From an uncultured Holophaga sp. (GTDB lineage Bacteria > Acidobacteriota > Holophagae > Holophagales > Holophagaceae): DNA of 64,000 nucleotides. Made by a program: the position numbers and the translations under genes. This document shows positions 1-64,000 of the stretch, piece by piece. The DNA is taken from NCBI GenBank assembly GCA_963664825.1, contig OY761614.1, positions 2,528,001 through 2,592,000 of the forward strand, given 5' to 3'. Under the pieces are notes generated by a model. It was not told the origin of the DNA, searched no databases, and worked only from the letters and a program-made list of their open reading frames with translations. Positions within the stretch are counted from its first letter, which is position 1; each line of letters begins with the position of its first letter.

Positions 1-96
1 GGTCCGGCGTAGTGCGTAGCTGTGCTGCTCGGGTTCCCCCTGATGCCCCTCGGTCTGCCAGGACCAAGGAAAACGGCATGGGGGGATGTTCTTTTA

Positions 97-567
97 TTAG
101 GCTATTTGGTTATCTTTCGTCTGTGCTCTGAGTTTGTATTCTGAGTTTGTAACAGAATTATACCTTCCTTCTTTGCCTGCATTTATCGCTACTCCGCGCC
201 ATAATTCATCATCTTTGCACCTGCGATTTAGTGCTTCCATTTCTTCTGGGCCGTAATCTTTATTGAGTTTTTTGTATTTTTCTCGCTCGTGGATTGTGAG
301 CAACATAACTCCTTCTTGCCAATCAATAAACTCTTGAGTGTTTCTAAAACCCATCTCGATGGCATATTTTTGATTTGCCATTCGCCATTGCTCTTCGGGC
401 CTCGCAAGGGAAATTAAACGTAGGAGCGCTTGGGTCCTAGAAACGCCGAATCCACCCTCTTGAGACAGGAAGGCGGCGTATTGGTCAAGCCATTCCAGCG
501 TCTCGGGGGGGAGCCGGAATGCGGCCTGGATTGTCTTGGGTTCGTCCATGTTCCCAATGTAAACCAA
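97..567 (-). CDS. Hypothetical protein with possible N-terminal ribbon-helix-helix DNA-binding motif; low GC, likely prophage/ICE remnant
   Basis: 156-aa ORF; AFRLPPETLEWLDQYA...VSRTQALLRLI resembles CopG/RHH; lies next to an integrase fragment. Confidence 0.5.
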   Translation of the reverse strand: MVYIGNMDEPKTIQAAFRLPPETLEWLDQYAAFLSQEGGFGVSRTQALLRLISLARPEEQWRMANQKYAIEMGFRNTQEFIDWQEGVMLLTIHEREKYKKLNKDYGPEEMEALNRRCKDDELWRGVAINAGKEGRYNSVTNSEYKLRAQTKDNQIA

Positions 568-606
568 TCGGTCCCACTGTCAACATCCATGAACAATCTT
601 TTTTTC

Positions 607-838
607 TCATGGCTTTAAGTTCTTCTTCTTGCGTGACTTATCCCCGCCGAATCCCTCGATTGCTTCCCCGATCTGCTCAACCGCGGCCCGCAGCGGGTCC
701 AGGTCGGCATGGGAATACCGCTCCGTGGTCTTGGAGCTGGCATGGCCCAGGAGCTTCTGACGAAGGGTGATGTTCTGATTGAGGGTCACTGAGAGGGTGC
801 CGAAGGAATGCCGGAGGTCGTGCATCCGAACGTCTGGA
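607..838 (-). pseudogene. C-terminal fragment of a phage-type tyrosine recombinase, truncated by IS66
   Basis: DVRMHDLRHSFGT (HxxR) and LLGHASSKTTERY (H, catalytic Y) motifs; frame runs into the IS end at 839. Confidence 0.85.
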
Positions 839-2466
839 GTATCGATTCACCCCCCTTGTCCCTGTGACCACGTAAGCCGGTGGCAGGCAGCCATGATGGG
901 CTGGTGATGTCCCGCTTGCCCTGGCAGCCTCAGGCTGGTTCCAGTGCCGGTAGGGGCTGGTTGGATCGGGCGGAGTGGAGGGCCCTGAGCAGCCAGTCGA
1001 AGTAGGGGACGCCGCGGATGCGGGCGGTGGTGCCCAGGCTCAGGAGGCGTTCGAAGAATCGCTTTCCGTCCGCGCTGGGCAGTCGCTGGAAGATCCGCTT
1101 GAGGATCACGAGGGGGCGCAGGGCCCGCTCGGCCGCATTGTTCGTCGGCTCCACGCCCTCGACCTTCAGGAACACCCAGAGCTTGTCCCATTTCCGGAGG
1201 AGGTCCTTCCCGAGGTTTCGGGCGGCCTTGTGATCCATCGCGCTGGCCTGGATCAGACCGCGTTTGAGCCGCGCCAGATTGATGGCGGTGCAGGCCCGGA
1301 GCTCTTTCCGGCTGATGTCGCCCGCCCGGAAGGTGTGCCACAGCGCAAAGATCTCCTCCTGCTCGGCGAGCAGTCGCTTTCCCAGTGCGGCCACCTCGGG
1401 CTTCTGGGATTCGCTCAGGGCGACGAACTCGCGGCGCAAATGGGCCCAGCAGAACTGGCGAACGGCAGATTTTAAGGCGTTGTAGGCGCCGTAGCGGTCC
1501 GTGCCAATCACGCCTTGGAAGTCCTCGGGAAGTATCGCCTTTAGGGCCCTCGCCCCACGGGTGTCACTGAAGTGGAAGAGGGCCGTACGGGCGGAAAGGG
1601 CCACCCAGATCCAGTCCCGGTCCTTCCGGCCGAAGCCGGTCTCGTCGAGGTTGAGCACATCCGCCGTACGGATCTGCTGGGAGAGGTCCTCCCAGGCGGG
1701 GAGTAGGTGGCTCCCCAGCGCCACACCGCTCTCGTGCAGCCAACCGCGTGAGACCGCTACGCCCGTCATCTCCGAGAGGAAACGCTGGAGCGGCGTCAGG
1801 CTCATGCGGCCCTCTGTGCGCAGATAGGCCGCCGCAGCCTGAAGGCGCGGGCCGATCCCGCCCGGCGCAGCCTCTGGGGGAAGCGGCGCCTGCACCTTCC
1901 TCTGGCAGTGCGGGCAGATCCCCTCCTCCAGCGCGTAGGCGATGACTTCTGTGAGGCGCTGAGCCAGATCCACCACCCGGTGCAGGCGCGTCCCGGTGAT
2001 GGCCCCTGAAGGAACCTCGCCTCGGCAGTGGGGGCAACAGGCGAGGGGCACCGAAACCGTACGGTCCTCGCTGCCTTCCGGCAGCATCACCCGAGCGGAT
2101 CCCTTCCGTCCCGGTTGGCCGCCGCGCTTGCGCCCCGTGGGCGGCGCCGGTGGCTTGGGTGGCGCCGCGGGTCCGTCCGAACTGGGGGGCTTGCTGCTGT
2201 TGCGACTGTCCTTCCCGAGGCGATCCTGGAGCGACTCCAGCAATTTTTCCAGGCGTTCCATCGCCTCCCGCAGGCAGACCATTTCCGCACGCAGTTCCCC
2301 GTTCTCGGCAGCCAGGGCCAGATAACGCGGATCAGTCAGAACAGGATCAAGCTCCATCCTTCAGAATCTGACTGGTTTGAGACCAAAGTACAAGCGAATT
2401 ATTCACTTGCGGTGATTTTATCCTCAATCACGAGTTGAGCCTGCATGGGGGGGGGTGAATCGATAC
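839..2466 (-). mobile_element. IS66-family element (single-ORF, ISBst12-like), copy 1, 1628 bp
   Basis: Terminal inverted repeats GTATCGATTCACCCCCC at both ends; near-identical to 23802-25429; no TSD (CGTCTGGA vs TCCCCTTT). Confidence 0.92.
930..2357 (-). CDS. IS66-family DDE transposase (TnpC-like)
   Basis: Leucine zipper, SRNSSKPPSSD, CPHC zinc fingers, LDETG, TDRYGAY, CWAHLRR, PTNNAAERALR. Confidence 0.93.
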   Translation of the reverse strand: MELDPVLTDPRYLALAAENGELRAEMVCLREAMERLEKLLESLQDRLGKDSRNSSKPPSSDGPAAPPKPPAPPTGRKRGGQPGRKGSARVMLPEGSEDRTVSVPLACCPHCRGEVPSGAITGTRLHRVVDLAQRLTEVIAYALEEGICPHCQRKVQAPLPPEAAPGGIGPRLQAAAAYLRTEGRMSLTPLQRFLSEMTGVAVSRGWLHESGVALGSHLLPAWEDLSQQIRTADVLNLDETGFGRKDRDWIWVALSARTALFHFSDTRGARALKAILPEDFQGVIGTDRYGAYNALKSAVRQFCWAHLRREFVALSESQKPEVAALGKRLLAEQEEIFALWHTFRAGDISRKELRACTAINLARLKRGLIQASAMDHKAARNLGKDLLRKWDKLWVFLKVEGVEPTNNAAERALRPLVILKRIFQRLPSADGKRFFERLLSLGTTARIRGVPYFDWLLRALHSARSNQPLPALEPA

Positions 2467-3785
2467 TCCCCTTTTCTGAGGGGAGGTGCCCATGGAGGGC
2501 GCAATGGAAGTGGTGCACAGCGTGGCCTGTGGGCTGGACGTGCACGCGGCGGTGGTGGTGGCGTGCCTGGTGCGGACGGGCCTGAATGGAGGCCCGCACT
2601 ACGAGGAGCGTTCGTTCGGGACCGGGCTCGCGGAGCTGAAGGAGCTCCGGGATTGGCTTGTAGCCAGCGGGTGCCAGATGGCCGGGATGGAGGCGACCGG
2701 GGTGTACTGGATGCCAGTGCACGGTGTGCTGGAGGGAAAGGTGCCGGTGGTGGTGGGGAACCCGCAGCACATGAAGGGGCTCCGCGGGCATAAGACGGAC
2801 CGTAAGGACGCGAAGTGGATTGCGACGCTGGTGCGGCATGACCTGATCCGGGGGAGCTTCGTGCCGCCGCCCGAATTTCGGGACGCTCGGGAGCTGACAC
2901 GCTTCCGGCGGCAGCTGATCCAGGCCCGGACGGCGGTGCGGAACGAGATCCAGCGCCTCCTGGCGCGGCAGGGGATCACGTTCGGCACGGTGCTGAGCAA
3001 CGTGTTCGGAGCCTCGGGGATGGCGATCCTGGAGGCACTGGCCGAGGGGCGGAGCGTGCTGGAGGAACTGCCGAAGCTCGTGCATCGGTCGGTGCGGGTG
3101 AAGCTTCCGATGCTGAGCGCAGCCCTGGAGGCGCCCATGGCGGACATTCCGAGGTATCTGCTGATGACGCAGCTCCAGCGGCTGGAGGCGGTGGAGGAGG
3201 ACATCCAGACGATCGAGCAAAAGATCGCGGCGCACCTGGAGCCCCACAAGGCCAAGCTGGAACTGCTGATGACGATCCCCGGCGTGAGCCTGACCTCGGG
3301 GTGCATCATCCTGGCGGAGATCGGCGTGGATATGACCTGCTGGCCGACGGCGAAGCACCTGTCGGCGTGGGGCGGGGTGGCGCCAGGGTGCCGGGAGAGT
3401 GGCGGGAAGACGCATCGGGCCGGAACCCGGAAGGGGAATCCCTACCTGTGCAGCACGCTCGTGGAATGTGCCGGCGCAGCCGTGAAGAAGAAGGACTGCC
3501 ACCTGGGGCGAAAGTATCGGCACCTGGCGGCCCAGACCGGCAGCAAGAAGAAGGCACTCATCGCGATCGCCAGGAAACTGCTCGTGCTGGTGTACAACCT
3601 GCTGGGCCAAGGAGGACCTTATGAAGAGCCGAAGCCAAAGGACCTGACGGACGAGAAGCGGAGGAAGGCCGTCCAGAGGCATCTGCGAGAACTGGCCAAA
3701 CTGGGCGTTTCGGTGGACCTGCTCCCGATCGAACTCGAAATACAACATGCCTAGAAACAATCAGTTCGATTGACTTTCATGGCAG
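2467..3785 (+). mobile_element. IS110 element; left non-coding end truncated by IS66
   Basis: Only ~20 bp remain upstream of the ORF; right end inferred at TTTCATGGCAG ~30 bp after the stop codon. Confidence 0.65.
2486..3754 (+). CDS. IS110-family transposase (DEDD recombinase)
   Basis: GLDVH, MEATG, KTDRKDA (DEDD) and TIPGVS...RESGGK...RKGN motifs. Confidence 0.93.
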   Translation: MPMEGAMEVVHSVACGLDVHAAVVVACLVRTGLNGGPHYEERSFGTGLAELKELRDWLVASGCQMAGMEATGVYWMPVHGVLEGKVPVVVGNPQHMKGLRGHKTDRKDAKWIATLVRHDLIRGSFVPPPEFRDARELTRFRRQLIQARTAVRNEIQRLLARQGITFGTVLSNVFGASGMAILEALAEGRSVLEELPKLVHRSVRVKLPMLSAALEAPMADIPRYLLMTQLQRLEAVEEDIQTIEQKIAAHLEPHKAKLELLMTIPGVSLTSGCIILAEIGVDMTCWPTAKHLSAWGGVAPGCRESGGKTHRAGTRKGNPYLCSTLVECAGAAVKKKDCHLGRKYRHLAAQTGSKKKALIAIARKLLVLVYNLLGQGGPYEEPKPKDLTDEKRRKAVQRHLRELAKLGVSVDLLPIELEIQHA

Positions 3786-3987
3786 GCGGTGCGAGACATT
3801 GCATGTGGTTGATCCGGACAAGTGGTGATGAACGTGCGTGCTAAATGCTAATCAGAATGGGCGCTTGAATGTTGCGAATATGCTTGTTTATGGAGAACGT
3901 TGGAATTTTGGGAGTGCTGACCTTTAATCTTGTGACCGATGTGAAAATGGGCGGCGCGAAGATCGTGTTCAGATTGATTGAGAAGAC

Positions 3988-4110
3988 GCCTAACGATACG
4001 AGCTAACCGGCGCTGCCGAAGCGGCGCGGTGAGCGGGGATGAGAAATCGGAAAGAACGGCGAGGACGGTGCCTCGCAGAGGCAGCGTCTAGGTTGAGCGA
4101 CCGGTTAGGC
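3988..4110 (-). repeat. attC site
   Basis: GCCTAAC...GCTAAC (L)...GTTGAG (L)...GTTAGGC, 123 bp imperfect palindrome. Confidence 0.9.
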
Positions 4111-4388
4111 GAGAACGCAGCGTTGGTGCGGGCCGCGATGGTTCGAAGCGATCCGATTGGATTGGCGTTCCTGGACCTGGAAGCTTGCATGGGCAAATCG
4201 GAGAAATGGGCCGAGAAGAGCCGTGCTGCTGAATTGGAAAGGCCGTTGGGCTAGGCGCGTGTTCGAATTGTCGGAGCGTACTCGGAACGATGATAGCGGT
4301 TTTATCGATTAAGTTGACGTGGCTGGATAGTTGGAAGGAAAGCGCTGGGAGAGTTTTGCAGTTCAGCAACGCCAGAAAGCCAGGAGAC
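4111..4388. other. ORF-less gene cassette, copy A
   Basis: Lies between two attC sites; no credible ORF; 12 substitutions versus 9135-9412. Confidence 0.75.
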
Positions 4389-4511
4389 GCCTAACGATTG
4401 GAGTTAACCGGCGCTGCCGAAGCGGCGCGGTGGTGAGAGACGAGAAATCCGAACGCTGATCGAGGACGGTGACTCGCAGAGGCAGCGTCCGGGTTGAACG
4501 ATTGGTTAGGC
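4389..4511 (-). repeat. attC site
   Basis: Same architecture, 123 bp. Confidence 0.9.
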
Positions 4512-5093
4512 ATGCCGGGATGCACGCTTAAGTTGCTTGAGAAGGTCAAGGACATCTCCAGAACAACCGCTGCCGGAGAAATCGAGGGGGCCGACCCCCA
4601 GGGCCAAACCAACCAAGTCACAGTATTGCTGTATGTCTTCTATGAATTTGAGCAACTCTTGTTCTGATGTTTCTCCGAGTGGAGCGCCCTGAACTTGATG
4701 TGCATAGTCAAAATGGGCGATGAATTTATCGCGAGCGGGTTTTAGTTTTTCACCGTATTCAACGATAGAGCCGCCTGTCGTCGATATTTCTGAGGACAAC
4801 AAATCTATGCGCTTGAGTGCCCGATTCAATAGCTGGACAGTGATGTTGTAGTGAATACCATCTTTGCGTTTTGATTCGGGCGGATCAGAAAGTTTACATG
4901 CTTGAAGTATCCAATCTCGCTGAAGAATATTGGCAATGTCGGTAAAAAATGTCGGCGCTGTTTTAGAAAGAATTTCGCGAGATGATTCGTTGAATAATTC
5001 TATATAAGTGTTGTAGTCGCGCCTGAGGCGGATGCAGTGATCTCGGAGATGAGTGAAGATCTCGATGGCGTAATCGGATTCGCTCATTGGCAT
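4506..5093 (-). CDS. Cassette gene: putative HEPN-domain (AbiU2-like) protein
   Basis: Helical protein with RDKFIAHFD (Rx5H) motif; stop codon lies in the attC R'' box. Confidence 0.6.
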   Translation of the reverse strand: MPMSESDYAIEIFTHLRDHCIRLRRDYNTYIELFNESSREILSKTAPTFFTDIANILQRDWILQACKLSDPPESKRKDGIHYNITVQLLNRALKRIDLLSSEISTTGGSIVEYGEKLKPARDKFIAHFDYAHQVQGAPLGETSEQELLKFIEDIQQYCDLVGLALGVGPLDFSGSGCSGDVLDLLKQLKRASRHA

Positions 5094-5215
5094 GCCTAAC
5101 GAGTGAGTTAACCGGCGCTACCGAAGCGGCGCGACGAGGGGAGTGTAGAAATCGGAGCGATTGGTGGTGATTGTAAGAACAAGAGGTAGCGTCCGGGTTG
5201 AACGATTGGTTAGGC
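5094..5215 (-). repeat. attC site
   Basis: GCCTAAC...GTTAGGC, 122 bp. Confidence 0.9.
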
Positions 5216-5243
5216 CGAAATGGGATCAACAACAATGCCAGCT

Positions 5244-5462
5244 TTAAACACCTAATTCAGAACGTAGAGAAGTTAAATATTGAATCGCTGTGTCGAAAAT
5301 TGGCCCGGCACATGCCTTGCAAAAATTTTCGACGTCCCTAAGGCCGTGTTTGACAACGAGGTGCTGTTCGCCTGGAGCAATTTCACAAGAGTAGTGACAA
5401 GTCCTGGTGGCTTTGGCCTTGTCGATTTTGATATTGACGGTAATGTTTTTGCTTTTAGCCAT
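5244..5462 (-). CDS. Cassette gene: small putative zinc-finger protein
   Basis: 72 aa, CHYSC...CKAC; AGGAG RBS upstream. Confidence 0.65.
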   Translation of the reverse strand: MAKSKNITVNIKIDKAKATRTCHYSCEIAPGEQHLVVKHGLRDVENFCKACAGPIFDTAIQYLTSLRSELGV

Positions 5463-5500
5463 GCTTCACTCCTTGAGAGTTGCAGGTTGGTTCGTGAGAG

Positions 5501-5622
5501 GCCTAACGAGTGAGTTAACCGGCGCTACCGAAGCGGCGCGACGATGGGAGTGTAGGAATCAGAGCGATTGGTGGTGGTTGTAAGAACAAGAGGTAGCGTC
5601 CGGGTTGAACGATTGGTTAGGG
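5501..5622 (-). repeat. attC site
   Basis: GCCTAAC...GTTAGGG; R'' matches the CCCTAAC at the start of its own cassette (6036). Confidence 0.9.
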
Positions 5623-5636
5623 CGAAGAGAGACATG

Positions 5637-6017
5637 CTAATTTAATTTGTAAAGGACTGTGAGTTTGAACTTTGCAGCATACGGTTTGCCGTCGATAAGA
5701 GCGGGAAGAAACCTGAATTGCATAGCGAAGGTTTCAGCACTGGCTCTTAATTCAACTGGACCTGATAAGATCTCTGTCTTGATTGGAATCCCCTTGTCAT
5801 CGAGAAGAATCATCACCTCGACTGTTCCGTGGATTCCGAGAGCCTTGGCTTCAGCAGGCTCATCAGGGGCTGGTGGTTGGTATTTAATCTCAACCTGAGT
5901 GAAAGCAAATTTCTTTCCATCCTTATCGTAGTAGGCCTTGGAGGGACGTACATCAGTGCTGGGCTTGGTGCAGGAGATGAGGCCCAAACACATGATGGTA
6001 AGGATTAGACAGCGCAT
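5637..6017 (-). CDS. Cassette gene: lipoprotein with TonB C-terminal domain
   Basis: Lipobox LISC; PAEAKALGIHGTVEV...FRFLPALIDGKP TonB_C pattern. Confidence 0.8.
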   Translation of the reverse strand: MRCLILTIMCLGLISCTKPSTDVRPSKAYYDKDGKKFAFTQVEIKYQPPAPDEPAEAKALGIHGTVEVMILLDDKGIPIKTEILSGPVELRASAETFAMQFRFLPALIDGKPYAAKFKLTVLYKLN

Positions 6018-6035
6018 TAGGTTCCTTAGAATGAG

Positions 6036-6158
6036 CCCTAACGATTGGAGTTAACCGGCACTACCGAAGCGGCGCGTTGAGGGGAGACGAGAAATCGGAA
6101 TGCTGGGAGGGGAAAGTGACTCGCAGAGGTAGCGTCCGAGTTGAACGATTGGTTAGGC
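6036..6158 (-). repeat. attC site
   Basis: CCCTAAC...GTTAGGC. Confidence 0.9.
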
Positions 6159-6173
6159 ACGATGCCGTATATA

Positions 6174-6452
6174 TCAATCTTGAGCTCTGCCGCCCTGGTC
6201 ATATGCAGCGCGTTTCCGCCACAATTTTTGCCCTTTCTCCCAAATAACATCGTCGCCTGTGAGTTTTTTGAACTCTTTCAGGACAGACTTGTCAATCGCG
6301 GTGCCTCCATTTTGATTGAAGTACCAATGGGGCTTACCGAATTTTGTCATTATCTGAACTACAGCAACCTCTTGATACAGGTAATGAACTTTGTTGAGCT
6401 CTTCGAGCATCCACTGAGCTACAGTTTTGGCATCAACTTCTTGCATGATCAC
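6174..6452 (-). CDS. Cassette gene: hypothetical protein (DUF6953-like), second gene of a two-gene cassette
   Basis: 92 aa; YFNQNGGTAIDKSVLKEFKKLT...WRKR pattern; ATGA overlap with the upstream ORF. Confidence 0.65.
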   Translation of the reverse strand: MIMQEVDAKTVAQWMLEELNKVHYLYQEVAVVQIMTKFGKPHWYFNQNGGTAIDKSVLKEFKKLTGDDVIWEKGQKLWRKRAAYDQGGRAQD

Positions 6453-6637
6453 TTCTCTTCGTTTGAGGCTTCAAGAACGCCCTCTATAAAATGATTGGAA
6501 TTTAACTTGGGACCCGCAAACCATTGGCAATGGTATTCAATTGGATCCATATCAGAATAGACATTTGCAACAGTCATTTTTGGGCCTCCAGATTTTAGGC
6601 AAACCTGCTGGCCTGTTTGGAATTTTGTCTTTTTCAT
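6449..6637 (-). CDS. Cassette gene: YodC/DUF2158-family small protein
   Basis: FQTGQQVCLKSGGPKMTV...CQWF motif; GGAGG RBS. Confidence 0.8.
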   Translation of the reverse strand: MKKTKFQTGQQVCLKSGGPKMTVANVYSDMDPIEYHCQWFAGPKLNSNHFIEGVLEASNEEK

Positions 6638-6661
6638 GAAGTACCTCCTGGTTGATAGAGT

Positions 6662-6786
6662 GCCTAACGAAAGGAGTTAACCGGACCAACAGCCGGTGGG
6701 ATGTTCGAGGGGGACGAGAAAGCGGGATGCATGGGGGAGATTGGAAGACTGTGGCTGTTGGGTCCGGGTTGAACGATTGGTTAGGC
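6662..6786 (-). repeat. attC site (variant type shared with 10100)
   Basis: GCCTAAC...CCGGACCAACAGC...GCTGTTGGGTCCGG...GTTAGGC. Confidence 0.9.
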
Positions 6787-7053
6787 CGATGTTGACCATT
6801 TTCGTGATAGGTACCTAGCAAGAAAGAATGTGCCGATATTAAGACAGAAATGCGTAAGAGCCATTTGGAAAGCTTGAAGATGCGTTAGATATTCTTGATC
6901 GCCACCGAGATAGCCAAAGCCGATTGGTATCCGAAATTCCGGGATGTCGGTAACGAACCACACGCGACTTGGGAGAGCCAAGGAGAGGACGAGGAAGGTC
7001 CACCAACACACCCAAACAACCCTCTGTCTTCTCGTTCTTTGTAGGACGGGCAT
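6781..7053 (-). CDS. Cassette gene: small membrane protein
   Basis: 90 aa, two hydrophobic segments; fills the cassette; stop codon in R''. Confidence 0.6.
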   Translation of the reverse strand: MPVLQRTRRQRVVWVCWWTFLVLSLALPSRVWFVTDIPEFRIPIGFGYLGGDQEYLTHLQAFQMALTHFCLNIGTFFLARYLSRKWSTSA

Positions 7054-7059
7054 TGTGAT

Positions 7060-7181
7060 GCCTAACGAGTGAGTTAACCGGCGCTACCGAAGCGGCGCGA
7101 CGAGTGGAGACGAGGAATCGGAATGGCCGATGAGGACGCTGCCTCGCAGAGGTAGCGTCCGGGTTGAACGATTTGTTAGGC
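7060..7181 (-). repeat. attC site
   Basis: GCCTAAC...GTTAGGC. Confidence 0.9.
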
Positions 7182-7198
7182 TGGTGCCGTGCATGAGG

Positions 7199-7345
7199 TC
7201 ATTGCTGGTGTTCGTTGAGTCGCTTTTCTAATTTGCGAACCTTGAAGAAGGCGATGACCCCAAGGATGCCACCGCCAAGGCAGACAACGCCGATAAGGCA
7301 GCCAGGAATCATCAAAACGAGTTCAGTAAGTCCGAGATTGCCCAC
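7199..7345 (-). CDS. Cassette gene: 48-aa single-pass membrane microprotein (not in ORF track)
   Basis: AGGAGG RBS then GTG; MGNLGLTELVLMIPGCLIGVVCLGGGILGVIAFFKVRKLEKRLNEHQQ. Confidence 0.75.
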   Translation of the reverse strand: MGNLGLTELVLMIPGCLIGVVCLGGGILGVIAFFKVRKLEKRLNEHQQ

Positions 7346-7364
7346 TGGGCCTCCTTGAATTGCA

Positions 7365-7487
7365 GCCTAACGATCGGAGCTAACCGGCGCTGCCGAAGCG
7401 GCGCGGAGCGAGAGTGACGAGAAATCCGAACGATGGTGAGGACGGTGCCTCGCAGAGGCAGCGTCCGGGTTGAGCGATTGGTTAGGC
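7365..7487 (-). repeat. attC site
   Basis: GCCTAAC...GTTAGGC. Confidence 0.9.
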
Positions 7488-7488
7488 A

Positions 7489-8046
7489 TTAGATGGCAAC
7501 AGGTTCGAGCATGAGTTCAATTTCAGGAGGCAAATTCCTTGGTTGCAAAATTGAACCGAGCTTTTTTTTGAGAAATGTAACGAGAATCCAAATAGAGATT
7601 CGCATGTCGGTAAGAACAAACCAGAATTTTTGATTATCAAGGGCTGATCCGCTTAATGATTCTGGATTCAGTTTTTCAGCATGGCTGGAAAACGAGTTCA
7701 ATTGAGCCGTGATTTCCTGAACGAGTCGCTCAAGCGAACGATCGGACCAAACGCCCCGAGACAAAGTTCGGATCTCTTTTCTAACTTCATAAAGGCTTGT
7801 CATTGCGTGTTTAGGGCACTCATCTTGGCCGCATTCGTAGAAAAGGCGACGTGAATCAATTTCATTAACAATATCGTGGACTTTGTTTAAATCTGGATCC
7901 TTGATTTCAATACTTCCAATCTTGAAGCAACCGTTTGCGGCGGCTTGTCGGAAAACGGAAACCAGATTTTTCATCAATCCTTCTGAACGAGCCAAGAGCA
8001 TTGCATCTGTGATATTCGCATCGACATGAAAATTTCTGAGGCTCAT
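7489..8046 (-). CDS. Cassette gene: hypothetical protein (possibly DUF6650-like)
   Basis: 185 aa, AGGAG RBS; DSRRLFY...SLYEVRKEI motif. Confidence 0.6.
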   Translation of the reverse strand: MSLRNFHVDANITDAMLLARSEGLMKNLVSVFRQAAANGCFKIGSIEIKDPDLNKVHDIVNEIDSRRLFYECGQDECPKHAMTSLYEVRKEIRTLSRGVWSDRSLERLVQEITAQLNSFSSHAEKLNPESLSGSALDNQKFWFVLTDMRISIWILVTFLKKKLGSILQPRNLPPEIELMLEPVAI

Positions 8047-8064
8047 CTGGATCTCCTGGGTAAT

Positions 8065-8110
8065 GCCTAACTTTGAATTGGACGAACCCGACGAAGTGCT
8101 TCGTAGTTCG
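8065..8110 (-). other. Second attI-like site inside the array
   Basis: GCCTAACTTTGAATTGGACG versus GCCTAACTTTAAATTGGACG at 10641 (19/20); no attC structure here. Confidence 0.75.
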
Positions 8111-8291
8111 CCTAATCGGGGTTGAGTGGAAGTGTAAATGTTGACAGAACCGTGAAGCTAGAAAAAGGGGGAAGCGGAATAGGCAGACAGGAAATGGGCG
8201 GATGGGAGGGCGTTTTGGGAGGGGAGCCGAAGGAGACAAGTTTCATATGAGTACGCCCGAAATTTTAGGCAAATCGCGCCTCGGGTAAGCG

Positions 8292-8413
8292 GCCTAACGA
8301 GTGAGTTAACCGGCGCTACCGAAGCGGCGCGTTGAAGGGAGACGAGGAATCAGGGAGTTTGGTGGGGAAAGTGACTCGCAGAGGTAGCGTCCGGGTTGAA
8401 CGATTGGTTAGGC
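8292..8413 (-). repeat. attC site
   Basis: GCCTAAC...GTTAGGC. Confidence 0.9.
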
Positions 8414-8427
8414 AGCGCGGGAGACCC

Positions 8428-8988
8428 CTAGAGTGTATGAAGAAAATCGAGGTCGATTTGGAACGCCTTTGTTGTTGGATTGGCCGAAATCAACTCTGTG
8501 TAGATCGCTATCAAAGCGGACTTGGAAAGGCATGGCGGTGGTGGTTCGACTAGGGAACAATGACCACCAAGAATCCTCACTCGATAGACAAGCTGAATCG
8601 GCCTAACATCCTTCATTAGCTTTCTCGGGTTCGTACCGTAATTCCCCTTACCTTCTGTTCTTGCTAGTTGTGAGTAATCCACGGCAACGGAAAAAATACC
8701 TTTGCTGGAAGTTACCGTAGGCAAAACTTTATAACTATCGACAACGAAAAGTGGGTCGGCGTCAGGGAAGAAACACAAAGCCAGAGGCTCTTTTCGTATC
8801 TTGCGTTTAAGAGCATTCGTCATGTATATGTTGCCTTGATTTCTCGTTGGTATTTTGCCTTCAAACTCTTTCTGAATGATCCCCTGAACAAATGCGCTTG
8901 CTCGTTCTGAATTGCTGAGGGGTATGGCAAGCTGAGCGACGAGGCACTGGACCACAAGAATGGTTGGAATCAATTGATGGCCTTTCAT
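8428..8988 (-). CDS. Cassette gene: putative exported hypothetical protein
   Basis: 186 aa with hydrophobic N-terminus; fills the cassette. Confidence 0.65.
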   Translation of the reverse strand: MKGHQLIPTILVVQCLVAQLAIPLSNSERASAFVQGIIQKEFEGKIPTRNQGNIYMTNALKRKIRKEPLALCFFPDADPLFVVDSYKVLPTVTSSKGIFSVAVDYSQLARTEGKGNYGTNPRKLMKDVRPIQLVYRVRILGGHCSLVEPPPPCLSKSALIAIYTELISANPTTKAFQIDLDFLHTL

Positions 8989-9011
8989 ATTTGGGTAATC
9001 GTCGGGACGAT

Positions 9012-9134
9012 GCCTAACGATCGGAGCTAACCGGCGCTGCCGAAGCGGCGCGGTGAGCGGGGATGAGAAATCGGAAAGAATGGCGAGGACGGTGCCTCGC
9101 AGAGGCAGCGTCTAGGTTGAGCGACCGGTTAGGC
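9012..9134 (-). repeat. attC site
   Basis: Near-identical to 3988-4110. Confidence 0.9.
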
Positions 9135-9412
9135 GAGAACGCAGCGCTGGTGCGGGCCGCAATGGTTCGAAGCGATCCGATTGGGTTGGCGTTCCTGGAC
9201 CTGGAAGCTTGCATGGGCAAATCGGAGAAATGGGCTGAGAAGAGCCGTGTTGCTGAATTGGAAAGGCCGTTGGGCTAGGCGCGTGTTCGAATTGTTGGAG
9301 CGTACTCGGAACGATGATAGCGGTTTTATCGATTAAGTTGGCGTGGCTGGATAGCTGGAAGGAAAACGTCGGGAGAGTCTTGCAGTTCAGCAACGCCAGA
9401 AAGCCAGGAGAC
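9135..9412. other. ORF-less gene cassette, copy B
   Basis: About 96% identical to 4111-4388. Confidence 0.75.
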
Positions 9413-9534
9413 GCCTAACGAGTGAGTTAACCGGCGCTACCGAAGCGGCGCGACGAGGGGAGTGTAGAAATCGGAGCGATTGGTGGTGGTTGTAAGAACC
9501 AGAGGTAGCGTCTGGGTTGAACGATTGGTTAGGC
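9413..9534 (-). repeat. attC site
   Basis: Near-identical to 5094-5215. Confidence 0.9.
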
Positions 9535-10068
9535 CGCTCTAGATAGTGAGATTAATTCGGATTTTATTGTTTTTACAGTGGTTAAAAAATTTGTTATCGC
9601 TTTTTGAGATGGCTCCAGAAGCTCAGTGTTGATTTTGACGCCATTTTCCATTGCTTTGGCATAATTAATGTTATACTTGGCCATCTCTCTGAAATATTCG
9701 ACAATTTTGTCCCAGTGTGGAATGAGTTCGGGAAAATTTGAATTGATCCTTATTTCAATTATGCCAAGTTGAATATCGCTGTCTGTTGCAATGCCATTTA
9801 CAGAGTCAAGATATTTTTGCCACGATATTTGTTCTTTTAGTAATGAAATAAAAGACAAGTGTCTTGTGACAGTAGATCCATTCCATATGTAAATAGAATT
9901 ATAAATTTGTTCTAGCATTTCAACACGCTGTCTCCTTTTCTCTCGCTTGTTTTCAATATCGAATTGGATTTGAAGGCGTTTGAGATTGGCTTTATTGGTC
10001 AGGTGAGAAGCAAGAAATGCTGAACCAGTAGCCAGGATAGTTGTGATCAAGGTCTGAATGAAAGACAT
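9529..10068 (-). CDS. Cassette gene: N-terminal TM helix, coiled coil and helical domain
   Basis: Low-GC ORF; GGAG RBS before MSFIQ; stop codon in R''. Confidence 0.7.
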   Translation of the reverse strand: MSFIQTLITTILATGSAFLASHLTNKANLKRLQIQFDIENKREKRRQRVEMLEQIYNSIYIWNGSTVTRHLSFISLLKEQISWQKYLDSVNGIATDSDIQLGIIEIRINSNFPELIPHWDKIVEYFREMAKYNINYAKAMENGVKINTELLEPSQKAITNFLTTVKTIKSELISLSRAA

Positions 10069-10099
10069 CGCTATTCTCCACATAGACTTTGACGTTGCG

Positions 10100-10224
10100 G
10101 CCTAACGAAAGGAGTTAACCGGACCAACAGCTGGTGGGATGAGCGAAGGGGACGAGAAAGCGGGATGCATGGGGGAGATTGGAAGATCGTGGCTGTTGGG
10201 TCCGGGTTGAACGATTGGTTAGGC
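10100..10224 (-). repeat. attC site (variant type shared with 6662)
   Basis: GCCTAAC...GTTAGGC. Confidence 0.9.
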
Positions 10225-10239
10225 CGTGAGGAAGACTCT

Positions 10240-10617
10240 TTATATTGTCCAACCAACTGAAGCTGCATCTTTTTGTAGCGAGGCGATGCGAGCTTGTTCT
10301 TTTGTAATTCTGGCTGTATACCAATCACGCATTAGTTCCGCATCTTGCTGCGTATCTATGATGAAGTAGCCTCGCGTGCCATGATCGAACGAGCCAATGA
10401 AATAACCATTTTCGCGAGAATTTTTCAATAACCCTTGCTGAAAAGCGTTTTGAGAAAGTGTGTAACCGCAAGCTGCGAGGTGAATTTCGATCATCTCCCA
10501 TGGTTGCGCATTAGCGCTCCCGACAGCATTCGCAATGAGGAAATCTAAGATGCACTTATGGACTACGCTTGTGCGTGGATCGTTTGCTTTTCTTTGAACT
10601 GCTGGAAGAAGTGACAT
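10240..10617 (-). CDS. First cassette gene: putative winged-helix protein
   Basis: 125 aa from MSLLP with AAGGAG RBS; IGSFDHGTRGYFIIDT wing-like motif. Confidence 0.65.
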   Translation of the reverse strand: MSLLPAVQRKANDPRTSVVHKCILDFLIANAVGSANAQPWEMIEIHLAACGYTLSQNAFQQGLLKNSRENGYFIGSFDHGTRGYFIIDTQQDAELMRDWYTARITKEQARIASLQKDAASVGWTI

Positions 10618-10640
10618 TTTTTCTCCTTGGATAAAGTGAG

Positions 10641-10690
10641 GCCTAACTTTAAATTGGACGTACCACGGAACGGGTAGGGTGGTACGTGTT
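10641..10690 (-). other. attI site
   Basis: Minus strand CGTCCAATTTAAAG^TTAGGC between intI and the first cassette; adjacent palindrome ACGTACCAC/GTGGTACGT. Confidence 0.85.
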
Positions 10691-10899
10691 TGCGGGGGAG
10701 AGGGGAGGGGGGGCGGTACGCATTTGGGGGGACTTAGGCGAACGGAGGGAGGGGGCTTGACGGGCGAAAAAAAAGCGTCATCCTTCCAACGCGCTGAGTT
10801 GTGTGGCATGAACGGTTTCCAAGCTTAGCGCATTAGGCGAACCCATGCAGGGGGGTGTTTGCCATGGGTGACGAGATTAGGCAGACAGGAAAGGAGGGG

Positions 10900-11883
10900 A
10901 TGGAGGCCGGAACCGGCCCCGCGCGCCGCTTCCTCGATGGGCTCCGGGAGGAACTCCGGGTCCGGCACTACAGCCTCCGGACGGAGGATGCCTACGTGGA
11001 TTGGGTGCGTCGCTTCATCCTCTTCCACGGGAAGCGCCATCCGAGGGAGATGGGGGCCCCGGAGGTCCAGGCCTTCCTGAGCCATCTGGCGATGGCGCGA
11101 AACGTGGCGCCCTCCACCCAGAACCAAGCCAAGGCCGCCCTGCTGTTCCTGTACCGGGTGGTCCTCGGCGACAGGCTCCCCTGGATGCGGGAGATCGCCC
11201 AGGCCAAGGAACATGCGCGCCTCCCGGTGGTCCTGACCCCCGGCGAGGTGAGGATCCTCTTCGATCAGATGGAGGGCACCATGGCCCTCATCGCCCGGGT
11301 GCTGTATGGAACCGGCCTGCGCTTGATGGAGGGGCTGCGACTGCGGGTGAAGGACCTCGAGTTTGAGCGCCGGGAGATCATTGTGAGGGAAGGCAAGGGG
11401 GGCAAGGATCGGGTCACCATGCTTCCCGAAAGCCTCCTGGTGCCTCTCCAGCGGCACCTGCTGAAGGTCCGGGCCCTGCATGAGCAGGACCTGGCCGAGG
11501 GCTTCGGCGAGGTGTGGCTGCCCGACGCCCTGGAGGTGAAGAGTTCCACGGCGGCGAGGGCCTGGGGCTGGCAGTGGGTGTTCCCCTCGGCCCAGCGTGC
11601 GGCCGATCCCAGGTCGGGCGCGATCCGCCGCCACCACATCCATCCGGAAAGCGTCCAGAAGGCGGTGCGGATCGCGGGACGGGCCGGCGAGCTGGTCAAG
11701 CCGGTCACGCCCCATGTGCTGCGCCATTCCTTCGCCACCCACCTGCTGGCGGCGGGCCATGATATCCGCACCGTCCAGGAGCTGCTGGGGCACAAGGACG
11801 TGGAGACCACCATGATCTACACCCATGTCCTCAATCGGGGCGGCCTGGGGGTTCCCAGTCCCCTGGACATCCTGGGAGGCTGA
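10900..11883 (+). CDS. intI: Integron integrase
   Basis: [30 protein letters not shown], IntI-specific patch (WGWQWVFPS...[11 protein letters not shown]), [29 protein letters not shown]. Confidence 0.97.
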
Positions 11884-11894
11884 TACGCGGCCCT

Positions 11895-12215
11895 TCAGGA
11901 ATGAACGGGCCGGATGAAGGAGATGATATTGGAACCGGGCGTGGGCGCCTCCGTGGGGTTGAGTTCGGCAGCGGGCCTGACTTCCCGTTCCAGATCCTCC
12001 ACCCGGTAGCTATTGACCGCGCCATTCCCCCAGCGCACCAGGTAGGGCCGTGCCGCAGCGCGGGGATCGTGGGGCCGATTCTCATCGGCCTCGATCACGA
12101 TTCCCGGCTTGCCTCCGCCCTGGCTCTTGGGCACCCATCCCGAGACCCCCCCATAGAGCGAAACGGCGGTGGGGGTCAGTTGGACGCGGTCGTCGAGTTT
12201 GAATTCCAGGGTCAT
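11895..12215 (-). CDS. Hypothetical protein (SH3-like beta pattern)
   Basis: FKLDDRVQL...GIVIE...YLVRW; same strand as ahcY. Confidence 0.55.
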   Translation of the reverse strand: MTLEFKLDDRVQLTPTAVSLYGGVSGWVPKSQGGGKPGIVIEADENRPHDPRAAARPYLVRWGNGAVNSYRVEDLEREVRPAAELNPTEAPTPGSNIISFIRPVHS

Positions 12216-12302
12216 GGAGGGACCTTCCCTTCTCACCTCCATTATCGCGGAATGAGCGGGGAAGGTGGGGGCCCGAGGGGCAGGTAAGCGGAAAGCTGTG
12301 GC

Positions 12303-13721
12303 TCAGTAGCGGTAGCTCTCGGTCTTGTAGGGGCCTTCCAGGGGCACATTGATATAGGCGGCCTGTTTTTCCGTGAGCTGGGTGAGGCGGGCATTCAGCT
12401 TGCGAAGCTGGAGGCGGGCCACCCTCTCGTCCAGGTGCTTGGGCAGGGTGTAGACGCCCACCGGGTACTGGCCCTGCTTGGTCCACAGCTCGATCTGGGC
12501 CAGTGTCTGGTTGGCGAAGGAACTGGACATGACGTAGCTGGGGTGGCCCGTGGCGCACCCCAGGTTCACGAGACGGCCCTTGGCCAGCAGGATGAGGCGC
12601 TTGGCGGGGCGTCCGTCCAGGGGGGGGAAGATCACGTGATCCACCTGGGGCTTGATCTCCTCCCAGGGGTACTGCTCGATGCTGGCCACATCGATCTCGC
12701 TATCGAAGTGGCCGATGTTGCAGACGATGGCCTGGTCCTTCATGGTGGCCATGTGGTCATGGGTGATGACGTGGTAGTTGCCGGTGGCCGTCACGAAGAT
12801 ATCGGCCAGGGGGGCGGCCTCTTCCATGGTCACGACCCGGTATCCCTCCATGGCGGCCTGCAGGGCGCAGATGGGATCGATTTCGGTCACCCACACCTGG
12901 GCGCGCAGGGCGCTTAGCGCCTGGGCGCAGCCCTTGCCCACATCGCCGTAGCCGCAGACCAGGGCGACCTTCCCCGCGATCATCACGTCCGTGGCGCGCT
13001 TGATGCCGTCCACCAGGGACTCCCGGCAGCCGTAGAGATTATCGAACTTGGATTTGGTGACGCTATCGTTGACGTTGATGGCGGGGAACTTCAGCTCGCC
13101 CTTCTTGTGCATCTCGTAGAGGCGATGGACACCGGTTGTCGTCTCCTCCGTGACGCCCTTGATGGCTTTGAGCTGGCGGGAATACCAGGTGGCGTCCGTG
13201 GCCAGGCGCTTCTTGATGGAGGCGAAGAGCACCCGGGCCTCTTCGCTATCCGGGTGGTCCAGCACGTGGAGGTCCTGCTCGGCGCGAGCCCCCAGATGGA
13301 CCAGGAGGGTGGCATCGCCCCCATCGTCCAGGATCATATTGGGTGTGCCTTCCCTGAATTCAAAAATCCGGTGGGTGTAATCCCAGTAGTCCTCCAGGCT
13401 TTCGCCCTTGATGGCAAAGACCGGCGTGCCGCCCGCGGCGATGGCGGCCGCGGCGTGGTCCTGGGTGCTGTAGATATTGCAAGAGGCCCAGCGCACCTCG
13501 GCCCCCAGGGCCTTCAGCGTCTCGATGAGCACGGCTGTCTGGATGGTCATGTGCAGCGATCCCGCGATGCGGGCGCCCTTGAGGGGCTGCTGGCCTGCGT
13601 ATTCCTCGCGGATCACCATGAGCGCCGGCATCTCGGATTCGGCGATGGCTATCTCCTTGCGTCCCCAGGCCGAGAGGGAGAGATCGGCGACGATGTGCTG
13701 GGTCTGAGGGGCTGCGCTCAT
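12303..13721 (-). CDS. ahcY: Adenosylhomocysteinase
   Basis: [38 protein letters not shown]. Confidence 0.97.
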
Positions 13722-13786
13722 GGGGTCTCCTTCGAGAATGGCCGGAGGGGGCTGCTCACCCGATTCCAAACCAGCCAGGTTTGTCC

Positions 13787-13870
13787 GGTGAGCGCGGTTG
13801 GATCAGGTTGACCCGCAGGTCAGGTTCCGAGCCTAGGACGCCTCATGGGCATCTCGCAGCGCTCCTCGGA
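13787..13870 (-). promoter_or_regulatory. SAH riboswitch
   Basis: CCGAGGAGCGCTGC...AGGCTCGG...AACCGCGCTCACC upstream of ahcY. Confidence 0.88.
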
Positions 13871-13954
13871 CAGGACTCTGATGATAATCGATTCCGGATT
13901 GCGACAAGGGGGAGAGTCCCGGAGGTGGTACATTCGCCCTGATCGGGGGCTGGA

Positions 13955-14683
13955 ATGAAACGCGCTTTGAACCTGCTTATCCTCACCGGGCTCCTGGCCT
14001 TCATTCCCACGGGCCTTGCCCAGGGACAGGCCGCTCCCCCCAATCCCGCATCCAGGTTCCTGCCCGTAGACGTCCTCGACCCCTGCCGGGTGCTGCCCCC
14101 GCCTCCGGAGCCGGGCACCTTGGCCGCCCTGGGCGACCTGGAGACGATCCTGCGGACCCAGGCGGGGCGAACGGCCGAGCAGGTGGCCCTGGCCAAGGCC
14201 GTGGACGGGGGCGGGCCCTTCGATTTCGCCCAGGTGCTGGGCTCCTGGTTCACGGCCTCGAACCTTCCCCGGATCGATGGCTTCCTGAAGCGGATCGGGG
14301 ATGAAATGCAGCCCTTGAGCAATCGAGCCAAGAACTGTCACTTCCGGCCCCGCCCTCCCCTGGTGGATTCCCGGGTCCAGCCCTGCGTGCCCTTCAGCAA
14401 ACACAGCAGCTCCTATCCCAGCGGCCATTCCCTCTATCTCTTCGTTCAGGCCGGCGTATTGGCGGAACTCTTCCCCGAGGCCCGGGAGGCGCTCCTGGCC
14501 TACGCCCATCGCGCGGCCTGGACCCGGATCCAGGCGGGTGTGCACTTTCCCACCGACGTGGTGGGAGGTCGCCTGCTGGCGGAAGCCATCCTGGCGGAGC
14601 TGAAGAAGAACCCCGCCTTCCGGGAGGCCCTGGAGGCCTGTCGGGCCGAAGCCGCTCCCTTCCGCTTGAAGAAGGCGGCATGA
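13955..14683 (+). CDS. Class A acid phosphatase (PAP2), exported
   Basis: Signal peptide; KxxxxRPRP, SYPSGH, RIQAGVHFPTD. Confidence 0.88.
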   Translation: MKRALNLLILTGLLAFIPTGLAQGQAAPPNPASRFLPVDVLDPCRVLPPPPEPGTLAALGDLETILRTQAGRTAEQVALAKAVDGGGPFDFAQVLGSWFTASNLPRIDGFLKRIGDEMQPLSNRAKNCHFRPRPPLVDSRVQPCVPFSKHSSSYPSGHSLYLFVQAGVLAELFPEAREALLAYAHRAAWTRIQAGVHFPTDVVGGRLLAEAILAELKKNPAFREALEACRAEAAPFRLKKAA

Positions 14684-14708
14684 AAATGGGGCCGCGAGGC
14701 CCCCTTTC
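14684..14708. terminator. Hairpin terminator between convergent genes
   Basis: AAATGGGGCC-GCGA-GGCCCCCTTT. Confidence 0.6.
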
Positions 14709-14725
14709 ATGGGATGGGGAAAGAC

Positions 14726-16609
14726 TTACTTCACGGTGATGACGCGGGTGATGGCGCTGCTGACGCCGAGGGCGTCCTGAGCCGTGAAGGTGACCGTAAA
14801 GGTGCCCGTGGTGGCATAGGCGTGGGACGTGCTCAGGCCGGTGGCTGTGGCGCCGTCTCCGAAGGTCCAGCTGCTGTTCGCGACCGTGCTATTGGAACTG
14901 GTGGCGGCGGCCTGGAAGGTCTGGAGCGTCCCGCTGGAGAGGGTGCAGTCCCAGCTGGGGTTGATCACATGCACATTGGGTTTGGCCGTATTTTCGAAGG
15001 AGGTGCCCCATCCGACCACATCGACGGAGGCCAGGAAGGTCGCGGGGAGGGGGCTGGCGGGGGAGGGGAAGAAGGATAGGCCCGTCAGCTCTTCGATCCG
15101 GGCCACGCTGGTGACGTATTTCCAGAGATCGGCGTTGGCCGGCGTGTAGTCATGGGGGGCCAGGACGGCCAGCACCTTGGGGGCGCCGGGGGCGGTCTCC
15201 CGCACGATGATCTTGTAGAAGGCCGTGGGGATGGCGATATTCTTGGTGGAGAAGCGGGCGGGATCCGAGGTGAATACGGGCCCTGTGTAGACCCAGATGC
15301 GCTTGAAGGTGTCGGCGAGTCCCGGCACCCAGGTGGAGCCGCCGCTGCCGCCGACCACCTGCTCGAGGTTGTTCCAGAAGTTGTTGTTGTGGGTGGCCGA
15401 CTGGGGGCAGATGTTGGAAAGGCGGCAGGTGTCGGTGCCCGCCTGGGCGCCATAGCGATAGGCCAGGTCCGACATCATGGCCTGGTGGCCACGGGTCCAG
15501 CCGCTGCCCGAGTAGTCCGAGTCCGTCACCTGGGGGGAAGCCAGGCGATCGTCGGCCACGAAGGTGCGGGTGCCATTCGAGAAGGTCGTGATGAACTTGA
15601 AGTCGGCGTAGGCGGTCCAGATGGGATTCTTCAGGGTCTCGTCGTAGCCGAGCCGGAAGGCCCCGTTGGGGAAGGCCGTGCCCTGGTGGTAGGAGGGCAG
15701 GACGGTCTGGGGCCGGTTCGGCACCGTGATCGGATCGCCGGCGTAGGTGGGATTGGGGGCCATCACCGTAAGAGTGGCGTTCTCGCTGGTGACTGAGGTG
15801 CTGCCGTTGCCCACCAGGACGCTATACATGGCCGAGATCTCGTTGAGATCGGTGGCGCTGACGGTATAGCTCGCGGAGGTGGCCCCGGAGATGGCGGTGC
15901 CATTCTTCCGCCACTGGTAGGTGAGGTTGCTGCCGCTGGCCAGTACCGTGAAGGTGGCGCCATCCGGAGCCGAAACGGTCTGGCTCTTGGGTTGGGTCGT
16001 GATGCCGAAGGCGTTGGTGAGGACGGTGAGGGTGGCCGCCTGGCTGGTGAGGGACTGGGTGCCGCTGGTCACCGTCACCTGGAAGGTGGCGCCGTTATCG
16101 GCGCTGGTGGTGGCCGGTGTGGTGTAGGAGGCGGAGGTGGCGCCGGAGAGGGCGGTGCCGTTCTTGGTCCACTGGTAGGTGAGGCTGGAGCCCGTGGCGA
16201 CCACCTGGAAGGTGGCGGTGGCCGGAGCGGTGACGGTCCGGCTGGCGGGCTGGGTGGTGATGGCGAGGGCCGATGCGGACGTCACGGTGAGGAGGACGGA
16301 TTTACTGGTGATGGCGCCGTAGCCATTGGTGATGTAGACCTGGTATTTGGTGCCGTTATCGGCGCTGATGGTGGCGGCGGTGGTGTAGGTCCTCGAGGTG
16401 GCGCCTGCGATATTGACCCCGTTCTTCCGCCACTGGTATTTCAGGGTGCTGGTGCCCGCGGCGGTCACGGAGAAGGTGGCCTTGGCCCCGGCGGCGACCG
16501 TCACTGCGGCGGGCTGGGTGGTGATGGAAGGGGCCGTCCCGGCCTGAAGCAGGGCGGGGACGGACATGCAGAGGGCTGCGCCTAGGGTGTAGGCGGTGTG
16601 GAAGGACAT
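14726..16609 (-). CDS. Secreted DNA/RNA non-specific endonuclease with three Ig-like repeats and a PKD domain
   Basis: ITTQP...YQWxKNG repeats; WTRGH, SNICPQ...NNNFWNNLE; WTFGDG...HAY. Confidence 0.85.
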   Translation of the reverse strand: MSFHTAYTLGAALCMSVPALLQAGTAPSITTQPAAVTVAAGAKATFSVTAAGTSTLKYQWRKNGVNIAGATSRTYTTAATISADNGTKYQVYITNGYGAITSKSVLLTVTSASALAITTQPASRTVTAPATATFQVVATGSSLTYQWTKNGTALSGATSASYTTPATTSADNGATFQVTVTSGTQSLTSQAATLTVLTNAFGITTQPKSQTVSAPDGATFTVLASGSNLTYQWRKNGTAISGATSASYTVSATDLNEISAMYSVLVGNGSTSVTSENATLTVMAPNPTYAGDPITVPNRPQTVLPSYHQGTAFPNGAFRLGYDETLKNPIWTAYADFKFITTFSNGTRTFVADDRLASPQVTDSDYSGSGWTRGHQAMMSDLAYRYGAQAGTDTCRLSNICPQSATHNNNFWNNLEQVVGGSGGSTWVPGLADTFKRIWVYTGPVFTSDPARFSTKNIAIPTAFYKIIVRETAPGAPKVLAVLAPHDYTPANADLWKYVTSVARIEELTGLSFFPSPASPLPATFLASVDVVGWGTSFENTAKPNVHVINPSWDCTLSSGTLQTFQAAATSSNSTVANSSWTFGDGATATGLSTSHAYATTGTFTVTFTAQDALGVSSAITRVITVK

Positions 16610-16802
16610 GGGAACTCCCAGGATGGATTGGAAAGATCGATCCTTCCTTGTATCCCAAATCCCTCCTTCGGCCCATGGAAATATCGTAAATTTTTTTATC
16701 GCGACCATATTTTCTTAGTCCGTGCCCGGAATTCATGGCCCCTCGAGGCATCCTTTCCGCAGGCGCAGGATTCGAGTGGCATCGGGCCGGGGGCAGGGGC
16801 CC

Positions 16803-17921
16803 TCATTCCCTCAGGAAGTGGCAGGTGTAGCCATCGGGATGCTTCTGGAGGTAGTCCTGGTGGTGCTCCTCGGCCTTCCACCAGGGGCCCGCGGGGCTGA
16901 TCTCGGTGACCAGGGGGCCCTTCCACTTCCCGGAGGCCTCCACCTCGGCCTTCACCTTCTCGGCGGTGCGCTTCTGTGTGTCGTCATGGAAGAAGATGGC
17001 GCTGCGGTAGGAACTGCCCCGATCGTTGCCCTGGCGGTTGAGGGTCGTGGGGTCGTGCATGCGGAAGAAGAAGCGCAGGAGGGTCTCGAAGCTGGTCCTT
17101 GCAGGATCGAAGCGGATCTGGACGGCTTCGGCGTGGCTCTCGTGGTGCTCGTAGGTGGCGTTGGCCACGGTACCGCCGGTGTAGCCCACTTCGATTTCCA
17201 GGACGCCGGGTTGCTGGCGGAGCAGTTCCTCCATGCCCCAGAAGCAGCCGCCGGCGAGGGTCGCCAACTCTGTCCGGGGGGGACCGCCCGGCCCCTGGAG
17301 GGGGGCCTCTGCGTCCCCCCCGGAATTGCTTTGCCTGGGCGCGGGCTTCCCGAAGAGGGGCAGGGCGCTGCCGTAGCCTTCCTTCTCCAGAGCCTCCAGG
17401 GGGATGAAGCGCAGGGAGGCTGAATTGATGCAGTAGCGCAGGCCGCCCCGGTCGGCGGGACCGTCGTCGAAGACATGGCCCAGGTGGGAATCGGCCTCCC
17501 GGGAGCGCACCTCCGTGCGGGCCATGCCATGGGAGAGATCGGGCCTTTCCACCACCTCCGAGCCATCCACGGGCTTGGTGAAACTGGGCCATCCGCAGCC
17601 CGAATCGAACTTGTCCTTGGAGGAGAAGAGGGCCTTGCCGCTCACGATATCGACGTAGAGGCCCTCCCGGTGCTCGTTCCAAAATTCGTTCTGGAAGGCG
17701 GGTTCGGTGGCGGCCTCCTGGGTGACCCGGTATTGCAGGGGGCTCAGCTGATATTTGCGTTCGTCCTGGGTGGGTTTGGGGGGCACGGATGTCTCCTGGT
17801 GTGAGCGTCGAGGGGCATCATGGATGGATGCCGACTGGGAATGGGCGGAGAACGCGGAGAACCCGAGCCCGGCCGCCAGGGCACCGACCACCAGCAGAGC
17901 CCATATCTTCTGCGATGTCAT
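16803..17921 (-). CDS. msrAB: Exported bifunctional methionine sulfoxide reductase MsrB-MsrA
   Basis: GCGWPSF, HLGHVF, RYCINS, GGCFWG. Confidence 0.93.
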
Positions 17922-18121
17922 GAGGCCCTCCCCTTCCTGGGTTGGATGCAGGAGGCTTCCCCTGTGTGAGGGGCCAAAAAAGGTTCTTCTCTGTGCCCGC
18001 TCTTTTTCGCGCCCTTCGCTTCCTTGGCGCTATTCGCGTTCCTTATGGATGCCTGGGGTGAGTGAAGCGATCCCCCGGCCCGTGGTACCGTGGGGGACAT
18101 TCCCTGTCAGATGGAGCCCCT

Positions 18122-19663
18122 GTGACTGATTTGACCTCCCCCCCCTCGCCTCTGCGAGAGATCACCCAGCCCTTTCGAGATCTGATCCATGCCCCCAGGG
18201 CCCTGTGGGCGGTGAACCTGAGCTACATGCTGGAGGGCTTCGCCTACTTCGGCACGCTCACCTACCTGGCCATGTACTTCAACCAGATCGTGGGCCTCAG
18301 TGATAAGCACGCGGGCTGGATGGTGGGGGCCCTCACCTCGGGCATCACCTTCTCCATGCTGATATTCGGTTCCCGGGTGGATGCCTGGGGGCTGCGCCGC
18401 ACCCTCATCGTGGCCATCTGCCTGATGTTTTTGGGGCGCGTCCTGCTGGCCCTGACGCCGGGGCTGGGGCTCACGGGCGGGAGCCTGGGCTCCTCCATGA
18501 ACCTGACGGCTCTCGGCGGCATCCTCCTCATCGTCTCGGGCTTCGGTATGTATCAGCCGGCCATCTACGCGGGCACCCGCCAGATCACCACAGCCGCCAC
18601 CTCGGGCATGGCCTTCGCCATGCTCTATGCCGTCAATAACCTGGGGGGCTGGCTGCCCTCCTTCATGTCGCCCGTGCGTCGGGCCTTCGGCATGAATGGC
18701 GCCATCGGCTTCTATGCCTTCACGACCCTGTTGGGGTTGACGCTCCTGATCTCCCTGCTGACCCGGAAGACCCTGGAGAAGGCCACGGCCGAGGCGAAGG
18801 CTGCTGCAACGCCCCAGACCGAGACCGAAAGGGCCGCCGCCCAGGACGCCCGGGACACAAAGGCCGCCGAGGATCACGCCCGCAGGGTCCCCGTGCATCT
18901 CTGGGTCTGCCTATCCCTGCTGGTCCTGCTCGTGGTGTTGGTGCCCTCCTGGAAGGGGCGGGAGCTCCTGTGGGGGGTGGAGGCCCTCTGCGTCGCGGCC
19001 TTCTTCCTGCTCCCTTCGGGAAAACGGAAGGGCATCCTGCGCTGGCTGGCCAACCATCCCCTTGGGGATCTGAAGTTCTTCGCCTTCATCTTCGCCCTCA
19101 TCCCCGTGCAGACGCTCTTCGCCTACAACTGGCTGGTGATCCCCCAGTACGTGGCCCGGGCCTTTGCCCATTCGACAGTGGGCCAGAACTTCGAGGTGGC
19201 CGCGAACCTGAACGCCCTCCTGATCTTCATCCTCTGTCCCATCGTGGCGGCCCTCTCGGTGCGGACCAAGGTCTACAACATGATGATCGCGGGGACAGCC
19301 GTGATGGCGGCACCCGCCTTCATCCTTTCCCTGGGGCCCACCGTCTGGGGCCTCTTCGCCTACATCCTGGTGCTCAGCATCGGCGAGGCCATGTGGCAGC
19401 CGCGCTTCCTCCAGTACGCCGCCGAGATCGCCCCCGAGGGCCGTACGGGGGCCTACATGGGCGTGGCCCAGTTCCCCTGGTTCCTCACCAAGATGCTCGT
19501 GCCCATCTATTCCGGCATCGCCCTGGCGCGCTGGTGTCCTGAGAAGGGCCCCCAGGCCACGGGCACCATGTGGTTCTTCTTCGGATGCCTGGCCTGCGTG
19601 AGCACCGTCGTGCTCATCCTGGCCAAGGGCTGGCTGGGGAAGGATTTCAAGACCCAGGCCTAG
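18122..19663 (+). CDS. MFS transporter (peptide/POT-like)
   Basis: Many TM segments; EGFAYFG; GSRVDAWGLRR. Confidence 0.8.
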   Translation: MTDLTSPPSPLREITQPFRDLIHAPRALWAVNLSYMLEGFAYFGTLTYLAMYFNQIVGLSDKHAGWMVGALTSGITFSMLIFGSRVDAWGLRRTLIVAICLMFLGRVLLALTPGLGLTGGSLGSSMNLTALGGILLIVSGFGMYQPAIYAGTRQITTAATSGMAFAMLYAVNNLGGWLPSFMSPVRRAFGMNGAIGFYAFTTLLGLTLLISLLTRKTLEKATAEAKAAATPQTETERAAAQDARDTKAAEDHARRVPVHLWVCLSLLVLLVVLVPSWKGRELLWGVEALCVAAFFLLPSGKRKGILRWLANHPLGDLKFFAFIFALIPVQTLFAYNWLVIPQYVARAFAHSTVGQNFEVAANLNALLIFILCPIVAALSVRTKVYNMMIAGTAVMAAPAFILSLGPTVWGLFAYILVLSIGEAMWQPRFLQYAAEIAPEGRTGAYMGVAQFPWFLTKMLVPIYSGIALARWCPEKGPQATGTMWFFFGCLACVSTVVLILAKGWLGKDFKTQA

Positions 19664-20928
19664 CCCAGCAGTACGCTCTTCAGCAGCATCAGGTTCAGGC
19701 CGATCACCACCACGGCCGTGGTCCAGAGCAGGGCCTTCCCCGCTCCTGAATTGGCGTAGGCGCCCATGACCCTGCGGGAGGAGGTGAGGCTGAGCTGGAG
19801 GAGGATGGTGATGGGGAGCTGGAGGCTGAGGAGCACCTGGCTCAACAGCAGGGCCTTGAAGCTATTGGTCACGAAAAAGATCACCGCCAGGGCGGGCAGC
19901 AGTGTGACCAGCAGACCGGCTCTTGTATGGCCGTCACGGATATCGAAGGTGCGGCCGAAGATCCCCGTGAAGATGCTGCCCCCGGCCATGCCCGCGGTGA
20001 TCGAAGAGGCCACCCCTGCCGCCAGCAGGGCCAGGGCGAAGACCATGGCCGCCGCCGGGCCCAGGATGGGCCGCAGCATGGCTTCGGCCTGTTCCAGGGA
20101 AGCCACCGGCACCCCTTGATGAAAGAAGGTGGCCGCGGCCAGCAGGATCATCGCGCTATTGATGGCCCAGCCCGCGAGCATGGAAAACAGCGTATCGAAG
20201 AACTCGAAGCGCAGATGGTGGCGGATGGCTTCATCCCCCTGGAGGCTCCACTTGCGGCTCTGGATGAATTCCGAGTGCAGGAAGAGATTGTGGGGCATCA
20301 CCACCGCCCCCAGCACGCTCATGACGATGGTCATGGAACCCAGGGGCAGGCTGGGTCTCACCCAGCCTGTGATAGCCGCGCTCCAGTGGGTTTGGACCAG
20401 CATCAGCTCGAAGAGGAATCCCAGTCCGATGAGGGAGACGAAGCCCACGATGAGCTTCTCGATGCGGCCATAGGTGTTGAGGAAGAGCAGGACGCCCACC
20501 ACCAGGGCCGTGAGGCAGGCGCCGAGCCTGAGGGGCAGGTGGAAGAGCATCCCCAGGGCGATGGCGCCCCCCAGGATCTCGGCGAAGGCCGTGGCTTGGG
20601 CCGCCAGCACGGCCGACGCGAGCGCGGGCCGGGAAATCCACGTGGGCATGTGCAGGGTCGCCGATTCCGCCAGGCAGAGTCCCGTGACGATGCCCAGATG
20701 GGCCGCGTTGTGCTGGAGCAGGATGAGCATGAAGGTGGAGAGGGTCACGACCCAGAGCAGCTGGTAGCCGAAGCCTGAGCCCGCGGCCACGTTGGAGGCC
20801 CAGTTGCCCGGATCGATGAAGCCCACGGCCACCAGCATGCCTGGGCCCAGGAAGCGCAAGGGGCTCCAGGCCTCGGGAAAGGGGCTGCGCAGGCGGTGGT
20901 GTTCACGGAACTCGGCCCAGGTCTTCAT
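19660..20928 (-). CDS. mntH: Nramp-family divalent metal transporter
   Basis: IDPGNW, GAVVMPHNLFLHS, LSLQLP. Confidence 0.9.
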   Translation of the reverse strand: MKTWAEFREHHRLRSPFPEAWSPLRFLGPGMLVAVGFIDPGNWASNVAAGSGFGYQLLWVVTLSTFMLILLQHNAAHLGIVTGLCLAESATLHMPTWISRPALASAVLAAQATAFAEILGGAIALGMLFHLPLRLGACLTALVVGVLLFLNTYGRIEKLIVGFVSLIGLGFLFELMLVQTHWSAAITGWVRPSLPLGSMTIVMSVLGAVVMPHNLFLHSEFIQSRKWSLQGDEAIRHHLRFEFFDTLFSMLAGWAINSAMILLAAATFFHQGVPVASLEQAEAMLRPILGPAAAMVFALALLAAGVASSITAGMAGGSIFTGIFGRTFDIRDGHTRAGLLVTLLPALAVIFFVTNSFKALLLSQVLLSLQLPITILLQLSLTSSRRVMGAYANSGAGKALLWTTAVVVIGLNLMLLKSVLLG

Positions 20929-21235
20929 GAAACCTCTGATGTTCAAGAGTATGGGCCCGTCCTACTCCACCTTCTATCCGTTCAACCCGGATTTAGCGTT
21001 TGGTTCTGTCGATGCGTTCCCAACGGGCGACACATTACGGCATTTCGAGTCGCGGCACGGCACAGTTTGGGCTTTGCCCAAGCCTGTGCCGCACCGCTCT
21101 ACGCCGCCAGCCTGTCGTCTGTCGGCTACTCGAAATGCACAATTCGGGTTCAAGCCGTGGCTGGAGCTCGAGAGGCGGAGCGATGATCGAGGCGGGCAGT
21201 GCCGCGGCCGGAGAGAAGGGCCTGCGCACCTGGTA

Positions 21236-22885
21236 TCAGGCATCCAGAATCTCTCTGACCCTGCCCAGCAGATCGATCCGGGTGAAGGGTTTTTGGAGAA
21301 AGCCTGCACCTCGGCCTGGCAGATCCTGGAGGCTGATGGTGCCTGCGGGGTAGCCCGACAGGAAGAGGGGGCGAATCTCGGGACGGGAGCAGCGAATGCG
21401 TTCGAAGAGCTCACGGCCATTGAGCTCGGGCATCACGAGATCCGTGACGAGCATGGCGATGGGCTCTGCGTGGGTCGCTGCCAGGCGCAGGGCCTCCAGG
21501 GGGCTGGAGGCAGCCAGCACTCGGTAGCCTGCGTCCTCCAGGAGGCGCAGGGCCAATTCCAGGAGGGCCACCTCGTCTTCCACCAGGAGCAGGGTCTCCT
21601 GTCCACCCACCAGGGAGGCCTTGGGCACCAGTGCCATGGGCCCTTCGCCCAGGTGCCGGGGCAGGTGAACCCGGAAGGTGGTGCCTACGCCCACGACGCT
21701 GTAGACGCTGATGAAGCCATTGTTCTGTCGGACGATGCCGTAGACCGTGGCCAGGCCCAGCCCTGTCCCCTGGCCCAGGGCCTTGGTGGTGAAAAAGGGA
21801 TCGAAGATCCTCGCCTGGACCTCCGGCGTCATTCCGTGGCCGTTGTCCGTCACCGTGAGCACCACGAATTCCCCCGGGCTCGCATCGGGGTGCTGATGGG
21901 TGTAGGTCTCATCCAGCTGGGCGCTGGCCGTTTCCAGGGTGATGGTGCCGCCGGGGCTCAGCGCATCCCGGGCGTTTACGGCGAGGTTGGTCACGATCTG
22001 GTCCAGCTGGGTGGGATCGGCCCACACATTCAACGGGGTCTTGGAGGGTTTCCAGGCCAGGGTGTGCTGCTCTCCGATGATCCGCCGCAGCATCTTCTGG
22101 GCGCCCTCCACGATCATATTGAGGTCCACGATCTGAGGCTGGATGGGCTGCTTGCGGGCGAAGGCGAGCAGTTGGCGGGTGAGGTCCGCGGAATGGAAGG
22201 CGGCCCTGCGGATCTGCTCCAGGTCCTTGGCGAGGGGACTTCCCCCCGGGGCGTCCTCCAACAGCAGATCCGTATAGCCGATGATGACTCCCAGCATGTT
22301 GTTGGTGTCGTGGGCCACTCCTCCAGCGAGCTGGCCCAGGGCGTCCAGTTTCTGCGCCTGGTGGAGCATCTCCTCCAGACGGAGCCGTTCGGAGATATCC
22401 CGTACCACGGCCACGATGGCCTCCTGCTCGAACCAGAGGGCCTGGCGCAGGGAGATCTCCACATCGAACTCGCGATCCGGGGTCGTGGGCCGCCGCCCCT
22501 TCCAGCGGAAGAGCGCGTAGCCATCCCGGCGCAGGGCGTTCCATAGCTCCTGAAGCCTGCCTTCGAGATTCGCCTCTCCCATCATCTGGGCGGAGTAATC
22601 CTGGATGCGGTAATTCCGGCAGGATTGCCAATCCACGCCGAACATATTCAGCATGGCGTCGTTCACTTCCAGCACCCGGCCCTGGAAGTCGTGGATGATC
22701 ACGGCATCGTGCAGACTGTTGAAGATCGCCCGCAGGTTCGCCTCGGACTGATGGAGACTCTCCTGGGCCGTCTCCAGCTGGGTAATCCGGGTCAGCAGCT
22801 CGGGATAGTAGGTCCTCCGGGAGGAATCCTCCCCCAGGCCGATGATGCTCTCTCGCATCCGGTTCCAGTTGCGCCGTTCCTTCAT
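21236..22885 (-). CDS. PAS-domain hybrid sensor kinase/receiver (ErcS/NahK-like N-terminus)
   Basis: [37 protein letters not shown]; receiver TDLVMP, LQKPF. Confidence 0.88.
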
Positions 22886-23801
22886 CTACATCGCCTCGCC
22901 GTAGATGGCTTGGAGGTCACCCTGGGTGGGAGGCCTGGGATTGGTGGCGTTGCAGGGATCCTCGATGGCCTTGTCCGCGAGGCGGGGAAGGTCCGAGGCA
23001 TGGACTCCCCGGGCCCTGAGGCCCTGCTCGATGCCACATTCCCGGCGCAGATCCATGACCTGGGACATGAGGCGCGTCCGGAGCTCCCGGGCGTTGAGCC
23101 CCTTCGGATCGCAGCCCAGGGCTTCGGCGATGCGACGGAAGCGCTCCGGCGCCACGGAGAAGTTGTAGTCCATCACGTAGGGCAGGAGGAGGGCGTTGCA
23201 TTCGCCATGGGGCAGATCCTTGAAGCCGCCCAGGCTGTGGGCCATGGCATGGACGCACCCCAGGCTGGCATTGGAGAAGGCCAAGCCGGCCTGGAGGCTG
23301 GCCAGCATGATGTGAGCCCTCAGCGTCAGGTCCTCCGGGGAGGCCACGCTGGCCCGGAGATGCCGGGCAACGAGCTGGATCGCTTCCAGGGCATGGACAT
23401 CGGTGATGGGAGAATGGGCGTTGGAGACGAAGGCCTCGATGGCATGGACCAGGGCGTCCATGCCGGTGCAGGCCGTGAGATAGGGATCCATCGTCAAAAG
23501 AGTGCGCGGGTCGATGAGCGCCACGTCGGGCACGACAGCCTTGCTGATGATGGCGATCTTCACATGCTCCTGGGTATTGTTGATGATGGCGAACTGGGAG
23601 ACATCTGCGGAAGAGCCGCCTGTGGTCGGGATGCAGATCAGGGGAGGCATGGGCGCCGGAACCTGGTCCACGCCTTCGTAATCCAGGATATTGCCACCAT
23701 TGGCGGCCACGATGCCGATGCCCTTGGCGCAGTCCATGGCACTGCCGCCCCCGATGGCCACCAGGAAATCGCTGGCGCTCTCGAGGAAGACCTGGGCGCC
23801 G

Positions 23802-25429
23802 GTATCGATTCACCCCCCCCCATGCAGGCTCAACTCGTGATTGAGGATAAAATCACCGCAAGTGAATAATTCGCTTGTACTTTGGTCTCAAACCAGTCAG
23901 ATTCTGAAGGATGGAGCTTGATCCTGTTCTGACTGATCCGCGTTATCTGGCCCTGGCTGCCGAGAACGGGGAACTGCGTGCGGAAATGGTCTGCCTGCGG
24001 GAGGCGATGGAACGCCTGGAAAAATTGCTGGAGTCGCTCCAGGATCGCCTCGGGAAGGACAGTCGCAACAGCAGCAAGCCCCCCAGTTCGGACGGACCCG
24101 CGGCGCCACCCAAGCCACCGGCGCCGCCCACGGGGCGCAAGCGCGGCGGCCAACCGGGACGGAAGGGATCCGCTCGGGTGATGCTGCCGGAAGGCAGCGA
24201 GGACCGTACGGTTTCGGTGCCCCTCGCCTGTTGCCCCCACTGCCGAGGCGAGGTTCCTTCAGGGGCCATCACCGGGACGCGCCTGCACCGGGTGGTGGAT
24301 CTGGCTCAGCGCCTCACAGAAGTCATCGCCTACGCGCTGGAGGAGGGGATCTGCCCGCACTGCCAGAGGAAGGTGCAGGCGCCGCTTCCCCCAGAGGCTG
24401 CGCCGGGCGGGATCGGCCCGCGCCTTCAGGCTGCGGCGGCCTATCTGCGCACAGAGGGCCGCATGAGCCTGACGCCGCTCCAGCGTTTCCTCTCGGAGGT
24501 GACGGGCGTAGCGGTCTCACGCGGTTGGCTGCACGAGAGCGGTGTGGCGCTGGGGAGCCACCTACTCCCCGCCTGGGAGGACCTCTCCCAGCAGATCCGT
24601 ACGGCGGATGTGCTCAACCTCGACGAGACCGGCTTCGGCCGGAAGGACCGGGACTGGATCTGGGTGGCCCTTTCCGCCCGTACGGCCCTCTTCCACTTCA
24701 GTGACACCCGTGGGGCGAGGGCCCTAAAGGCGATACTTCCCGAGGACTTCCAAGGCGTGATTGGCACGGACCGCTACGGCGCCTACAACGCCTTAAAATC
24801 TGCCGTTCGCCAGTTCTGCTGGGCCCATTTGCGCCGCGAGTTCGTCGCCCTGAGCGAATCCCAGAAGCCCGAGGTGGCCGCACTGGGAAAGCGACTGCTC
24901 GCCGAGCAGGAGGAGATCTTTGCGCTGTGGCACACCTTCCGGGCGGGCGACATCAGCCGGAAAGAGCTCCGGGCCTGCACCGCCATCAATCTGGCGCGGC
25001 TCAAACGCGGTCTGATCCAGGCCAGCGCGATGGATCACAAGGCCGCCCGAAACCTCGGGAAGGACCTCCTCCGGAAATGGGACAAGCTCTGGGTGTTCCT
25101 GAAGGTCGAGGGCGTGGAGCCGACGAACAATGCGGCCGAGCGGGCCCTGCGCCCCCTCGTGATCCTCAAGCGGATCTTCCAGCGACTGCCCAGCGCGGAC
25201 GGAAAGCGATTCTTCGAACGCCTCCTGAGCCTGGGCACCACCGCCCGCATCCGCGGCGTCCCCTACTTCGACTGGCTGCTCAGGGCCCTCCACTCCGCCC
25301 GATCCAACCAGCCCCTACCGGCACTGGAACCAGCCTGAGGCTGCCAGGGCAAGCGGGACATCACCAGCCCATCATGGCTGCCTGCCACCGGCTTACGTGG
25401 TCACAGGGACAAGGGGGGTGAATCGATAC
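23802..25429 (+). mobile_element. IS66-family element, copy 2, with 8-bp TSD GGGCGCCG
   Basis: TIRs GTATCGATTCACCCCCC; GGGCGCCG at 23794-23801 and 25430-25437. Confidence 0.95.
23911..25338 (+). CDS. IS66-family transposase
   Basis: 475 aa; differs from copy 1 at one residue (SEMTG/SEVTG). Confidence 0.93.
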   Translation: MELDPVLTDPRYLALAAENGELRAEMVCLREAMERLEKLLESLQDRLGKDSRNSSKPPSSDGPAAPPKPPAPPTGRKRGGQPGRKGSARVMLPEGSEDRTVSVPLACCPHCRGEVPSGAITGTRLHRVVDLAQRLTEVIAYALEEGICPHCQRKVQAPLPPEAAPGGIGPRLQAAAAYLRTEGRMSLTPLQRFLSEVTGVAVSRGWLHESGVALGSHLLPAWEDLSQQIRTADVLNLDETGFGRKDRDWIWVALSARTALFHFSDTRGARALKAILPEDFQGVIGTDRYGAYNALKSAVRQFCWAHLRREFVALSESQKPEVAALGKRLLAEQEEIFALWHTFRAGDISRKELRACTAINLARLKRGLIQASAMDHKAARNLGKDLLRKWDKLWVFLKVEGVEPTNNAAERALRPLVILKRIFQRLPSADGKRFFERLLSLGTTARIRGVPYFDWLLRALHSARSNQPLPALEPA

Positions 25430-25815
25430 GGGCGCCGAGCATGGCCTCGGTGTCCCTTGGGTTGGGCGATACCCCCAGGAAGCGCGTGACGTGGAGGCCT
25501 TCGGCTTCCAGCAGAGCCGCGCATTCCTCCGTCCACCCGGCGGCGCCAACGCCCGGGTCCGAGACCAGGAGGACCCTGCGACCTCCCAGCTTGCGGGCAT
25601 AGCGACCCACCAGTTTCCGTGCATCGAAGCCGAAGATGAATTCCGGTGCCACGAATTTGCGGAGTTCGCCGAAAACAGAATCATCCATCGCCTACCCCAT
25701 GAGGAACCAAGGCTCCTTGAGGAATCCTTAACGGCCTCCAAGGGAGGGGGCTTGAATCCCGCTCATCGCATTGTGCCTCGGACTTCCCCCATACTGGTGG
25801 GAACCTGGAGCCCCC

Positions 25816-27087
25816 ATGACGACCTGGACCCTCGACCCCTCCGAAAAGCAGGCACTGCTCGCCCGTTTCCTCCGCTACGTGCAGGTGGATACCCAAAGCG
25901 ATGAAGAGGCCACCTGCTTCCCCTCCACGGAAAAGCAGAAGGATCTGGCGCGCATCCTGGTGGACGAGCTGAAGACCCTCGGCTGCGGGGACGCCGCCAT
26001 GGACGAGTGGGGCTATGTCTTCGCCACGGTGCCGGCCCATCTGCCCCTGGGCCATGCCCCCGTGCCTGCGGTGGGCTTCCTGGCCCACCTGGACACCTAC
26101 GCGGGAACCCCTGGGGGGGGCGTGAAGCCTCAGATCATCGAGGCCTATGGGGGCGGCGATATCGCCCTTCCGGGCAGCGGCGAGACGATCCCCATGGCCA
26201 CCAATCCCGCCCTGGCCCGCTGCCTGGGCCACACCCTGGTCCACACCGATGGCACGACCCTGCTGGGGGCCGATGACAAGGCCGGCATCGCCGAGATCAT
26301 GACCCTCATCGCCTGGCTGGGAGCCCATCCGGAATTTCCCCACGGGGAGCTGCGCATCGGCTTCACCCCCGACGAAGAGGTGGGCCGGGGCACCGAGCAT
26401 TTCGATGTGGCGGCCTTCCGGGCGAAGTACGCCTACACCCTGGACGGTTCGGATCTGGGGGAGATCGAGGACGAGACCTTCTGCGCCGATACGGCGATCG
26501 TCACCATCCAGGGCCACGATGTGCATCCGGGATACGCCAAGGGGGTGATGATCAACGCCGTGCGGGTGGCATCCAGCATCGTCGATGGCCTGCCCGCAGA
26601 GGGCCTGCCTGAAAATACCGAGGGCAGGGAACCCTACCTCCACCCCTTGGACCTGAAGGGCGATGTGACCAAGGCCGAAGTGAAGCTCTTGGTGCGGGCC
26701 TTCACGGAAGAGGAACTGCACCAGCGGGAAGCGTCCCTGCGCCGGGTGATCGGGCAGGTCGAGGCGCGTTTCCCCGGCGCCCGTATCTCCCTTGAGATCA
26801 AGGAGTCCTACCGCAACATGGGCGACAAGATCGCCGAGGATCCCAAGGTGCTGGACTATGCCATGGAGGCCGTGCGGCGCCAGGGCATTCCTCTGGTGCG
26901 CAAGGCCATTCGCGGGGGTACGGACGGCGCGAGGCTCTCCTTCATGGGCATCCTGACGCCCAATATTTTTGCCGGGGGCCAGAGCTTCCATTCCCTTCAG
27001 GAATGGGTGTCGCTGGAATGGATGGCCGCCGCCGTGGGCGTCTCCATCCAGCTGCTGACGGCATGGGCGGAAGGCTCCGAAGCCTAG
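25816..27087 (+). CDS. pepT: Peptidase T
   Basis: AHLDT, LGADDKAG, FTPDEEVG, HPGYAKG, IRGGTDG. Confidence 0.93.
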   Translation: MTTWTLDPSEKQALLARFLRYVQVDTQSDEEATCFPSTEKQKDLARILVDELKTLGCGDAAMDEWGYVFATVPAHLPLGHAPVPAVGFLAHLDTYAGTPGGGVKPQIIEAYGGGDIALPGSGETIPMATNPALARCLGHTLVHTDGTTLLGADDKAGIAEIMTLIAWLGAHPEFPHGELRIGFTPDEEVGRGTEHFDVAAFRAKYAYTLDGSDLGEIEDETFCADTAIVTIQGHDVHPGYAKGVMINAVRVASSIVDGLPAEGLPENTEGREPYLHPLDLKGDVTKAEVKLLVRAFTEEELHQREASLRRVIGQVEARFPGARISLEIKESYRNMGDKIAEDPKVLDYAMEAVRRQGIPLVRKAIRGGTDGARLSFMGILTPNIFAGGQSFHSLQEWVSLEWMAAAVGVSIQLLTAWAEGSEA

Positions 27088-27088
27088 G

Positions 27089-27610
27089 GTGTTCCTCTTC
27101 CGCATCCTGCTGATCCTGGCCAGCATCCCCGGGGTCATCGTCCACGAACTGGGCCATCAGATCCTGTGTCACCTCACGGGCACCCGCGTCATCCGGGTCT
27201 GCTACTTCCGCTTCGGCGTTCCCGCCGGATACGTGATGCACGAGCGGCCCCGGAGCTGGTGGCGGCACATGTTCATCTCCATGGGCCCCTTTTTCGTGAA
27301 CACGACGACCAGCGTGGCGCTGGGCTGGCTGGCCCTGAGCGGGCGCCTGCCGGGGGCATCGGTCTGGACTTCGAAGGTGCTGCCCCTGTGGCTGGCGGTG
27401 GCCATCGCCATGCACGCCTTCCCCAGTTTTGGGGATGCCCAATCCTTCCTGGACGCCGTGTGGACCAAGGGGGCGGGCTTTTTCGCCAAACTGCTGGGAA
27501 CGCCCGTGGCGCTGGTGATGTTCCTGGGGGCCTTCCTGGGGAACTACGGCCTGGACCTGGCATTCGGGCTGGGGGTGGGCCTGGCCCTGCCCTGGTACCT
27601 GCTCCGTTGA
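27089..27610 (+). CDS. Membrane zinc metalloprotease-like protein
   Basis: VHELGH, GPF, FPSxGD. Confidence 0.7.
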   Translation: MFLFRILLILASIPGVIVHELGHQILCHLTGTRVIRVCYFRFGVPAGYVMHERPRSWWRHMFISMGPFFVNTTTSVALGWLALSGRLPGASVWTSKVLPLWLAVAIAMHAFPSFGDAQSFLDAVWTKGAGFFAKLLGTPVALVMFLGAFLGNYGLDLAFGLGVGLALPWYLLR

Positions 27611-27670
27611 ACCTATTTTGTGCGTGATCCCAGTTGTAGAATGACGGCCTATTTCTATCCAGGAGTTCCC

Positions 27671-29302
27671 ATGAACCAGCTGCCCCTCACTGAGCGCCCC
27701 TCCTGGAAGGCCCTCTCGGCCCATTACTCAGAGGTGAAGGGCCTCCACCTCCGGGAGCTCTTCGCCAGGGATTCCAGCCGGGGTGAGCGTTTCACCTGCG
27801 AGGGGGCGGGCATCTTCCTGGACTATTCCAAGAACCGCATCACCGACGAGACCCTCCGCCTGCTGCTGAAGCTCGCGGAGGAAGCCCGCCTCCAGGGGCG
27901 CATCGAGGCCATGTTTCGGGGGGACCGCATCAACCTCACCGAGGACCGCTCCGTGCTGCACACGGCCCTGCGGGCCCCTGCGGGCCAGCGCATCGAGGTC
28001 GATGGCCGGGATGTGGTCGGTGATGTCCACGCCGTGCTTTCCCGCATGGGGGCCTTCTGCGAGCGGGTGCGTTCCGGATCCTGGTTGGGCCACACGGGAC
28101 GCCCCATCCGCGCCATCGTCAATATCGGCATCGGGGGCTCGGATCTGGGGCCCGTCATGGCCTTCGAGGCCCTCAAGCACTACACCACGCGGGAGCTGGT
28201 CTTCCGCTTCGTGTCCAACGTGGATGGCACGGACTTCGCCGAGGCCACGGGGGATCTGGATCCGGAGGAAACGCTCTTCATTATCTCGTCAAAAACGTTC
28301 ACCACACAGGAGACCATGACCAATGCCCGCACGGCTCGGGCCTGGTGCCTGGAGGCCCTGAAGGACGAGGCCGCCATCGCGCGGCACTTCGTGGCCGTCT
28401 CCACCAACGCCAGGCTGGTCTCGGAATTCGGGATCGATACGGCCAATATGTTCGGCTTCTGGGACTGGGTGGGGGGCCGCTATTCCATGGATAGCGCCAT
28501 CGGGCTGTCCACCATGCTCGCCATCGGCCCGGAGCATTTCCGCGAGCTGCTCTCGGGCTTCCACGCCATGGACGAGCACTTCCGCACCGCGCCCTTCGAG
28601 CAGAACCTGCCGGTACTCATGGGCCTCATCGGCCTCTGGTACACCTGTTTCTTCGATGCCCAGGCGGTGGCCGTCCTGCCCTACGAACAGTATCTGAAGC
28701 GCTTCCCGGCCTACTTGCAGCAGCTCGTCATGGAGAGCAACGGGAAGAGCACAACGCTTTCCGGGGAAAGGGTCGAGCACCAGACCAGCGCCATCTACTT
28801 CGGGGAGCCCGGCACCAACGGCCAGCACTCCTTCTATCAGATGATCCACCAGGGCACCAAGCTGATCCCCTGCGATTTTCTGGTCTTTGCCCAGGGCCTG
28901 AACCCCCTGGGGCGCCACCACGACTTGCTCTTCTCCAATGTGCTGGCCCAGGCCGAGGCCCTGGCCTTCGGCAAGACCCTCGACGAGGTGAAGGCCGAAG
29001 GCATCCCGGAGGCCTTGGCGCCCCACCGCTGCTTCGAGGGCAACAGGCCCTCCAATCTGCTCATGGCCGAGCGCCTCACGCCCGCCACCCTGGGGGCGCT
29101 GGTGGCCCTCTACGAGCACCTGGTCTTCACCCAGGGCGCCATCTGGTCCATCGATTCCTTCGATCAATGGGGCGTGGAATTGGGCAAGGTCCTGGCCCAG
29201 CGGATTCAGCCCGAACTCGAGGCCGCCGCAGCACCCGAGCTGAAGCACGATAGCTCGACCAACGCGCTGATCCGGAGGTACCGGAGCCTGAGGGCCCGCT
29301 GA
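27671..29302 (+). CDS. pgi: Glucose-6-phosphate isomerase
   Basis: [33 protein letters not shown]. Confidence 0.97.
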
Positions 29303-29334
29303 AGGGGGCTTTCCCACCTGGACTCGTATCTGGT

Positions 29335-29973
29335 CTACACCGTCTCGAGCGTGAACACCGTGGCGCCTTCCTCTTGACCCGCAGGGACGAATCCCATGCG
29401 GAGGAGGTAGGCGTCGTGCTGGCGGTCATGGGAACGGGCCAGCAGCCTGCGGAAGCCCCGCTTCTGGAACTGGTCGCGGTTCTGGATGAAGAGGAATTCG
29501 CCGGGCTTGAAGTCCCGGTAGGCGGGCACGACGAAATCCAGATTGACCTCCAGCACACCGTCGGGGCCAGGGGTGCCGATGAAGACGCAGGCGGGCATCA
29601 GGTTGCGCAGCACGTAGAAGCTCAGCCGGTTCCCATCCGAGCGGAAATCGAAGCTGGGGAAGAAGCGGGTGATCTCGGCCCGGTATTCCTTGAAGAAGCA
29701 CTGGAGGTAATCGGATCCGGGCGGCACGGTGATGAGGTGGAGCCGCTCCTTGGTGGCGTAGATCTGCACCAGATAGTAGATATCGGCACAGGCGATGAAG
29801 CCGTTGAGCACGCCCACGGGGTAGGCCTTGATGAGGAACCCGTACACCGAGAAGGCGGCGGCGCCGAGCATGTTGTACCAGCGGAGCTTGACGATGGAAC
29901 TCATCGTCAGCGAGAGGGCTAGCACCACCGAAGCGATGTAGGCGAACCAGTCGAGCCAGGCGATGTGGGGCAT
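29335..29973 (-). CDS. Inner-membrane protein (YgjV-like N-terminus)
   Basis: Three TM segments plus soluble domain (DFVVPAYRDFK). Confidence 0.65.
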   Translation of the reverse strand: MPHIAWLDWFAYIASVVLALSLTMSSIVKLRWYNMLGAAAFSVYGFLIKAYPVGVLNGFIACADIYYLVQIYATKERLHLITVPPGSDYLQCFFKEYRAEITRFFPSFDFRSDGNRLSFYVLRNLMPACVFIGTPGPDGVLEVNLDFVVPAYRDFKPGEFLFIQNRDQFQKRGFRRLLARSHDRQHDAYLLRMGFVPAGQEEGATVFTLETV

Positions 29974-30059
29974 TCGAACGCTCCATGGGGAAGGGGAATT
30001 TCAGTGGGGGGCTTCTTTGTCGTTCGTGGTGAATCTGTTCTTTTGAACGCGAAGCCGCA

Positions 30060-30803
30060 TCAGTCTTGAGATCGGGGTTCCAGCAGGAGGCGGATGGCCT
30101 CCTGGGCCACGCGCAGTCCGAAGATGGCGGGCATGTAGGAGATGGTCCCCAGCGGGGTGCGTGGGCGGCCGGGCCCGATGTGGGCGTCGATATCGACGGG
30201 GTTGGGGGGCCGTGTATTCTCGCAGATCTCCAGGGAGTAGATGCAGAGGATGCCCTTGCTGATGCCCCGGCGGCGCATGCGCTGGCGGATCACGGTGGCC
30301 AGGGGGCAGTTGCGGGTCTTGGAGAGATCTCCGGCGAAGACCTGGCCTCCGTCCATGCGCCCTCCGGCACCCATGCTGGAGACGATGGGCAGGCCGCCTT
30401 CGAAGGCGGCCTGGAGCAGGGCGCACTTGGCGTTCACGGAATCGATGGCATCGATGACCAGGTCCACCTCGGGCAGCAGGAGTTCGGCCACGGAATCGTT
30501 ATTGAGGAAGGCCCGGCGGGCATCCACTTCGCATCCAGGGTTGATGTCCTTCACCCGGTTGGCGGCTGCCTCCACTTTGGGAAGGCCCAGGGTCGAGTGC
30601 AGGCCCAGGAGCTGGCGGTTGAGGTTGGTGGGGTTCACCACATCGTGGTCCACCAAACGCAGGTAGCCCACCCCCGCCCGGGCCAGGGCCTCACAGGCGA
30701 AAGAACCCACGCCCCCCAGGCCATAGATGGCCACCCGGGACCGACTGAGCCGCGCGTAGGCCTCTTCCCCCAGCAGTTGCTCCGTGCGGGCGAACCATCT
30801 CAT
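30060..30803 (-). CDS. tcdA: tRNA threonylcarbamoyladenosine dehydratase (ThiF family)
   Basis: GLGGVGS, TNLNRQ, DAIDS, SSMGAG. Confidence 0.85.
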   Translation of the reverse strand: MRWFARTEQLLGEEAYARLSRSRVAIYGLGGVGSFACEALARAGVGYLRLVDHDVVNPTNLNRQLLGLHSTLGLPKVEAAANRVKDINPGCEVDARRAFLNNDSVAELLLPEVDLVIDAIDSVNAKCALLQAAFEGGLPIVSSMGAGGRMDGGQVFAGDLSKTRNCPLATVIRQRMRRRGISKGILCIYSLEICENTRPPNPVDIDAHIGPGRPRTPLGTISYMPAIFGLRVAQEAIRLLLEPRSQD

Positions 30804-31591
30804 GGCCGCAGCCCTCCGAAAATTCGTTCCGAATTTTTGTAAGCCAGGGCCGTGAGGGATGCCAGATCGGTCCCCCGAATACGCGCCGCGGCTTCCAACA
30901 CCAGGTGGATATGGGCGGGCTCGCTCAGTGCACAGCCCCCCCAGCCGGGCAGGTCCCTAGGGAAGAGGCTGGGCGCGTCCGTCTCGAAGAGCAGGCTCGA
31001 TTCGGCCACGGCCTGGACGGCCTTGGCGGCGCGGGCGTGCTGGGGCTTGGCCAGGGAGCATCCGAAGGAGAGATGGAAGCCCAGGTCCTGGACTTCCCGG
31101 GCCACCTCGACCGAACCGGAGAAGGCGTGGATCACGGCCCCGGCTTCCGGCAGGCCCTCCTCCCGGGCGATTGTCTGGAGGCGCGCCCAGGCGCGGCGGC
31201 AGTGGATGGAAAGGGGCCGGTTCCATTTCCGGGCCAGCCGCAGCTGGCTCCGGAAGACGGCCTCCTGGAGAGAGCGATCCGCATTTTCCACCGCGAAATC
31301 CAGGCCACATTCGCCGATGCCCATCGGTCCTTCCTTCAGCTGGCCCTCCAGGCGCTCCAGCCATCCGGGGCCTGCCCCTTGGGCGTACCAGGGATGGAGG
31401 CCGAGCATGAGCAGGACGCTGGGGTGGCGCTGGGAGAGTTCCAGCACCCTGGCCCAGTCCGCCTCCCGGGTGCCGCAGCAGACCAGGTGGGTGACACCCG
31501 CCTGCTGAGCGCGGGCCAGCAGGGGGGCCAGGTCTTCGCCGAAGCGGGGATCCTGGAGATGGCAGTGGGTGTCGAAGCAGGCCGGGGTCAC
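30800..31591 (-). CDS. TatD-family deoxyribonuclease
   Basis: DTHCH, GLHP, GECGLD, IHAFSG, ETDAP. Confidence 0.92.
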   Translation of the reverse strand: MTPACFDTHCHLQDPRFGEDLAPLLARAQQAGVTHLVCCGTREADWARVLELSQRHPSVLLMLGLHPWYAQGAGPGWLERLEGQLKEGPMGIGECGLDFAVENADRSLQEAVFRSQLRLARKWNRPLSIHCRRAWARLQTIAREEGLPEAGAVIHAFSGSVEVAREVQDLGFHLSFGCSLAKPQHARAAKAVQAVAESSLLFETDAPSLFPRDLPGWGGCALSEPAHIHLVLEAAARIRGTDLASLTALAYKNSERIFGGLRP

Positions 31592-31600
31592 AGGGCCTCG

Positions 31601-33337
<1,737 letters not shown>

Positions 33338-33490
33338 TCGTCCGCCTATTCGCTTGGACCGTGCCATGCAGGAGCGCCCGGCCAATCTTCGCCTCCTTGC
33401 AGAGGCCAATCCTCCATTCTAGTCCTTTTGGCCAATCCATGAAGGAGGCCGGTTTTTGCAGATTCCATCCGGCCTGGGAAAGGGTCCCTC

Positions 33491-33504
33491 TTGATGACCG
33501 TCAA
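33491..33504. promoter_or_regulatory. FNR/Crp-family binding box
   Basis: TTGAT-GACC-GTCAA, one mismatch from TTGAT-N4-ATCAA, ~50 bp upstream of the Fe-S gene. Confidence 0.55.
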
Positions 33505-33551
33505 GGTCGAGGAGATGGAATGAGGGGACCCTGAGGATCTGGGAGGCTCCA

Positions 33552-34367
33552 ATGGAACGTCAGATCATCCGGATTCTTGAGGCGAAGTGTGATGGTTGCG
33601 GTCTCTGCGCCAGTGGATGTCCAGAGGGGGCCCTGCAGGTGATCGACGGCAAGGCGCGGCTCGTCTCGGAGATCACCTGTGATGGCCTGGGCGCCTGCAT
33701 CGGCCAGTGCCCCCGGGGGGCCATCGAGATCGAACTGCGGGAGGCGGCGCCCTACGACGAGCGGAGGACCCTCGAGAACCTCCTGCCCATGGGCGCCAAC
33801 ACCTTGAAGGCCCATCTCCAGCACCTGCACGCCCATGCCCAGACCACCTATCTCGACCAGGCCCTCGCCTACCTGAAGGAGCAGGAACTGCCTGTTCCCG
33901 AATTCAAGGCCCAGGGTTGCCCTGGATCCGCACCCCGGGTCCTGCATCGGGAACCCGTGGCTGCGGAATCCCGGGATGGCCTCACGAGCCGCCTGGGCCA
34001 GTGGCCCGTGCAGATGCACCTCATCTCGCCCATGCACCCGGTCTTCCACGGATCGGATCTGCTGCTGGCCGCCGATTGTTGCGGTTTCGCCATGGCCGAT
34101 TTCAACCAGAGGCACCTCCCCGGCAAGACCCTCGCCATCGCCTGCCCCAAGCTGGACCAGGGCCAGGAGGTCTACCTGGACAAGCTGACGGCCCTCATCG
34201 ATGAGGCCCAGATCAATACCCTCACGGTGATGATCATGGAAGTGCCCTGCTGCGGTGGCCTCCTGCGCATGGCCCAGCAAGCCCTCGCGCGGGCGCAGCG
34301 CAAGGTGCCTCTCAAGGTCATCGTCGTGGGCATCGACGGGGAGATCCGCAAGGAGGCCTGGATCTGA
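33552..34367 (+). CDS. 4Fe-4S ferredoxin-domain protein
   Basis: Two CxxCxxCxxxCP motifs; QWPVQ, ACPKLD, MEVPCC. Confidence 0.85.
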   Translation: MERQIIRILEAKCDGCGLCASGCPEGALQVIDGKARLVSEITCDGLGACIGQCPRGAIEIELREAAPYDERRTLENLLPMGANTLKAHLQHLHAHAQTTYLDQALAYLKEQELPVPEFKAQGCPGSAPRVLHREPVAAESRDGLTSRLGQWPVQMHLISPMHPVFHGSDLLLAADCCGFAMADFNQRHLPGKTLAIACPKLDQGQEVYLDKLTALIDEAQINTLTVMIMEVPCCGGLLRMAQQALARAQRKVPLKVIVVGIDGEIRKEAWI

Positions 34368-34445
34368 AAGCGGTGGGAAGTGGGCGGTGGCCATCTTCCA
34401 GGGCAAGGCCGGGAGCCTGAACAGAGGGATCGCGCCTCCGAGGCG

Positions 34446-34561
34446 ATGGCGCGCCGCTATGTGGTCCTGAAGGGCATCGAGGAGGGCGAAAGGGACCTTG
34501 CCGAGGGACGACCCTGAGTTGGGAGGAAGAGAAAGCGGAGCTGCGCAAATGGCGCCGTTGA
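34446..34561 (+). pseudogene. Degenerate type II antitoxin (frameshifted, N-terminus unrecognisable)
   Basis: GIEEGERDLAEGR, then after a frameshift TLSWEEEKAELRKWRR*, overlapping the toxin start. Confidence 0.6.
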
Positions 34562-34854
34562 AGATTCGCTTCACCCTCGCGGCCAGTCGGAAGTTGGACG
34601 AGATCCTGGGTTTCATTGCCCAGGAGAATTCGGATGCGGCCGGAAAACTTTCGGAGCGGATCGAGCAGGGTCTGGACCGCCTCTCGGCGTTCCCGGATTC
34701 TGGCCTTAAGATCCCTGAGGCCCCAGAACGGCGGCAGCGAGAGTTGGTGGTCCCGCCCTGCGTGCGGCTCTTCTACTGGGCGGAGGGGAAAGACCTGGTG
34801 GTGCTTCATGCGATGCGTTCGGAACAGGCCTTTCAGGGCGAGAACCTGGAGTAG
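34549..34854 (+). CDS. RelE/ParE-family toxin
   Basis: IRFTLAASRKLDEI...IAQEN...LSAFPDSG...RELV...RLFY. Confidence 0.82.
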   Translation: MAPLKIRFTLAASRKLDEILGFIAQENSDAAGKLSERIEQGLDRLSAFPDSGLKIPEAPERRQRELVVPPCVRLFYWAEGKDLVVLHAMRSEQAFQGENLE

Positions 34855-34930
34855 GGTCGGCCTCCCTTTCGTCGTCCCACCCGGATCATGGAGCTGTGTG
34901 CTGTCAGACTGGAAGGGCTTCGAGGCTCCC

Positions 34931-35911
34931 ATGCACGACACCCGCTGCTACGACGATATCCTGGATGTGATCGGCCACACGCCGATGGTGCGGCTCAACC
35001 GCATCACCGAAGGCCTGGGCTGCCACATCTACGCCAAGCTGGAATTCCTCAATCCCATGGGCAGCAGCAAGGATCGCATCGCCCGGTACCTGGTGGAGGC
35101 GGCAGAGAAGGACGGTCGCCTGAAGCCGGGAGATACCATTTTGGAGAATTCCTCGGGCAATACGGCCATGGGATTAGCGCTCCTGGCCATCCAGAAGGGC
35201 TACAAGCTCACGGTGGTCGTGCGGGATCGCACCAGCAAGGAGAAACTGGATCAGCTGAAGGCTCTCGGCGTGGACGTGGTGAAGGTGGATACCTCCCTCC
35301 CGCCCGAGCACCCCGATAGCTACAACAACATCGCCCCCAGGTTGGCCAAGGAGCTCCCGCACTGCTACTTCCCCGATCAGCACAACAACCGGGAGAACAA
35401 CCAATCCCACTACCTGGGCATGGGGCCCGAGATCTGGGACCAGATGGAGGGCCGCATCGATGCGGTGGTGGCCGGCATGGGCACTGGCGGCACCATCGGG
35501 GGCGTGGGGCGCTATCTCAAGGAAAAGAACCCCGCCATCCAGGTGGTGGCCGTGGATGTGGAGGGCTCGATTTTTACGGAGTATTTCCGGACGGGCAGGG
35601 TCGGCAAGGCCGCGCCCTACCTGCTGGAGGGACTGGGGGACGAGTTCCTGATCGGGTGCGCGGATTTCTCCGTGATCGACGAGATGGTGCAGGTCTCGGA
35701 CCGGGACGCCTTCCTGGCCGCCCGGGCACTCGCCCGCCGGGAGGGCCTACTGGTGGGCGGCTCCAGTGGGGCCGTCATCCACGCGGCGCTCCAGGTGGGG
35801 CGCACGCTGCCGCCGGGCGCTCGCATGGCCATCGTCTTCGCCGATAGCGCCTCCCGCTACCTGAGCACGATCTTCAACGACGAGTGGATGCACGAGAAGG
35901 GGATGCTCTAG
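34931..35911 (+). CDS. Cysteine synthase / cystathionine beta-synthase family PLP enzyme
   Basis: NPMGSSKDR, SSGNT, GMGTGGT, GGSSG. Confidence 0.9.
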   Translation: MHDTRCYDDILDVIGHTPMVRLNRITEGLGCHIYAKLEFLNPMGSSKDRIARYLVEAAEKDGRLKPGDTILENSSGNTAMGLALLAIQKGYKLTVVVRDRTSKEKLDQLKALGVDVVKVDTSLPPEHPDSYNNIAPRLAKELPHCYFPDQHNNRENNQSHYLGMGPEIWDQMEGRIDAVVAGMGTGGTIGGVGRYLKEKNPAIQVVAVDVEGSIFTEYFRTGRVGKAAPYLLEGLGDEFLIGCADFSVIDEMVQVSDRDAFLAARALARREGLLVGGSSGAVIHAALQVGRTLPPGARMAIVFADSASRYLSTIFNDEWMHEKGML

Positions 35912-37134
35912 TTTCCGAGATCCAGCCTGAGGTATTCGAAGGGGTTGATGCCCCAATCCTCCGGCAGTTCGCTGCCTGTGATGTGGTCCCCACCGTGCTT
36001 GGATTCCGATAGGTTGATATCGACCGGCCGGAGCTTCTTCCGGTTTTTGGCGTCATAGAGGATCCTCACGACGGGGAAGAGGAGGCCCTTTTCCCCCTGT
36101 TCCATGACGATGCCCACCCGCTGGCTTTCGAGCATGACCAGGCTGCCCACAGGGTAGATGCCGATGGCCTGGATGAAGTGCTGCACGAGTTCCGGGTCGA
36201 AATGATACTGGCTCCACTCGAAGAGCTTCTGGAGGGCGAGGGCTGGTTCCATGCCCTTGTGGTAGATGCGGTTGGAGGAGATGGCGTCGTAGACATCGAC
36301 CACGGCGGCCATGCGGCCCAGGTTGCTGATTTCAAGGCCATGCAGCTGATAGGGATAGCCTGTTCCGTCGAAGCGTTCGTGGTGCTCACCGGCGATCTGG
36401 ATCATCATCGGCGAGATATTGGGTGTCTGCTGGAGCGTCTCCAGGCCCAGGCTCACATGGCTCTTCATGATCTCGAATTCGGGGTCTGTGAGTTTGCCGG
36501 GCTTATTGAGGATGTGGTCGGGCACCCGCATCTTGCCCACATCGTGGAGCATGCCGCCGATGCCAGCCTCGATGAGTTGATCCTTCTCCATGCCCATGTA
36601 CCGGCAGAAGGCCACCAGGAGCGTGGCGACGCTGACGCAGTGCTGGAAGGTGTAGGTGTCACCCTCCTTGAGGCGGCACAGGCTTACGAGCGTTCCAGGG
36701 TTGCGGAGGATGGATTCAGTGATCTGCGTGACCACCGGGCTCACGCGTTCCACTTCCACCTGCTTGCCCAGGCGGATATCGGCCAGCATGCTGGTGATGA
36801 CCTCGCTGGCCTCGCACTGGATGTCCTTGGCGATGGCGAGTTCCTCGGCATGGGTGGTCTGGGGCGGGAGGCTGCGGCTGCGGGTCGCCAGATCCAGGAC
36901 CTTGTTCTGGATCTCCACCTCGATTTCCCGCTGGGTCGGGGCATCCGCTACATCGATACCCTTGATGGTATCGATGTAGAGTTCCCCGATCTTGCTCTCC
37001 TGGAGCTTCTTGAGGTCCTCCTCCTTCCGGAGGGTGAAGCGGCTGCGGAGGAAGTTATGGTCCATCCACCCGCAATTCAGGTCGTGGATGTACATCCCCA
37101 GTTTGAGATCTTCAACCTTGATTCTTTTGATCAT
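35908..37134 (-). CDS. HD-GYP c-di-GMP phosphodiesterase with DUF3391-like N-terminus
   Basis: LHDVGK, HHERFDGTGYP, GIYPVG. Confidence 0.9.
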   Translation of the reverse strand: MIKRIKVEDLKLGMYIHDLNCGWMDHNFLRSRFTLRKEEDLKKLQESKIGELYIDTIKGIDVADAPTQREIEVEIQNKVLDLATRSRSLPPQTTHAEELAIAKDIQCEASEVITSMLADIRLGKQVEVERVSPVVTQITESILRNPGTLVSLCRLKEGDTYTFQHCVSVATLLVAFCRYMGMEKDQLIEAGIGGMLHDVGKMRVPDHILNKPGKLTDPEFEIMKSHVSLGLETLQQTPNISPMMIQIAGEHHERFDGTGYPYQLHGLEISNLGRMAAVVDVYDAISSNRIYHKGMEPALALQKLFEWSQYHFDPELVQHFIQAIGIYPVGSLVMLESQRVGIVMEQGEKGLLFPVVRILYDAKNRKKLRPVDINLSESKHGGDHITGSELPEDWGINPFEYLRLDLGN

Positions 37135-37413
37135 GCTCCGCTCTGCTCAGTACAAGCCCGTCCTGACTCTATCGGGAGGTCCCGGCACCTGCCTTATGAA
37201 TATATCTGAAAAACGTGTAAGATTGATTAAATAGAATAATAAAAATGCATCACGTATAAATACTGAAATTGTTTTAACTGCATAAAAAATACAAGTTATG
37301 ACAAAAATAGATTACACGCATAAATAACTACCTGGCTGTATTTACTGCAAAAGATAGCTTTGCAAATTGGCTCGGGATTGGCCTTTAGGGGGGTGCCATT
37401 CACGGGAGGCCCC

Positions 37414-37722
37414 ATGCTGAAGCCCCTTCAATCCCTGGCCCTGGTTCTTGCCCTGGTCGGCCCTGCCGCCATCGCCGAACGAGCCCCCCAACGCCCGGTG
37501 GACCTGAATACGGCGACGGTCACCGAACTCATGCAGCTGCCCCGGGTGGGCGCCAAGACCGCCGAGCGCATCGTCGCATTCCGAAAGCAGCACGGCGGTT
37601 TCCTCCGGCCCGAGGAGCTGATGAATGTGAAGGGCATTGGCGAGAAGAGCTACACGCGCCTCAAACCCTACATCCGCGTCCGTCCTGCCCAGACTCCACG
37701 CCCCATTCCGGTTCGCAAATAG
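37414..37722 (+). CDS. comEA: ComEA-family helix-hairpin-helix DNA-binding protein
   Basis: VDLNTA...LPRVG...VKGIGEK; signal peptide. Confidence 0.88.
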   Translation: MLKPLQSLALVLALVGPAAIAERAPQRPVDLNTATVTELMQLPRVGAKTAERIVAFRKQHGGFLRPEELMNVKGIGEKSYTRLKPYIRVRPAQTPRPIPVRK

Positions 37723-37730
37723 GAGGCATC

Positions 37731-38255
37731 ATGCGCGCCCTTGGAAATTCACAGCTTCTTTCCCATTCCGCCCGCATCCAGAAGGGCGTGAGCCTGGTGG
37801 AAACCTCCCTGGTGGTGGGTATCCTCGGGATCCTCTCCTCGGTGGGTCTCGGCATGATGCGCGGCCCCCGGATCGAACTCACCTGCGTCCAGCAGGATAT
37901 TCCGGCCGCCGTGATGCAGGCCATGCATCTGGCCAGGGCCAGGGGGACGAACGTCGTCGTGGCTCTGGGCCAGCCCGCATTGGGGCCCGATGTGCTTCCG
38001 GTGCAACTCCCCCGGCAGGTGAAATGGGGAAAGCCCGCCCAGATCCCGCTGCCTCCGGGGATGGACGAACCCACCCGTGCGACCACCACCGGCGAGGCCC
38101 ATGCCAAGGTGACCGTGACGCCACGGCACACGGCCACGGCCACCACTTGGTTCCTGAACGATGGAACGGACGCCCTGTGCATGAGGCTTTCCGGCCAGGG
38201 TCATCTGCAACTGCTCCGCTGGCGGGCCTCCCGCAAGTGCTGGACGAGGGTGTGA
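37731..38255 (+). CDS. Prepilin-type minor pilin (FimT/GspH-like)
   Basis: QKG|VSLVE cleavage motif followed by hydrophobic helix. Confidence 0.7.
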   Translation: MRALGNSQLLSHSARIQKGVSLVETSLVVGILGILSSVGLGMMRGPRIELTCVQQDIPAAVMQAMHLARARGTNVVVALGQPALGPDVLPVQLPRQVKWGKPAQIPLPPGMDEPTRATTTGEAHAKVTVTPRHTATATTWFLNDGTDALCMRLSGQGHLQLLRWRASRKCWTRV

Positions 38256-38260
38256 TGCGA

Positions 38261-38932
38261 ATGGCCGATATCTCTCCCGAACTGCGCCCCCGGGAACGGC
38301 TCCTGGCGGGCCATGGCGAAGAACTGAGCGATGCGGAACTGCTGGCCTTGCTCTTGGGTTCGGGGCGGAGGGGGCATAGCGCAGTCGAACTGGCCCAGGA
38401 GATCCTGGGGAGCACCGGCGGCCTGGCGGGCCTCCTCGTCCAGGGCCTCCAGGAATGGATCGCCATTCCTGGGCTCGGACCCGCCCGAGCCTGCCAGCTC
38501 TGGGCCTCGACGGAACTCTGTCGGCGCAGCCAGCGGGGCGCGGCGCGCCCGCGCATCACCAGCCCCCGGGCTGCCGGGACCTTCCTGCTCGATCGCTGCC
38601 ACGGCTGGACCGAGGAGCGCTTCGGGATGCTGGCCCTCAACGCCAAGGGCGAACTCCTGGCCGAGCGCATCCTGAGCCAGGGCACGGCCACGGGCACCCT
38701 CATCAGCCCGCGGGAATTCTTCCGGGAGGCCCTGCGCTTCGGCGCCACCTCGGCCCTGGCCTTCCACAACCATCCCAGCGGAGATCCCGCGCCCAGTCAC
38801 GAGGATGTGCAGCTCACCAAGCGCCTGCGGGCCGCGGGGGAATCCCTGGGCGTGCCCCTGGCCGATCACCTCATCCTGGGCCTGGAGCGCTATCACAGCT
38901 TCCGCGCCGCGGAAGGCTGGGATGGGGTGTGA
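38261..38932 (+). CDS. radC: RadC / JAB-domain protein
   Basis: RPRERL, LSDAELLA, HNHPSGD, DHLI. Confidence 0.92.
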   Translation: MADISPELRPRERLLAGHGEELSDAELLALLLGSGRRGHSAVELAQEILGSTGGLAGLLVQGLQEWIAIPGLGPARACQLWASTELCRRSQRGAARPRITSPRAAGTFLLDRCHGWTEERFGMLALNAKGELLAERILSQGTATGTLISPREFFREALRFGATSALAFHNHPSGDPAPSHEDVQLTKRLRAAGESLGVPLADHLILGLERYHSFRAAEGWDGV

Positions 38933-40636
38933 TCAGGCTTTGACGCGCAGGAGTTTCCGCTTCAGCAGGGTCAGCATCTGGCTCGCCTCCGGCACACCCA
39001 TGGTGAGGATGAGGGCCAGATAGAGGACCGCGGAGATCCCTATGACCGGGAAGAGGCGGAGGCTCGTGCCGAAGACGCCATGGAAGCGGAAGACATCCAC
39101 ACTGCGCCCCAACTGCCAGGCTGCCAGCCCCATGAGGGCCGAAGCCCCCGCCATGGCCAACCAGCCCCTTAAGACCTCCGCAGATGGCAAATGTCCGAGC
39201 CGCTTGTGCAGGCGGATCGTCAGCCAGCCTAGGCCGAGGAGGCTGGCCAGGCCGTTGGCGAGAGCGATGCCACCGGTGCTCAGGGGCCTCATCAACAGGT
39301 AGGAGAGGATCACGTTCCCCGCCATGCTAAGCAGGGCTGCATAGGCGGGGATCCGGTAATCCTTTAGCGCATACAGGCATTGGGCGGCGATGCGACTGGA
39401 GGCGATGAAGAGCAGACCCACGGCCTGGAAGGCCAGTGTGTGGGCGGTGAGCCTCGTGGCTTCGGCCCCGAAGCGCCCCGTCTGGAGGGTGAGGGCGATG
39501 ATGGGTTGGGCGAGCACCGCCATCCCAACACTGGCAGGGATGGCCAGCACCGCCGTCCCCCGCAAGGCGGTGGCCAGGCTCGAACGCACACCGTCTAGGT
39601 CTCCGGCATCCGCCAAGCGGCTCATGGCAGGCAGGCTGACGGTGGCGACGCTGGCTGCAAAGAGCCCCAGCACAGCCTCTCCGAGCATGTTGGAGTTGAT
39701 GACGACCGTCTGTGCGCCCTTGTAGAGCTGGGAAACCAGGAGCGAAGAGATGGCCACGTTGATGGGATGGATGCCCGTGCCCAGGATGCCGGGGGCCATG
39801 CGCTTGAGGGCGCGACGGACGCCTGGATGCCCGAGATGCAGGCCCCACTGAATACCGAAGCCCAGGCGCCGGAAGCTGGGCCAGAGGATGACGAGCTGTA
39901 CCAATCCTCCGCTGAGGGTGGCCAGCGCGAAGATGAGCGCGGCAATGCCGGGCTCTCGCCAGGCGGGAGGGCCCAGTTTCATGCAGAGCCAGCCCGTGGT
40001 GATGAAGGTCAGGTTGTAGAAGGTGGAGACCGAGGCCGGCAGTCCGAAGCGCCCCCGCAGGTTCAGCACCGCCGCCAGGCCGGCCGTGAGGCTGACCATG
40101 GCGAGATAGGGAAACATCCAGCGGCCGAGGGTTGTGGCCAGGGCCACGTCGCTGGGCATGGCGCGATGGCCGACCAGGATCTGACCGAGGGCGCCCAACT
40201 GCGTGGGAATCGAGGCTCCGGCAGGAGCCACGCGCCCCAGCATCATGAGGCCCGTGAAAAGGCCCATGGCCAGGATCCCGAGGGTGCAGATCAGGATCAG
40301 CAGCAGGCCCAGCGTGCCGAGGAATTTCGCCACCAGTTCCTGGGCTGCGGCCTCGCCATCTGCGCTTTCCGTCTCCGAGATCGTCGGCAGAAAGGCCGAG
40401 GTCATCGTGCCTTCGGCCGTGAAGCGCCGCAGCAGATTGGGAAGGCGATAGGCCACGTTGAAGGCGTCGGCGATGGCGCTCATGCCCAGGAAATGAGTCA
40501 CGATGCGGGATTGCAGGATACCTGAGAGGCGGGAGAAGAGGGTCATCAGACCCACCAGACCCGCGGAGCGAAGCATGCCCCGGGCTGGAGGCTGGGCGCC
40601 TTCAGGCGCAGGGATGGATTTGTCGTCGGAAGGCAT
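38933..40636 (-). CDS. murJ: Lipid II flippase (start codon uncertain)
   Basis: ADAF..AYRLPNLLRRFTAEG motif; many TM segments. Confidence 0.9.
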   Translation of the reverse strand: MPSDDKSIPAPEGAQPPARGMLRSAGLVGLMTLFSRLSGILQSRIVTHFLGMSAIADAFNVAYRLPNLLRRFTAEGTMTSAFLPTISETESADGEAAAQELVAKFLGTLGLLLILICTLGILAMGLFTGLMMLGRVAPAGASIPTQLGALGQILVGHRAMPSDVALATTLGRWMFPYLAMVSLTAGLAAVLNLRGRFGLPASVSTFYNLTFITTGWLCMKLGPPAWREPGIAALIFALATLSGGLVQLVILWPSFRRLGFGIQWGLHLGHPGVRRALKRMAPGILGTGIHPINVAISSLLVSQLYKGAQTVVINSNMLGEAVLGLFAASVATVSLPAMSRLADAGDLDGVRSSLATALRGTAVLAIPASVGMAVLAQPIIALTLQTGRFGAEATRLTAHTLAFQAVGLLFIASSRIAAQCLYALKDYRIPAYAALLSMAGNVILSYLLMRPLSTGGIALANGLASLLGLGWLTIRLHKRLGHLPSAEVLRGWLAMAGASALMGLAAWQLGRSVDVFRFHGVFGTSLRLFPVIGISAVLYLALILTMGVPEASQMLTLLKRKLLRVKA

Positions 40637-40712
40637 TGGAGCCGCCTGTCGGAATCGAACCAACGACCTTCGCATTACAAGTGCGGCGCTCTACCAACTG
40701 AGCTAAGGCGGC
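40637..40712 (-). tRNA. tRNA-Thr(UGU)
   Basis: GCCGCCTTAGCTCAGTTGGTAGAGC...CTTGTAA...GGTTCGATTCC...GGCGGCTCCA, 76 nt. Confidence 0.96.
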
Positions 40713-40916
40713 AAGGGGAATAGTGTATCTCAGCTTGGGCGGGATGCTTAGTGGCGGGGCAGGAGGGAAACCCGGACAGTGCCTGCTGCGATTTCCGTGA
40801 TGATGCTCAGCGGTGTGGGTGCCCCGCTCGTCAGAGCCCACTGGGCTCTGTCTCGCGACCCACATCCGCTTCGCCCAACTGAGTTAAGGCGGCAAGGGGA
40901 ATAGTGTATCTCAGCT
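40694..40916. repeat. 42-bp direct repeat (40694-40735 and 40875-40916) covering the tRNA 5' end and its leader
   Basis: CCAACTGAG(C/T)TAAGGCGGCAAGGGGAATAGTGTATCTCAGCT, one mismatch. Confidence 0.9.
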
Positions 40917-41727
40917 AGAACTGGGCGCTCAGGGAGAGACCTCGGAAATCGGGGCCGAAGGCCGGGAGGACGGCGATCTTGAGGGCGCGGGGAGGGCCGC
41001 TGCGCAGGCGCTGATTGGTGCTGACGACGATCTTCCCGACTACCGTCCCCAAAAAGGCACCGGCTACCACATCCGAGAGGTAGTGCTCCCGGCGTTCGAC
41101 CCGGGCCAGGCCCACGAGAGTGGCCATTCCGTAGGCCCCTCCGGCCAGCCAGAGGTTTTCCGTGTGGGCGGCCACGACGGAGGCGATGGCGAAGGCCTGG
41201 GTGGCGTGGCCCGAGGGGAAACTATCCCCCTTCCCGAAGAATTTGAAATGGTGGGAGCCCTCCTCGTCGAGGGGACGCGTGCGCCCCGCGAGGGTCTTGA
41301 GGGGGAGATCGATGGCCACCCGGGAGATGAGGATGGCGATGCCCGCATCGGCCCCCAGGGCTCGGAGTTCGGGTTGGTCCGCGAGGACGCCTCCCCCATA
41401 GAGCCCGCCCACCAGAACCAGGCCCCCTACGCCTCCCAGGGTCTCGATCTTCTTGCTGAAGCGGTCCCAGCTATCGTGGGGGTGGTGGAGGACGGCGTCA
41501 TCGACGCGGCGATCCAGGGCGAAAGCCAGGCCCACCGACGCCGCACCCAGCGCCGCGATGCTCCACTCGGAGGCCTTCCATTCACAGGGTGCCTGCAGCA
41601 CGGCCTTGGTGTCCTCCCAGGCTAGACTCGGCAGCTGAAGCGGGTGATCCACCCCGAGAGGAGATGGTTCCTGGGCTTGAAGGCCTCCGAGGAGGCTCAT
41701 GGAAAGGCACAGCGCCCCGAGGTTCAT
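40915..41727 (-). CDS. PAP2-family phosphatase
   Basis: KxxxGRTRP, SFPSGH, RxxxxxHYLSD. Confidence 0.85.
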   Translation of the reverse strand: MNLGALCLSMSLLGGLQAQEPSPLGVDHPLQLPSLAWEDTKAVLQAPCEWKASEWSIAALGAASVGLAFALDRRVDDAVLHHPHDSWDRFSKKIETLGGVGGLVLVGGLYGGGVLADQPELRALGADAGIAILISRVAIDLPLKTLAGRTRPLDEEGSHHFKFFGKGDSFPSGHATQAFAIASVVAAHTENLWLAGGAYGMATLVGLARVERREHYLSDVVAGAFLGTVVGKIVVSTNQRLRSGPPRALKIAVLPAFGPDFRGLSLSAQF

Positions 41728-41742
41728 GCCATCTCCATGGGA

Positions 41743-42234
41743 TCAGAGCTCCTGCTCGGGTTCCGTCTCCAGGGGCACGGGCACGTCTGGCGGGGCGATA
41801 CGGGGGCTCTTCCGGGGACCGATCTCGTCGGGGCGGTATTCCCGGCTGGTGGCGTCGAGGATGCCGTTCACGAACTGGGTGCCCTCGGCATCGCTGAATT
41901 CCTTCACGATCTCCAAGGCCTCATTGATGATGATGGGGAAGGGGATCTCCTTCAGATACATCAATTCGTAGATGCCCAGGCGCAGCAGATTGCGGTCCAC
42001 GGCAGCCATGCGGTGCAGCTTCCAGTGCTCGGCAAAGCGGCCTAGCACCGCGTCGATCTCCTCCATCTGCCCATGCACGCCGTCCACCAGGCGCCTCGCG
42101 TAGTAGAAGGCGTCTCGGTTCAGGTCCTGGATGGCGTTGAAACCCGCGAAGACCTCATCGGGCTGGTAGCCCGTCATGTCCATGGCGTAGAGCATCTGGA
42201 GGGCGTACTCGCGCCCCCTTCGGCGAACTCCCAT
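41743..42234 (-). CDS. nusB: Transcription antitermination factor NusB
   Basis: RRRGREYALQMLY, DRNLLRL, INEALE, FVNGILD. Confidence 0.93.
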   Translation of the reverse strand: MGVRRRGREYALQMLYAMDMTGYQPDEVFAGFNAIQDLNRDAFYYARRLVDGVHGQMEEIDAVLGRFAEHWKLHRMAAVDRNLLRLGIYELMYLKEIPFPIIINEALEIVKEFSDAEGTQFVNGILDATSREYRPDEIGPRKSPRIAPPDVPVPLETEPEQEL

Positions 42235-42719
42235 TACTTGGCACCCTTTCCGGTCTTCAGTCCGCGCAAGAGGTCCACCATCTCGATCAGGGACTGGGCG
42301 GATTCCCATCCCTTGTTGCCCATCTTGGTGCCGGCCCGCTCGATGGCCTGTTCCACCGTATCGGTGGTGAGCACGCCGAAGATCACGGGAACGCCCGTCT
42401 CCAGGCCCGCCAGCGCCGTGCCCTTGGTCACTTCGGAAGCGATCATGTCGAAGTGGGGCGTGCCGCCTCGGATGACCGCGCCGAGCACGACGACGCCCGC
42501 GTATTTGCCGGATTTGGCCGCATGAAGGGCGATCTGGGGCAATTCGAAGCTGCCGGGCACCCTGAGGAGATCGATCTGGGCCTCACATCCACCGTGCCGG
42601 AGGATGCAATCCGTGGCGCCACCCACCAGGCGTTCCACGATGAATTCGTTGAAGCGCGCGGCCACGAAGGCAAACCGGTCGCCCTTGTCCACACGAAGCT
42701 GGCCCTCAAAGATCGCCAT
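42234..42719 (-). CDS. ribH: 6,7-dimethyl-8-ribityllumazine synthase
   Basis: [27 protein letters not shown]. Confidence 0.95.
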
Positions 42720-42865
42720 AGGAACCCCCCTAGAGGTGGTTGAAGTAAAAAAAATTCTAGCATGAAGACGGGCGCTGGATGTGAGGCTCTCGCGCATTCG
42801 GGTGCTCGATGGGAACCCCTGTGCGCTTCCATGCACCCATAATGGATGGATATTCGGAGGTCTCC

Positions 42866-43414
42866 ATGAAAAAGGTCCGATGCGCCGCTGCCTTCCTGAG
42901 TCTGATGCTGTTGAGCGCCTGCTCCCAGGTTCAGATCCGCTACGACTACGATTCCCGCGCGAACTACGCTTCCTTCAAGACCTTCGACTGGATGCGGGCC
43001 AAGGAGAAGGCTGGAAAAGTTGAGAACTCCATCATGGATCGGAGGGTCAAGGGGGCCATCGAACGGGAACTGATGACCAAGGGCTTCCAGGCTCAGGCCT
43101 CCGCCGATCCCGATTTCCTCGTCACCTACTATCCCATCTACAAGGACCGCGCCTACCTCACCACCACGCACATGGGGATGGGCTGGGGCTACCGGCCCAT
43201 GTGGGGCGCCCGGACGGGCATCATCACCAGCCAAGTCCACAACTATACGGAAGGCACGATCGTCATCGAGATCGTGGACTTCAAGACCCGTCAGCTGATC
43301 TGGCACGGCGCGGCCGTGGGGGCGCTCACGGGGCTGGAGACGCCCGAGGATGCCGAGGAAGTGGTGACCCGGGAAGTGCACCGTCTGCTGGAAGGCTTCC
43401 CACCCCATCGGTGA
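42866..43414 (+). CDS. DUF4136-like lipoprotein
   Basis: Lipobox LSAC; DYD...[17 protein letters not shown]...IWHG. Confidence 0.8.
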
Positions 43415-43485
43415 GCGTTCGCATCTCCGGGTAACGCAAGGGGCGCCCCAGTCATCTTAGCTACTGAACATCATCAGGAGTTTAC

Positions 43486-43986
43486 ATGGCCCAAGTGACC
43501 CTCAAGGGGAACCCCTTTCATACTTCCGCTGCCCTGCCCAAGGTGGGCGCGCCCGCGCCGGACTTCCGTCTCGTGAAGACCGATCTCTCCGAAGCTACGC
43601 TCCAGGATTTCCTCGGTAAGCGCGTGGTGTTGAATATCTTTCCCAGTCTCGATACGCCCACCTGTGCCACCAGCGTGCGCACCTTCAATCGCCGGGCCTC
43701 AGAGGTGGCGAGTATCGTCGTGCTCTGCATTTCGGCAGATCTGCCCTTTGCCGCGGCCCGGTTCTGCACCACCGAAGGCCTGGCCAATGTGGTGCCCGCC
43801 TCCTGTTTCCGGGCCCCTGAATTCGGCCAAGCCTACGGCCTGACCCTGGTGGATGGTCCCCTGAAGGGCCTCCTGGCCCGGGCCATCGTCGTGGTGGACG
43901 AGAAGGGCATGGTGAAGTACACCGAACTGGTGCCCGAGATCGGCCAGGAACCCAACTACGACGCGGCTCTGGCGGCCCTCAAGTAG
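43486..43986 (+). CDS. tpx: Thiol peroxidase
   Basis: [23 protein letters not shown]. Confidence 0.93.
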
Positions 43987-43993
43987 CTCGCTT

Positions 43994-45223
43994 CTAGCCC
44001 TTGATCCCCCTCAGTCTCCGCAGTTCCGGCACGCCCCAGGCCGTGCAGCCCACGGTGAGGAGCGTCATGCATCCTCCGAAGACCACGCTGGGGATGAGGC
44101 CGACCCAGTGGGCCGTGAGGCCCGATTCGTAGGCCCCCAGTTCATTGCTGCTGCCGATGAAGAAACTGTTCACGGCCTGCACGCGCCCCATCATGTCCGG
44201 GGGCGTGCAGGTCTGCACGAGGGTTCCGCGCAGCACCACGCTCACGTTATCGAAGGCGCCGCTGGCGGCCAGCACGACCATGGAGAACGCGAAGTTCTTC
44301 GAGAGGGCGAAAGCGATCCAGCAGAGGCCGAAGGCCGCCACGCATCCGAGCAGGGTGCGTCCGGCGTGGCGCAGGGGTGGGCGGTGAGCCAGGGCGAAGG
44401 ACATGGCCACGGACCCCACGGCGGGAGCGGCGCGCAATAGGCCCAGGCCCTGGGGACCGACCCTCAGGACTTCGTGGGCGAAGGCCGGCAGCATGGCCAC
44501 GGCCCCGCCGAAGAGCACGGCGAAGAGATCCAGGGAGATGGCCGAGAGCACGAGTTTCTTCTCGAAGACGAAATGCACGCCTTCCGAGAGGCTCTTGAGG
44601 ATGGAGGCCGAGCCGCTGGGTTGTCGGGGGCGCGCCTTGAGGAAGGCCAGGGAGGCGACGCTGAAGACCATGAGGGCGGCCTCCACGGTGTAGGCGAGGC
44701 GCGCGCTACCGAAGCCGTAGAGCAGGCCCCCCAGGGCGGGTCCCAGGACCATGGCCAGATGGAAGACGGAACTGCGCCAGGTGGCGGCGTTCTGGTAGCT
44801 CTCCCGGGGCACCAGCTCCGTGGCGAGGGCTTGGGAAGCCGGGCGGTAGAAGGCGCGGCCCGCGCCGGCTAGGGCCTGGATGGCGTAGAAGGGCCAAGCC
44901 ACCCGCAGGGTGGGGCGGCAGCTCAGGGCCACCAGGAGCAGGGCGCTCAGGCAGATGACGGCCATGGACATGAGCGAGATCGCCCGCCGGTCCTTGCGAT
45001 CCGCGGCATAGCCTCCGAAGAGTGTCAGGGCCAGGAAGGGCACGGCCTCCGCCAGGCCGATGAGCCCCAGGGCCAGCGCATCGTGGGTGATCTCATAGAC
45101 CTGCCAGCCCATGATGAGGCTTTGCATCTGGAAGCCCATGAACATGGCCATGGCCCCCGCCAGGAACCAGCGGTATTCGCCGTAGCGCAGGGCTTCGTAG
45201 GGGTCGTGGTTTTCAAGGCTCAC
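43994..45223 (-). CDS. MFS transporter
   Basis: GYAADRKDRR, LDLFAVLFGG, SNELG. Confidence 0.85.
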   Translation of the reverse strand: MSLENHDPYEALRYGEYRWFLAGAMAMFMGFQMQSLIMGWQVYEITHDALALGLIGLAEAVPFLALTLFGGYAADRKDRRAISLMSMAVICLSALLLVALSCRPTLRVAWPFYAIQALAGAGRAFYRPASQALATELVPRESYQNAATWRSSVFHLAMVLGPALGGLLYGFGSARLAYTVEAALMVFSVASLAFLKARPRQPSGSASILKSLSEGVHFVFEKKLVLSAISLDLFAVLFGGAVAMLPAFAHEVLRVGPQGLGLLRAAPAVGSVAMSFALAHRPPLRHAGRTLLGCVAAFGLCWIAFALSKNFAFSMVVLAASGAFDNVSVVLRGTLVQTCTPPDMMGRVQAVNSFFIGSSNELGAYESGLTAHWVGLIPSVVFGGCMTLLTVGCTAWGVPELRRLRGIKG

Positions 45224-45378
45224 GTTGCCTCCTTCTGCTGAGTCGTTGCCGCGGAATAACCAGGAGGGCACGATGGGCCGTTGCGAAAGAACCGGGGGAA
45301 CATTATTTCGGGACGATCCCTAGAATTGAGCCCCGGCAGGCCGGGGCTCAATTCTAGGGTACCTTCTTTTCGGCGCGG

Positions 45379-46599
45379 CTACTCGTATCTCAAGGCGTCG
45401 ATGACGTCCAGTCCTGCGGCCTTCACCGCCGGGAGGAATCCTGCCGCCACGCCCACCACGCCACTGAAGCCTAGGCCTAGCCCGATGGACCAGCCTTCGA
45501 TCACGGCAGGAATATCGAACTCTCCGAGGATCGCCACGGCGGCGGCCGCGAAGGCCACGCCGATCACGCCGCCCAGGAAGGCCAGCACGATGGCTTCGGT
45601 GAGGAACTGCCACAGGACGCTGCGCCGGGTGGCTCCCAGGGCGCGGCGCACGCCGATCTCCCGTGTGCGCTCGGTGACGCTCACCAGCATGATATTGGAG
45701 ATGCCGATGCCGCCCACTACCAGCGAGATGCTGGCGGCCACGGCGAGCAGGCCCGTGAGGATGCCCGCTTGCTGGGTCTGCATCTGCATGATGTCGTCCT
45801 GCTTGCGGATCTGGAAGGGACTGTCATCCCTGGGGGGCGTCTTCATGCGCTGACGCAGCAGGGCCGTGACTTCGGTCTCGGCGATTTCGGCCTTACCCTC
45901 CTGGGCGCTCACCATGATGCGCTGGATTTTGTCCCGGCCCATGATCTTGCGCATCACCGTGGTGTAGGGCCCCACGATGAGGTCGTCCTGGTCGCCGAAC
46001 ATGCCGGCGCCCTTCTTTTCGAGGACTCCGATGATCTGGAAGGGTAGCTTGCCGACCCGGATGGTCTGGCCCACGGGCTCTTCCCCATTGGGGAAGAGAT
46101 TATCCTTCACGGTCTGGCCGATGACGCAGACCTTGGCTTGGCCCTTGACCTCGCTATCGGTGAAGAATCGTCCGCTCTCCATATCCCAGCCCCGGATCTG
46201 CAGGAACTCGGGGCCCGTGCCCTGGACCTGGGTGATGTAGTTGCTGTTTTGGTAGATCACGGGGCGGCTGGTGGAGACCTGGGGCGTGGCGGCCACCACG
46301 CTGGACTGGCTGAGCTCGTTCTGGATGAGCTGGCAGTCCTCCGGCTTGAGGATCTCGCCGGCGCCCATGGCCTGAGGGCCTCCGGGGCCACGGCCCGGGG
46401 CTCCGGGGAAGATGGTCAGCATATTGGAGCCCATGTTCTGGATGAGGGCGATGGAGGCCCGTTTGGAGCCCTCGCCGATGCCGATCATGGCGATGACCGC
46501 CCCCACGCCCACGATGATGCCCAGCATGGTCAGGAAGGCCCGGGTCTTGTTGCGCGTGATGGCGAAGAGGGCCAGTTTGAGGAACTCGAGGAAAGCCAT
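45379..46599 (-). CDS. MacB-like ABC transporter permease
   Basis: LTMLGIIVG, GGIGISNIMLVSVTERTREIG, ALRYE. Confidence 0.9.
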   Translation of the reverse strand: MAFLEFLKLALFAITRNKTRAFLTMLGIIVGVGAVIAMIGIGEGSKRASIALIQNMGSNMLTIFPGAPGRGPGGPQAMGAGEILKPEDCQLIQNELSQSSVVAATPQVSTSRPVIYQNSNYITQVQGTGPEFLQIRGWDMESGRFFTDSEVKGQAKVCVIGQTVKDNLFPNGEEPVGQTIRVGKLPFQIIGVLEKKGAGMFGDQDDLIVGPYTTVMRKIMGRDKIQRIMVSAQEGKAEIAETEVTALLRQRMKTPPRDDSPFQIRKQDDIMQMQTQQAGILTGLLAVAASISLVVGGIGISNIMLVSVTERTREIGVRRALGATRRSVLWQFLTEAIVLAFLGGVIGVAFAAAAVAILGEFDIPAVIEGWSIGLGLGFSGVVGVAAGFLPAVKAAGLDVIDALRYE

Positions 46600-46717
46600 G
46601 GTTCAGCCCTCCATCTGAGACGGCGCGAAGAAATTGAAGGTCTCGCGCATCGCCGCAGGCGATGCCGAGCAGAGGGTCCGTTTGAGGAACTCGAGGGAAA
46701 CCATGAGTGGATCCACC

Positions 46718-48271
46718 TTAGTGCCGGCTGCCGCCGGTGCCTCCACCTGTGGCGGGTCCACCGTTGCTGGCCGCGGACTTGCTGCCTTCGATACCCACGA
46801 GGATCTGCATGCCTTCCTTCAGGGCGTCTCCACTGACTTCGGTGAACTGCCCGTCGGAGATGCCCGCCGTGACCACCACGGCCTTGGGCTTGCCGTTTTC
46901 CAGGACCCAGATCTTATCTTCCCGCCTGGCCATCATGCCCGAGCCCTTGCCGCCCTGACCCTGGCCTTGGCCCTGGCGTGGCGGGGGCATCATGCCACCC
47001 CCCAGGAGTCCGCCTGTGCGGGGGGCCTCGGCCTTCTTCTCATCCTTGAGGAAGGCGCTGGGATTGAAGCGCAGCGCCGCGTTGGGCACCCGCAGCACAT
47101 CGTGATGGCTGTTGGTGGTGATGGTGACATTGGCTGTCATGCCGGGCAGGAGGGCGAACTCCCCACCATAGACCGGGCTGCCGGGGGCAATGTAGCGGGC
47201 CGTAGAGGAGGGGCTGGTCGCAAGCTTGCCCAGGGTGGGGCGAGCGGCGCCACTGCCGGGGCGTTCGCCTTCGCCTTCGGACATATGAGCCTTGACGCGA
47301 GCGATGAAGGCCTCTTTCGTGATCCCTGCGGGCAGGCGATCCTTCCGGCGCTGCCACATGGCCTCAAAATCGGGCTTGTTCCCATCCCCCTTGGCCTGAG
47401 CCTTTCCGGGCTCACCCCTTCCGGTCTGGCCCTTCTGGGGAGAGGCGGCCGTGGTGCGGGATTCATTGGTCACTTCCATGACGACCTTGTAGGTCACCAC
47501 GTTGGAGGTGACGGTGGCTTCCAGATGCACCTCGCTGACCGAACCCACAAACTGCCTATCGGGGAAGCTATCGACCGTAAAGGAGGCCCGTTGCCCGGTC
47601 ATCACCGAACCGATATCAGCTTCGTCGATGGCGGCCTCGACCTTCATCTTGGAGAGATCCTGGGCGATGGTGAAGAGATTGGGCGTGCTGTAACTGGCGG
47701 CCACGGTCTGTCCCGCATCCACGAGGCGGCTCACCACGACGCCATCCACGGGGGCGGTGATGGTGCAGTAGCCCAGGTTGATCTTGGCCTTGGCGAGTTC
47801 GGCCTTGGCGGAATCCAGGTTGCCTCGGGCGGTCTTCATGGCCATCTCTTTGGCGTCCAGATCCGAATCCGAGACCAGTTTCTGGGCCGCGAGGCGCTTG
47901 TAGCGGCCATACTCCGTCCGGGCGTTCTCGAAGGTGGCCTGGGAACGCTGGAGCGAAGCCTCGGCATCCTTGAGCTGGGTTTCCCACACGGTGGGATCGA
48001 TGCGGGCGATGACCTGGCCCTTCTTCACCAGGCTGTTGTAGTCCGCGTAGAGGCCCGTCACCACGCCCGAGACCTGGGTGCCCACCGGCACCGAGATCAG
48101 GGCGTTGATGGTGCCGGTGGCATTGATGCGCTGGGTGATGTGGCCGCGCTCTACCTTGGCCTGGCGCCACTTGATCTCGTCACTGGGGCGAGTCGCCACG
48201 TAGGCGGCCCCACCTGCCAGGAGGATGCCTACCGCTCCGAGTCCGATCCAGAGATTGCGTTTCATGGCCAC
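46718..48271 (-). CDS. MacA-like periplasmic adaptor
   Basis: VGTQVSG, ITAPVDG, DEADIG, LPGMTA, VPNAALRF. Confidence 0.88.
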   Translation of the reverse strand: MAMKRNLWIGLGAVGILLAGGAAYVATRPSDEIKWRQAKVERGHITQRINATGTINALISVPVGTQVSGVVTGLYADYNSLVKKGQVIARIDPTVWETQLKDAEASLQRSQATFENARTEYGRYKRLAAQKLVSDSDLDAKEMAMKTARGNLDSAKAELAKAKINLGYCTITAPVDGVVVSRLVDAGQTVAASYSTPNLFTIAQDLSKMKVEAAIDEADIGSVMTGQRASFTVDSFPDRQFVGSVSEVHLEATVTSNVVTYKVVMEVTNESRTTAASPQKGQTGRGEPGKAQAKGDGNKPDFEAMWQRRKDRLPAGITKEAFIARVKAHMSEGEGERPGSGAARPTLGKLATSPSSTARYIAPGSPVYGGEFALLPGMTANVTITTNSHHDVLRVPNAALRFNPSAFLKDEKKAEAPRTGGLLGGGMMPPPRQGQGQGQGGKGSGMMARREDKIWVLENGKPKAVVVTAGISDGQFTEVSGDALKEGMQILVGIEGSKSAASNGGPATGGGTGGSRH

Positions 48272-48367
48272 ACCTCAGCGTCCAAAGAACCAACGTAGGA
48301 CTCTACCTTGCCATACGATGGAATTGGAGGCCACAGGCCATGGGAGGAGAGCGTCGAACTGCGGAAT

Positions 48368-49858
48368 TCAGGGGATGAACGGCAGAGAGCCCTGGATGGC
48401 GCGCAAGGCGAAACCGTCCACCAGCAGCGTCTGGGCGAAGCCGGCGGCTAGTGCCAGGAAGCCACAGACCAGCACCGTGGCGCCTGCGTAGGGTGCTGCC
48501 ACCTCGGGGCGCTCCGCGGCTTCGCGCGCGGCGCTTTCGGTGGGCTTTTCCATGAAGAGGGCCACCGCTACCCGCAGGTAGAAGTAGACCGAGACCAGGC
48601 TTGCGAGGACGCCCAACACGGCCAGACCCACGTGGCCCGTGCCGATGAGCTCCTTGAAGATCATGTACTTGCCGTAGAAGCCGCCCGTGGGCGGGATGCC
48701 TGCAAGCGAGAACATGCAGATCGTCGCGGCGATGCCCAGGCCCGGACGCTTCCAGCCCAGGCCCCTGAGCTGCTCGAAATCGCAGCGGTCCCCCGCCAGG
48801 CCCAGGGCCGTCAAGAGTCCGAAGGCGCCCATGTTCATGGCCATGTAGACAAACAGGTAGAAGAGCATCCCTGTATAGGCCGCGGGCGTCCCCGCCACGA
48901 AGCCCAGCAGCAGGTAGCCCGCGTGACTGATGCTGGAATAGGCCAGCATGCGCTTGACGCTTGTTTGGGCCAGGGCCGTGAGGTTGCCCACCACAAGGGT
49001 GAGGACGGCCACCAGGGCCAGGGCGCCTTGCAGCTTGGCGGCCATGGCGGGATTGGCGGAGAGCCCTCCCGGGAAGATGCGGATGAGGGCGATGAGGGCC
49101 ACGCCCTTGGTAGCCACCGACATGAAGGCCGCGATGGGGGTGGGGGAAGCCTCGTAGGCGTCCGGGGTCCACTGGTGGAAGGGCACGCCGCTGATCTTGA
49201 AGAGGAAGCCCATCGTGAGGAGCGCAGCTCCGGTGAAGGCGATGGGATCGGGATGGGCGGAGAGCTGCCTTGAAATGGCGCCGATCTCGAGACTTCCCGT
49301 GGCGCCGTACAGGAGTACGGTCCCCATGAGGAAAAGGGCGGAAGCGATGGCACCGGTGATGAAATACTTCACGCCCCCCTCCAGGGCCTCCGCGCGCTGG
49401 CGGACGGTGGCCACCAGCGCGTAGAGAGGGATCGATAGGAGCTCGAGGCCCAGGAAGAGCACCATCAGGTTCGTGGTGGAGGCAAATATCATCATGCCCG
49501 TCACGCTGAACATCAGCAGGGAGAGCGTCTCGCCCTTCACCCAGCCCTCCTGATGCAGGTGGTCCCAGAGTTGGAGCACGGTCATGGAGGCCGTCACTAG
49601 GACGAGAATCGCGGCGAACTGGGCCAGGGTATCCATGCGCAGGGCGCCGAAATTGGCCTGCAGGGGCGTGCCCCAGAGGCGCGTGACATACAGGAAACTG
49701 CCCCCCAGGGCGAAGAGGGCGATGGCGAATAGGCTGGCCCGGATCCATTTCACGCTGTCCTGATCGCGATCCAGGCTGGCCAGGGGAAGCAGGCAGGCCG
49801 CCGCCGCGGGGATGGCCACGGGCAGGATGGCCCCTATTTCGCTAGCGCTCATTGACAT
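48368..49858 (-). CDS. nuoN: NADH-quinone oxidoreductase subunit N
   Basis: PFHQWTPDAYE, KRMLAYSSISHAGY. Confidence 0.93.
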   Translation of the reverse strand: MSMSASEIGAILPVAIPAAAACLLPLASLDRDQDSVKWIRASLFAIALFALGGSFLYVTRLWGTPLQANFGALRMDTLAQFAAILVLVTASMTVLQLWDHLHQEGWVKGETLSLLMFSVTGMMIFASTTNLMVLFLGLELLSIPLYALVATVRQRAEALEGGVKYFITGAIASALFLMGTVLLYGATGSLEIGAISRQLSAHPDPIAFTGAALLTMGFLFKISGVPFHQWTPDAYEASPTPIAAFMSVATKGVALIALIRIFPGGLSANPAMAAKLQGALALVAVLTLVVGNLTALAQTSVKRMLAYSSISHAGYLLLGFVAGTPAAYTGMLFYLFVYMAMNMGAFGLLTALGLAGDRCDFEQLRGLGWKRPGLGIAATICMFSLAGIPPTGGFYGKYMIFKELIGTGHVGLAVLGVLASLVSVYFYLRVAVALFMEKPTESAAREAAERPEVAAPYAGATVLVCGFLALAAGFAQTLLVDGFALRAIQGSLPFIP

Positions 49859-51441
49859 CAGCGGGCCTCCTCGGAGCTAGGGGTGCTATTCCCGGAAACC
49901 GTCCCAAAAGGCGGCGTGCGCGGCGCAGGGGCCTGGGCTTCCGTGAGGAGGGTCTTCACCGATTCCTCGGAATGGGCCGTGAAGGTCTGGGGATGCAATC
50001 CCATCCAGAAGATGAGGATCACGATGGGCACCATCACGGCGATCTCGCGCGTGCTGAGATCGGTGTGGAGATGACTGGTGCCGCTGCCCTCCTGGGTGTT
50101 CTCGGGGCCCCAGAAGACGCGCTTCACCATCCAAAGGAGATAAACCGCACTGAGCAGCACGCCCAGTGTGGCGATGATGGCTAGCGTGCGGCCCCAGGTG
50201 AAACCGCTCGAGTAGGTGCCATTGAGGATGAAGAACTCGCCGATGAAGCCATTGGTGAGGGGGAGGCCGATGCTGGAGAGGGTGACGACCATGAAGAAGA
50301 AGGTGAAGATGGGCATCCGCTTGGCCACGCCGCCGAAGTCGGTGATCTGGCGGGTGTGGGCTCGGTCATAGAGCATGCCCACCAACAGGAAGAGAGCGCC
50401 GGTGCTTAACCCGTGGCTGAGCATCTGGAAGATGGCGCCCTGGGTGCCGAGCACGGTCATGCTTGCGATGCCCAGGATGACGAATCCCATGTGGCTCACG
50501 GAGCTGTAGGCCACTAGGCGCTTGATATCGGGCTGCACCATGGACACCAGGGCGCCGTAGACGATGGCTAGAACGGCGAGGATGGCCAAGGGAAAGGCGT
50601 AGTGGAGGGAGGCCTGGGGGAAGATGGGCAGGGCGAAGCGCAGCAGCCCGTACCCGCCCAGCTTCAGCAGCACGGAGGCCAGGATCACCGAACCGGCCGT
50701 GGGGGCCTCGGTGTGGGCGTCCGGGAGCCATGTATGCAGGGGGAAGAGCGGCACCTTGATGGCGAAGGCCAGGAGGAAGGCGAGAAAGAGTGTGCACTGG
50801 ACCTTGAAGGGTAGGCTCAGGGCGGCTTGGGCCAGCAGGGCCGGGGCGAAACTACCGGCCTTGGTGGCGAGGTAGAGCAGGGCCACCAGCCACAGCAGGG
50901 ACCCCGCCAGGGTGTAGAGCAGGAACTTGTTGGCGGCGTATTTCCGGTTCTCGCCGCCCCAGATCCCGATGAGGAAGTACATCGGCGGCAGCATGGCCTC
51001 CCAGAAGACATAGAAGAGCAGCATGTCCTGGGCCATCAGGGCCCCCAGGACGGCGCCCTCCAGGAGGAGGAAGAGGGCCATCACCGCTCCGGCGCGCTTC
51101 TGAATGCTGTGCCAGGTGCCCAGCAACGTGAGGGGGGCGATGAAGGTCGTGAGCAGCACCAGCCAGAAATTGAGCCCATCCAGGGCTAGGTGGTAATCCA
51201 CGGGAAGGCCCAGTACGGAAAACCAGGGGCAGTGTTCAGTCATCAGGAGGCTCCCGGCCTCGGTGCCCAGGCGCAGCATCTGAACCAGGGCCACGCAGAA
51301 TAATCCCAGGGAACCCAGCAGGGCCAGCAGCTTCACCAGGGGGGCCTGGCGCTCGGGAAAGCAGAGCAGGAGCGCGCCCCAGAGGACCGGCGCAAAGACC
51401 AGGAAGCTCAGGAGGTGGGTGTTGATCCAGTTCGGTAGCAC
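49858..51441 (-). CDS. nuoM: NADH-quinone oxidoreductase subunit M
   Basis: PLHTWLPDAH, LLKLG, AYSSVSHMG, FIGEF. Confidence 0.93.
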   Translation of the reverse strand: MLPNWINTHLLSFLVFAPVLWGALLLCFPERQAPLVKLLALLGSLGLFCVALVQMLRLGTEAGSLLMTEHCPWFSVLGLPVDYHLALDGLNFWLVLLTTFIAPLTLLGTWHSIQKRAGAVMALFLLLEGAVLGALMAQDMLLFYVFWEAMLPPMYFLIGIWGGENRKYAANKFLLYTLAGSLLWLVALLYLATKAGSFAPALLAQAALSLPFKVQCTLFLAFLLAFAIKVPLFPLHTWLPDAHTEAPTAGSVILASVLLKLGGYGLLRFALPIFPQASLHYAFPLAILAVLAIVYGALVSMVQPDIKRLVAYSSVSHMGFVILGIASMTVLGTQGAIFQMLSHGLSTGALFLLVGMLYDRAHTRQITDFGGVAKRMPIFTFFFMVVTLSSIGLPLTNGFIGEFFILNGTYSSGFTWGRTLAIIATLGVLLSAVYLLWMVKRVFWGPENTQEGSGTSHLHTDLSTREIAVMVPIVILIFWMGLHPQTFTAHSEESVKTLLTEAQAPAPRTPPFGTVSGNSTPSSEEAR

Positions 51442-51450
51442 GTAACGCTC

Positions 51451-53364
51451 CTACTTCAGGAAAATCCAGAGGAGCGCGAGCGTTCCCAGGGTCATGACCA
51501 GGGTGTAGTTGCGAACCCTGCCGGTCTGGAAGAGGGCCACGCCATCCCCTGCCAGGCCCGTCAGGGCGCTGGGCAGGTTCACGCCGATGCCATCGATGAG
51601 GATCACGTCAAAGCCCCTCCAGAGCAGGTTGCCCAATCCCCGGAGGGGGCGCAGGAGGATGCATTCGATGGCTTCATCGACATAGTAGTTGTGCGCGACC
51701 CAGCGGTGCAGCCTGGGCCACTTCAGGGCCCGGACCTCCGCCAGGGCCAGACCATCCCTGTAGCTGAAGAAGCCCCAGAGCCCCGCGGCGATGGATAGCC
51801 CCGTGGAGATCAGCGCCAGGAGGATGGCGGGGCCTTCCTGAATGACATGGGCCCCAGGGGCCTGCCCGTAGGTGAGGCTGGGGGCCAGGAAACGCCCGAT
51901 GGCGAAGTGGCCGCCGAAGGCTTCGGGCACGCCCCACCACCCGGCGCAGAGGCTCCCCAGGGCCAGCACCGTCAGGGGAAGGGCCATGGTCCAGGGGCTT
52001 TCGTGGACGGGGCCGTGCCCGGCGGGCTCGCTTTGCTCACCCCTCGGCTCACCCCAGAAGGTGAGCGCCATGAGCCGCCACATGTAGAAGCTGGTGAGGC
52101 AGGCGCCGAGGAGACCCATGGCCCAGAGGACGGGGCTCTTGAGGTAGGCGAGGTAGAGGATCTCGTCCTTGCTGAAGAAGCCCGAGAAGCCCGGGAAGCC
52201 CATGATGGCCAGCGTCGCGATGAGCATGGTCCAGAAGGTGATGGGCAGCTTGGTCCTCAGGCCCCCCATTTTGAAGAGATCTTGTTCATGAATGGCGTGG
52301 ATCACGCTGCCGGCGCCCAGGAAGAGCAGGGCCTTGAACCAGGCGTGGGTGAAGACGTGGAAGAAGCCCGCGGCAAATCCGGCGGCGCCGAGACCCAGGA
52401 ACATGTAGCCCAGCTGGGAGATGGTGGAATAGGCCAGGACCTTCTTGATATCCCGCTGGCAGAGGCCGAGGGTGGCTGCGAAGAGGGCCGTGGCGCCGCC
52501 CACCCAGGCGATGGTGGTGAGCGTGATGGGCGCCAGATGATAGAGGGGCGCCAGCCTACACACCAGGAAGATGCCGGCCGTGACCATGGTGGCGGCGTGG
52601 ATGAGGGCGCTCACCGGCGTGGGGCCCGCCATGGCGTCCGGCAGCCAAACATAGAGGGGCAGCTGGGCGCTCTTGCCCGTGGCCCCGAGGAACATCATCA
52701 GGGTGGCGAAGGTGATCACGCCGAAGCCCGCCTCGGGGCTCAGGTGGCCGGACTTCACCAGGATCTCCCCCACGGTGAGCGTGCCGAAATGGGCGAAGAG
52801 GGCCATCATGCCGATGATCATGCCCAGGTCGCCCACGCGATTGGCGAGGAAGGCCTTGAGGCCCGCCCGGGGCGCTTCTTCGGTTTCGAAGTAGAAGCCG
52901 ATGAGTAGGTAGCTGCAGAGCCCCACCCCCTCCCAGCCCACGAAGAGCAGGGGCAGGCTGGAACCCAATACCAGCGTGAGCATGAAGAAGACAAAGAGAT
53001 TGAGGTAGGCGAAGTACCGCGCGAAGCCTTCCTCCTCCCACATGTAGCCCACGGAGTAGAGATGGATGAGTGCGCTGATGCCTGTGACCAGCAGGGCCAT
53101 GAGGCCCGATAGGGGATCGAAGACCAGCCCCATGGGCACGTGCAGGGTGCCCGTGGACATCCACTGGAAGAGCGTGAATTCGATGCGTGTTCCGGGCGCG
53201 GCCCTCATGGCCGAAAAAGCCACGAGTGCTAAGGCAAAGGAGGCGAGCACCGTGCCCACCCCCAGGATGGAGACGCCCCACTTGCCGAGGCGCCGACCCA
53301 GGAGGCCGATGAGGGCGGCACCGAAGAGCGGAAGGAGCGGGATGAGCCAGAAGTGCGTATGCAT
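51451..53364 (-). CDS. nuoL: NADH-quinone oxidoreductase subunit L
   Basis: GWEGVG, GKSAQLPL..WLPDAMAGPTPVSALIHAATMV. Confidence 0.95.
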   Translation of the reverse strand: MHTHFWLIPLLPLFGAALIGLLGRRLGKWGVSILGVGTVLASFALALVAFSAMRAAPGTRIEFTLFQWMSTGTLHVPMGLVFDPLSGLMALLVTGISALIHLYSVGYMWEEEGFARYFAYLNLFVFFMLTLVLGSSLPLLFVGWEGVGLCSYLLIGFYFETEEAPRAGLKAFLANRVGDLGMIIGMMALFAHFGTLTVGEILVKSGHLSPEAGFGVITFATLMMFLGATGKSAQLPLYVWLPDAMAGPTPVSALIHAATMVTAGIFLVCRLAPLYHLAPITLTTIAWVGGATALFAATLGLCQRDIKKVLAYSTISQLGYMFLGLGAAGFAAGFFHVFTHAWFKALLFLGAGSVIHAIHEQDLFKMGGLRTKLPITFWTMLIATLAIMGFPGFSGFFSKDEILYLAYLKSPVLWAMGLLGACLTSFYMWRLMALTFWGEPRGEQSEPAGHGPVHESPWTMALPLTVLALGSLCAGWWGVPEAFGGHFAIGRFLAPSLTYGQAPGAHVIQEGPAILLALISTGLSIAAGLWGFFSYRDGLALAEVRALKWPRLHRWVAHNYYVDEAIECILLRPLRGLGNLLWRGFDVILIDGIGVNLPSALTGLAGDGVALFQTGRVRNYTLVMTLGTLALLWIFLK

Positions 53365-53371
53365 CAGGTCC

Positions 53372-53698
53372 TCACTGCTTCAACGTATCGGCGCGATCGG
53401 AATCCGTGGTCTGCTTGTGCCGGAAGAGAGCCACCACGAGGGCCAGCCCCACGGCGGCCTCGCAGGCCGCCACCGCGAGGATGAAGAGGTAGAAGGTCGT
53501 GCCCTGCACATCGCCTCCCCGGTAGCGCGCGAAGGCCAGGAGCGCCAGGTTGGCCGCATTCAGCATCAGTTCGATGCCCATGAACTGCATGAGCAGGCTG
53601 CGCCGGATCAGCACCGTGGCCAGGCCGATGATGAAGAGCAGGAACGCCAGGAAGATGTAGGCCTGGAGGCTGCCGTGGAGAAGGGCTTGGGTCGGCAT
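53372..53698 (-). CDS. nuoK: NADH-quinone oxidoreductase subunit K
   Basis: IELMLNAAN, AACEAAVGL. Confidence 0.92.
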   Translation of the reverse strand: MPTQALLHGSLQAYIFLAFLLFIIGLATVLIRRSLLMQFMGIELMLNAANLALLAFARYRGGDVQGTTFYLFILAVAACEAAVGLALVVALFRHKQTTDSDRADTLKQ

Positions 53699-53700
53699 GA

Positions 53701-54186
53701 TCAGATCTCCCGCTTCACGAGGCTGACGGCGGCGATCATGGCGGCCAGGAGCAGCAGGCCCGTGATCTCGAAGGCCAGGAGGTGTTCCTTGAACAGGAAG
53801 GCGCCCAGGCGCTGGAGGGTCATGGGATCGACCTTCGCATCGGGCATGGAGGCGAGTATTGGCGAATGCTTCACCAGGCCGAAGGCCCCCGCACCCAGCA
53901 CGGCCAAGGTCAGGGCCGAGCCCCAGCGCTGGATGTGTCGGGGCCTTGAAGCGGGCTCTTCCTCGTGGCTATTGAGCAGCATGATGACGAAGAGCACCAG
54001 CACCAGGATGGCTCCGGAATAGACGATGATCTGCAGCGCGGCGGCCACGGGATTGGCCAGGAGGAGGAAGAGTCCGGCCATGCCGATGAAGCAGAGCACG
54101 AGGCTGAGCCCGGCCATGATCAGGTTCCTCAGGCGGAACATGAGCAGGGCGCCCAGCAGGGAGATGAGGGCGAAGGCTAGGAACAT
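53701..54186 (-). CDS. nuoJ: NADH-quinone oxidoreductase subunit J
   Basis: QIIVYSGAILVLVLFVIMLL, FE..LLL. Confidence 0.9.
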   Translation of the reverse strand: MFLAFALISLLGALLMFRLRNLIMAGLSLVLCFIGMAGLFLLLANPVAAALQIIVYSGAILVLVLFVIMLLNSHEEEPASRPRHIQRWGSALTLAVLGAGAFGLVKHSPILASMPDAKVDPMTLQRLGAFLFKEHLLAFEITGLLLLAAMIAAVSLVKREI

Positions 54187-54740
54187 GGGCCCTCCTGGGA
54201 CGCGCATTCCGTGGGATCAGAGGTGATATGCGCCTTGTCATCCGCATCGGCGTAGGTGTTCATCAGGTCCCACTTTCCAAATTGCATGGAGAGCCGGTCG
54301 TAGGCGGCCAGTTCAAAGTCCTTGCGGAGCCAGATGGCGTCCTTGGGGCAGGCCTCCTCGCAGTAGCCGCAGTAGATGCAGCGCAGCATATCGATCTTGA
54401 AGACCCGGGGCCGCTTCTCCTGGAAGCCCTGGGTGAGGTCGAGTTCGGAAAATCCCTCGGCTTCGATGGTGATGCAGCGGGCGGGGCAGGCCTCGGCGCA
54501 GAGGAAACAGGCCACGCACTTGATGGCGCCATCCTCGAAGCGCTTGAGCTCGTGGAGCCCCCGGTAGCCCTCGGGCATTTCCTTTTTCATGTCCGGATAC
54601 TGGATGGTGAAGCGGTCCTTGGTGCGCGTTGTGATCTGGCGCAGGAAGTGGCGCATGGTGATGACCATCCCCTTGAGGATGGGCCAGACATAGGTGCGGT
54701 CCAGCCAGGAGAGCTCGACCTGCTTGATGACAGTGGCCAT
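54177..54740 (-). CDS. nuoI: NADH-quinone oxidoreductase subunit I
   Basis: TIQYP; CVACFLC..ACP; RCIYCGYCEEACP. Confidence 0.92.
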   Translation of the reverse strand: MATVIKQVELSWLDRTYVWPILKGMVITMRHFLRQITTRTKDRFTIQYPDMKKEMPEGYRGLHELKRFEDGAIKCVACFLCAEACPARCITIEAEGFSELDLTQGFQEKRPRVFKIDMLRCIYCGYCEEACPKDAIWLRKDFELAAYDRLSMQFGKWDLMNTYADADDKAHITSDPTECASQEGPCS

Positions 54741-54743
54741 GGA

Positions 54744-55796
54744 TCAACCCCGGCGATACATCAGGTAAGCGTGAAGGAGGAAGTTCGCCATGGAGAGGGG
54801 CAGCATCACCTTCCAACCCAGCTTCATCAGCTGGTCGTACCGGAAGCGGGGCAGGGTCCAGCGCACCCAGATGAAGACCCAGCAGAAGAAGAGGGTCTTA
54901 CAGAGGAAGGCGATGACCGAAAGGATCGGGCCAGGATCAGGCACGAAGGGGATCCGCCAACCGCCGAAGTAGAGGGTGACGATGAGCGCAGATGCGGTCA
55001 CGAGATGGATGTAGTCGCCCAGGTACATCAGGGCGAATTTCATGGAACCGAATTCCGTGAGATAGCCCGCCACGATCTCGGCTTCGCCCTCGGCGAAATC
55101 GAAGGGCAGGCGGTGGGTCTCCGCGAACATGCAGGCGCAGAAGACGATGCAGCCCAGGGCCTGGGGCAGCACGTTCCACATGCCATGCTGGGCCTGGATG
55201 ATTTCGTGGGGATCGTAGCCCCCGGTGGTCATGAACACCGCGATCACCGCCAGGCTCATGCCCAGTTCGTAGCTCACCATCTGGGCGCTGGCGCGCATGC
55301 CGCCCAGGATGGCCCACTTGTTGTTGCTGCTCCAGCCTGCGACCAGCACGCCGTAGACGGAGGTGGCGCCGATGGCCATGGGGTAGAGCATGCCCATGCC
55401 GTTGCCGGGGTCCAGCAGGCTCAAGTGGTAGGTGTGGCCTCCGGACTGGAAGCTCTGGCCGAAGGGGATGATGGCGAAACCGAGGGCCGCCGGAAGGAAG
55501 GCCAGGATGGGCGCCAGCCAGAAGAGCACCCGGTTGCAGTGGGGCGGGACCTGGTCCTCCTTGAGGAAGGCCTTGAGGCCGTCGGCGACGATCTGGGGGA
55601 GGCCGATCAGCCGCCACTTTCCAAAAAGGGCGGCGCGATTGGGGCCGATGCGGTCCTGGATCATGGCGCTCCCCCGGCGCTCTGCCCAGGTGAGCAGGGC
55701 GGCCAGTGTCAGGGGACCGGCGAAGACAAGGAGCACCTTCACCAGCATCCAGAGCGTTTCAGGCGTCACGTGCAGCATGGCAGAAAGCGTGTCCAT
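54744..55796 (-). CDS. nuoH: NADH-quinone oxidoreductase subunit H
   Basis: QDRIGPNR, RASAQMVSYE, RLPFD, LPRFRYDQL. Confidence 0.93.
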   Translation of the reverse strand: MDTLSAMLHVTPETLWMLVKVLLVFAGPLTLAALLTWAERRGSAMIQDRIGPNRAALFGKWRLIGLPQIVADGLKAFLKEDQVPPHCNRVLFWLAPILAFLPAALGFAIIPFGQSFQSGGHTYHLSLLDPGNGMGMLYPMAIGATSVYGVLVAGWSSNNKWAILGGMRASAQMVSYELGMSLAVIAVFMTTGGYDPHEIIQAQHGMWNVLPQALGCIVFCACMFAETHRLPFDFAEGEAEIVAGYLTEFGSMKFALMYLGDYIHLVTASALIVTLYFGGWRIPFVPDPGPILSVIAFLCKTLFFCWVFIWVRWTLPRFRYDQLMKLGWKVMLPLSMANFLLHAYLMYRRG

Positions 55797-55948
55797 CTTT
55801 AGAATCCGGGCGGGCCCCAAGGTGGAACCCGACTTGAGAAAGGTAGCAGGCGCCGTCAACGGGGCCAAGGACGGGGAATGAAGCCCGATATTGAACCTCG
55901 CGCTTCCCGGGCCCATCCAATACTCTGGAAGCTGGCTTCGGGGGGAGG

Positions 55949-56914
55949 TTGCGCATGATGGCAGTGGGACAAAGGTTGATGCTCCTGGTGCTCCTCCTCA
56001 CCCTAGGAAGGGCCGAGGTCTATGGCGGCACGACTCCGCTATCACCTGCCAAGCTGCACCTCCAGTCCTCCGTGGCCCTGGTCCAGGATCAGGCCACAGG
56101 CGAATGCTTGGTCTCCAAGCAGCCCGAGGCCGTCATGCCCATCGCCTCGATCACCAAGCTCATGACAGCCATGGTCATCCTGGACGCTCGCCTGGATCTC
56201 CACGAGGTCCTCACCATCGAACAGGGGGATGTGGACCAGCTCCGCCACAGCCGCTCGCGCCTACCCGTCCATACCCAGCTCATGCGCGGAGAGGCGCTGA
56301 TGCTGGCCCTCATGGCCTCCGAGAACCGGGCCGCTCATGCTTTGGGCCGCACCTTCCCTGGCGGGCTGGTGCCCTTCGTCCAGGCCATGAATGCCAAGGC
56401 CAAGGCCCTGGGGCTTCGGGAGAGCCGCTTCGAGGATCCGGCGGGGCTCTCCGGTGGCAACGTGGCCTCCGCCAGGGACCTGGCCCGTCTGGTGGATGCC
56501 GCCCATCACTATCCCCAGATCCGCGATTTCACCACCCGGGACGAGGCCAGCATCCCCAATGGCCGCCGCCCGCTCCAGTTCATCAACACCAATGCCCTGG
56601 TGCGGGGCCATCGCTGGGAGATCGGACTCTCCAAGACCGGCTACATCGAAGAGGCCGGTCGCTGCCTAGTCATGCAGGCCAAGGTCGCCGAGCGGCCCAT
56701 GCTCATCGTGCTGCTGGATTCCAATGGCAAGTACACCCGCCTGGGGGACGCCCAGCGCATCAAGCAGTGGATGGAAGGCTCCGAGCCCATTGCCAGACCC
56801 AGGCTGAAGGCCAGGGCTCAGGTCAGGGTGAGGGCCAGGGCCAGGGTCGGACTGAAGCCCAGGGCTGGACTGAAGGCCCGGGTGAAGGCCAAACATCCGA
56901 GACGGCGGCGCTGA
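55949..56914 (+). CDS. D-alanyl-D-alanine endopeptidase (peptidase S11, PbpG-like)
   Basis: IASITK, SEN, KTG motifs. Confidence 0.88.
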   Translation: MRMMAVGQRLMLLVLLLTLGRAEVYGGTTPLSPAKLHLQSSVALVQDQATGECLVSKQPEAVMPIASITKLMTAMVILDARLDLHEVLTIEQGDVDQLRHSRSRLPVHTQLMRGEALMLALMASENRAAHALGRTFPGGLVPFVQAMNAKAKALGLRESRFEDPAGLSGGNVASARDLARLVDAAHHYPQIRDFTTRDEASIPNGRRPLQFINTNALVRGHRWEIGLSKTGYIEEAGRCLVMQAKVAERPMLIVLLDSNGKYTRLGDAQRIKQWMEGSEPIARPRLKARAQVRVRARARVGLKPRAGLKARVKAKHPRRRR

Positions 56915-57952
56915 TCAGGCCCTGACGGCCCAGCGCAGCTTGGCGCTGGAGGAACGGGGATTGGAACGGCGTTCTTCCATGCTGGGGCGCTGGGGTTCCT
57001 CGGCGATGCGGGCGTAGAGCCCTTCTCGCATTCCGGCCTGGAAGGCCTTCTTCACCCGGCGGTCCTCGCCGGAATGGAAGGTGAGGATGGCCACGCGGGC
57101 GCCGGGCTTCAGACATCGGGGCAAGAGGGACAGGAACTGATCCAGCACGCCGAATTCGTCGTTGACCGCGATGCGCAGGGCCTGGAACACGCGCTGCAGG
57201 GTCTTGCGGAGTTCCTGTTCCCGGGTGGCTTCCGGGAAGACGCCCTTCAGGGCTTGGCGCACCTGGTGGGCGAGTTGCCGCGTGGTGGCGGCAGGCGCTG
57301 CTTTCAGGGCCCGGGCGAGGGCCTCGGCATAGGGTTCGTCCGAATGGGTGAAGAGCAGTTCGGCCAGTTCCGGCTCCGGGAGCTTGGCGAGCAGGGCCGA
57401 GGCGGGCTGGCCGCGCTGGGGGTTGAGGCGCAGATCGAGGGGGCCTTCGGCCTTGAAGGTGAAACCCCGAGCCGGGTTATCGATCTGCATGGAGGAGACG
57501 CCCAGATCCGCCAGCACGAAATCCAGCTCACCCCCCACCTCTGGCAGGAGGCCCGGCAGGCCCGCAAAATTCATGCGGCGGATGATCAGTTCCTCCGGGC
57601 CGAAGCCCAGGGCCCGCAGGCGAGCCTCGGTGCGAGGTAGTTCCAGGGGATCTACATCGATGCCGAAGAGGCGGCCCCCGGGCCTGAGGCGGGGGAGGAT
57701 CTCCTGGGCATGGCCGCCGAAGCCCAGGGTGGCGTCCAGGCCCACCTCGCCGGGTTGGGGAGCGACGATCTCCAGGATCTCCCGCACGCAGATGGGTCGG
57801 TGCGTCCCCGCGGGCGTGTGGCCCCGTTCGCAGACCTTCACCCGCTCCTGGGCCTGGAATTGGGGATCCAGCTCCTTGTATTTCTCTTGAAAGCCCCTCG
57901 GATGGGTCCCCTTGTAGCGGATTCGGCGCTTATGCTCGGTTTCATCGTTCAT
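56915..57952 (-). CDS. rsmH: 16S rRNA m4C1402 methyltransferase (RsmH family)
   Basis: DATLGFGGH, DLGVSSMQ, FQALRI, FHSGED, NPRSSSAKLR. Confidence 0.88.
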   Translation of the reverse strand: MNDETEHKRRIRYKGTHPRGFQEKYKELDPQFQAQERVKVCERGHTPAGTHRPICVREILEIVAPQPGEVGLDATLGFGGHAQEILPRLRPGGRLFGIDVDPLELPRTEARLRALGFGPEELIIRRMNFAGLPGLLPEVGGELDFVLADLGVSSMQIDNPARGFTFKAEGPLDLRLNPQRGQPASALLAKLPEPELAELLFTHSDEPYAEALARALKAAPAATTRQLAHQVRQALKGVFPEATREQELRKTLQRVFQALRIAVNDEFGVLDQFLSLLPRCLKPGARVAILTFHSGEDRRVKKAFQAGMREGLYARIAEEPQRPSMEERRSNPRSSSAKLRWAVRA

Positions 57953-58151
57953 GAGGCGGATTCCAGGGCCTTGGGCTATTCCTCGGCGGGGCAGGTCCAG
58001 GAATATCACGGACGGTTGCCCCGGCGCGAATGGGGGCCTCTTGGGTGGCCAGGCCTTATCCGGGATCGCGTGGCAGGGGGCCTGAATTTGAATTGAAATC
58101 GCCCTGTCTTCCGTCCATCCTCTGAATCCCAGCACTGCCAGCGGAGGTCTT

Positions 58152-58370
58152 ATGACACCTCAGATGATCATCCTGCTCTTCTGGGTCGTCCTGATCATCG
58201 TGATTTGGCGCGTGTTCCGTTCGAGATTTTTCCGTAGCGCCTGCGATGACCTCAACGCCATGCATGACGCACCCGAGAACAAGGGCAGAGCCCACAAATT
58301 CGAAGCCTACATGGCGAATCCGAACTATCAACTCACCGAGGATCGGAAAAGAAAAGGCCTCAGGGAATAA
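58152..58370 (+). CDS. Small membrane protein
   Basis: 72 aa; GGAGG RBS; N-terminal TM segment. Confidence 0.6.
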   Translation: MTPQMIILLFWVVLIIVIWRVFRSRFFRSACDDLNAMHDAPENKGRAHKFEAYMANPNYQLTEDRKRKGLRE

Positions 58371-58483
58371 GCGGAATCCTCAGAACCCGTGAGGGGCTCG
58401 CCTGCTGGAGGCTGCAAAGGGCCTGTCCCATGCCATGCCCGTGAACGCTTGATCTGCCCGGAGATGTCCGCCATTCTTGGGGC

Positions 58484-60115
58484 ATGCATCTGGAACGCCT
58501 GGAAATCGTGAACTTCCGCGGCATCGCGCGGCTTCGCCTGGAACTGGAACCGGATGCCACGGTGCTATTCGGGGAGAATGCCTGGGGGAAGACGAGTCTG
58601 GTGGAAGCGCTCCAGAGCACCCTGGGGGCCCGTCCCCTCACGGAAGAGGACTTCCATCGCCTGGCCAATGACCGGAGCACCATTGCCAAGCACATGAGCA
58701 TCACACTGGGCTTTCGCGGTGAACCGCCCCTGGAGCTGGAAGAAGCCGGATGGCGGGACGAGGCCAGGGACTTCCATCTGGCGCTCCAGTGGGCGGGCCG
58801 GCGTCTGGATCGGGGCCGGGCCCGGGTGCGGCGCCTCTTCCTGGGGCCCGAGGGGAAGGAACGGGTCCTTCCGGGGGGGGACGGGACCCCGCTGGTGGAC
58901 CGTTTCCTGAAGGACCATCCCCTGTACGTATTCCGGGAACTCCGCCTGGCCGATGGAATGCTGGCGCCTGCCCTGGCCCCGGATCTGGAGATGCACGAGG
59001 ATCCCGAAAAGGCCGTGGGCCGTGTCTTCGAGCGCCTCCTCTCGGTGCCTCACCAGGTGCATCCAGGGGAACTGGCCCGGGGACTCGAAGCGCTCAGACG
59101 TGTGGCGGAGCGCCGCCCGGAGCTCTTCCAGGCCCTCCTTCCCGCGGGAGCTCCCGGCTTTCGCCGGGCCACCGATATCGCAGAAATGCCCCTGGGGGTG
59201 CAGGACGGGAGATCCCTGGCGGACCTAGCCCAGCACGCCGGGTCGGGCATGAGGCAGGTAGCCCTCCTGGCGCTGATGGGGGCCATGCTCCAGGCGGAGG
59301 CCGCGGCGCCCCGCCGGGCGGGCTCTCAGCCCCTCCTGGTGCTGGAGGATCCCGAGACGCACCTGCATCCGATCCAGCTGGCCACCGCCTGGAATCTCGT
59401 CTCCCAGTTCCCCGTGCAAAAGCTGGTCAGCACCGCCAACGGGGCCCTCATGGCGGGAGTGCCCCTGCGCTCCCTGCGCCGCCTCGTGCGCCGCAGCAGC
59501 GATACAGCGGTATTCCCGGACCCTGAGGCATTCGCCATGGGCCCCACCGAGATCCGCCGGGTGGCCTTCCATGTGCGCACCCATAACGCCGATAGCCTCT
59601 TCGCCCGAGTGTGGCTCCTGGTGGAAGGGGAGACCGAGGCCTGGCTCCTGCCCGAACTGGCGCGGGTCTGGGGCCTCAATTTCCCCCTGGAGGGCATCCA
59701 CTGCGTGCCCTTCGCCCAGGCGGGCCTCGCCCCCCTCATCGCCTTCGCCGACCGCTTCGGCATTCCCTGGCACCTCATCGCCGATGGCGACGAGGCCGGT
59801 CGTCACTACATCGCCAAGGCACGCAGGCTCCTCCATCGCCGGGCGGAATCCAAGCACCTCACGGCCTTTCCGGACCGGGACCTGGAGCATTTCCTGTGGC
59901 GATCGGGCTATGAACCGGTCTACCGGCAAGCCGCGGGCCACGTGGCCCCCGGAGCCGATATGTCGGCGGTGATCCACCAGGCCCTGCGGGCTTCCTCTAA
60001 GCCTGGAATGGCCCTGGAAGTGGCCGAAGCGGCTGGCGCCAAGGGCCCCCAGGGCATCCCGCCCCTGCTGGGAAGGCTCTTCACGACCCTGCAGGACCAG
60101 GCCAAGAGGGCCTGA
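58484..60115 (+). CDS. OLD-family ATP-dependent endonuclease (YbjD/DUF2813-like, ABC ATPase + TOPRIM)
   Basis: GENAWGKTS, LEDPETHLHP, LVEGETE, DGD. Confidence 0.85.
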   Translation: MHLERLEIVNFRGIARLRLELEPDATVLFGENAWGKTSLVEALQSTLGARPLTEEDFHRLANDRSTIAKHMSITLGFRGEPPLELEEAGWRDEARDFHLALQWAGRRLDRGRARVRRLFLGPEGKERVLPGGDGTPLVDRFLKDHPLYVFRELRLADGMLAPALAPDLEMHEDPEKAVGRVFERLLSVPHQVHPGELARGLEALRRVAERRPELFQALLPAGAPGFRRATDIAEMPLGVQDGRSLADLAQHAGSGMRQVALLALMGAMLQAEAAAPRRAGSQPLLVLEDPETHLHPIQLATAWNLVSQFPVQKLVSTANGALMAGVPLRSLRRLVRRSSDTAVFPDPEAFAMGPTEIRRVAFHVRTHNADSLFARVWLLVEGETEAWLLPELARVWGLNFPLEGIHCVPFAQAGLAPLIAFADRFGIPWHLIADGDEAGRHYIAKARRLLHRRAESKHLTAFPDRDLEHFLWRSGYEPVYRQAAGHVAPGADMSAVIHQALRASSKPGMALEVAEAAGAKGPQGIPPLLGRLFTTLQDQAKRA

Positions 60116-60140
60116 AAACGCCCCAGGAGCTTGTTCGAGG

Positions 60141-63100
60141 TCACTTTTTCGCGAGGCCGGAGGGTGCTTTCTCCCCTGCACTTCCCGTCAGTCTTCGCCG
60201 CGCCAAGTATGCGCAGCTGGTAGGGTCGTTCAGGTCATCAAGGGCGTTGCGATTCCCTACCCGGGAATAGCAAACGCGGGCTGTTGCGGGTTCACCCAGC
60301 ACATCGGCGATCCGTCCGAACAGATACCAATCGGCGGGCCGGGGCGGCTCATCAATGGGGAATGCAGACTGGATGGCGTCCCGGGCGGCCCCAATCCGGC
60401 CGAGTTCCGCCAGAACACAGGCCTGAGTGTGTAGGCTCTCGTACGATTTGTATTGCTGGATGGCCTGTTCTGCCCATTCAGCGGTCTGCTCCGTCACTGT
60501 CTCTCGGCACACATCGTTCCATGCGAGGTTATTGAAGACATTCCCCTGGGCTTTTCCCTGGTGAATCATCGTCCTTAGAATTTGGTTACTATCCTCCAGG
60601 CGCCCTTGGCAATTGAGCAAGGATGTTTTCTGCAAGACGAGTTCCTCTGAATCGGGGTGGTTTTTTAGAGCCGTTGACACCAGGGTCAGCGCTTCGTCAA
60701 TCCGTTGGGCGTTCTTCAGCCAGCCGGCACGAGTCACAGTGGCTTTCGGCAGATCTGGGAAGAGCGCGAGGAGTTCGCGGCTGAGCACGTCGGTCCGCTT
60801 CATTGTTTCTGCCGTGGATGGTTGGGTCAGTAGGCACCGGAGAACGGCTGCACGGGGCGCAGGTTCGCGGACGGTCGACAGGGCCTGCTCCAGGACCCTT
60901 CGGCTGGGTTCGTGATTGTCGGCATAAAAAATCAGCAGAGCTGCGGCGAGGCGGGCCTCTTCAAGGCTGCCCTTCTTGCCTGTCGACCAGAAATGGGCAA
61001 CGGGGTGCCCCAGGAAGGGATCCTGGGCGGTCGGTTGTTTGACCATGCCTATGGCCCGATCGAGCCAAGCGCATGCGCCTTCCAGGTTGTCATGCTCGAC
61101 ATTCCAAAGGGCCTCACGGCCCAGTCGCGAGACTTGGTTCCCCCAGGCCACAAGGCGGTATTTCCCTTGATGATGGGAAACGAAAAGGGTCGAGGGAAAG
61201 GGGCTGGACTGGGGAAGCGTAAGGCGGTAACCCGTGTGATCCGAGCCATCTTGGCCAAATTCTGCCGTGGAGAAGGCTTCGTCCAAGCGCCGGTTCCGCC
61301 AGTCGCCGTTTCGTGGTGAGAGGTAATGGAAGGTTTTCCATGCTTTTTTCACTGCTTCAGCATCCTTGAGTTCTGGACGCTGGGCTGGACTGAGAAGGTC
61401 GAAGAAACGCTCCGGAGACAGGTCCCTAGCCAAGGTTCCCTTTGCAAAGGCCAGAATCGCTCCGGAAGGAGTCTTGGTATCGATTGGAACGGTTTCATAG
61501 TGTTTCAATCTAGGGCAGAGGAGTGCACGGGACTGAAGTTTGGCTGCTTCACCGGAAGTTCCAATGCCCTCGTTGGCCATGAGTCCGGCCTCCGGGTATC
61601 GACGGAGATTCATCAGGACCTCGGAGGCATTCTGGAAGGCTTGGCGGCGTACCTCGGGATCCTGATGAGTGCGGCGGGCCTCCTGGATGGCAACTGCACT
61701 TCCCTCGGCGCAGGCGTCCATGGCCACGATCCACCCGTTTCGATCCGCTGAGGGTTCCATGGCTTGGGCTGAATCCCGGGCCTCTTTCATGCGACCCATG
61801 CGTGCCAAGGCTTCAGTCAAATTAGCCTGAGCCTTTTCGTCCTTCCCAAGGTGGAGCTGGTCTTGGTAGAGCTTTACCACCTCTTCCATGTCGTTTGATG
61901 CACACCATGCGCCAGATTCGTCACAGGAGAGGAGGATGGCCAAGTCGATGCGTGCCGCCCGCTGGCCCGGCGCCAGTTCCATGGCCTTTCGCAGCTCCGC
62001 TGCGGCTCCGGCGCGGTCCCATCCCAGAGCGAAACGACGGCCGATCACGTCGTGTTCCAGAGTCCATCCGAGCTGGCGGTGGGCGTGTTCAGAGGAAGGT
62101 TCCAGGGTGATCGCGCGGCGTAGGGACTCCCGAGCGCTGTCCCCAAGGCCAGCCTGAAGTTGAGCCCGGCTCAGCCGGATGAGTGGCGCAGCGGAGGTTG
62201 GATGAGCGGCCACCAGGGCGCGGAATTCGGTCAGAGCCTCTTTGAATCGTCCGGCGTTGAGATGGGCTTCTCCCACTTGCTGGCAGACCAGGATCGGGGA
62301 TGGCTCTTCGCCGAAGGCCTTGAGGGATGTCCGCGCTGCGTCCACTTCCTTGGGGGTCCATCGCAGTTTTTCGCAGCTGAATCGAAAAGTAGCCTCTAAA
62401 TTCCCGTTCTCCTGCGCCTTCCAGGCTGTCGTGAGTCGCGCGGGACCGAATTCCAGGGTCTTGCATTCGGGCAGGGTCTCGGTGGCATAACCCTTCGGCA
62501 CGTGAATGGACCACCGCATCTCGGCAGCCCAGGCATGGGGGAGCAGAAGGTCGGTGCGGCGCGCTGGAACCTTGTCCTTGGCCGATCCTGTCTCCTGATT
62601 ATCCTCGGGCTCCTTCTCTCCCGGTTGTAGGTACTGGTTTAGGGTATTGACGAGAGACCATGGATTCAGGATCACCCTGGCATCCGTTGCAGATGTGGTG
62701 GCGATGCCGATTTCCTGGGCCTCGAGCACCAGACGGAACGGGTGATGGAGGTCCAGGGGATCCGTTAAGTCCATTCGCCCAAGGTGCTCCGATTGATAGG
62801 TGCTCTTGATGTATTTTTTCAGGTTTTCCCGGAGTGTGGCCGGGTCCGCACCCGTGAAGGCCCCGCGCAGGGAGATCTCGCTCGCGCCCACGGCCTCTGT
62901 AGTATCCACGACGCGACCCGGGCCGTCCTCGGCCAGGAACACCTCCCGGGTCTCGATCTGCCGGTTCCGTTCCATTTCCACGGCCGGGATCAGGACCGTT
63001 TCCTTCGTGTCCTTGGAGATTACGAGGGCTTTGCGACCGCAGTCGATGAGTGGCAGCGTGCCTGCACGAGCCTGGCTCGCAGAGGGGTCGATCCAGAGTG

Positions 63101-64000
63101 GGGAAGGGCCGGCCACGTGGACGATGGCGTGATTGAACGCCGCTAGACCGGGTAGCTCGGGGCTGAAGTCCCGGCCCTCTCCAGCGCGCAGTAGCGCCAC
63201 ATGGGCCTGGATGCCTGCCTCTCGAAGGAGGGCTACCAGCAAGGTGGACTTGTCTTTGCAATCCCCGTATCCGCGGCGCAGGGTTTCGGCAGGTGGCCTG
63301 GGTACGATGGCGGTCTCACCGAATTCGAGACCGATGTAGCGGACCTGTTTTTGAAGCCTGGCTAAGATGCGATCGATCACCTGAGTGCGTTCCTTTGCCT
63401 CTCCGATGGCTTCCGCGACCCAGGTCTTGAGACCCGTCCCTCGGATTTGGGCTTCCACGATTTCGCCGTATTCTGCAGCTACGGCGGCCCAAGATGGCGC
63501 AGTGGCGAGGGTCAGGGCTGGCCAGGGCTCCTGGTCCCATTCTTGGTAAGGTTCCCGGGCCTTCATCGGCAAAGTAAGGCCTTGTTCCACGCTGAGCCTG
63601 AGGCGCTTGCCGACCACCGATTGTTTCAATTGTTTTTCTGGGAGTCCCTGCAGGCTCCACTTCCGTGGCGCAGAAGCGGGGAGCTCCACGAGTACCCGGG
63701 AACACTGCACCGGAGCATTCCAGCAGAGGGGGATGTTCCGCCTGATGCCACTGTGAGAAAAGGGGCGGTGATCGCGGGTTCGGATTTCCACCTCAACGAT
63801 GGCTCCCACTTGGAGCTTGGGCAAGGGACCACGTAGAACCTTGTGATCCTGGAACATTTCTGGGGATTCGCTGTTGGGCTGGACTTCTCCGATGGTGGTG
63901 GGGTCCAGGAGGTGCTCGTCCCCGTCGGGCGTGATGACCCGGGCGCGAATGATCGGCCGTTCCTCCAACCATGGCAACCATCCGGCCTGCACGATCCCCC
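60141..64000 (-). CDS. DUF3857/transglutaminase-like/TPR protein (5' end outside the window)
   Basis: VRY, GDCKDKS, FNHAI, WIDP; several TPR-like helices. Confidence 0.82.
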   Translation of the reverse strand, partial: GIVQAGWLPWLEERPIIRARVITPDGDEHLLDPTTIGEVQPNSESPEMFQDHKVLRGPLPKLQVGAIVEVEIRTRDHRPFSHSGIRRNIPLCWNAPVQCSRVLVELPASAPRKWSLQGLPEKQLKQSVVGKRLRLSVEQGLTLPMKAREPYQEWDQEPWPALTLATAPSWAAVAAEYGEIVEAQIRGTGLKTWVAEAIGEAKERTQVIDRILARLQKQVRYIGLEFGETAIVPRPPAETLRRGYGDCKDKSTLLVALLREAGIQAHVALLRAGEGRDFSPELPGLAAFNHAIVHVAGPSPLWIDPSASQARAGTLPLIDCGRKALVISKDTKETVLIPAVEMERNRQIETREVFLAEDGPGRVVDTTEAVGASEISLRGAFTGADPATLRENLKKYIKSTYQSEHLGRMDLTDPLDLHHPFRLVLEAQEIGIATTSATDARVILNPWSLVNTLNQYLQPGEKEPEDNQETGSAKDKVPARRTDLLLPHAWAAEMRWSIHVPKGYATETLPECKTLEFGPARLTTAWKAQENGNLEATFRFSCEKLRWTPKEVDAARTSLKAFGEEPSPILVCQQVGEAHLNAGRFKEALTEFRALVAAHPTSAAPLIRLSRAQLQAGLGDSARESLRRAITLEPSSEHAHRQLGWTLEHDVIGRRFALGWDRAGAAAELRKAMELAPGQRAARIDLAILLSCDESGAWCASNDMEEVVKLYQDQLHLGKDEKAQANLTEALARMGRMKEARDSAQAMEPSADRNGWIVAMDACAEGSAVAIQEARRTHQDPEVRRQAFQNASEVLMNLRRYPEAGLMANEGIGTSGEAAKLQSRALLCPRLKHYETVPIDTKTPSGAILAFAKGTLARDLSPERFFDLLSPAQRPELKDAEAVKKAWKTFHYLSPRNGDWRNRRLDEAFSTAEFGQDGSDHTGYRLTLPQSSPFPSTLFVSHHQGKYRLVAWGNQVSRLGREALWNVEHDNLEGACAWLDRAIGMVKQPTAQDPFLGHPVAHFWSTGKKGSLEEARLAAALLIFYADNHEPSRRVLEQALSTVREPAPRAAVLRCLLTQPSTAETMKRTDVLSRELLALFPDLPKATVTRAGWLKNAQRIDEALTLVSTALKNHPDSEELVLQKTSLLNCQGRLEDSNQILRTMIHQGKAQGNVFNNLAWNDVCRETVTEQTAEWAEQAIQQYKSYESLHTQACVLAELGRIGAARDAIQSAFPIDEPPRPADWYLFGRIADVLGEPATARVCYSRVGNRNALDDLNDPTSCAYLARRRLTGSAGEKAPSGLAKK

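Follow-up and report, generated by a model that had tools for sequence, protein, structure and literature searches.

A 5'-truncated IS110-family element at a broken integron attC box, and a predicted guide RNA in the left ends of its relatives

In an uncultured Holophaga sp. (GenBank assembly GCA_963664825.1), a gene for an IS110-family transposase lies directly beside the last surviving cassette of an integron, on the opposite strand to the cassettes. This arrangement raises two questions: (i) whether the element was inserted in the R'' box of an attC site, of which very little is left; and (ii) what could have directed it there. An initial annotation of the locus had proposed that the element was programmed by an RNA against the conserved attC box. 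We analyzed a stretch of 64,000 nucleotides (contig OY761614.1, positions 2,528,001 to 2,592,000), which we call the window and in whose coordinates positions are given unless another locus is named. Loci with L numbers are relatives of the element found elsewhere.

The cassette array and the IS110 copy at its edge

The features of the window that bear on these questions are as follows.

607..838, minus strand: 3' fragment of a tyrosine-recombinase gene (Pfam Phage_integrase, E 7e-7, profile positions 126-169 of 172)
839..2466, minus strand: IS66-family element, GTATCGATTCACC...GGTGAATCGATAC, with its transposase at 930-2357 (DDE_Tnp_IS66, E 2e-42) and no target-site duplication
2467..2491, plus strand: remnant of the IS110 left end, its last 25 nt (Shine-Dalgarno region), aligned to the left ends of L086, L062 and L005
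2492..3754, plus strand: IS110-family DEDD transposase gene, open and full length (ORF from 2486/2492; Pfam, NCBIfam)
3755..3785, plus strand: short right end of the IS110 element, 31 nt, ending ...GACTTTCATGGCAG, its last AG (3784-3785) being the core dinucleotide (bases read)
3786..3787, plus strand: GC, all that survives of the target's attC R'' box (GTTAG^GC on the plus strand, with ^ marking a junction here and below; bases read)
3788..3987, minus strand: distal-most surviving cassette, 200 nt, with no ORF of at least 40 aa on the cassette strand
3988..10224, minus strand: 12 intact attC sites and their cassettes (pattern search)
10855..11883, plus strand: integron integrase gene intI (TIGR02249, 452.8 bits against a cut-off of 265)

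The array is an integron, with an intI gene and attC-bounded cassettes that all share one orientation, divergent from intI. Its 12 attC sites, about 122 nt each, read GCCTAAC...GTTAGGC, a pattern for which 0.02 matches are expected by chance. The cassette ORFs are on the minus strand and their starts adjoin the box with the plus-strand reading GCCTAAC, which makes the minus strand the cassette (top) strand. Read on that strand, the sites have R'' followed by 5 nt and GTTCAAC at one end, versus GTTAAC followed by 6 nt and R' at the other, a spacing that matches the canonical attC layout. A candidate attI is the GCCTAAC at ~10641. On the minus strand, the last attC of the array starts with GCCT and is then interrupted. 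The cassette at 3788-3987 occurs once in its own genome and is absent from 8 genomes of the same genus but for one 25-nt match (E 0.004); its empty site (3786-3990), sought in 8 other genomes of the genus, was found in none. The tyrosine-recombinase fragment at 607..838, for which all Xer/IntI-type NCBIfam matches fall below their cut-offs, is cut off by the IS66-family element, as read from the bases at the boundary.

The protein encoded at 2492-3754 belongs to the IS110 family by its N-terminal DEDD RuvC-like and C-terminal Tnp domains (DEDD_Tnp_IS110, PF01548, 86.1 bits; Transposase_20, PF02371, 65.1 bits). It scores 260 bits against NF033542 (cut-off 140) and matches the IS621 transposase in the PDB with an E value of 5e-11. 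It is 88% identical to the transposases of L061-L063 over residues 2-422; the nearest plasmid-borne IS110-family proteins are less than 40% identical to it.

The stop codon (TAG, 3752-3754) is followed by aaacaatcagttcgattgactttcatggcAG at 3755-3785, by GC at 3786-3787 and then by ggtgcgagac.... The initial annotation had noticed AGGC at 3784-3787 directly after the IS110 tail TTTCATGGC, and the bases are indeed as it described them. It had also relied on all four as a match to the attC box, of which half survives our comparison. The right termini of all relatives with a visible 3' end read ...TTTCAnnnCAG, and the flanks of different copies diverge straight after it; the AG is therefore IS/core sequence, and within AGGC only the GC is informative (1 in 16 by chance). 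The right end of the window copy, ...TTTCATGGCAG, is this family terminus and is intact. The same terminus recurs in L061-L064 and L076, again with flanks that diverge directly 3' of CAG. Because the transposase gene is on the plus strand and the cassettes are on the minus strand, the two are antisense to each other; the box that was broken is R'' (5') in the attC of the cassette at 3788-3987, as had been annotated, and the insertion point in it reads GC^CT^AAC. The window contains neither the left junction nor the left part of the attC nor the RNA region, and the evidence that this copy itself gives for an attC target is the GC only.

The left end was lost at the boundary with the IS66-family element. 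Position 2467, which had been taken as the start of the IS110 element, is instead the first base after that neighbor, whose right end at 2466 lies 25 nt before the ATG and adjoins tccccttttctgaggggaggtgcccATG, a stretch that aligns with the final ~25 nt of the left ends in relatives. About 263 nt of the left end are missing, the whole predicted bridge RNA included. Searching the genome for this missing part by BLAST with the left end of L005 gave chance matches only (best E 0.27), and nhmmer with a two-sequence profile found only the left end of a distant IS110 (E 8e-4). The neighbor has the marks of the IS66 family (a DDE_Tnp_IS66 domain, terminal inverted repeats and, in other copies, an 8-bp duplication) and has 24 matches in the genome. 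An 8-bp target duplication flanks 12 of the 16 full-length copies; the window copy, with cgtctgga on its left and tccccttt on its right, is one of the four that lack it. We considered an inversion via IS66 and rejected it, as none of the 38 IS66 end matches in the genome carries the reciprocal flank that would be its sign. In the simplest account, an IS66-family element would have inserted 25 nt upstream of the transposase ATG, and recombination with a second, directly repeated IS66 copy in a tyrosine-recombinase gene would have removed the bridge-RNA region together with the remainder of the attC and anything farther out. We infer this deletion from the absence of a duplication and of a partner flank; the partner may also be unassembled or lost. 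The transposase gene is open but has neither a guide RNA nor its native promoter, so the window copy is probably immobile.

Insertion sites of the relatives

The genome itself contains the window copy (a self match) and one distant IS110, at 46% amino acid identity. With no further close copy there, we compared junctions in relatives, of which 6 loci came from a contig scan of genomes and 28 from a metagenome scan. A family-level search of 133 genomes gave matches in 19, with the window's own genome counted.

Intact copies flanked as ...GGTT[AG]-IS-[AG]GC, which the initial annotation had expected, are seen in L061, L062/63, L086 and L065. In L061, L062/63 and L086 (88-92% amino acid identity), a complete attC on the left ends ...gggttgaacgattGGTTAG^IS...catggcAG^G(C/T); the left junctions read cgattGGTTAG^GCACTGACGG in L061 and L062/63 and cgattGGTTAG^GCCCCGACCGG in L086. 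The more divergent L065 (66%) reads attC...gagcggagGGTTAG^ACCC...caggacAG^GCggctgg, with the left flank ggagGGTTAG, and GGTTAGGC is restored exactly across the element. Arrays of attC sites surround the element in L061, L062, L063, L065, L076 and L086, and the orientation of attC relative to the transposase gene is the same in the relatives as in the window.

The dinucleotide AG stands at both junctions in all relatives in which both are visible (for example L032, L004, L036, L037, L061, L062 and L065), in line with the AG/CT that had been put forward as the core. This is the IS110 pattern of site-specific insertion with a shared short core and no conventional target duplication, of which the window copy keeps the right junction only. 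We also tried GC instead of AG as the core and rejected it, given the right-hand GT in L061 and L064 and the left-hand GC in L061. Since L061 has GC after its left core and GT after its right core, the left GC is carried by the IS. Within the group at 86-100% identity, the distinct right junctions read catggcAG^GCggtgcg in the window, ^GTcgtcc in L061, ^GCgccggg in L062/L063 (the same insertion), ^GTcggtg in L064 and ^GCgttttc in L076. The core is thus followed by G(C/T) in 5/5 distinct junctions of this group and, with the GC of L065, in 6/6 overall.

The relatives are not confined to attC. L005 (84% amino acid identity) sits at ccTTGGTTAG^ACCC, at the word TTGGTTAG, with no recognizable attC nearby, and more distant relatives, which have other guides, are located in REP-like repeats. 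The initial annotation had named a different end position, or targets other than attC, as observations that would speak against it. The terminus proved to be the same in all visible relatives; seats outside attC do occur, and we read L005 and the REP-located relatives as fitting guide-directed targeting, not as refuting it. L039 and L052 (44% amino acid identity), which have GTTAG guides, were considered as attC-targeters, a reading that found no support, with no attC pattern in either locus.

A maximum-likelihood tree of 36 transposases groups the window copy with L061 and L005. The tree contains only Holophagaceae and metagenome relatives and omits loci with a longest ORF of less than 380 aa, those with no N-terminal G-[LIV]-D-[VLI] motif and identical duplicates. 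The window's clade falls in an unresolved group with L065 (an attC-targeter), L068 and a REP-targeting clade with the guide ACATAAG. L037 (TAAATAAG) and L052 (TTCGTTAG), which belong to another clade, are very close to each other but differ in guide, a pattern consistent with natural retargeting.

A predicted guide RNA and the competing readings of the locus

The left end of the relatives measures ~288 nt from the left junction to the ATG (1216-1503 in L062). We aligned 13 left ends, from loci at 44-92% amino acid identity, and folded the alignment with RNAalifold. The predicted structure has an outer stem (columns 126-134/278-286), a first domain made of a stem (143-147/184-188), an internal loop and an inner hairpin (156-162/169-174), and a second domain closed by 191-196/267-272. 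RNAalifold reports compensatory changes in 18/45 pairs. When pairs were counted directly, 93% of cells were paired versus 37-46% with the partners slid, and both-sided changes were present in 16/42 pairs versus 2-7 in the slid controls; the covariation score was reached by 0/500 shuffles.

The 3' strand of the first internal loop reads as the left flank plus the core, and then ACU. In attC-seated relatives this strand, ccgTTGGTTAGAC, matches the attC R''/spacer and reads (U)UGGUUAG. By clade, it is TTGGTTAG in the window's clade, TGGGTTAG in L065, and ACATAAG, AACCGCAG, TAATCAG, AAATAAG and others in REP-located members. The guide strand changes with the left flank across 10 distinct guides. 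Over 14 distinct combinations of guide and flank, 4-7 of the 8 positions 5' of the core match (mean 5.7); cross-pairings of guides and flanks (n=172) have a mean of 2.16 and a maximum of 6, with the highest values among related GTTAG guides.

A segment of the second domain, cacgaATGGCAGtgt, is identical to the terminal 7-mer of the right end in 25/25 loci with both visible, many of them copies of one element; in 5 further loci the right end is not visible. Five variants of this 7-mer occur (ATGGCAG, ATGACAG, ATAGCAG, ATTGCAG and AGGACAG), and the right end of the window copy, ATGGCAG, is the donor 7-mer of its closest relatives L005, L061-63 and L086. By the definitions given in excerpts of PMC11208160, the loop strand is predicted to be the left target guide and the second-domain 7-mer the left donor guide. 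The 5' strand of the loop, CACAACCU, is a candidate for the right target guide and would call for AGGTTGTG; right flanks match this at 3-6 of 8 positions, and the T predicted at +2 is a C in the window, L062 and L076. For the right donor guide, no segment of the alignment covaries with the start of the left end in the 13 left ends inspected.

In single-sequence folds, the two strands of the target loop pair with each other. Rfam gave no match on window positions 1-8000, and on the loci of 4 relatives it gave only sub-threshold miRNA chance matches. A covarying inverted repeat of 8-9 nt links TGAAAGTC, ~40 nt inside the left end, with GACTTTCA at -15 to -8 from the right end; the TGAAAGTC copy is far from the terminus and may instead be an RNA element or a protein-binding element. 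The ~288-nt left end of the relatives is predicted, from the modeled fold and its covariation, to encode a bridge RNA with a guide role. The proposal that the element is RNA-programmed against the attC box thus finds support in the relatives, in which loop strand and flank covary and the fold presents a target loop matching R''; it does not carry over to the window copy, which has lost its left end and the guide region with it.

The word TTGGTTAGG is on the plus strand in 9/12 attC sites of the window and on the minus strand in 0/12, and it occurs 13 times in the whole 3.47-Mb genome. The R' end has a different spacer, without the word. In the mechanism that we propose, the outer stem of the bridge RNA would enclose a target-binding internal loop whose 3' strand equals the left flank plus the core AG (here UUGGUUAG) and whose 5' strand ends ..ACCU, complementary to AGGU. 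A second RNA domain would bear the 7-mer identical to the right end of the IS (AUGGCAG). The left half of the target would consist of R'', read on the bottom strand, and 3 nt of the spacer between R'' and L''. Because the guide would read R'' together with three spacer bases, position and antisense orientation would both be fixed. By analogy with IS621, the element would be excised as a circle (right end-AG-left end), and its recombination with the target would take place at the core AG. Such a guide would find many targets in any array with attC sites of the window type. A further possibility, which we put forward tentatively and consider rather doubtful, is that the first bases of the left end, GC (AC in L005 and L065), rebuild an R'' box of the RYYYAAC type at the left junction. 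The attC would remain foldable and recombination-competent, and the IS would ride in the upstream cassette, movable by IntI and by its own RNA-guided recombinase; the lineage would be an IS110-group one that has converged with the IS1111-attC group on attC, in Holophagaceae integrons.

Other readings of the locus have to be weighed against guided insertion. The GC could be a coincidence: the IS would simply have landed in ordinary sequence where the array ends, and the two bases would resemble what is left of an R'' box by chance. Only two bases are informative in this copy (1 in 16), its left junction is lost, and L005 shows that the lineage can sit outside attC. Yet three distinct attC left junctions in relatives at 88-92% identity, and one at 66%, are at exactly the same position and in the same orientation, the right flank starts with G(C/T) in 6/6 distinct junctions, and the 200 nt to the next attC fit a short cassette; we regard a coincidence as very unlikely. 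Practically no weight can be given to a reading in which 3788-3987 is a long right end of the IS1111 type with a seekRNA, so that the element ends at 3987 on the intact GCCTAAC and AGGC is internal and meaningless. The 200-nt stretch has no ORF of at least 40 aa on the cassette strand, and IS1111-attC elements do carry their guide RNA downstream of the transposase gene, according to excerpts of PMC11187229. However, the 5 distinct right flanks among relatives at 86-100% identity diverge completely after ...CATGGCAG, the donor 7-mer equals the sequence that ends at 3785, and the relatives have their long non-coding end, with its covarying structure and guides, upstream of the transposase gene.

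A different objection concerns the guide itself: the transposase might recognize the folded attC or its protein complex, in which case the left-end RNA would not be a targeting device. This would agree with the structured nature of attC sites and with the weak match of the right flank to the guide, but it does not account for a loop strand that tracks the left flank across 10 distinct guides, for very close transposases that differ in guide (L037 with TAAATAAG versus L052 with TTCGTTAG) or for L005, which is at the same word outside attC. RNA guidance is moreover established for IS621 (excerpts of PMC11208160) and for IS1111/IS110 elements (excerpts of PMC11187229), and we judge recognition of the folded site to be quite improbable. 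Our preferred reading, in which we have high confidence, is that window positions 2467-3785 are a 5'-truncated IS110-family IS with its intact right end on the last GC of an attC R'' box, and that its relatives have a left-end RNA predicted to direct insertion at TTGGTT-AG-G(C/T).

Place among known attC-targeting and RNA-guided elements

The element would be of the RNA-guided IS110-family type, with the standard mechanism, and an attC target is already known for the sister group; the lineage and the combination of architecture and target are new. Targeting of attC by the IS110 superfamily is known only for the IS1111-attC group, with its guide downstream of the transposase gene. Our literature search, which did not cover supplements, returned no description of an attC-targeting element with a guide upstream of the transposase gene, and none of integron-associated insertion sequences in Holophagaceae. 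The lineage offers a natural series of related, predicted bridge RNAs whose targets have shifted between attC boxes and REP-like repeats, from which the guide rules of a second bridge-RNA architecture could be learned. It also illustrates how chromosomal cassette arrays are truncated by such elements and by secondary IS66 events. The window copy, a decayed remnant, contributes little apart from marking the site.

Group IIC-attC introns resemble the element in their choice of site, close to the 5' end of attC, and in their antisense orientation to the cassettes (excerpts of PMC3001079). Unlike it, they are retroelements, lack a DEDD transposase and work by an entirely different mechanism.

The IS1111-attC group (ISPa21, ISPst6, ISKpn4 and ISPa25) shares with the element a DEDD (IS110-superfamily) transposase and a seat at one end of attC, antisense. 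Insertion of its members is site-specific, close to the 5' end of attC and in antisense orientation to the cassettes (excerpts of PMC3001079), and two short segments of their seekRNA match the two strands of the attC target (excerpts of PMC11187229). The guide RNA is upstream of the transposase gene in IS110-type elements and downstream in IS1111-type elements, as described in excerpts of PMC11187229. Whereas the IS1111-attC group has its seekRNA downstream of the transposase gene in a long right end, the right end here is 31 nt and the structured, predicted guide region is in the relatives' ~288-nt left end. The initial annotation had invoked the IS1111 group as its precedent for attC, and here we depart from it: a long upstream non-coding end with a short right end is the architecture of the IS110 group as opposed to the IS1111 group, by the criterion in excerpts of PMC11187229 and PMC11208160. 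The IS1111-attC group is also characterized by sub-terminal inverted repeats (7-17 bp) close to the two ends; the covarying TGAAAGTC/GACTTTCA repeat of 8-9 nt may be a counterpart or, with its left copy far from the terminus, an RNA or protein-binding element instead.

The bridge-RNA recombinases of IS621 and the IS110 group are like the element in their two-domain protein, their long left and short right ends and a 2-nt core common to donor and target. The core of IS621 is CT, that of the present element AG, read on the transposase strand. One loop strand equals the left target together with the core, as does the left target guide described in excerpts of PMC11208160, but here this identical-strand guide is on the 3' side of the loop and the donor 7-mer is predicted to lie in a hairpin loop. 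The alignment yielded no right-donor guide and the loci no Rfam family match. In a further difference from IS621, the target of the element described here is the box of an integron attC site.

IS110-family elements at attC sites

A distant second IS110-family element (36% amino acid identity) was observed at two loci in same-genus genomes, L046 (G107:C475) and L047 (G105:C134). At L046, the element lies between two halves of a window-type attC, an integron site of about 122 nt: agcgtccgggttga is followed by the element, which ends in tttcgtcataac, and then by gattggttaggc. Because this insertion point falls within or beside the L'' box, and the window's own 5'-truncated IS110-family element occupies an R'' box, these attC sites may serve as targets for two IS110 lineages that are unrelated and insert at separate points.

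A further window-type IS110 element was found inside a cassette array on a metagenome contig (L076), with attC sites on either side. Its transposase match is limited to residues 241-422, and hence it is a second 5'-truncated copy. The window's cassettes carry the following cargo:

4506-5093, minus strand: HEPN AbiU2-like protein (E = 1.5e-19)
5637-6017, minus strand: TonB C-terminal domain protein (E = 5.7e-11)

IS66-family expansion

The IS66-family element is highly expanded in genome G000, the source of the window, which contains 24 matches to it and no fewer than 10 full copies that are nearly identical. The window holds two:

839-2466: IS66-family element
23802-25429: IS66-family element

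The 8-bp duplication is absent from 4 of 16 full copies in this genome. Two IS66 ends have reverse-complementary flanks, gaaccatg (position 3462849) and catggttc (position 584), a sequence pattern that suggests an IS-mediated inversion. Both termini of the single G000 contig fall within IS66 copies.

Flanks and guide strands of IS110-family relatives

The same genome carries another IS110-family element outside the window:

G000:C1:2716318-2720067: L053, IS110-family element

Its transposase match ends at residue 254, its guide strand is TTGGCAG, and its left flank, CTTTCATGGCAG, matches the terminus at the right end of the window's IS110 element exactly, over 12 nt. Either L053 inserted at the end of a window-type element that has since disappeared, or the flank is an unexplained mimic.

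In a closer relative (L005, 84% amino acid identity), we observed a tandem 11-nt duplication, GCCTTGGTTAG GCCTTGGTTAG, in the left flank (2170-2200), directly before the IS; it is possibly a trace left when an element previously inserted or excised there.

The transposases of L037 (G031) and L052 (G109) are very close, joined by short branches in the tree, and their target-guide strands are unlike (TAAATAAG in L037 versus TTCGTTAG in L052). We consider this pair a candidate example of natural bridge-RNA retargeting.

Follow-up and report, generated by a model that had tools for sequence, protein, structure and literature searches.

A gene-less attI unit within the cassette array of a Holophaga integron is probably a mobile, integrase-less cassette

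Integrons are generally pictured as one fixed docking site beside the integrase gene (intI), served by mobile attC cassettes; genes enter at one end, and distal genes lie far from the promoter. The array found in our window, the 64,000-nucleotide stretch of DNA analysed here, raises the question of what an attI site is doing in its interior. A preliminary description had pointed to a segment of about 230 bp between the attC at 8292 and a cassette with a 185-aa ORF. It read the segment as the attI and leader of a paralogous integron captured into the array, giving a second insertion point possibly with an internal Pc promoter, or else as the mark of a fusion of two arrays. Based on comparative sequence analysis, we consider the unit likely to be a mobile attI cassette that lacks an integrase of its own and is moved by the resident IntI, because related copies recur between different neighbours in 13 genomes. 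The features of the locus are as follows.

3988 to 10647, minus strand: cassette array with 12 attC sites of 122-125 bp, 13 cassette units and the module
7371 to 8070, minus strand: complete canonical cassette (185-aa ORF at 7489-8046), docked at the internal attI
8065 to 8071, minus strand: R box of the internal attI, GTTAGGC, with the probable crossover between 8071 and 8070
8071 to 8297, minus strand: candidate gene-less attI cassette, 227 bp from crossover to crossover, unit number 5 counted from the resident attI
8077 to 8087, plus strand: L box of the internal attI with a conserved extension, 5 nt from the R box
8106 to 8116, minus strand: distal IntI-box-like repeat, oriented as the R box and inverted relative to the L box
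8134 to 8161, no strand assigned: conserved block GTAA.TGTTGA...CCGT.G..CTA, diagnostic for this platform class
8180 to 8204, plus strand: putative relic of an intI start region, with a box common to the resident leader, a broken -10-like hexamer and an ATG at 8202
8255 to 8273, plus strand: conserved tail motif
8292 to 8413, minus strand: attC of the preceding cassette (140.8 bits), whose R' crossover, between 8298 and 8297, is the module's upstream junction
10641 to 10899, minus strand: resident attI core and its leader of the "long" type; the leader's PintI-like TTGAC..N17 motif is absent from all modules
10900 to 11883, plus strand: resident integron integrase, an open frame of 327 aa (TIGR02249, 453 bits), the only intI of the genome

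Our analysis confirmed that the internal site is built like an attI. Its core (8065-8084) is identical to the resident core (10641-10660) at 19 of 20 positions, as had been described, and it has an R box of the form GTTRRRY, from which an inverted L box is separated by 5 nt. Across the 3.47-Mb genome the segment's 20-mer occurs within 3 mismatches only at 8065, at 10641 and at G000:C1:323675 (minus strand), the last being the head of a distant attC cluster; by chance, 1e-5 core matches of this quality would be expected behind the 13 R boxes of the array. The 15-mer shared by 8180-8194 and the intI leader (10878-10892) was also confirmed, and within 1 mismatch it is confined genome-wide to these two places (chance expectation 3e-4). 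Both palindromes noted beside the cores exist and fold, though weakly (z -0.8 to -2.0), the L box and the distal repeat at 8106-8116 making up the outer part of the one in the segment. The TTAGGC(G/A)AA boxes are present at 8265 (plus) and 8115 (minus), but they are not significant on their own because the genome holds 12 copies of this 9-mer. Roles were assigned to the attI boxes from their position and by analogy with attI1, and on this analogy the distal repeat is likely an accessory (DR-type) binding site. The possibility that the segment is itself an attC was rejected. A covariance model built from the array's 12 attC sites, which themselves score 113-141 bits, reached a maximum of 5.2 bits inside it, in agreement with the preliminary description; folds of 8065-8126 left the R box unpaired on both strands, unlike a true attC, and the R''/R' and L''/L' hairpin pairing is absent.

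The internal attI does not adjoin an intI; 2.6 kb and four cassettes separate it from the only one in the genome. A genome search for a second intI or a remnant linked to the site returned that single gene, and the other tyrosine recombinases, considered as signs of a paralogous donor integron, match only in part, so this candidate was dropped. The earlier reading holds as regards an attI with leader from a different integron subtype, and is unsupported as regards a paralogous donor in this genome.

The limits of the segment, placed earlier at 8065 and 8297, required a correction. Positions 8065-8070 are part of the next cassette, beyond the internal attI crossover, and the unit proper is the 227 bp between the crossovers at 8071-8297. 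In cassette orientation its first base, 8297, comes right behind the G of the attC at 8292-8413, and its last, 8071, is the G of the internal core. The cassette at 7371-8070 appears to be whole from its own 5' end, because the opening 11 nt are an inverse match to its own R'' side; the same match is 7 nt if the 227-bp unit is counted as that cassette's 5' part, and other cassettes of the array give 7-10. The absence of an ORF, as claimed earlier, holds for a self-contained gene, but a 110-aa TTG frame (7907-8239, without a Pfam hit) and a 28-aa frame (from 8202) both start inside the unit. Rfam returned zero families for the region. Contigs of two public runs (X1 and X3) bridge cassette, segment and attC over 7447-8320 with zero differences, and the unit is therefore not an assembly artefact, although one of these runs could be the sample from which the genome came.

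The resident integron is sedentary, in a genome that is a single contig, and its integrase has catalytic motifs that we take to be intact. IS110 and IS66 elements lie at the array's distal end. Among the cassettes, ORF 4506-5093 encodes a HEPN AbiU2 protein with a possible role in phage defence, ORF 5637-6017 a TonB C-terminal protein, and ORFs 6174-6452 and 6449-6637 a two-gene DUF2158 and DUF6953 unit. One cassette is present twice (9012-9419 and 3988-4395, 96% identical), carrying a 93-aa TTG frame without a Pfam hit. The resident leader has repeated L-box-like motifs at 10734, 10833 and 10877 around its PintI-like promoter, conserved in long leaders, and IntI autoregulation is possible. 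Elsewhere in the window, an ordinary SAH riboswitch lies upstream of ahcY (13783-13873). Outside it, the attC cluster at G000:C1:323538-328764 is a CALIN, the name for attC clusters that lack intI and may be served by an integrase in trans (Cury et al. 2016, PMC4889954). An integrase-less platform of the module's class, matching the segment at 91/140, stands at its head. IS66 copies lie within and next to the cluster, which also includes a hexapeptide-repeat acetyltransferase-like gene, identified by eye. A second attC cluster (G000:C1:2233745-2236543), in which an attI head was not detected and the first attC is truncated, adjoins a phage-type integrase-like gene, also identified by eye, and a single attC lies at G000:C1:885152-885269.

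The case for mobility comes from 133 family genomes, a family we take to be the Holophagaceae because the closest titled relatives are Holophagaceae at 76-82% identity. An attI core pattern matched 112 sites in 63 of these genomes, compared with 2 for a reversed control. A full intI lay within 700 bp in 36 cases, 51 cores headed an attC cluster without intI, 4 were array-internal, and 21 were neither, many of them near contig ends. A platform model trained on 23 platform sequences had matches in 66 of the 133 genomes and added copies with variant cores. From these searches 20 cassette-like units of 179-316 bp were recovered in 13 genomes and three genera (g1, g5 and g13), leaving aside two further g5 copies at contig ends (the second hit in L236, and L237). 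In 17 of the 20 the upstream junction and the crossover coincide exactly, and wherever an internal attI has an upstream site, that site is within 179-316 bp. Crossover boxes are intact at both ends in 16 units; the rest are three in G002 with damaged upstream boxes (G002c, of about 295 bp, is a unit of this genome) and one in G093 with a damaged core. Eight g5 copies of 214-215 bp are 85-95% identical to each other, yet their flanking cassettes are 40-57% alike across 28 pairs, except for one pair at 69% in which both abut the resident leader. Such near-identical copies thus have different cassettes both upstream and downstream. They also differ in the six bases past the downstream crossover, as would be expected if these are supplied by the next cassette. 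In G070 (L229, L230) and likewise in G064 (L231, L232), one copy follows an attC and a second abuts an intact resident attI. The core is shorter by one base in the g5 copies that sit at intact attI sites, a change seen in 10 of the 19 units whose cores were compared. Many of the 20 units may be inactive, given the four damaged crossover boxes and these ten shortened cores.

The unit in our window appears to be an old member of this group and not a twin of any other. It shares the tail motif, at 26-27 nt from the upstream crossover, with G119, G093 and the eight g5 copies (11 modules in two genera), and is 60-64% identical to them, with 64% as the best full-length value. No near-identical twin was found among the family genomes, and recent movement of this particular copy has no genome support. 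Zero matches were obtained in plasmids, phages and viral contigs, and the platform model matched none of 24 genomes from the two other families of the class. In G007, the 60 kb examined of a very large array (G007:C1:744000-801000, L131-L133; at least 116 attC-model hits) include three different internal attI modules plus a stacked head.

Platforms of the module class are also found close to intI. Such a platform lies about 445-620 bp from intI, before a long leader, in G001, G002, G095 and G154, and in G007 a related subtype is likewise stacked ahead of the long leader near intI. The long leaders behind these five stacked platforms have no match to the core pattern, and an eroded core is visible at the stack junction in G001 and G002; the added site is the sole intact attI there. 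Stacks may persist only once one site decays, since IntI1 excised an attI1-aadB-attI1 arrangement at 100% (PMC12901181). Integrase-less attI-headed arrays occur at shared chromosomal loci across species in several flank clusters (e.g., L070, L074, L083, L093, L099, L104, L113, L243 and L259), and some attI-headed CALINs are thus sedentary and inherited.

With regard to ancestry, comparison of 30 intI-upstream regions revealed two layouts, and the intI-linked sites comprise 26 with "long" and 6 with "short" leaders. In long leaders, to which the resident one belongs, the core is about 260-300 bp from intI, and the PintI-like TTGAC..N17 motif is present in 24 of 29 long or stacked leaders and in none of 19 modules. 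In all six intact short-leader integrons the intI start codon is 132-135 nt from the core, and five have a TAAAAT-like hexamer 7 nt before it, a position that suggests a leaderless PintI. In L039, L041, L043, L058 and L061 this hexamer adjoins an IntI-box-like motif, and the PintI could possibly be leaderless and self-repressed. The segment has an ATG start motif at offset 137 with the corresponding hexamer broken. It is identical to the resident leader at 76/140 positions, and to relatives' integrase-less or stacked platforms at 103-107/140, the best being 107/140 over the platform part. Homology to intI-upstream regions, whose absence had been named as a ground for rejecting a captured leader, is present: short-type intI leaders are matched over their full length by the platform model, at 34-39 bits. 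Of the model's 48 matches at 50 bits or above, the six nearest to an intI are about 445-560 bp from it, and none is at the short-leader distance. All eight g5 copies have a frame from the ATG that resembles an IntI N-terminal motif (e.g., MKRVLEQLE), at shuffle p<=0.014 in seven of these related copies. Such a relic was detectable neither in this copy (p=0.58) nor in 11 other non-g5 modules. Four loci, L108, L127, L253 and L255, hold short-leader integrons in decay that retain pieces of intI. Taken together, the start motif at offset 137, the IntI-like frames of g5 and these decaying integrons suggest that the platform class probably descends from a short-leader integron in which intI was lost immediately past its start codon. 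On present comparisons the segment would be the leader of this different subtype, from the attI core to the old intI start codon, plus the conserved tail.

Apparent internal deletions of intI were seen in two loci: in L020 (G004:C175) the 5' end of a long-leader intI is joined to its 3' end, and L255 is similar with a short leader. Two proposals about the tail were examined. As a coding intI remnant (MSTPEILGKSRLG) it is unsupported in this copy, by the same p value, and it is conserved as a DNA motif. The idea that the distal box of an older, now eroded attI gave rise to the 5' end is no more than a guess; the tail at 8255-8273 bears a weak likeness to an eroded second attI core, but a tail model hit three attI-like cores with E of only 0.18-0.99.

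The internal Pc promoter suggested earlier found no support in this copy, where no sigma-70 promoter reached threshold in either direction; a single weak candidate (8/12) lies near its 5' end. The scan was also empty for the g5 copy L231 and for the resident leader, which indicates that it is insensitive here, and in silico promoter prediction is reported to be unreliable. A Pc is plausible in seven of the eight g5 copies, where a sigma-70-like pair scoring 8-9 of 12 lies 71 nt ahead of the crossover; the present copy is without the g5 -10 hexamer. For comparison, the Pc of V. cholerae is placed 65 bp upstream of attIA (PMC8876359). The block at 8134-8161 was considered as an IHF site or a sigma-70 promoter and rejected, since it does not match the spacing of IHF sites and no promoter was found there.

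We propose that IntI would recombine the internal attI with the attC or attI upstream of it, releasing a small circle with one attI. This circle could then enter any attC, through the favoured attI x attC reaction, to give the order attC-module-attI-next cassette, and would more rarely enter an attI. While in place, it would offer incoming cassettes a second docking point, as had been proposed, and provide a handle for excising blocks of the array. Reactions of attI with attI are real, but 3-4 orders of magnitude rarer than those with attC (PMC4792948). IntI1 is reported to have excised attC-aadB-delta-attI2-238 at 20/80% and to have inserted such cassettes at attI1 (PMC12901181). Comparison with contigs from 4 of 23 public runs showed no excised circle or skipped joint for the unit among the 15 of 31 joints listed; RNA runs contained no more than 4-7% of the sequence words. 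In run X4 the module is alone on a 262-bp contig (8049-8309) with a depth of 123.5, compared with 51-70 for its neighbours, and in run X5 a contig covers 8050-8331 while 7629-7922 is without cover. This pattern hints at other neighbours, but the depth is no copy number and the hole proves nothing, so we do not count it as evidence.

Other explanations must be weighed against mobility. It could be argued that two arrays were joined once and that the segment is the dead head of the distal one. Integrase-less platforms of this class do head many CALINs (51 of the 112 cores), the CALIN head L092 (106/140) is one of the two best-scoring relatives of this copy, and a head with its array could enter en bloc through one crossover at the tail. 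We nevertheless consider a fusion scar very improbable, and the recurrence of the unit has largely refuted it already. Identical attC types and the 96% duplicate cassette lie on both sides of the segment, the unit has precise ends in 13 genomes with a fixed distance from junction to tail motif, and near-identical copies differ in their cassettes on both sides; a one-off capture falls with it.

The unit could also move with IntI playing no part and its attI inert, if attC repeats, or platforms, underwent homologous recombination or gene conversion with one another. The attC sites agree at about 83% of positions over 123 bp, and L243 looks like a chimera, with the module subtype in its first ~125 nt and the flank of a sedentary CALIN locus. 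However, attC homology cannot put a unit exactly at a resident attI (L230, L232), nor can it make a switch of the downstream cassette coincide with the crossover, where the shared stretch is only about 7 nt, and we hold this route to be scarcely credible. A subtler proposal accepts a gene-less promoter or spacer cassette, and has it recombine as a short, aberrant single-stranded attC hairpin instead of a double-stranded attI. In its favour, the L box and the distal box form a co-varying inverted repeat (7.18 vs 6.83 complementary positions, 0 of 2000 shuffles, with kinship uncontrolled), counted over the 82 of 112 family attI sites with a recognisable distal box and excluding the other 30. The stems in the spacer are slightly longer than in shuffled sequences (2.34 vs 1.93). 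The covariation fits protein boxes equally well, the unpaired R box and the noise-level attC scores given above speak against a hairpin, and intI-linked attI sites share the same box layout. The promoter part of this proposal draws on the g5 sigma-70-like pairs and on a preprint reporting that most gene-less Vibrio cassettes are promoters (10.1101/2023.11.21.568050); against it, this copy is without the g5 -10 hexamer. A promoter role is in any case compatible with a mobile attI cassette, so that the hairpin mechanism is the actual competitor, and we judge it highly unlikely.

If the mobile attI cassette is real, a conserved, gene-less attI would give several entry points to a large array and allow blocks of cassettes to move. 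It would also offer a testable route to the origin of CALINs and to the replacement of attI within lineages. The family then presents a natural series of modules, some placed at an attC or an intact attI, others stacked on an eroded attI or heading CALINs, and annotation tools that seek attI only beside intI would miss such units. More tentatively, the integrase-less heads could be an old non-autonomous lineage, either MITE-like parasites or helpers of IntI, which circulates as gene-less attI cassettes, seeds CALINs and replaces eroded resident attI sites. We regard this wider scenario as possible but rather doubtful; were it true, the "fixed" platform would be renewed through cassette traffic.

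In mainly open literature we found no account of attI cassettes that lack a gene, keep the full platform and are conserved between genera in chromosomal integrons, nor of CALINs that such platforms commonly head, nor of this family's integrons. The survey that described CALINs notes that a search for attI was not feasible in most integrons (PMC4889954); here, 51 of 112 attI cores head CALINs, many with the module's platform class. Compared with the attI1 model (PMC12901181), the unit has the same R box, 5-nt spacer, L box, upstream R-box repeat and leader reaching to the intI start. Unlike that platform, it has no intI behind it, lies inside an array between two crossovers, and yielded neither Pc nor PintI in this copy. 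It is similar to the promoter cassettes of Vibrio superintegrons (Blanco et al., bioRxiv 10.1101/2023.11.21.568050) in being gene-less, cassette-sized, resident in large chromosomal arrays and potentially able to drive downstream genes.

Those Vibrio promoter cassettes are ordinary attC cassettes. The unit here, by contrast, ends in an attI, and its promoter role is a candidate one. The closest likeness is to the "unusual" delta-attI-type cassettes of class 1 and 2 integrons (Gonzales Machuca et al. 2026, PMC12901181). These too are array units with an attI-derived site instead of an attC (attC-unit-attI or attI-unit-attI), were shown to be excised and inserted by IntI1, and in one type keep 244 nt of the attI2 region. 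They carry an ORF, with the attI piece replacing the attC at R'', whereas the unit here has no self-contained gene. Seven of their eight types keep just 14-18 nt, compared with a whole platform to the old intI start codon here, and their attI pieces are 100% identical to the current attI1 or attI2, compared with a non-resident subtype. All are in mobile integrons, in contrast to units in sedentary chromosomal integrons that have diverged to about 60% across genera and whose platform class also heads CALINs. In the locus described here an attI-derived site stands in place of an attC at the unit's 3' end. It is neither a complete integron nor an attC cassette, and is possibly a promoter cassette; it would work as delta-attI-type cassettes do, although it has no ORF and its attI is not a shortened version of the resident site.
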